Position numbers and translations under genes: made by a program. From positions 1 through 24,508 of the IMG/VR virus record IMGVR_UViG_3300032335_000502: a stretch of 24,508 bases of DNA, one strand, 5' to 3'. A model generated the notes under the pieces. It was not told the DNA's origin and did not search any database. It worked only from the letters and a program-made list of their open reading frames with translations. This document shows, one piece after another, positions 1 to 24,508 of the stretch (within the stretch, counting starts at the first letter, position 1; the number at the start of each line of letters is the position of its first letter). The stretch comes from a virus (taxonomy: Duplodnaviria > Caudoviricetes).

Positions 1-418
1 CGAGCGACCATTCGTGCAACCCGTCCGGCAACACCGCCCGTTGCCGGAAATCCTTCGGCTCGTACCGCAGGGTTTCGTGCACCACGGTGCCGTCCGCGTC
101 ACGGTACTGGTACGTCGCCACCGCCTTGCGGTTCGCCACCGGCTTGACCGCCGGTCGTGTCAGTTGGACCAATTCCATTATCGCCATGTCCTCCGGCCAC
201 CATCCGCCTCTGATCAGCGCGCGCTTGACATCATCCTGCGGGCACTTTGCGTGACAGAACCAGAGCGTCCGCGACCCATCATCAGCCTCGCTGATCGACA
301 GCGATGCATGGCGATCCTCATGCGCCGGGCATTTCGCCATCCATCCCTTGGCATTCCGTCGCCCACCGAGGCTGCGCGCCAGTTCCTCGGCGGTTGGGTA
401 CCGCGTCATCGTCGTCAT
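1..418 (-). CDS. DNA primase, N-terminal zinc-binding domain (partial, runs off the left edge; absent from the ORF track)
   Basis: Hand translation from the ATG at 418 (ATGA overlap with the upstream stop) gives MTTMTRYPTAEELARSLGGRRNAKGWMAKCPAHEDRHASLSISEADDGSRTLWFCHAKCPQDDV...YQYRDADG...RYEPKDFRQ. CPAHED-x-SLS...CHAxC is the zinc-binding domain typical of phage/plasmid primases. The frame is open to base 1. Confidence 0.85.
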   Translation of the reverse strand, partial: MTTMTRYPTAEELARSLGGRRNAKGWMAKCPAHEDRHASLSISEADDGSRTLWFCHAKCPQDDVKRALIRGGWWPEDMAIMELVQLTRPAVKPVANRKAVATYQYRDADGTVVHETLRYEPKDFRQRAVLPDGLHEWSL

Positions 419-1056
419 GATTTGACCAACCTGCCATCGTGCGTGCGCCTTGCGCATCGCGCCGTTTCGTGACCGTCTTCGATGCAGTAGTTGTTCGCCT
501 TAGGCCTCAACTCACGCCACTTATGCCCGTACGGAAGGTCTGCACCCCAATCCTCAACCCAATATCCACTACCGTCCTGCAGCCGTTGCTTATTTGTGCC
601 AACTGCAATGGTTTCACAAACACCACCATATTCATACGCGGGTGTTCCGGTCCAATAGCCCCCAAAAGCATCACCGACTATCCTCACGCGTTCCGTATCG
701 GACAGGCGTGCAAACACGCCGCATGTCACTAAATAGAACGGCGTCGCGCGTGGTGGACCATCTAGCAGGATCGCCGGGAATCCCGTCATGGCGCTCAATT
801 CATCGCATCGCGTCACTTCGAGCAATGAAAAGCCGCTGTCAGGCTTGACCTCGGCGTGCATGCCCGCGACTGGCAACCAGAAGTCCGGCAGGTACGGCCC
901 TGATGGAAGCGCGTACCCCTCATCCTCGTACCGCCATGCCACATTGATCTCATCAAAATACATCGCCCATCGCGCTTCCAATGCGCTCTTGAACTTGACG
1001 CCACCGTAGTAGGTCGGTAGCGCCACAATCAATCGTTCCGCACTCATGACCGTCAT
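415..1056 (-). CDS. PD-(D/E)xK family nuclease
   Basis: YGGVKFKSALEARWA...YEDEGY...YLPDFWLP...AEVKP supplies the PD...ExK catalytic motif. ATGA overlaps at both ends. Confidence 0.75.
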   Translation of the reverse strand: MTVMSAERLIVALPTYYGGVKFKSALEARWAMYFDEINVAWRYEDEGYALPSGPYLPDFWLPVAGMHAEVKPDSGFSLLEVTRCDELSAMTGFPAILLDGPPRATPFYLVTCGVFARLSDTERVRIVGDAFGGYWTGTPAYEYGGVCETIAVGTNKQRLQDGSGYWVEDWGADLPYGHKWRELRPKANNYCIEDGHETARCARRTHDGRLVKS

Positions 1057-1310
1057 CCCTCATGATCCACGGCGTTCTCCATTGCCTCGATCTCTGCCCA
1101 GGCATCCCATGCGATGGTGGCTGGAACGATGAACGCCGATGCGTCCAGGTCACGCTTGGGCTTCCATGAGCACTCACGGCAAAACCACGCGCCCGCATGT
1201 TCATCCTCGGCAAACGGGATGAACCGGGCATCAGGGCACCATTTAGTGCCGTTGCGCGCGCACTTCGGCCACGCGCACGGCACATTCTCAACCAATCTCA
1301 CGCTTGGCAT
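1053..1310 (-). CDS. Small Cys-rich hypothetical protein (possible zinc finger), 85 aa
   Basis: ATG at 1310 follows purine-rich GGAAGGGACGGGGAAAC. Contains CAWPKC...CREC. The longer ORF-track start runs into the terminator hairpin. Confidence 0.6.
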   Translation of the reverse strand: MPSVRLVENVPCAWPKCARNGTKWCPDARFIPFAEDEHAGAWFCRECSWKPKRDLDASAFIVPATIAWDAWAEIEAMENAVDHEG

Positions 1311-1365
1311 GTTTCCCCGTCCCTTCCGGTTCCAGCCACGATGCATGATACCCCGCCATGAACAA

Positions 1366-1397
1366 TACGGCGGGTTGGCTTGCACCAACCCGCCGTA
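1366..1397 (-). terminator. Probable intrinsic terminator
   Basis: Perfect 13-bp stem TACGGCGGGTTGG/CCAACCCGCCGTA with a GCAA loop closed by U-G on the minus strand, followed by TTGTT, just after the stop at 1420. Confidence 0.7.
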
Positions 1398-1419
1398 CCG
1401 CGCCCTTCTTTCGCCCGGA

Positions 1420-2235
1420 TCAGAACGGACTGTCGTCCAGATCCAGTTCCGCGACCTCGCGTTCCCACTGACCAGCCGCCGGACCGGCGACCACCTTCAC
1501 GGGCAGGCGCCCCTTGCCACGCGCATGCGGATTGAACGGTTCCGGTGCGGTGCCAGGCAACGGCGTTGCGGTCCGTTGCACCGGTTCCTCCTCCACCTCA
1601 ACCGGCAACAGCGTCGCATCCTCGGCAGGCGTCCATCCATCCTCGGACAAGCGCGTGAACACGCCGGTCCCGAGGATGTCCCGGTCCGGCAACAGCCTCG
1701 CGATAATCCCCGCCTCAAGCGGCTCCTTGCGCGTGTCAATCCACCACTTCGCGAAGCCGGAGTGATCGTAGTCCTCGCCCGAGAACTCGACCCCCATCAT
1801 CAGGTCGCTGAACGCAGACCGCACGTCCTGAATTGCTACCTCGTATTCCGCCTGCGTCAACCGACCCGCCTTGACGGCACCGGCACCGACTGCCGTGACG
1901 CTCTCCAGCCACGTCCGCATCTCGGATGCGCGAGACTGGCGGACCGATTGCGCCCACGGTACCTGCTTGGGTCCACCATCGAGCGCGACGCGCTTCCCGG
2001 CATCAACCGACGCCTGATCCGACTCCACCATCTTCGCGGTGTAACAGTCCCGGCAGTCCCTGTCGCGCTGCGCCTGCACCCAACGGCTGTTGTCAGGGTT
2101 GGAACCGGCGAACACCTGGATGATGCCGGTGTGTCCGCACAGGTGCGTGATCTCGTAGTCTTGCTTCTCACCGCCACCAGCCACACGTTGGAACTTGGGT
2201 AGCGCACTGCGTTGTGGTCGTTGCATTGCCACCAT
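1420..2235 (-). CDS. Phage hypothetical protein with putative Zn-binding motif and SSB-like acidic tail, 271 aa
   Basis: AAGGAG RBS before the ATG at 2235. Motifs HLCGH...CRDC, GGPKQVPWAQSVR and AKWWIDTR; C-terminus ELDLDDSPF. Confidence 0.7.
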   Translation of the reverse strand: MVAMQRPQRSALPKFQRVAGGGEKQDYEITHLCGHTGIIQVFAGSNPDNSRWVQAQRDRDCRDCYTAKMVESDQASVDAGKRVALDGGPKQVPWAQSVRQSRASEMRTWLESVTAVGAGAVKAGRLTQAEYEVAIQDVRSAFSDLMMGVEFSGEDYDHSGFAKWWIDTRKEPLEAGIIARLLPDRDILGTGVFTRLSEDGWTPAEDATLLPVEVEEEPVQRTATPLPGTAPEPFNPHARGKGRLPVKVVAGPAAGQWEREVAELDLDDSPF

Positions 2236-2242
2236 GGTCTCC

Positions 2243-2677
2243 TTAGAACTCGCCATCGTTCGCAACCGTCGTCGCGCCATTCATGCCGGACGTCACCGCC
2301 CGTGGTGGTTGCGCCGGACGCACCGTCGTGCGTGCCTCGCTGTACGTCACCTCCTCGTATCCCGCCAGCCCGTCACCGGACCCGTAATACCCTGCCATGG
2401 CAAGCGCCCGTCCGTACGCCGAAGTTTCCGCGGTCTCGACCGGCGAGGATGCCTGCGCACCGCCACCGGACCCACGGGTCACCTCGGACGACCCTTCGAA
2501 CACGCGCCCGTCGGTGAATTGCACCGTCACCACGACGATGTGGAACTCACCGAGGCTCGTGAACCGCGTCACCGTCGACGCGATCCCCATCGGCCGGATC
2601 CACTCCCCGTGCGCCTGCTGCGCCCGGTGCGCCACCGTCGCGTACGGTTTGCCCCGTATCTGCATTATTCCGCCCAT
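2243..2677 (-). CDS. Rad52/Sak-like single-strand annealing protein
   Basis: IRGKPYATVAHR...ETAETSAYGRALAMAG...AGYEEV matches the GKxYxxVxxR / ExAETSAxGRAL pattern of phage Rad52-superfamily proteins. Lies in the replication module. Confidence 0.7.
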   Translation of the reverse strand: MGGIMQIRGKPYATVAHRAQQAHGEWIRPMGIASTVTRFTSLGEFHIVVVTVQFTDGRVFEGSSEVTRGSGGGAQASSPVETAETSAYGRALAMAGYYGSGDGLAGYEEVTYSEARTTVRPAQPPRAVTSGMNGATTVANDGEF

Positions 2678-2975
2678 GTCCCTTTGCCTTCCGTTCCGAG
2701 CGCCTGATCAACAGCGCCGGGACCACCCCGAGCGCCTGTGCAATCCGTTCGAGCGTCTCCTTTCTTATCGCCGCCTGGCGCTTGCCGTCAGCCACGTCCC
2801 GCCCACGCTCGGCGCGCACGATGGTGGCATACGACGTGTTCGACAACCGCGCCAGCGTTTCCCTCGACATGCCTGCGAGCAGGCGGACCTGCCGCATCGT
2901 CTCGCCGGAGATCCGGACATCGTCGCCGTACCCGCGCCACGCGACCGTGACGCTGGCGCGCTCAAAGTCCGGCAT
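2547..2975 (-). CDS. XRE-family helix-turn-helix transcriptional regulator
   Basis: MRQVRLLAGMSRETLARLSNTSYATIVRAERG...ETLERIAQALGV is a canonical HTH_XRE pattern. Start is coupled to the upstream stop (TGATG at 2973-2977; alternative GTG at 2978). Confidence 0.85.
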   Translation of the reverse strand: MPDFERASVTVAWRGYGDDVRISGETMRQVRLLAGMSRETLARLSNTSYATIVRAERGRDVADGKRQAAIRKETLERIAQALGVVPALLIRRSERKAKGHGRNNADTGQTVRDGGAPGAAGARGVDPADGDRVDGDAVHEPR

Positions 2976-3349
2976 CACGCGGTACCCCGTGCGATCAGCC
3001 GTCGCAGTTCGTGCCACGCTCGTTCCAGGAACTCGACCTGCCGTCCGTCGTCCAACCCGTATACCGCCCACGTCAGGTACAACCCGTCCGACAACCGGCC
3101 CCGCATCGTGCGCCGGACCGCCTCCGGAATGTAGCGGACCTGCACCCGTTCGAGCGCCTCGTCCGTGTCCCGCGGTACCCCGTTCTCGTTGCCGTCGATC
3201 AGGAACTCCCACCCGAGCCGTGCGACCAGGTGATCGTGCGTCCACGCCTCCACGTCGAGCGGACTGCGAAACCGCAACCGCCCATCCGTCGTCACCGCGC
3301 CGGTGACCGATACCTCGGTGACCACATCCTCGATCAGGTCGCCGTTCAT
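2975..3349 (-). CDS. Hypothetical protein, 124 aa
   Basis: Stop/start overlaps at both ends within the operon; protein-like composition. Confidence 0.7.
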   Translation of the reverse strand: MNGDLIEDVVTEVSVTGAVTTDGRLRFRSPLDVEAWTHDHLVARLGWEFLIDGNENGVPRDTDEALERVQVRYIPEAVRRTMRGRLSDGLYLTWAVYGLDDGRQVEFLERAWHELRRLIARGTA

Positions 3350-3801
3350 GCCATCACCCCGAACCCGGAGCGCATGACGGCGCGGGCCTCATCCTCGTCG
3401 CATTCGATCACGCTGTCGCCGGAGGCATCATCCACAATCATCGTGAACACGTCCGGCCTGCGCTCGGGTCGCACGACAACCACCGGAACCGACGCCTGGA
3501 GGATGCCACCGCGGACCGGACGGCGATACCGCCCGTACGGCGAGATCATGTCCCAGACGTCGGACCACACCGCTTGCCTCGTCGTGAGCACGCCACGCTG
3601 ATCGACGAACCCGTGCGTGATCACGGATAGGTCCGCCAAGTGCCCGTGATCCCGCGTCACCGTGATGTCCGCATCGGGATAGCGCGCGGACAACTCCATG
3701 TGCACCTGCACCTCGAATGCGTCGCACGATGCGTTGACATCATCGCCGACCTCCGGACCGACGCCGATCAGCGCCGGTGTGTACGTTACCTCGATCTCCA
3801 C
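3346..3801 (-). CDS. Hypothetical acidic protein, 151 aa (first gene after promoter P2)
   Basis: GTG at 3801 preceded by GGAAAGGGGA RBS. The longer ORF-track start crosses the promoter. Confidence 0.7.
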   Translation of the reverse strand: MEIEVTYTPALIGVGPEVGDDVNASCDAFEVQVHMELSARYPDADITVTRDHGHLADLSVITHGFVDQRGVLTTRQAVWSDVWDMISPYGRYRRPVRGGILQASVPVVVVRPERRPDVFTMIVDDASGDSVIECDEDEARAVMRSGFGVMA

Positions 3802-3828
3802 CTGTTCCCCTTTCCTGGTCTGTCCTAC

Positions 3829-3857
3829 ATGGTGCCACATGGCTATAACCATGTCAA
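3829..3857 (-). promoter_or_regulatory. Sigma70-type promoter P2 with palindromic operator
   Basis: Minus strand TTGACA-17 bp-CACCAT with TG at the extended -10 position. Near-perfect palindrome ACATGGCTATAACCATGT at 3837-3854 overlaps the -35 box and spacer. Confidence 0.8.
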
Positions 3858-3886
3858 GCGTTTGGCGAACCAATCTGGAAACTTGG

Positions 3887-4660
3887 CTACCACTTCCGGC
3901 CGCTCGAAATCGTCCGTCCCATCGCGTCGATGATCGGCCTCGCAAACACCTCGGACGCGGATTGCGCGTCGTTGTCGTACCACGCCTCACCGCGTCCCAG
4001 GACGATCACTTTGACGCGATCCTCACCGACGCGTCGTGCAATCGCGACCGCGTCGTACGAGCGGTCCCGCAGCGGACACCAGCCAGCGTTGACGTGACTA
4101 TCGTGGGTCTGGCAAGCGATCACCGGCTTGACGCCGTTGCGGTACGGTCCGCACAACCAGCGGGCGAAATCGTGACCATCGTCCGTCACCGTGCGCCACA
4201 CGCCGGTACCGACCACGTAAATCAGTCGGCCGGTGTCGCGCTGGCGCAACATCCACGCGGTTTCCTGATGCAACCACCGCGCATTGTTCGCGGCTTGAAG
4301 GTTTGCCGCCTCGAAGGCTGTTTCGCGCCGGTGTGCGCCGGTGCGCTGGTACGCATGCAGCACGTAAAAGCGGACCCGACCCTGCGATATGACCCACGCG
4401 TCGTACCCGTCGACCAAGCGCTCGCGCATCATGTTCGCGTTTAGTGCACGTCCAACCCGCCTCGGGTCCGGTCGATCAGGACGCACCAATGACACTTTCA
4501 GCCGTTGTCCGTCGTACAACGTCACCCCTGGAGCGTCCAGCACCGCGCGTTTCGCCGTCTCCCAATCCGGCGCCTCGACGAGCGCCAACATGTGCTCGTT
4601 GGCGATCTGGTTCCGCGGATGCGCGCCGTAGCGCCGCACCGTCCACTTGTATGTCGTCAC
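3887..4660 (-). CDS. Hypothetical protein, 257 aa
   Basis: GTG start overlaps the methyltransferase stop (GTGA), with GGAG upstream. Ends just before P2. Confidence 0.65.
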   Translation of the reverse strand: MTTYKWTVRRYGAHPRNQIANEHMLALVEAPDWETAKRAVLDAPGVTLYDGQRLKVSLVRPDRPDPRRVGRALNANMMRERLVDGYDAWVISQGRVRFYVLHAYQRTGAHRRETAFEAANLQAANNARWLHQETAWMLRQRDTGRLIYVVGTGVWRTVTDDGHDFARWLCGPYRNGVKPVIACQTHDSHVNAGWCPLRDRSYDAVAIARRVGEDRVKVIVLGRGEAWYDNDAQSASEVFARPIIDAMGRTISSGRKW

Positions 4661-5622
4661 AGTCCCAACTCCATCTGTGCCCCGAGGCACGCTGGTGATA
4701 GCCACAGGCGCTCGCGCTTGTGCGCCTTGACATCCGTGCTATATCCCGATCCGCTACCCGCCTTGCCTTGGACCTTGCGCCGGCCGAGCGCCCGCAGCGC
4801 ATCGTGGTCCTCCTCGAAGCCGCACAGGACGATCCGCAGGGTCGCATCCGCCGTCAGGCACCACTCCCGTACCGCGTGCGACACGTCCGCATCGACGTGC
4901 CCGTACAGGTCGCCTGACGTCGCGTACGGCGGATCAAGCAGGATCGCGATTGATCCGTCACCGCCCCGCGTGGCACGTACCGCGCTCGGTGTCACGACGC
5001 GCATCCAATCCCCGCACGTGATGCGGACCGATTCCAGCCTGGCCGAGAGCGCCTGCATGTACGTTTGCAATGATGTGACGTTCACGGACAGCATGCCTTT
5101 TCCGCCGTCGCCGAGATGTGGCAGTTTACGTTTGACGCCTTGGCCCGAGTTGCCGACCTTGCGAAGGTGCCCGTCAACGACGCGCCACGGCCCTGATCCC
5201 CACGGGTCTCCGATGCCGCAGGCGCACACGTACAGCCACCATCCGGCCGCCTTCGCATCGTGGTGCAGGGGATCACCCTCAAGCCACGCGACGAGGTCCG
5301 CATCACGTCGTGCCTGGAGCCACGCCAGGCGTGCGTGATAGTCGATCTCGGTCACCGGCCCGGATACGGCATCAGCGACCGCGTGCGGCGACAACTGAAT
5401 GGACCGCCACGTGTTGACCAGCCACCCGTCCGCATCGTTGAGCGTCTCCACGCGACCGCCGGTGACGGACGGACGCGCCAGCAGCACCGCGGCTGATCCG
5501 GCGAACGGCTCTACGTACCCGCCCGGATCACCGAGTGCCTGCCAGATCACCGGCGCAGCGCGGTGCTTGCCGCCGAAATAGGGAAACGGAGCCTTGAGCG
5601 TCACAATCTGAACTCCATCTGT
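4655..5622. repeat. Imperfect 24-bp direct repeats flanking the methyltransferase gene (4655-4678 and 5599-5622)
   Basis: CGTCACAgtccCAACTCCATCTGT vs CGTCACAatctGAACTCCATCTGT, 21/24 identical. Confidence 0.6.
4657..5604 (-). CDS. DNA N6-adenine methyltransferase (D12/Dam-like class)
   Basis: PFPYFGGK, YVEPFAGSAAV (SAM-binding motif I), LND and catalytic DPPY. Confidence 0.9.
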   Translation of the reverse strand: MTLKAPFPYFGGKHRAAPVIWQALGDPGGYVEPFAGSAAVLLARPSVTGGRVETLNDADGWLVNTWRSIQLSPHAVADAVSGPVTEIDYHARLAWLQARRDADLVAWLEGDPLHHDAKAAGWWLYVCACGIGDPWGSGPWRVVDGHLRKVGNSGQGVKRKLPHLGDGGKGMLSVNVTSLQTYMQALSARLESVRITCGDWMRVVTPSAVRATRGGDGSIAILLDPPYATSGDLYGHVDADVSHAVREWCLTADATLRIVLCGFEEDHDALRALGRRKVQGKAGSGSGYSTDVKAHKRERLWLSPACLGAQMELGL

Positions 5623-5969
5623 CCCCGTGGTTCCGTCGCCGTCAACGCCGCCAGGCGCTCCTGCAAGTGCGCCAGCGCTACCGCGCGATCCGTCCCGAGG
5701 TCCACTTCCGCGTCACGGCCACCGCCCCACGGCACGACGGCATACCGTCCGTCGCGCAGGATGATTTCCCACACGCCTCGCGTCGACCCTTGAGTCACGC
5801 TGGTGCGCCTGACGTGGTTCGCACCGGCGCGGTACAGCGACGCGACGCAGTGCGCCGTCTCGCCTGCGATCCACGGTTGCCAGCGTGGCAGATCATCCGC
5901 CACGCCCTCGAAGATCCGGATACCGAGCGTCACGATCTCCCCGTCGTATTCCGGGTCCGTGACGTTCAC
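5601..5969 (-). CDS. Hypothetical protein, 122 aa
   Basis: GTGA overlaps with neighbours at both ends. Confidence 0.7.
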   Translation of the reverse strand: MNVTDPEYDGEIVTLGIRIFEGVADDLPRWQPWIAGETAHCVASLYRAGANHVRRTSVTQGSTRGVWEIILRDGRYAVVPWGGGRDAEVDLGTDRAVALAHLQERLAALTATEPRGQMEFRL

Positions 5970-6403
5970 AGGTCACGCCGGTACGCGTCGGCGTCCTCTT
6001 GCATCGCGTCACGCAGCGCCCGCAACCGCGCCACCGCCTCCATCAACGTGACACCGTCATCCGCAGCGCCCGTCCACACGTCGCGCCATTCGCCGTTGTG
6101 CGCGCGCGCCTTGGAGAGTTTCGCGGCTGACCAATCACGCACCGTGAGCGGACCCACAACGCTGATCGTGTACACACCGTCGCGCTCGGTGAGGTACGCG
6201 ATCTGTCCGCCTGCCTCGTTGCGACGCTCGCGGTCCTGCTGATCCCACGAGATCAATCCCCAGTGCTGGACGCTGTGATCGCCCTTCACCGTCGTGAACG
6301 GTCTGTACTGCGGCACCGCGTTGACGACGTACGAATGCGTGTACCGCGTCGGGTCCATCCGCGGCGCCAGGGTTGCCCGGACCTTGGCCGTTCGTGCTTC
6401 CAT
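5966..6403 (-). CDS. Hypothetical protein, 145 aa (first gene after promoter P1)
   Basis: ATG at 6403 preceded by GGAAAGGGGAG RBS. Confidence 0.75.
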   Translation of the reverse strand: MEARTAKVRATLAPRMDPTRYTHSYVVNAVPQYRPFTTVKGDHSVQHWGLISWDQQDRERRNEAGGQIAYLTERDGVYTISVVGPLTVRDWSAAKLSKARAHNGEWRDVWTGAADDGVTLMEAVARLRALRDAMQEDADAYRRDL

Positions 6404-6426
6404 TGCAATCTCCCCTTTCCAGCGTC

Positions 6427-6455
6427 ATCGTAATACATGGCTATAACCATGTCAA
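6427..6455 (-). promoter_or_regulatory. Sigma70-type promoter P1 with palindromic operator
   Basis: Minus strand TTGACA-17 bp-TACGAT. Same palindrome ACATGGCTATAACCATGT at 6435-6452; 21 bp identical to P2. Confidence 0.85.
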
Positions 6456-6479
6456 CCTTTTTCGGGACCAATTCCGGGC

Positions 6480-6527
6480 AAACGGAAAACCCGCCCATCC
6501 GGTGGTCGATGCCGGACGGACGGGCGG
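6480..6527 (-). terminator. Probable intrinsic terminator ending the late/lysis transcript
   Basis: Minus strand CCGCCCGTCCG...CGGATGGGCGG stem (one G-U) followed by GTTTTCCGTTT, directly upstream of P1. Confidence 0.65.
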
Positions 6528-6703
6528 AAACGGAAGGGAACCGGACTGGAAGGGGAAATGTGGCGGGGAGACCGCCACCATCAAAACGGATGATGCCCGC
6601 CGGTGTTTCGCACCGACGGGCACCAGGCGGATTGCACCCGTCGCAACGGGGGAAATGCGACGGATGCTGCGCGCAACCGGCGCGCGGGGAAACACGCCGG
6701 TTA
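6480..6703 (-). ncRNA. Candidate structured RNA (five hairpins, C/U-rich loops)
   Basis: Stems at 6675-6702, 6634-6667, 6594-6622, 6560-6578 and 6491-6527. Four contain a pair that is G-U on the minus strand but an A-C mismatch on the plus strand. Loops include UUUCCCCG, UUUCCCCCGU and UCUCC. Confidence 0.5.
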
Positions 6704-6997
6704 CCCGGTCGGCGTGGCGGTCAGGATTATGGCGACCACGGTCCCGATCACGCTATCAACGGCCTGCTCGAACGGCGCGACGTACTCACCGAGACCGATC
6801 AGGTTCAGGAACGCATCAACGGTGCCCGCGCTCGCGACCGCCTTGGCAACCCAGATCACGGCGCGCACGATGGCGATCCCCATCGTCGTGACGGCAACGA
6901 CGCGTCGCCAGTGGCGACCGGCCGAGCGCGCCCATGCGAGCGACGCCGTGAACGCAATCCACAGCGCATCCTGAACCAGATCGCGCGTGCGCATCAT
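6701..6997 (-). CDS. Small membrane protein (holin/antiholin-like), 98 aa
   Basis: GGAG RBS before ATGATG. Hydrophobic segments LWIAFTASLAW, VVAVTTMGIAIVRAVIWVAKAVA and VIGTVVAIILTA. Follows the lysis genes. Confidence 0.6.
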   Translation of the reverse strand: MMRTRDLVQDALWIAFTASLAWARSAGRHWRRVVAVTTMGIAIVRAVIWVAKAVASAGTVDAFLNLIGLGEYVAPFEQAVDSVIGTVVAIILTATPTG

Positions 6998-7019
6998 CGG
7001 ACCGCTCCATATACACGTA

Positions 7020-7145
7020 TGCCCGCCCCACGGTGGGTTGCCGTGTAGGGCGGGCACTCGGTTTTGCGTTTGCGCGAGTTGTGGTTGACCCAAACGCAGT
7101 GGCGTCGCACCAAACAGGGTCGCGACACCTCCCAGGTTTCCCCGG
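7020..7145 (-). other. Intergenic cluster of four hairpins (structured leader or ncRNA)
   Basis: Stems 7132-7145 (CCGGG-GAAA-CCUGG), 7101-7129, 7065-7098 and 7020-7056. Confidence 0.45.
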
Positions 7146-7159
7146 TTGCGCCTAGTCTA

Positions 7160-7417
7160 TCACGCACCCGGTGTCGTTGTGCCACCACCACCGGACCCCG
7201 CGGACCCTGGCGGGTACCCGTTGCCGTTACCGTTCGGCGTCTGGCCGGACCCTCGGAATAACCAGCCCGTCACCGCACCAGCAGCGCCCACGAGCGCGGT
7301 CTGACTCGATTGCGACTGATCGTACAGCGCCGACCAACAGATCGCGCCCACGACCATGACCGCGATGACGCCACCGACACCCTCGCGGAACGTCCACACC
7401 GGCTTTTCAGGCAACAC
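7160..7417 (-). CDS. Putative holin, 85 aa
   Basis: Two hydrophobic segments (GVGGVIAVMVVGAICWSAL; ALVGAAGAVTGWLF), immediately downstream of and overlapping the endolysin. Confidence 0.65.
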   Translation of the reverse strand: MLPEKPVWTFREGVGGVIAVMVVGAICWSALYDQSQSSQTALVGAAGAVTGWLFRGSGQTPNGNGNGYPPGSAGSGGGGTTTPGA

Positions 7418-8129
7418 CGGCGGACGCCTCGGCCGACGCGGCTGCGGCTTCGAGTTCGGCCACCCGCGCCTTTAGTGCGCCGATCTCCTCAATCCACGCA
7501 CCGAGGCTGGCACTGTTCGCCGACCACGCCTTGACGGCGCGCAACAGATCCGGCACCTCGGATGCCGGGTAGCCAGTCTCGGTCAATGCCTCGGCGATTG
7601 CTTTCAGTTCCGGTGTCACGGCGTCCTCCTGGTGCGTCTCCGCCCACGCATCGTACGCGTGCGCGACAAGGATCGGGTCGTAGTATTGCGCTGCCACCGC
7701 CTCGCGAGCCTGACCCTTCGGCCAGTAGCGCCAGTGTGGCGGTTGCTCGCGGGACACCTCGAAGTGCAGATGGCAATATTCCCACCCGCCGGACCGTCCG
7801 ACCGCTGCAATCGGTTGCGTCCGTTTCGCCGTGGTCCCGATCTCGGTGTACGTCGCGTCACTCAGATGGCAATAATGCACGTAGGACCCCGCGTAGGGTC
7901 CCGCGTCAAGTCGCCACCACTGATGCAGGCCGAATCCGGTCAGATCCACGATGTGCGCCACGAGCGTCTGATCGGTGATCGCGACTACGGGCGCACCGCA
8001 GTCGGCATTGCCGCCCGACCCGCTATTGAAGTCGACCCCTGGGTGCCAGCATCCGGACCCATTGTCGTCCAACCACCCAAATCCACCCATGAGGGCGTTG
8101 TGTTCCGTGCTGTCAATCTGGGGAAACAT
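7407..8129 (-). CDS. Endolysin, M23-family metallopeptidase
   Basis: HPGVDFN (HxxxD), YCHL and VGRSG...HLHFEV (HxH). AAGGAGG RBS supports the ATG at 8129 (alternative 8135). Helical/coiled-coil C-terminus. Confidence 0.85.
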   Translation of the reverse strand: MFPQIDSTEHNALMGGFGWLDDNGSGCWHPGVDFNSGSGGNADCGAPVVAITDQTLVAHIVDLTGFGLHQWWRLDAGPYAGSYVHYCHLSDATYTEIGTTAKRTQPIAAVGRSGGWEYCHLHFEVSREQPPHWRYWPKGQAREAVAAQYYDPILVAHAYDAWAETHQEDAVTPELKAIAEALTETGYPASEVPDLLRAVKAWSANSASLGAWIEEIGALKARVAELEAAAASAEASAGVA

Positions 8130-8385
8130 GCTCATCCTCCTTGGACCACAGGTCCCATTCGTTGCTGACATACGCGTCACGGTTGCGCTCGGTGTGTGCC
8201 AGCCGGTACAGGCCGGGTTCCGACCGCACGTACGCGTGCACCGGGCATCCGCACGATTGGACCGCCATCGTCGATGTGGCGTAGGACCTCCCATTGGGAC
8301 AGTTGCGCCGTGCAATCGCCATGAGTTCATGCAACCCGGACTCGCTGCCACCCGCCTTGATCCACGTTTCAGCGATGGTAGCCAC
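8113..8385 (-). CDS. Hypothetical protein, 90 aa
   Basis: Fills the gap before the endolysin, overlaps its neighbours and contains its RBS. Confidence 0.5.
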   Translation of the reverse strand: MATIAETWIKAGGSESGLHELMAIARRNCPNGRSYATSTMAVQSCGCPVHAYVRSEPGLYRLAHTERNRDAYVSNEWDLWSKEDEHVSPD

Positions 8386-8461
8386 GGCCCGCCTCGATGC
8401 TGTGACCGATCATCGCGATGACGATCCACATCAGGATCGCGCCGATGCAGATGCGGATCAC
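8369..8461 (-). CDS. 30-aa hydrophobic peptide (not in ORF track)
   Basis: GTG start overlaps the upstream stop (GTGA). Translation MIRICIGAILMWIVIAMIGHSIEAGRGYHR has a single transmembrane-like segment. Confidence 0.5.
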   Translation of the reverse strand: MIRICIGAILMWIVIAMIGHSIEAGRGYHR

Positions 8462-8748
8462 GGCAGTGGTTCCACCGGCGGTGCCGTCCATACGCCGTCG
8501 ATCAGCGTCCAGTCCGGCGGTACAAACTCGTCACGCTCGGCGTCGTAGGCGTACCCGATCCCGGCATATCGTCCGCGGATGCGTCCGTTGTAACTGGTCT
8601 GCACCCACGTGCCACCGAGTAGGTCGGTGAGAAACACCTTGCCGAGCATCTCATCTTCTGTGCCATCCGGCGTGGTTATCACGTCGTTGGCGACCACGAG
8701 CACGCGGATGACGGTGTTGGTTGAGTCGATTTCAGCGTAATGTGCCAT
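8458..8748 (-). CDS. Small tail-fibre-associated protein, 96 aa
   Basis: MAHYAEIDSTNTVIRVLVV...WVQTSYN...RYAGIGYAYD...F.PP, a pattern commonly seen downstream of Gly-rich fibre genes in environmental phages. Confidence 0.7.
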   Translation of the reverse strand: MAHYAEIDSTNTVIRVLVVANDVITTPDGTEDEMLGKVFLTDLLGGTWVQTSYNGRIRGRYAGIGYAYDAERDEFVPPDWTLIDGVWTAPPVEPLP

Positions 8749-8752
8749 CTTG

Positions 8753-9694
8753 TTACCCCAATGCCAGTGCGAGGATGACGACGCCGGACCCGCCTGCGCC
8801 GCCAGCGCCACTACCACCGCCTCCACCGCCAGTGTTTGCAGTCCCTGCCCCGCCAGTTGGCCCGGCCACATTGCCCGCACCGCCTCCACCGGTAGCAGTG
8901 CCCGCAGTCACGCTACCCCATCCGCCACCACCACCCGCACGGGTCACGCTTGTGCCTGTGATTGACGATGCCACGCCCGATCCGCCATTACCGCCAGTCG
9001 TTGACCCGGCGTTGCCTCCCACTGATCCCGCGCCACCACCACCGGCTGCGGCGTTTACGCTGTACCCCATGCCGCCAGCATACCCCTGTGCAGTCGTTCC
9101 GGCACCGCCGTTCTCGGTGTTCAATGCGGTACCGTTGCTGCTGCCGTCGCCTCCGCCAGACCCTCCCGACAATCCGGTCATGCTGTTGGATGTCGTCTTG
9201 CCGGGGCCACCGCTGCCCCCACCGATTGCCGTGATGACATTGGCGGTTGATGCAACCCCGAAACTACTGTTGCTGCCATTGGTACCGTAGTTGAACTGAA
9301 CGGCTGGCCCGCCGGTTCCACCTGCTCCAACCACCACGGTGTACGTCTTGCCGGGCGCAAGGCTGTACCCCGCGCCGCTGTTCGTCCCGCCTCCGCCCGT
9401 CTCAGTGCCAAAAGTCTGGACGTATCCTCCCGCCCCGCCTCCAGCAGAAAGAAAGCCACCACCACCACCACCACCCGCGATGACCAGAACTTCTGCCCGT
9501 ACCGGAGTTCCCGTGGTAAGCGTGATCGTTCCCGTTGACGTGAACTCGTATACCGACCACGTTGTTCCGTTGTTTGACGTGACATATTTGTTTTGCGACC
9601 CACCACTGATTGTGACGTTGCCCGCCGTGGTACGCCCAACGGTGCGGTACTTCGCGCCCGCGATGCCGGACCCGCCCGCGTTGCTTACACTCAC
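8753..9694 (-). CDS. Glycine-rich tail fibre / receptor-binding protein
   Basis: FTSTGT...EVLVIAGGGGGG...GGGAGG...YTVVVGAGG...ANTGGGGGG...GGSGVVIL. GTG start overlaps the upstream stop. Confidence 0.8.
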   Translation of the reverse strand: MSVSNAGGSGIAGAKYRTVGRTTAGNVTISGGSQNKYVTSNNGTTWSVYEFTSTGTITLTTGTPVRAEVLVIAGGGGGGGFLSAGGGAGGYVQTFGTETGGGGTNSGAGYSLAPGKTYTVVVGAGGTGGPAVQFNYGTNGSNSSFGVASTANVITAIGGGSGGPGKTTSNSMTGLSGGSGGGDGSSNGTALNTENGGAGTTAQGYAGGMGYSVNAAAGGGGAGSVGGNAGSTTGGNGGSGVASSITGTSVTRAGGGGGWGSVTAGTATGGGGAGNVAGPTGGAGTANTGGGGGGSGAGGAGGSGVVILALALG

Positions 9695-10017
9695 GGCCCG
9701 GTCAACCCGTACGCGGTGATGTGTACCGCAGCGTTGCTGGAATGCGCCACGAGGTAGCGATTGGTCGGATCGAGGCACACGCCGTCGCCGAGCATCACGC
9801 TGTCGTTGCCTGCAATCGTGGCACCGGACACGATGTACGCGCCATGCGTGCCGGTGGTCGCCGACGTGCTGACGTTGTACGTGTACGACGTCGCGGACGT
9901 GTTGGCGATGACGATCCGCGACACGACGGTATACGTGGATGCCGTCGCGCCGTTATCGTGGATGTTCGTTGCGCTCGTCGCCACCGTCGTGCCGAGACGC
10001 TTGATTACTTCCGCCAT
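9691..10017 (-). CDS. Minor tail protein, 108 aa
   Basis: Beta-rich T/S/V composition; tightly packed in the tail operon. Confidence 0.7.
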   Translation of the reverse strand: MAEVIKRLGTTVATSATNIHDNGATASTYTVVSRIVIANTSATSYTYNVSTSATTGTHGAYIVSGATIAGNDSVMLGDGVCLDPTNRYLVAHSSNAAVHITAYGLTGP

Positions 10018-10018
10018 G

Positions 10019-10303
10019 TCATGCTCCCATCAAGAGGAACGTGCGGGCAAACCCGCCGCCTAGCGAGGACTCGGACCCGGTCGAGTCGATCTTCACCACG
10101 CTCCCGTCCGTCTTTGCGTACAAGGTCACGGTACCGCCTGCCGATGCGCCTGGTGACGCGATCTGCGTCAGCGTGATCGCGTTCTCGATTGCCACCGGAC
10201 CGTCAAGCCCCTTGAGGTACCGGAGATCGTTGACGATCTCGTTCCAGTTGCTTGCGGTGACGACGTACCCGGTCGAGCGCGTCGTCGGTGTTGCCCATGC
10301 CAT
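10019..10303 (-). CDS. Minor tail protein (fibre-anchor-like), 94 aa
   Basis: MAWATPTTRSTGYVVTASNWNEIVNDLRYL resembles N-termini of siphophage fibre proteins; follows the tail-tip gene. Confidence 0.7.
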   Translation of the reverse strand: MAWATPTTRSTGYVVTASNWNEIVNDLRYLKGLDGPVAIENAITLTQIASPGASAGGTVTLYAKTDGSVVKIDSTGSESSLGGGFARTFLLMGA

Positions 10304-10316
10304 GATCCATTATCCC

Positions 10317-11456
10317 CTAATACGCCAGTCGCGTGGATGTGTCGAGCGCCGAGACGTCAAGCGCCCAGAACCCGGCACCGTCAGCCGGTGACAGTTGCCA
10401 CCGGACGGTATGGAGTGTGCCACCGTTCGAGATGCTATGTTCGATGCGCTCGATGTGGAATGCGGCGTTGATGCCGGTACGCGCCCCGGCGTCCGTGATC
10501 GTCACGCGGTCGGACAGGTCACGCGCCAGAGCCTGCGTCATCAGCGTCGCCGACGCATTGCCGACGATGCCGATGACGGGCCGGTCCTGTTCGTCCTTCT
10601 TGGTTGACAGCGTCCACGATGCGCGGTCCGCAGCCGTGCTCGCGTCGAGGAACCCGGCGTTGATCGCGAGCCGCCTCGGACCTTTTGCGGCCTGCGATGT
10701 CGCGTCCGTTGCGGTGACGCTGCCGGTCGCGTGCGTCACCTTCACCTCGTTGGCGATGTCACGCACTGGTCGCTCGGCCGCGACATCCACGAGTGCATCG
10801 GTGTCCGTGAACGTCCCTTGGCTGACCGTGTACGGCGTCTTCAGTCGCGTGTGCCGGTCCTGGAAGACGACCTTGCCTGCGCCGGACATGTAAACCAACC
10901 CCGCCTCGTTGTCGATGCCGATGCCTTGGATCTGCGACAGCACAGATTGGTCGGTGTACGACGGCGTTATCGTGGATTGCCCCGTCGCGAGGTCGCGCAA
11001 TCCGGCAGGCCACGATGCGCTGTTGAGCGCCACGCCGATGCTGGTCCCGGTCGGCACCAGCGTGTACGTCGGCGTCGTCACCGCAAGGTCCAGCCACGCA
11101 AACCCATCGGCGAGGTCGAGCGTGCAGGTGCGAACGTTCGGCGTCGGCACCGGCGTGATTGATTGGATGTACCCGTAGTAGAGGTCGTACGTCACCGCCA
11201 AGAACGTGCCCCTGATTCGCACCGCCCGCATTGTAGCCACGTTGCCGTACAACGGTGACAGCGTGTAACCCGGACTGAACCGCCCATCCTCGTTGATCAG
11301 CGTGACCCGCGCGGTGCCGGTCTGGACCTGCGAGAGCACATCATCGCGCCCACGCGTGATCGAAACCGACTGCACGTACGACGTGATGTCCGTGAACGTT
11401 GACGGGTTTGCCCCGTCCGCGGTCGCGAGTTCCACGGTGTACATTGCGGTGACCAT
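10317..11456 (-). CDS. Tail tip / baseplate hub-like minor tail protein, 379 aa
   Basis: Directly after the tape measure gene (TGATG coupling). Motifs DITSYVQSVSITRGR...GTARVTLINEDGRF, G.VVFQDR and DLSDRVTI. Confidence 0.8.
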   Translation of the reverse strand: MVTAMYTVELATADGANPSTFTDITSYVQSVSITRGRDDVLSQVQTGTARVTLINEDGRFSPGYTLSPLYGNVATMRAVRIRGTFLAVTYDLYYGYIQSITPVPTPNVRTCTLDLADGFAWLDLAVTTPTYTLVPTGTSIGVALNSASWPAGLRDLATGQSTITPSYTDQSVLSQIQGIGIDNEAGLVYMSGAGKVVFQDRHTRLKTPYTVSQGTFTDTDALVDVAAERPVRDIANEVKVTHATGSVTATDATSQAAKGPRRLAINAGFLDASTAADRASWTLSTKKDEQDRPVIGIVGNASATLMTQALARDLSDRVTITDAGARTGINAAFHIERIEHSISNGGTLHTVRWQLSPADGAGFWALDVSALDTSTRLAY

Positions 11457-13312
11457 CAGGCGAACCCAAGGTTCGAACCGACGAGGTTCTGGCGCTTGAG
11501 GTACGACCACGTCGTGCGTGCGATCACCTGTCCGTCAAGTTGGATGATGATCGGGCGCCCGTCATCGGATGCGGCTGCACCCGCTCCAGGCATTCCACTC
11601 GATGCGGCAATGGGTCCGCCATTGCCGGGTGTTGCTATTCGAGGCACGTCCACAAGATTGGCAACTGCGTTGCTGACTGCCGGTCGTGATCGGTCAACAC
11701 CAAGCGTCATGCCATCACCGATGGCGCGTCCGACAATCTCGAACTCCGTCGACGGCGAATGCACGCCAAGTGCAGCCTTGGCAGCGTTCAAAGCATCGTT
11801 TGCGGCGTTGCGCACCATGTCGCGCAGTCCGCTCATTGCGTTGGACACACCGTTTTTGATGCCGTCAATGATTGCAGTGCCCACACTGGTGGCTGCTGCC
11901 ATGAACGAGGCAGGCAAGCCTTTCACGAACTCCATGACGGTGTTGAAACTCGTTGTGATCCACTCAACGGCAGAGGTGACCGCGGTCTTCAACATGTCCC
12001 ACGCGCCGTTCACCGCGTTGCGAAATGTCTCGTTTGTTTCGTAGGCGTACACCAGTGCGGCTGCCAACGCCACCAACGCCAAAACGACGATGCCGATCGG
12101 ATTCATCGTCAGCACGAAATTGAGCGCCGTCTGTGCGGCGGTCATCGCAATCGTGGCGCCTTCCATTATTGCGGTGTACGTTGCAGCCAAGGTGACTGCA
12201 ACCTGATACGCGACAAATGCCGCTGTCGCCCCAACAATGACTGCTTTGAGGATTTCCGAAGCCGCTGAACCTGAATCAAAAAACGCCTGCACCTCCTGAA
12301 TGGCAGTGCTGATTGCCTTGATGGCGTCGACGAAAGTGTGGAAAATGGCCTCGGCAGTCGGGCCAAACACCTCGCCGATGCGGATTTCCAAGGCGGTAAT
12401 GATTGCCTCGAAGGTTGACAATCCGTGGTCGGTGCTGATGTTTTGCACCATGACGATAAAACCGGTTACCGACTTGATTGCTTCTGCAACCGATCCACCA
12501 ACAATGGATGCAAGGCTCGTAAAACCTTCCTGGTTGTTTCCAACGACACCGGCAAGCACGTCAAGGGAAGAAGACAATTGATCGAAAATCGGTTGTGCCG
12601 CGTTCAGGCGAATGCTATCGAGCGTGTCATTGAATGTCGACCAACGACCACCAAGCGTGTTTGCCATACCGGCCACGAGGCTGGCGTCAACGCCCATCTC
12701 GGCCATGGCGATACGCACGGCCTCAAGCGCCGGTACGCCTTCTTCCTTGAGTGCCTTGAGTCGCTCGCGTGGCAGATTGAACCGTTCCACGATGGAGGTG
12801 AAATCGCCAGAAAGTGCCTCACGCAGGCTGAATGCCGCACCGGTCAAACCTTCGGACGGATTGAGTGCTGCAAGCACTTCCGCCTGCTTGATCACGTCCA
12901 TCAATCCGACGCCAGCGGCTTTGGACGCTGGTAAAAGCGCCGCGGTGGCGTCAGCCATTTCCTTGAAAGCGAACGGCGTCTGGTTGGCTTCAGTTCGCAC
13001 TTGGGCCAGAATGTCATCAGCCGCGGCTGCCGAACCCGCGAACGCCACCATCTTGGTGCGCGTGTCCTCAAGTTCCTTGGCTAGGCCAAAACCGAACGCG
13101 TTCGCAAGTCCAACGGCACCTTCGCCGATAGCACTTGCGCCTTGCGCCGCCATGCCGATGCCGGACAACGCGGACCCGATGCCCTTTATGGCTGCCATCG
13201 GCGCGGACAACGCACCAGACAAACCGCCAAGACCTTTGTGCAGCCGGTCCAATGGCCCGCTGAACTCATCCTCGGCGGTTATCCTGACGTTTAGTTCCGC
13301 GGTTGTCGCCAT
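11456..13312 (-). CDS. Tape measure protein, 618 aa
   Basis: Ala/Gly-rich helical protein with N-terminal LNVRITAED, ANQTPF, NPIGIVVLALVALAAALVYAYETNETFRNAV, LGVHSPS and C-terminal IIIQLDG. Follows the chaperone genes. Confidence 0.9.
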   Translation of the reverse strand: MATTAELNVRITAEDEFSGPLDRLHKGLGGLSGALSAPMAAIKGIGSALSGIGMAAQGASAIGEGAVGLANAFGFGLAKELEDTRTKMVAFAGSAAAADDILAQVRTEANQTPFAFKEMADATAALLPASKAAGVGLMDVIKQAEVLAALNPSEGLTGAAFSLREALSGDFTSIVERFNLPRERLKALKEEGVPALEAVRIAMAEMGVDASLVAGMANTLGGRWSTFNDTLDSIRLNAAQPIFDQLSSSLDVLAGVVGNNQEGFTSLASIVGGSVAEAIKSVTGFIVMVQNISTDHGLSTFEAIITALEIRIGEVFGPTAEAIFHTFVDAIKAISTAIQEVQAFFDSGSAASEILKAVIVGATAAFVAYQVAVTLAATYTAIMEGATIAMTAAQTALNFVLTMNPIGIVVLALVALAAALVYAYETNETFRNAVNGAWDMLKTAVTSAVEWITTSFNTVMEFVKGLPASFMAAATSVGTAIIDGIKNGVSNAMSGLRDMVRNAANDALNAAKAALGVHSPSTEFEIVGRAIGDGMTLGVDRSRPAVSNAVANLVDVPRIATPGNGGPIAASSGMPGAGAAASDDGRPIIIQLDGQVIARTTWSYLKRQNLVGSNLGFA

Positions 13313-13313
13313 G

Positions 13314-13517
13314 TCAGCCTTTCAGTTTGCGTGCCGCGTCCAGGAGTTCGATTGCCCAGAACACGTCGCGTGCATTTGCCTGACGTGCCGTCTCCAGCGT
13401 GTAAGCCGGAAATGTGGTCGCGATTACCGCCCGGTGATACACCGAAATCGTCTCGCGGTCGCATGCGTTCGGCATATCGACCAGCCACTTCCCAAACTCG
13501 GTCAGGCTTTTTTTGGG
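13314..13517 (-). CDS. Tail assembly chaperone, -1 frameshift extension (lambda gpT-like)
   Basis: Open -1 frame (KSLTEFGKWLVDM...LLDAARKLKG) begins at the slippery site and ends 2 bp before the tape measure start. Confidence 0.75.
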   Translation of the reverse strand, partial: PKKSLTEFGKWLVDMPNACDRETISVYHRAVIATTFPAYTLETARQANARDVFWAIELLDAARKLKG

Positions 13518-13780
13518 ACCGCGAGGCACCCCGCAATGCCTTCGCAGACTGCGGCAAACTGCCCTGGCGTCAAACGTCTCAACCCGGCTCGGTCAGTTCC
13601 ACCCGTTAGGGTGCCGCCAACCACGCATGATGACACCGCGTCGAGCATGCTGGTTGCGGTGCCACCTTGCAAGTCCTCAATCATTCCCATTGTCAATGCT
13701 TGCGGGTCGATGTCGACCGTAAAGCCTTGAAGATCAGCGTTCAGCGCCACCGTCAAGGTGTCGCGTTTGCGTCCTGCCAT
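13502..13780 (-). CDS. Tail assembly chaperone (lambda gpG-like), 92 aa
   Basis: ATG at 13780 after GGGGGG. Lies between tail tube and tape measure genes and ends VPKKA over a slippery sequence. Confidence 0.8.
   Translation of the reverse strand: MAGRKRDTLTVALNADLQGFTVDIDPQALTMGMIEDLQGGTATSMLDAVSSCVVGGTLTGGTDRAGLRRLTPGQFAAVCEGIAGCLAVPKKA
13508..13517 (-). other. Programmed -1 ribosomal frameshift site CCCAAAAAAA
   Basis: C CCA AAA AAA GCC TGA: an X XXY YYZ slippery heptamer immediately before the stop; the downstream ORF is in the -1 frame. Confidence 0.8.
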
Positions 13781-13800
13781 TGTTGCCCCCCGTGGCAGTG

Positions 13801-14202
13801 TTAGGAGAACGTCACCGTTCCCGTGATCTTGTGGGTTGCAGTGGCCTTGATCATGTCGCCTACCGCAATCGGCAGGGACAGTTTGGTGACGATGGTTTCC
13901 ATGCTGACGGTTCTGGTTCCGTCGGTGAATGATAGAGTGCCCTCCACGCCAAGGCGTCCGGTGTACACCGTCCATATGCCCGTCGTGTTGGTGTTGTTGT
14001 ACATGAACTCGTGTGTGACATCGTCGCCACCCTTCAGGCCCGACGTGAATTCCATCCACTGGTCACCAATGGTCGTTGTCTCGTGCGTCGCTGAAGATAC
14101 ACTGAAATCAAGGCTGACGGTTTCCGCCTTGAGGTCAGCCGGTGTTCCGCCACTGTTGTCGATGTTGATTGATGAGATGTCCTTGCCGTGAACGCGTGCC
14201 AT
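13801..14202 (-). CDS. Tail tube (major tail) protein, 133 aa
   Basis: AAGGAGG RBS. THETTTIGD...TSGLKG...GDMIKATATHKITG is a tail tube-like pattern; immediately precedes the chaperone. Confidence 0.8.
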   Translation of the reverse strand: MARVHGKDISSINIDNSGGTPADLKAETVSLDFSVSSATHETTTIGDQWMEFTSGLKGGDDVTHEFMYNNTNTTGIWTVYTGRLGVEGTLSFTDGTRTVSMETIVTKLSLPIAVGDMIKATATHKITGTVTFS

Positions 14203-14217
14203 GGTCGTCGTGCCTCC

Positions 14218-14952
14218 TTAGAACCTGGCGAACCCGGCCACAAACGTGACCGAGGACGTGCTGTTGATAGTCGATATTACTCGCAAGTAGCGGTTCACCG
14301 TACCGGTGACTGTCGATGTCTGGCACGACTCAGCCGTGGACGCCGTGAAGGTCACGAGGTCCACCCACGTGGAGTTGTTCGTCGAGTGCTGGATTTTCAC
14401 CGTTCCACCAGTGCCGGTTACCGCGGTGACATGCAGGTTGGACCGTCCTCCGTTGGCGGATGATGCGGCGTTGTCGACGCTCGTACCGTTGGTGCTTGTG
14501 CTATCGGCACCGAGCACGTGCAATAGGACACCGTTCAGCCCGGCCCGCCCGTTGCCTTGCAACGTGCCGTTGATTTTGACAATGTCAGCAACCGTGATCG
14601 GCTGTGCATGTTTGGTCAATATGGCCTCACTGCACAGGATGCCAAAATCCCCGACCTCATCCGCATCGCCATCATAGATCGAAAGCACACTTGCGCCTGC
14701 GGTGTCTGATCCAAGTAATGCCTCAAACTGGCGTTCGATGGAAGTCACCGATCCGCCTGAATTGGTCTGGTAGAACCCATCAACCGACGCGTCCCACGAT
14801 CCAAGTCCGGGATCATATGTCACGTATTCAGCGCCAAACGTCGTGACATCGTGCGTGTCGGCATTTGCCGTGACATCCACCGATGCGAGATCGGTTGACA
14901 CGTCACGGTAACCGAGATACACGCGGACATCCTTGCCGTGCATCCTAGCCAT
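14218..14952 (-). CDS. Tail-tube-like paralogue with C-terminal beta-sandwich extension, 244 aa
   Basis: MARMHGKD...THDVTTFG...PGL...VADIVKINGTLQGNG aligns by eye with the downstream 133-aa protein, plus about 100 extra aa (VKIQHSTNNSTWVDL...RYLRV). Confidence 0.75.
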   Translation of the reverse strand: MARMHGKDVRVYLGYRDVSTDLASVDVTANADTHDVTTFGAEYVTYDPGLGSWDASVDGFYQTNSGGSVTSIERQFEALLGSDTAGASVLSIYDGDADEVGDFGILCSEAILTKHAQPITVADIVKINGTLQGNGRAGLNGVLLHVLGADSTSTNGTSVDNAASSANGGRSNLHVTAVTGTGGTVKIQHSTNNSTWVDLVTFTASTAESCQTSTVTGTVNRYLRVISTINSTSSVTFVAGFARF

Positions 14953-15169
14953 TCGTCACCGCCTCATCCGACGTGGATGACGATTCCGGCGCAGTCTCTA
15001 CGACGGGGATCGCGCTTGCGGTCCACCCCGACGCAATGACATGCCCTTCGGCAACCAGCCAGGCGTTCTCGTTCACGACGCTGTCCGGCACGTCATCGCC
15101 TGCCTCGACGCGGACTTCTCCGCCTTTACCGTCCGGCCAATTGATGCCGGTCGTTGCTTGCCACGTCAT
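14945..15169 (-). CDS. Small virion-associated hypothetical protein, 74 aa
   Basis: Coupled to both neighbours; VEAGDDVPD...WLVAEGHV followed by an acidic tail. Confidence 0.65.
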   Translation of the reverse strand: MTWQATTGINWPDGKGGEVRVEAGDDVPDSVVNENAWLVAEGHVIASGWTASAIPVVETAPESSSTSDEAVTNG

Positions 15170-15576
15170 GTCGGCCAGACCTCCACGGTAAACCGCACGC
15201 CGAAATAATCGACGGTTCCAAAACTAAGCGTACCGTAATCGCGCCACGAAAGGACGCGCGTGGCGTATGCAGCGCCACCCAGCGTGCCGTCGCTTTCGAT
15301 GGCCGCCTTGATGCTTGTGGACCCCGTCCGAGACAGATAGGTGTCCACCAAGTCCTGCGAGACGTCCCACGGACTGCCACCTGTGGACGCCAGAAGCGTG
15401 ACGTCGTACCGCTGCACGTCCTGCCCGTTCGCCATCGACAGGTCGTAGTCATGCTCGGTCGGGCGGATAATTACCGCTGGTACTTGTGGTGTGGTCGGCA
15501 CGGTCTTGTAGACGTTGAGTCCGCTGATTGTTTCCAACCGTGTTGCAAGTCCGGCACGCACCGTCGAAAGGCTCAT
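15166..15576 (-). CDS. Tail terminator / tail completion protein
   Basis: MSLSTVRAGLATRLETISGLNVY...PAVII...SIKAAIESDGTLGG...FTVEV. ATGA coupling; expected position after the HK97 gp10-like gene. Confidence 0.75.
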   Translation of the reverse strand: MSLSTVRAGLATRLETISGLNVYKTVPTTPQVPAVIIRPTEHDYDLSMANGQDVQRYDVTLLASTGGSPWDVSQDLVDTYLSRTGSTSIKAAIESDGTLGGAAYATRVLSWRDYGTLSFGTVDYFGVRFTVEVWPT

Positions 15577-16052
15577 GCGCCTTGGCTCCACAGGCGCTCA
15601 ATGTCGCGCCCGGCTGCTTGAAAGAACCCACGAATACGGCCAAGGTTTTCCTCAAAGGCAGTCCGGAGAAACGGACGCGGTTTGGTGCCACGGCGCTTGA
15701 TGGATCGTGCAACCGCGTATGGATTGATGTTGCCATGCCGTCGCGCCCATAGCGCAAGTCCGCCCGCGGTTGGTGGTTGTGACCCTGGTCTGCGCCCGTC
15801 ATGCACGGCTCGCGCGTAGATGACGTTCGTGCCAACCGTGGCAAACCGTGGCGGGTCGGATGTGTCCACCGCATTCGTGATCGATGCACGCAGCCGTCCG
15901 GTATCAACCGGCGCATTGCGTTTTGCCTGCCCCTCAACGACATACGCCGATTTCTTCAACGCGGTACGGATTGGTTCGGCCATGATGGCTGACGCGCGCG
16001 CCTTGCGTTGCATCTCCTCGGCGTTTATGACGCGGATTGAAAACCCTACCAT
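15573..16052 (-). CDS. HK97 gp10-like neck/tail completion protein
   Basis: AKRNAPVDTGRLRASI...VGTNVIYARAVHDG...GTKPRPFLRTAFE. Confidence 0.85.
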   Translation of the reverse strand: MVGFSIRVINAEEMQRKARASAIMAEPIRTALKKSAYVVEGQAKRNAPVDTGRLRASITNAVDTSDPPRFATVGTNVIYARAVHDGRRPGSQPPTAGGLALWARRHGNINPYAVARSIKRRGTKPRPFLRTAFEENLGRIRGFFQAAGRDIERLWSQGA

Positions 16053-16690
16053 TGCGCCTGCACCACCATGTCCATTTTTCGGTACGGCCGGATCAACGCC
16101 AAATACTCACTGTCGGCGCTGGCGATGCGGGTTGTTGTGAGCATGTCGGTGGCAACCACGCCAAGCGGTGCCTTGTTCCGCTCGAACAGGCGCGACGCCA
16201 TGCGGATGCACGCCTCATTGATCGCGTCAGGGTACGACCCTGTCGAGTTGTACCCGAATGATCCGGTGACCAGTGCACCACGTCGGCGCGTCGGGAACTG
16301 GTATTGCCCGGTGTCGTTGACCACGATCCTCGTGTACGGCGGACCGTCGGCCGGTTCGAGGTCGTAGTCGGTCGCCGACCACGTGAACCCGTAAACCCGT
16401 GTGCCTGATCCTGACGACGAGACGGTCTGGATCGTCGTGACTGACAGGACATCGTCCGGCACGAACAGGGTCAGCGCGTTGTCGGGTGTGTAGTATTTCG
16501 TCGCCGAGACGCTGTAGAAGATGCGTCCGGTGTCCTCGTCGATGACGCGCGACGCTGCCGTGATGGCGGCTGCTATCACCGTATCGTGCGTGGTTGTCGC
16601 GCTCGGGATTGACGCACGCGCCTTGACCTGCGCCAGGCTGCAGTAATCGAATGTCGCGGTCGCCGCCGAGGTGGCTAGGAATGTTGGCAT
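16046..16690 (-). CDS. Head-to-tail connector (HK97 gp6/SPP1 gp15-like)
   Basis: YCSLAQVKA...ITAASRVIDEDTGRIF...PDAINEACIRMASRLF...LIRPYRK. Confidence 0.85.
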   Translation of the reverse strand: MPTFLATSAATATFDYCSLAQVKARASIPSATTTHDTVIAAAITAASRVIDEDTGRIFYSVSATKYYTPDNALTLFVPDDVLSVTTIQTVSSSGSGTRVYGFTWSATDYDLEPADGPPYTRIVVNDTGQYQFPTRRRGALVTGSFGYNSTGSYPDAINEACIRMASRLFERNKAPLGVVATDMLTTTRIASADSEYLALIRPYRKMDMVVQAQW

Positions 16691-16694
16691 GTCG

Positions 16695-17390
16695 TCATGT
16701 CACCGTGATCGCCGTCGGGTTGCTGAAGTTCCAGCCACCCAGTTGCCTCCACAGATAGTACGCGCCAGGGTCGATGGTGAACGTCGCCACGCCAGCCGCG
16801 CTGGTGTAGAGCGTACCGGCAACGACGGTCGCGCCCGCGCTGTCGGTGCTAATCCACACCGCGCACCCCTCGATGGCGGTCAGTCCGTCGGGTTGCCGGA
16901 TCGTCACCACGTACGTGGATGATCCGCTTCCCGTCGCCGGTGCGTACGCCGAGGTTGCCAGCCGCGTGCTTGTCGCCACGTCGGTTCGTCCGAGGATTGT
17001 CGTGACGTCCGCTTGCAAACTGGTGACGCTGGACGGCGCGGTGTACGACGCGGTTGGCAACCGTGACGCGACGGACGCGTCGAGGTACTCGGTGCCCGCT
17101 TTCGACACGACCCATATCGCGGGAATGTGTTGCTGATCCGGCGTCGAACTTGTCGTCTTGAAGATGGCGACGTATTCGCCCTCCACGGTGACCGACGCCG
17201 ATGCGAGTTGGTACAGGTACAGGCCGCCACCGACTGCGGTCGCGCTGCCCGCCGTCACGACTTGCGTCGGTGACGCTGACGTGTTGACGCGCCACACATC
17301 GACCGTCACGGTGAGACCCGTGACGCCTTGCTTGGTGGCGACGTAAAAGGCGTAGAACGTCAGCGCGACGCCGGTCTGTTCTAGTGGCAT
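16695..17390 (-). CDS. Virion structural protein with two predicted beta-sandwich domains, 231 aa
   Basis: T/V/S/A-rich. N-terminal GLYLY...GEY domain, duplicated linker (LDASVASRLPTASYTAP / TDVATSTRLATSAYAPA) and C-terminal TSAAGVATFTIDPGAYYLW. Confidence 0.7.
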   Translation of the reverse strand: MPLEQTGVALTFYAFYVATKQGVTGLTVTVDVWRVNTSASPTQVVTAGSATAVGGGLYLYQLASASVTVEGEYVAIFKTTSSTPDQQHIPAIWVVSKAGTEYLDASVASRLPTASYTAPSSVTSLQADVTTILGRTDVATSTRLATSAYAPATGSGSSTYVVTIRQPDGLTAIEGCAVWISTDSAGATVVAGTLYTSAAGVATFTIDPGAYYLWRQLGGWNFSNPTAITVT

Positions 17391-17391
17391 G

Positions 17392-17661
17392 TCAGCCGGT
17401 TCCTCCAGGCAACGTCACCCCAGTCGCCCTTGCCAAGGCATTCCGGGCCGCCTCGGGCAGGGTCGACTGTCCCGCGATCCACGTTGCAAGCGCGGTCCGT
17501 TCGGCCAGTTCCAAGGCGTCCTTGGCATCCTTCTCGGCGCGTTCCGCCTCGGCACGGGCCATATCCTGCTGCAATTGCGTGATCTCCTCCGCCGTCAACG
17601 GTCGGACGATCTCCACGCCGGTTTCACAGTTGATCTCGATGGCGATGGGTGGTTCATTCAT
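17392..17661 (-). CDS. Small fibre-associated (chaperone-like) protein, 89 aa
   Basis: EINCETG...RPLTAEEI followed by a charged coiled coil. TAATG-coupled to the fibre gene. Confidence 0.7.
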   Translation of the reverse strand: MNEPPIAIEINCETGVEIVRPLTAEEITQLQQDMARAEAERAEKDAKDALELAERTALATWIAGQSTLPEAARNALARATGVTLPGGTG

Positions 17662-19112
17662 TAGGGGAGTCCGTATAAGCGAAAAGTGGACCCGTTAACG
17701 AACGAGTCTCCCGCCGTACAAGTAAGCGTTATAGATGTTATTGCAGATAGTGATTTCCAATACCCAGAAGGACACGACCATGATCCTAAATTGATGCCGG
17801 TCCCACTGTTGTTTCCGTAACTTAACAGTGTGGTTTTAAAGAATGTAGTGGACGTATAGTTTAATATTAATAATACCGCTCCGCCTCCGCTAGTTGCTAG
17901 TCCGTTAGTATTGCTCATTATAACGCCATTCGCTATATATGTAGTGGCTCCATTTGATTGATTTAAATAATTGCTACCTGTATCAGCGTTGAATACAGCG
18001 CTACCCCACTGTTCGGTATAGGCTCCGCTAGAGCGCTGCACGCTTACAAGTTGTAAATGAGTAAATGTACTCGGTATCGAACTGAACGTGTATGTAGCGG
18101 TATTTGCAGTTATGTTCGCACTCGCCAGCAGCGTCGGTACATTACTCAACGTATGCACGTGATCTGCCCGTGCAAGGGTCGTGAGGCTCCCCGTCGCGAG
18201 CGCAGTGGTCTGCCCATTGACGACGACGGGTGTGCCAAACGCCTCGCGACTGTGGCGGTGATCAGACAGCGCCACGGTCGTAGCAGTCCCCGTCGCTGCC
18301 GTGTCGCCGACCGCGGATGCGCCTGCGATGGCTGATCCAGGCATGGCATGGACGTGATCAGCCAACGCCGGACTGGCACTGGTGCCCGTCGCCTGCGTGC
18401 TGGACACCGTCAATGCCGAGGGTGCTGCACCAGCGGGAAACGCGTGCTTGTGATCCTCCCGCGCCACGCCGGTTGACGTGCCAGCAGCAGCCGTCCCGCC
18501 AATCGTGGATGCGGTGATTGTCGTGCCGTATGCCTCGCGACTGTGGCGATGGTCTGACCGCGCCACCGTTGTCGCACTGCCTGCTGACGCCGTGTCCGCA
18601 ACTGCGGATGCGCCAGGCGTGGCGAATGCCTCGCGTCCGTGCGTGTGGTCTGACCGCGCTACCGTGGTCGCCGTGCCAGCGACTGCGCTGTCACCCACCG
18701 CTGACGATCCGGGAGTGCCATATGCCGGTGCGTTCACCGTGACGGCACCCGTTGCGCCGGAGACCGACACGTTCGTCCCGGCCACGATGGATGTGACGCC
18801 GGTGTTGCTGATCGACAGGCTTGTGGTCTGCGACCCGGTAACCGTGATCCCGGTGCCACCAGCAACCACCGGCGCGGTGATCGTGACCGCGCCGGTTGAT
18901 GCGGACACCGTCACGCCCGTGCCTGCGAGACTGGTCACGCCCGTGTTGCTCACACTCAGCGTGGTTGTGCCACTGATCCCGATCCCGGTGCCAGCCGCAA
19001 TCGAGGCTGCAATCGTCGGCGTCGTCGTGCCGGTGACCGTGATGCCGTTACCGGCCGTCACGGATGTCACTCCGGCTGCGCCACCGCCACTTGTGCCGAG
19101 CGGTCCGGACAT
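17661..19112 (-). CDS. Repeat-rich fibre protein, 483 aa
   Basis: GVTS/AGTGI repeats, six DHxH repeats of about 30 aa, and a C-terminal globular domain (TFSSIPSTFTHLQL...AITSITL...GSTFRLYG). Confidence 0.8.
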   Translation of the reverse strand: MSGPLGTSGGGAAGVTSVTAGNGITVTGTTTPTIAASIAAGTGIGISGTTTLSVSNTGVTSLAGTGVTVSASTGAVTITAPVVAGGTGITVTGSQTTSLSISNTGVTSIVAGTNVSVSGATGAVTVNAPAYGTPGSSAVGDSAVAGTATTVARSDHTHGREAFATPGASAVADTASAGSATTVARSDHRHSREAYGTTITASTIGGTAAAGTSTGVAREDHKHAFPAGAAPSALTVSSTQATGTSASPALADHVHAMPGSAIAGASAVGDTAATGTATTVALSDHRHSREAFGTPVVVNGQTTALATGSLTTLARADHVHTLSNVPTLLASANITANTATYTFSSIPSTFTHLQLVSVQRSSGAYTEQWGSAVFNADTGSNYLNQSNGATTYIANGVIMSNTNGLATSGGGAVLLILNYTSTTFFKTTLLSYGNNSGTGINLGSWSCPSGYWKSLSAITSITLTCTAGDSFVNGSTFRLYGLP

Positions 19113-19114
19113 CG

Positions 19115-19447
19115 TTATTCGCTCGCCGAACCGACGACGGTGATGCTGCCGGACGTATACGCCGTGATATTGGCGCGGATCGCCGTCAGGCCGGAGGCAT
19201 CGTCAGCGATGTACACACCAGCCGTGGTCTGCGTGGTCGAGTGCGTGCGCGCTGCGGTTGACAGGTCGGACAGCGCGTACGTCACGTAGTTCGTGCCGTC
19301 AACCGTCGCCTGGAAGGTGATCGTTCCCACGAACGTGCCGGACACTTGGAACATCGCCCGGTTGTACCCGGCCATCAGGATCGACGTCCCCGCGCCAGTC
19401 GCTACCGCCGCCGTCTGCATTGCCGTCACGCCGGATTGACGCGCCAT
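19115..19447 (-). CDS. Small beta-rich virion protein, 110 aa
   Basis: GGAGG RBS before the ATG at 19447; FQVSGTFVGTITFQATVDGTNY...IRANITAYTSGSITV. Confidence 0.75.
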   Translation of the reverse strand: MARQSGVTAMQTAAVATGAGTSILMAGYNRAMFQVSGTFVGTITFQATVDGTNYVTYALSDLSTAARTHSTTQTTAGVYIADDASGLTAIRANITAYTSGSITVVGSASE

Positions 19448-19469
19448 CGTAAACCTCCAGAATTGCACG

Positions 19470-19508
19470 GTGCATGGGCGCATGCCGGAGACCGGCACGC
19501 ACCTGCAC
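19470..19508 (-). terminator. Intergenic stem-loop (attenuator or mRNA stabiliser)
   Basis: GGUGCGUGCCGG/CCGGCAUGCGCC 12-bp stem with two G-U pairs on the minus strand; no clear U tract. Confidence 0.45.
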
Positions 19509-19516
19509 CCGTCGTG

Positions 19517-19963
19517 TTAAATGCCTTCGAGGTATGCCAGCACCCATACCGTTACCACGATGTCGGCAGTGATCGGCGTCCACGATGCCGTGGTCAACTT
19601 GACGCCGACGTACGATCCGGCAACGCCGCGGTCGCTCTCGCGACTCTGCTTCGCATACGCGGCGGTCGTGTCAGTCGCGTTCAGCACAGTCTGCAATCCG
19701 GTAACGGTGCCATCAATCGTGGCATCCGCGGTCAGTGTCCCGGCCGTGCGTGCGGTGCTTGCGCGGATGGAGACCCCGACGATCTCGAAGTCGAATGGCA
19801 GGGTGTATCCCGGTACCGCGAGCACGTCGTCAGTGGTTGCGGCGCTGTCGCGCACCTCCACGATGTTCATGGCGACGGCGGTCTGGCTATCAGCCACGTC
19901 GGCTTGGCCGAAGTGCAGCGCGATCAACTGGCCCTTGGAAATAATGCGTTCAATGGCGGTCAT
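19517..19963 (-). CDS. Probable capsid decoration/cement protein, 148 aa
   Basis: Directly after the major capsid gene; GAAGGA RBS; beta-rich composition. Confidence 0.7.
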   Translation of the reverse strand: MTAIERIISKGQLIALHFGQADVADSQTAVAMNIVEVRDSAATTDDVLAVPGYTLPFDFEIVGVSIRASTARTAGTLTADATIDGTVTGLQTVLNATDTTAAYAKQSRESDRGVAGSYVGVKLTTASWTPITADIVVTVWVLAYLEGI

Positions 19964-19983
19964 GTGCGTTCCTTCAGGCAAGC

Positions 19984-20009
19984 GTGACGGCCGGTCGCCC
20001 GACCGTCAC
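19984..20009 (-). terminator. Stem-loop after major capsid gene
   Basis: GUGACGGUCGG-GCGA-CCGGCCGUCAC: 11-bp stem with a GNRA loop and a weak U tract. Confidence 0.5.
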
Positions 20010-20033
20010 CTGCCCATCGGCTGGTGTCGCGTG

Positions 20034-21542
20034 TTAGGCGACGGTGATGTTGTACAGGACGTCGGCGCACTCGATGCCCGATACAGCGCCCGTACCGGAG
20101 TACCGGCCGAGACCCGCACGGACGTAGAGCGCGATTACGAACTGATCGGTCTTGATGTCGCGGAAGGTCTCGACGCGGATGCGCCGACGGAATCCGAGAC
20201 GGAACCCGTTGCGGTTGAATGCGGCAACCTGGCCCTTGACGTTGTTGGCGCTGGTCGTTGACACCTTGCCGTCCGCCTCAGTCTTCGACATCGCCATCGA
20301 CGTGATCAATGGCGACTGGCCGATGCGTCCCAACTGTCCGGTCAGGACGGTGGCGCTCGGTCCGAATTTGTCAACCGAGATGACCTCATCAAGGCTCGCG
20401 CACTTGTCGGCGGTGTCAGGATCGGCGACGTAGATCAGGTCCGACGGATTGGTCGGATGTCCCCAGTCCTGAAGGAGCGCATCCGACCGCATGCGCGCCT
20501 GCTGGCCCTTGAGAAGACCCCATGTGACCGCGCCCGCCGCGTCCTTCTTGTTCGCCGTATTGTCGGTTAATCCCGCCTTGCGGATGCCGTTGAACGCCAG
20601 GTAATGCTTGGTGTCCGCCGGATCGGCGTCGTCCAGGTTGATGTTTCCCGTCGCGGTGTTGGTCGTGTCACCGTTGAGGATCAGGCTGTCCATGTAGTGC
20701 GCAGTGGCGCGTGCCAACTGTGCCCGCAGAAACGGCACGAACGGGATGATGCTGTCCTCGTCGAGTTCGCCAGACCAATACTGGTTGAAGCCGAGTTTGG
20801 ACGCGGTGATCGACACGCGGTTGCTACCCGTCTTCGTCGACGTGTTCGCCGACGCGCCGGATGCGGTTGCCTCGGAGAACAGGAGCATCTCCGGTAGGTC
20901 CGCCTCGACCGGCACATACACCGTCGGGTCGGTCATCTCGAATTGCGGGATCAGCGCCATGATGCGGCTCTCGGCCTGCGCAGACATCCACAGGTCACGG
21001 ACGTATTGCGCCCCAATCAACTGGCTACCGAAGCCGGACTCGGCCGAGTCCATTGCCTTGCGGTACGCGCTGGTCGCCCACCACATGCCCTTGGCCGCGA
21101 GTTCGCGATCAGCGCCTGCGAAGGAACTGACCGGCACACGCGGAAACAGGTTGTCAATGGCACGCTGGTCAATCGCCTTGACCTCGGCCTCCGGCATGTA
21201 GTGCGCATCGCTGATGGCCTTGAACGCGTTCTCTAGGTCAGTTGATGGCCCGCGTCCACGGCCCGCGCGCTGCTCGGCGCAAGCGATGTCGTAGAGGAAC
21301 TCGACGTCCGAGATGTTGAGGTTATGCCGGGCGAACTTGGAACCAACCAGTTTCTGGTCGGTGCCGAAGCGGATCTTCCGCACGAACTCGCTGTTCGGGT
21401 TGGCGACCTCCGCGTCGATGATCTGCTTGGCGATCTGTGCGGCGCGTGCCTCGAAGGCTGCGTCGTTGGTGACATGCTCAGGCAAGCTCTTCAGCCGCGC
21501 CTGCACGTCGTTGAGGATGGTTCCGATATCAGCGGTTGACAT
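20034..21542 (-). CDS. Major capsid protein (HK97 fold) with long N-terminal extension
   Basis: Follows the protease (TAATG coupling). ELDEDSIIPFVPFLRAQLARA...DSLILNGD, G.I..SPLI and C-terminal ALYVRAG. Confidence 0.9.
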   Translation of the reverse strand: MSTADIGTILNDVQARLKSLPEHVTNDAAFEARAAQIAKQIIDAEVANPNSEFVRKIRFGTDQKLVGSKFARHNLNISDVEFLYDIACAEQRAGRGRGPSTDLENAFKAISDAHYMPEAEVKAIDQRAIDNLFPRVPVSSFAGADRELAAKGMWWATSAYRKAMDSAESGFGSQLIGAQYVRDLWMSAQAESRIMALIPQFEMTDPTVYVPVEADLPEMLLFSEATASGASANTSTKTGSNRVSITASKLGFNQYWSGELDEDSIIPFVPFLRAQLARATAHYMDSLILNGDTTNTATGNINLDDADPADTKHYLAFNGIRKAGLTDNTANKKDAAGAVTWGLLKGQQARMRSDALLQDWGHPTNPSDLIYVADPDTADKCASLDEVISVDKFGPSATVLTGQLGRIGQSPLITSMAMSKTEADGKVSTTSANNVKGQVAAFNRNGFRLGFRRRIRVETFRDIKTDQFVIALYVRAGLGRYSGTGAVSGIECADVLYNITVA

Positions 21543-22930
21543 TATTGTTTCTCCAAGAACGCCTTGAGAGCGTCAAGATTGGCGGCGAGTCCCTCGCCTC
21601 CGTAGGGTAATGCCGGCGCCGGAACTTCCGGTGCCGGTGCGTCGCCTCCACCCAATGACGCCAATACCTGAGTGATCAGGTCCAGCGCTTGGCGCAGCCG
21701 CATCTCGTTGCTGCCGGACAGGACGCGACCCGCTTTCGCATGATCCGCTTCGCCTTCCCAAAACAATCCGAAACGCTCGGCCATGCCGAGTTTGGCAACG
21801 GTGTCCGCCGGGACATAATCCGGCGGTTCCTTATCCAAGGCCTTGTAAACGCGTTCGAGTCCATTGTAGGCGCGGCGTCGCACCGCGTCCGTGGTCTCCG
21901 TGTCCATCAGCACCGCCAGCATCGCGCTGGCGACCAACGGCCACACCGCATCCGCAAACCCTGCAACGGGGATTGTGTCCGCATCGTTCGACAACGCGGC
22001 AATGCGCGTCTCCTCGATGGCTTTCCAGGCTGGCGCCTCCCGCCCAAAGTCGGTGTAATGCTTCGCAAGGTGGTCGTACACCGGTTTGCGGTCCGCGTCC
22101 GGCATCATGACGCCGCCTCGGCCACCAAACATGATCGACATACACTGCGCGACGCCACGCCACACACAATCGTATGGCCCGGCCACGGTGTGGTGCGCGA
22201 GTTTGTAACCCGCCTCGACATCGGCACGTTCAGGATCGACCCACGCGCACATCCGCTTGAGATCGTCCACGCTCGCCTTTGCTGTCTCGGCTGGACCGTC
22301 CCAAGATTGGCTTTCGGGCGCAAGTCCCGTCTTGCGATAAGGGATCGCGCCACGCGTCACGTTGTCGACAACCGGCGAGCGATGCGGAACCATCGAGCGG
22401 ATGCGAATGGCATCGGCATTGGCCGGGATCGGGACGACGGAAATTTCCAACAACTCCTTGCGTACGTGCCTGACGGCAATGGATGGGTCGGGTGCCACGC
22501 TCACAAGCGCTTTCATGGTCTCGTCATCGACGGAGCGAGATGCCCGCAATGCCGCCATGTCAGGGTATTCAATTGCAAGCGGTCGAAAACCCACCGAGAC
22601 GGCGCGAAGGTCGCCACCGTCCACAAGTGATCGCGCAAGTGCGCCATACTCGGAGTCGTTGAACCGGATGTCCGCGGTCCAGCCGTTGGCGTCCTGGTTG
22701 ATCGCCACGCACCGCCCGACGATGGACTCAATACTTTCGTACGAGTGGCTGTCAAGCACGACCGGGTTGGTCAGGTACGAGGTAAAGTCCCACCCATCAA
22801 CCGTAACAATTTCGCCTTGCCGGTCCATGCGGTCGGTGGTGATCACGAACGTGTAGAGCGGGACGCCGTCAGGCCCCACCTGCTTCGTGCTAAACCCAGC
22901 GTTGGTGTACTGGCGTGCGTCCATTGGCAT
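21542..22930 (-). CDS. HK97-family prohead protease with accessory domains
   Basis: DRQGEIV...NPVVLDSH...G.LRAVSVGF...ELLEISVVPIPANADA; C-terminal KAGRVLSGSN motif. AGGA before the ATG at 22930. Confidence 0.9.
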   Translation of the reverse strand: MPMDARQYTNAGFSTKQVGPDGVPLYTFVITTDRMDRQGEIVTVDGWDFTSYLTNPVVLDSHSYESIESIVGRCVAINQDANGWTADIRFNDSEYGALARSLVDGGDLRAVSVGFRPLAIEYPDMAALRASRSVDDETMKALVSVAPDPSIAVRHVRKELLEISVVPIPANADAIRIRSMVPHRSPVVDNVTRGAIPYRKTGLAPESQSWDGPAETAKASVDDLKRMCAWVDPERADVEAGYKLAHHTVAGPYDCVWRGVAQCMSIMFGGRGGVMMPDADRKPVYDHLAKHYTDFGREAPAWKAIEETRIAALSNDADTIPVAGFADAVWPLVASAMLAVLMDTETTDAVRRRAYNGLERVYKALDKEPPDYVPADTVAKLGMAERFGLFWEGEADHAKAGRVLSGSNEMRLRQALDLITQVLASLGGGDAPAPEVPAPALPYGGEGLAANLDALKAFLEKQ

Positions 22931-22935
22931 CAATC

Positions 22936-24508
22936 CTAGCCTATTTCGAAGGTCATGGTGCACCGACAGTTGACGACTTCCTTCGCCGATGGCAACTGGT
23001 GTGGTGCAGGTCCGGTGTCATCGCCGACGTGGAAATCGGCATCGATTGGTACGTTGCGGTTCCGCGCGTCACGGTGTGCCACAACGTGCGTCTCGCGGGT
23101 CCGCGCGTCCAGTGCCGCAAGCCAGTTCTTGCCGGTGACGACGCCGGATTGCTTGGCACCTTCAAGACTGCCCGCGTTGGATGCGCCGATGACCTCGGTG
23201 CGCGCAATGGCTTCGGTTCGCCACGTCGCGGCGTCGGTGAATACCTGCGCCACACGCAACTGCAATGTCGGGATGTCCTCGCCAGACGCCAGCCCGGCCG
23301 CGAGGCTCAGTTGCAACGTATTCCACGTCGTTTCGTTGACGGCACGCGCAAACCGTTGCGCCCTCCCCTCGAGGATGGTGACCGCGCGCGGGTCTCCGAG
23401 GTCAAACGACATGGCAATATTCAGGTCGTCCAACGTGGCTTGTCCGCCGTCCTCCATCGTCGCGCCGATCAACGGCAACCCGAGCGCGCGCAATTGACGG
23501 TTCCATGTGGCAAGGTCGAACGGGTCCGCCTGCGCGCCCCCCGCGTCCTTGATGGCTTTGGCCCGAAGTTTGGCGCTGACGCTGTCGCCTTGGCGCCGGA
23601 AATACTCACGCAGTGCAGCCATGAACCGCGCCTCGTGCTTGTCGGTGCGGGTGGTGAACGCTTTCCAGATTTTCTGGTGCTCGACGCTGCCGTATTCCAC
23701 CCACGCTTTCGAGGTAACCTCAATGACGGGTGCCGTTGAGGGAAGCGCCAACGTCGGCCATTCAATGGCTTGCAATGCCTTGATAGGTGCTGGTGCCGGT
23801 GTGGTTGGCGCGGGTGCGCTTGCATCGCTGACCGGTACCAACGTGGCTGGCAACCATGCCGCATCGCCCCACGCAAACCCGGTCTTGCCCGGTGGCAGGA
23901 ACCGTGGCGCCAACTCCTGAAGTGCCCGGTTCAGCGGTACGCCGACGCCGACAAGTTTGACCACCTGATCGATGACTTCAGCGCGGTCTTCCTGCAAGGT
24001 CTCGATGTCCGAGGCATCGAACTCGACTTCGTCGGCCTCGGCGCCGAACAACGGGACCAACTGTTCGGTGATCTCGTCGGCCAGGAACCGCGCCTCAGGT
24101 AGCAGCGTGTCGGTCCACAACGCCTTCGCGGCCTGCTCGTAATTGGAGTAGGTCGAATGCGTCTGGTCGCCGATCAGTTGCGGCGCGACGCCGTATACCG
24201 TACACACCTCGCGGACCCCGTACGACATCAGGGACAGGAACTCGGCGTCCTTCGGTGTCAGGTTCATCGGCGTGAACGAGATCGGCTGCGTCAGGACCGC
24301 CGTGCGGTGCGCCTTGTCAGCGCCCTTGAACCGGCGCTCCAGCATCTGGCTGAGTTGTTCGGCCTGCTCGCGGGTGAGGCTTGACGTTTTGTCGGCGGGA
24401 CCGATGACGCCCGACAGCATCATGCCGGAGTCGAAGATCTGGCGGTTGGAGCGCATCGCGCCCGCAGCCGTGTCGATTGCCAGACGCGCGGATGCAATCG
24501 GTGACAAC
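22936..24508 (-). CDS. Portal protein fused to MuF/SPP1 gp7-like minor head domain (5' partial)
   Basis: Portal motifs SPI...TPKDAEFL...VYGVAPQLIG...TYSNYEQ, then a Pro/Ala linker, then IARTEV...KNW...DARTRETH...NCRC. Confidence 0.85.
   Translation of the reverse strand, partial: LSPIASARLAIDTAAGAMRSNRQIFDSGMMLSGVIGPADKTSSLTREQAEQLSQMLERRFKGADKAHRTAVLTQPISFTPMNLTPKDAEFLSLMSYGVREVCTVYGVAPQLIGDQTHSTYSNYEQAAKALWTDTLLPEARFLADEITEQLVPLFGAEADEVEFDASDIETLQEDRAEVIDQVVKLVGVGVPLNRALQELAPRFLPPGKTGFAWGDAAWLPATLVPVSDASAPAPTTPAPAPIKALQAIEWPTLALPSTAPVIEVTSKAWVEYGSVEHQKIWKAFTTRTDKHEARFMAALREYFRRQGDSVSAKLRAKAIKDAGGAQADPFDLATWNRQLRALGLPLIGATMEDGGQATLDDLNIAMSFDLGDPRAVTILEGRAQRFARAVNETTWNTLQLSLAAGLASGEDIPTLQLRVAQVFTDAATWRTEAIARTEVIGASNAGSLEGAKQSGVVTGKNWLAALDARTRETHVVAHRDARNRNVPIDADFHVGDDTGPAPHQLPSAKEVVNCRCTMTFEIG

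Follow-up and report, generated by a model that had tools for sequence, protein, structure and literature searches.

A conserved five-hairpin RNA domain between the lysis and early genes of related lake phages, and its predicted pairing with early ribosome-binding sites

Phage and locus

What is the role of a 220-nt non-coding gap that separates the lysis genes of a tailed phage from its early genes, and could an RNA made from it act on those early genes? Few phage-encoded regulatory RNAs have been characterised. The gap (6484..6703, minus strand) lies in a 24.5-kb piece of a tailed phage (24,508 nt; hereafter the window), in which the identified genes are all on the minus strand. Genes for portal, protease, capsid, tail, tape measure and M23 endolysin are followed by two small hydrophobic ORFs and the gap, beyond which early genes encode a DNA methylase, an XRE-type helix-turn-helix protein and a primase. 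An earlier note, made from the sequence by itself, had read the gap as a five-hairpin RNA complementary to the phage's own early ribosome-binding sites.

Sequencing runs that contain the window stretch are mostly freshwater or lake metagenomes. A circular relative of 33.9 kb (G001) has the lysis-RNA-early block in common with the window, and the head and tail modules differ. It encodes its own sigma factor, and no integrase was found among the 76 ORFs scanned in it, which together suggest a lytic phage with a sigma-driven late switch. Additionally, G001 (loci L140 and L141) has a HINT domain in its tape-measure protein and a PAPS-reductase-like early gene, and its head and tail modules are unrelated to those of the window. 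A search for the host by endolysin gave six Thermus phage records as matches (30-36% identity) and no host; two 2.4-kb contigs in a Rhodobacteraceae bin may be misbinned. Similarly, cluster look-ups returned no host organism, and a search of annotated phages gave three matches at E 0.8, judged to be chance.

Two further features of the window were observed. Inside the M23 endolysin gene (7407-8129), an internal GGAGG site with a start codon at ~7619 (minus strand) leads to an in-frame 70-aa C-terminal product; the same arrangement is present in G001, G002, G003 and G005, and suggests an endolysin with two starts. Positions 18159-18719 hold degenerate ~100-nt repeats within a 483-aa ORF (17661-19112).

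Minus-strand RNA structure

Positions 6480-6703 of the minus strand fold with a minimum free energy of -118.7 kcal/mol (z -7.50), and none of 200 shuffles was as low; the plus strand gave a z of -3.27, with one of 200 shuffles as low. The minus-strand fold was the better one in 7/7 copies tested. The five consecutive stems described earlier are thus found on the minus strand, with a fold excess over shuffles that exceeds that of the plus strand. Four stems, H1, H2, H3 and H5, contain the G-U pairs that the earlier note had pointed out, and H4 has none.

The hairpins differ in how they are conserved among 33 distinct full copies from related lake phages. H1 (6674..6703, minus strand, as are all the parts that follow) begins at the stop codon of the upstream gene, ORF98, and carries a C-run loop with at least four C in 32/33 single-sequence folds. 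H2 (6634..6667) is an optional extra hairpin with a C-rich loop, present in 21 copies and missing from 12. H3 (6591..6625), a 15-bp hairpin with a CGAAA loop, is near-invariant: 32/32 nt are identical in nine of ten relatives and 31/32 in the other, and the third codon positions of ORF98 in these relatives are 51-83% identical. H3 is a candidate protein-binding or processing site. The stem of H4 (6560..6578) forms in 33/33 copies and its loop is variable, with 10 variants among the 33 copies, including GCAA, UACAG and UCCAA; since the loop varies this freely, an anti-Shine-Dalgarno role for it was dropped.

Between H4 and H5 lies a C/U linker (UUCCCCUUCCAGUCC...UUCCCUUCC; 6526..6559) that is largely single-stranded and is the predicted base-pairing segment. 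It contains CUUCCAGUC at 6552-6544, with a mean unpaired probability of 0.39-0.92, and the motif UCCC(C)UUCC was found in 33/33 copies. UCCCUUCC is part of the linker in one sub-clade, and the other sub-clade has it in the loop of the terminator. The claim that unpaired C/U motifs recur along the RNA is therefore upheld for the linker and for the C-run of H1, and fails for the loop of H4.

The domain ends in an intrinsic terminator (6486..6525), in which the GC-rich hairpin H5 (6525-6489) is followed by a U-tract. Its stem is 100% paired across the copies, with compensatory changes in 5/14 pairs. The U-tract has at least four U in 33/33 copies and at least five in most, that of the window being short; a simple terminator scan did not list this terminator.

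Other architectures were considered and rejected. RNAalifold suggested an upstream CCGCC/GGCGG helix that would close the hairpins into a c4-like three-way junction, and its probability is at most 0.12 in 33/33 copies. A likeness to CRISPR repeats or hammerhead motifs was likewise discarded on inspection, the second arm or the core being absent.

Selection and spread among lake phages

A search with the endolysin led to 16 loci, of which ten span the gap, one is cut inside the element and five end before it; the element is kept in 10/10 of those that span the gap. DNA-pattern matching in metagenomes gave 76 matches, comprising 38 true copies and 38 chance matches. Because these copies were chosen on the H3 loop and CUUCCAGUC, the invariance of both sequences is taken from the protein-found loci, in which they are also invariant. 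Pattern matches outside the clade, and locus L152, were put down to chance.

Across H1, H2, H3 and H5, 99.2% of 1582 cells are paired and 8/53 pairs have both-side changes (five of them in the terminator), with 0/500 shuffles reaching this, although kinship inflates both the pairing and the both-side-change counts, and H4 was left out of these statistics because it is misaligned. Slid-alignment controls gave 33-44% paired. On the minus strand, G-U pairing accommodates almost every one-sided change. Compensatory and G-U-only changes in the 33 copies thus agree with the earlier claim of selection on a minus-strand RNA, and the minus-strand RNA structure is under selection.

In two distant sister phages with an ORF98 homologue of ~40% identity, a hairpin and then a C/U tract lie behind that homologue; both loci (L146 and L151) were identified by visual inspection. 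The sister RNA of L151 folds with a z of -5.1 on the sense strand vs -2.5 on the other. Its layout (L151 5087-5312) is different, with the C/U tract predicted to lie in a long stem with an internal G-rich run, and it is possibly a processing substrate or a switch. A search with a model of the element (R1) yielded no distant homologue from 14 sources or 3 genomes, with L146 among the sources that the model missed. The Rfam check proposed in the earlier note yielded no family: no match was obtained at E<=1 in the window, and five sub-threshold matches fell on the element region and three on the sister loci. Overall, the element is a real, undescribed, clade-restricted structured phage RNA.

Neighbouring genes and transcripts

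Comparative analyses of the flanking regions bear on when the RNA might be made. ORF98 (6701..6997, minus strand), the last gene of the lysis cassette, encodes a 98-aa hydrophobic protein of no known family, with hydropathy peaks of 2.1 and 1.5. It has 172 relatives at E<=0.01. The longer ORF containing it had no Pfam or PHROG match; ORF98 had no Atlas match, and none of the 17 representatives found gives a function. The product could be an exclusion or a lysis-timing protein. ORF98 is more variable among close relatives (~76-98% identity), and the predicted promoter and leader were gained in this clade.

That leader (7000..7150, minus strand) contains four hairpins (z -3.93, 0/200 shuffles), and multi-hairpin folds were obtained for 30/30 distinct leaders. 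Both-side changes occur in just 2/28 consensus pairs, in a poor alignment, and the leader may be a second structured RNA in its own right. It displays one fold in several sequence variants, with CAACC-type loops that recur in the loop of H5. Upstream of it, TGA-TAnnnT is read as a predicted extended -10 promoter (TGn-TAnnnT; 7154..7162, minus strand), which overlaps the stop of ORF 7160-7417, so that its TG/TGA is also part of the stop codon. In the 30 distinct leaders the hexamer is TATGAT (21), TAGACT (8) or TATCAT (1). With the conserved extended -10 box, the four-hairpin leader and the 98-aa membrane ORF upstream of it, the element need not be late; the box is ~460 nt upstream of the first hairpin, which makes the label 'late' uncertain. 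Host polymerase may instead make a separate 670-nt transcript, not strictly late, that has the hairpins as its 3' domain. The sister phages have no such leader, their ORF98 overlapping the stop of the gene upstream of it, and thus the domain there ends the lysis operon.

Assembled contigs from three metatranscriptomes (X18-X20) cover the locus patchily and at low depth, and as contigs give neither strand, ends nor level. Pieces from X20 lie at 6329-6529 and 6567-6714, and at this low depth no piece of X18 or X19 covers the element. The RNA contigs were also compared with a relative's locus, which gave nothing further.

Downstream of the gap is an early sigma-70-type promoter (TTGACA-17-TACGAT; 6427..6455, minus strand) with a palindromic operator at 6435-6452. 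This 18-nt operator is exactly repeated at 3837-3854, with 0 such repeats expected by chance. Each palindrome is located between the -35 and -10 of an early promoter, and the XRE-type protein (2547-2978) is a candidate operator binder.

Candidate early targets

All five antisense matches to early translation-initiation regions that had been proposed are exact, although two of the matching segments (6685-6694 and 6565-6571) lie partly in stems. Across the whole window, the maximal exact antisense matches of the element comprise 131 of 8 nt, 40 of 9 nt, 11 of 10 nt, five of 11 nt and one of 13 nt. So many matches of equal length mean that the quoted lengths say little by themselves, and the caveat attached to the proposal, that short low-complexity matches arise by chance, is borne out. 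The longest match, 19/22 nt between 6537-6558 and 1312-1333, had been missed.

An accessibility-aware duplex scan, run with a method other than IntaRNA over the entire 24.5-kb sense strand, placed early ribosome-binding sites at ranks 1, 2, 5 and 10 of the predicted partners, in keeping with the expectation that they would rank high. Rank 1 is the site of the gene starting at 1310 (1312..1333, minus strand), which pairs over that 19/22-nt match. This site is kept with changes in L018 and L024 and is replaced by GGAGG in L028/G002. Just upstream of the gene-1310 leader, a conserved GC hairpin (~1355-1405, minus strand) is kept in four relatives, even with a different downstream gene. Rank 2 belongs to the first early gene, which starts at 6403 (site 6408..6423, minus strand; -17.5 kcal/mol); its site is also the partner of the linker in cis in a read-through RNA. 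Rank 5 is the site of the gene starting at 2677 (2674..2693, minus strand; -16.9 kcal/mol), whose orthologous sites rank 1 in G001, 6 in G002, 5 in G004 and 1 in G005, and are outside the top 12 in G003. Rank 10 falls to the gene that starts at 3801 and follows the second operator (site 3796..3815, minus strand; -14.6 kcal/mol). The linker is used in 29/30 of the top predicted interactions.

The four early partners are AAGGG-type and the strong late sites are GGAGG-type. For instance, the late site 14202 pairs equally well with a generic anti-Shine-Dalgarno sequence (-9.5) and reaches -7.1 with the linker, vs -18 to -23 for the four early sites with the linker. Over six genomes (the window and G001-G005), AAGGG and GGAGG sites occur in a ratio of 14:9 in early gene families and 1:13 in late ones, with a Fisher p of 0.0016 that is optimistic because the families were counted by hand (hits judged internal or out of frame dropped, orthologues merged) and early leaders are partly duplicated cassettes. 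With automatic starts in the window, the linker prefers early over late genes (11 vs 25 genes, p 0.002), and the generic anti-Shine-Dalgarno sequence gives p 0.10.

However, most of the target signal is base composition. Dinucleotide-shuffled linkers average -65 vs -78 for the real linker when summed over the four sites, which were chosen post hoc, and 9/300 reach the real value; the single sites are reached by 15, 61, 68 and 16 of 300. The early-minus-late gap is matched by 4/60 shuffled linkers in the window and by 42/60 in G001, in which the generic anti-Shine-Dalgarno sequence separates early from late sites as well as the linker does (p 0.026 vs 0.035). Cognate linker-target pairs have no advantage over swapped pairs in three target classes (permutation p 0.42, 0.94 and 0.98), and co-evolution of linker and targets was dropped as a candidate. 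Since shuffled linkers are nearly as good and linker and target do not co-vary, pairing is motif-level and not site-specific. The high ranks of the early sites were thus supported, and the specificity claimed for individual matches was not. Any pairing is generic C-run/G-run recognition and is indistinguishable from host targeting.

Several details point the same way or limit the pattern further. Most of the top sites predicted for G002 and G003 fall within coding sequence, the GGAAAGGGGA match requires a bulged A, and each genome tested has one well-scoring late site (-17.2, -20.1). The tract of L151 is predicted to form internal pairs, the early sites of L151 are of GGAG or GGGAG type, and pairing to them reaches -3 to -8 kcal/mol; a sister RNA matching its own early sites was dropped on the weakness of this pairing. 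Pairing with the start of ORF98 was likewise dropped (-8.2).

Interpretation of the element's role

The reading that we prefer, held at slightly under even confidence, is that the RNA is a trans-acting brake on AAGGG-type early sites. It builds on the observed fold, strand, conservation, exposed C/U motifs and early/late site difference. The 220-nt gap would be a conserved structured RNA domain with a terminator end, transcribed at the 3' end of either the late lysis message or the 670-nt transcript that the predicted extended -10 promoter would give. A stable RNA of this kind would, through its linker and C-run loops, pair in trans with AAGGG-type early ribosome-binding sites in vivo and damp early-gene translation, largely sparing the GGAGG-type late sites. 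C-runs are predicted to recognise G-runs at the level of the motif, and host mRNAs with such sites are therefore predicted to be hit as well. The case for early-gene repression is plausible at the level of motifs. If true, it would offer an RNA route to the early-to-late switch and would imply that Shine-Dalgarno variants can serve a phage to sort its genes. H3, the most invariant part, is not explained by a trans brake.

A more elaborate version appears possible, if somewhat unlikely: early AAGGG and late GGAGG sites would form two codes, decoded by an RNAIII-like timer that silences early translation and that of matching host messages. Such a transcript, with its own promoter, structured leader, small membrane protein and C/U-rich 3' domain, would accumulate during infection.

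The linker could also act in cis, with read-through transcripts hiding the first early ribosome-binding site and the hairpins stabilising the ORF98 message. Several observations suit this role, which we nevertheless consider unlikely overall. In 33/33 distinct loci (only loci with AAGGG or AGGGG sites were kept), sequence upstream of the terminator pairs with the first early site at P > 0.5, and in the read-through fold of the window the site at 6408..6423 pairs with the linker at P ~1.0, the leader initiated at the early promoter being almost unstructured by itself. Furthermore, the U-tract of the window is short, the tract of L151 pairs in cis, and in T4, long transcripts sequester the sites of the genes e, soc, 49 and I-TevI as a means of control (PMC3014915, in part). 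However, the trans brake predicts the same read-through pairing, the folds are without a shuffled control, and a cis role leaves unexplained why H1 and H2 have C-run loops and why a second hairpin of this kind was gained, as well as H3 and the presence of the same site class kilobases away. It is rather unlikely that the RNA acts mainly on host mRNAs or as a sponge for host RNA, or that H3 serves for nuclease processing or for binding a protein of the host or the phage, in which case the early-site match would follow incidentally from the sharing of strong ribosome-binding sites. No phage target is as conserved as H3 and CUUCCAGUC, phage leaders offer no conserved partner to the AGUC part, and co-variation with phage sites is absent, all of which are consistent with such a partner, as is a lambda sRNA that acts on host genes (10.1101/2024.10.31.621285, in part); the split between early and late site sequences would need another cause.

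A plain terminator with stabilising 3' hairpins and perhaps a Rho-loading linker, or a signal at the DNA level, with no regulation by base pairing, is improbable. H5 is an ordinary terminator, C-rich stem-loops have been hypothesised to be termination structures in high-GC bacteria (cited in PMC6486639, in part), and the minus strand folds well as DNA too (z -6.9 vs -4.0). Nevertheless, five conserved helices, a sequence-invariant H3 and the shift of a motif from linker to loop would be superfluous for termination, and the repeated G-U alternations favour RNA over a DNA signal. A variant in which the 3' UTR pairs with its own message, as in icaR (PMC3868564, in part), fits poorly with the score of the ORF98 site. 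Trans, cis, host or protein, and terminator roles are not mutually exclusive. Even under the cis reading, the element would represent a conserved family of phage RNAs that is new and has no entry in Rfam 15.

Relationship to known regulatory RNAs

The c4 antisense RNA of P1/P7 and the CI RNA of P4 are phage RNAs that act in trans on their own early transcripts; c4 forms a multi-stem junction closed by a basal helix, and its dedicated target boxes co-vary with the RNA. RNAIII of S. aureus is laid out as a structured leader, a small hydrophobic ORF and a regulatory 3' domain. Like c4 and the P4 CI RNA, the element is predicted to act in trans on its own early transcripts. Unlike c4, it has no match to RF01695, under which the c4 antisense RNA is listed (PMC2864571, in part), its closing helix is improbable, there are no co-varying target boxes, and the circular relative yielded no integrase. 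As in RNAIII, the element possibly belongs to a stand-alone transcript with a leader, a hydrophobic ORF and a 3' domain. Its UCCC-type motif, predicted to be mostly unpaired (not in L151), recalls both RNAIII and RsaE, which uses unpaired UCCC motifs against Shine-Dalgarno sequences (PMC2790875, in part); unlike either, it comes from a phage of 63% GC, without a sequence or model match, and its predicted targets are its own early genes.

A literature search, mostly of papers open without subscription, found no description of the element or of a phage RNA that silences its own early sites. Five motifs had no match in the supplementary files of Fremin 2023 (PMC10690425) that the search covered, and it is possible that the element is already among the unnamed candidates of that study. 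The best Rfam score on the region was that of the alphaproteobacterial ar7 sRNA (RF02342), which similarly has three GC stems and C-rich loops; at 23 bits vs a gathering threshold of 60, with an E of 0.012 obtained only in a 361-nt search, this is a likeness of shape only. Closer in its predicted action is the 6C (B11) sRNA of high-GC Gram-positives, whose C-run loops pair with G-rich ribosome-binding regions, independently of a chaperone in that study (PMC6486639, in part). The C-run loops of H1, the C-rich loop of H2 where present and the predicted pairing with G-rich ribosome-binding sites are all like 6C. The 6C covariance model (RF01066) had no match at E<=1 in the window or at E<=10 on 6400-6760, and the element differs from 6C in its five helices, long C/U linker and terminator, in being phage-borne and in its location behind a membrane ORF.

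Phage T4 offers the nearest parallels in logic. Its site-sequestering hairpins, like the read-through fold described here, involve long transcripts that hide a downstream site, and its RegB, a protein nuclease, shuts off early messages via the Shine-Dalgarno sequence (PMC3014915, in part). In both systems early messages would be picked out by their Shine-Dalgarno sequence, the reader here being an RNA, and a two-code timer, if true, would be the RNA counterpart of RegB.
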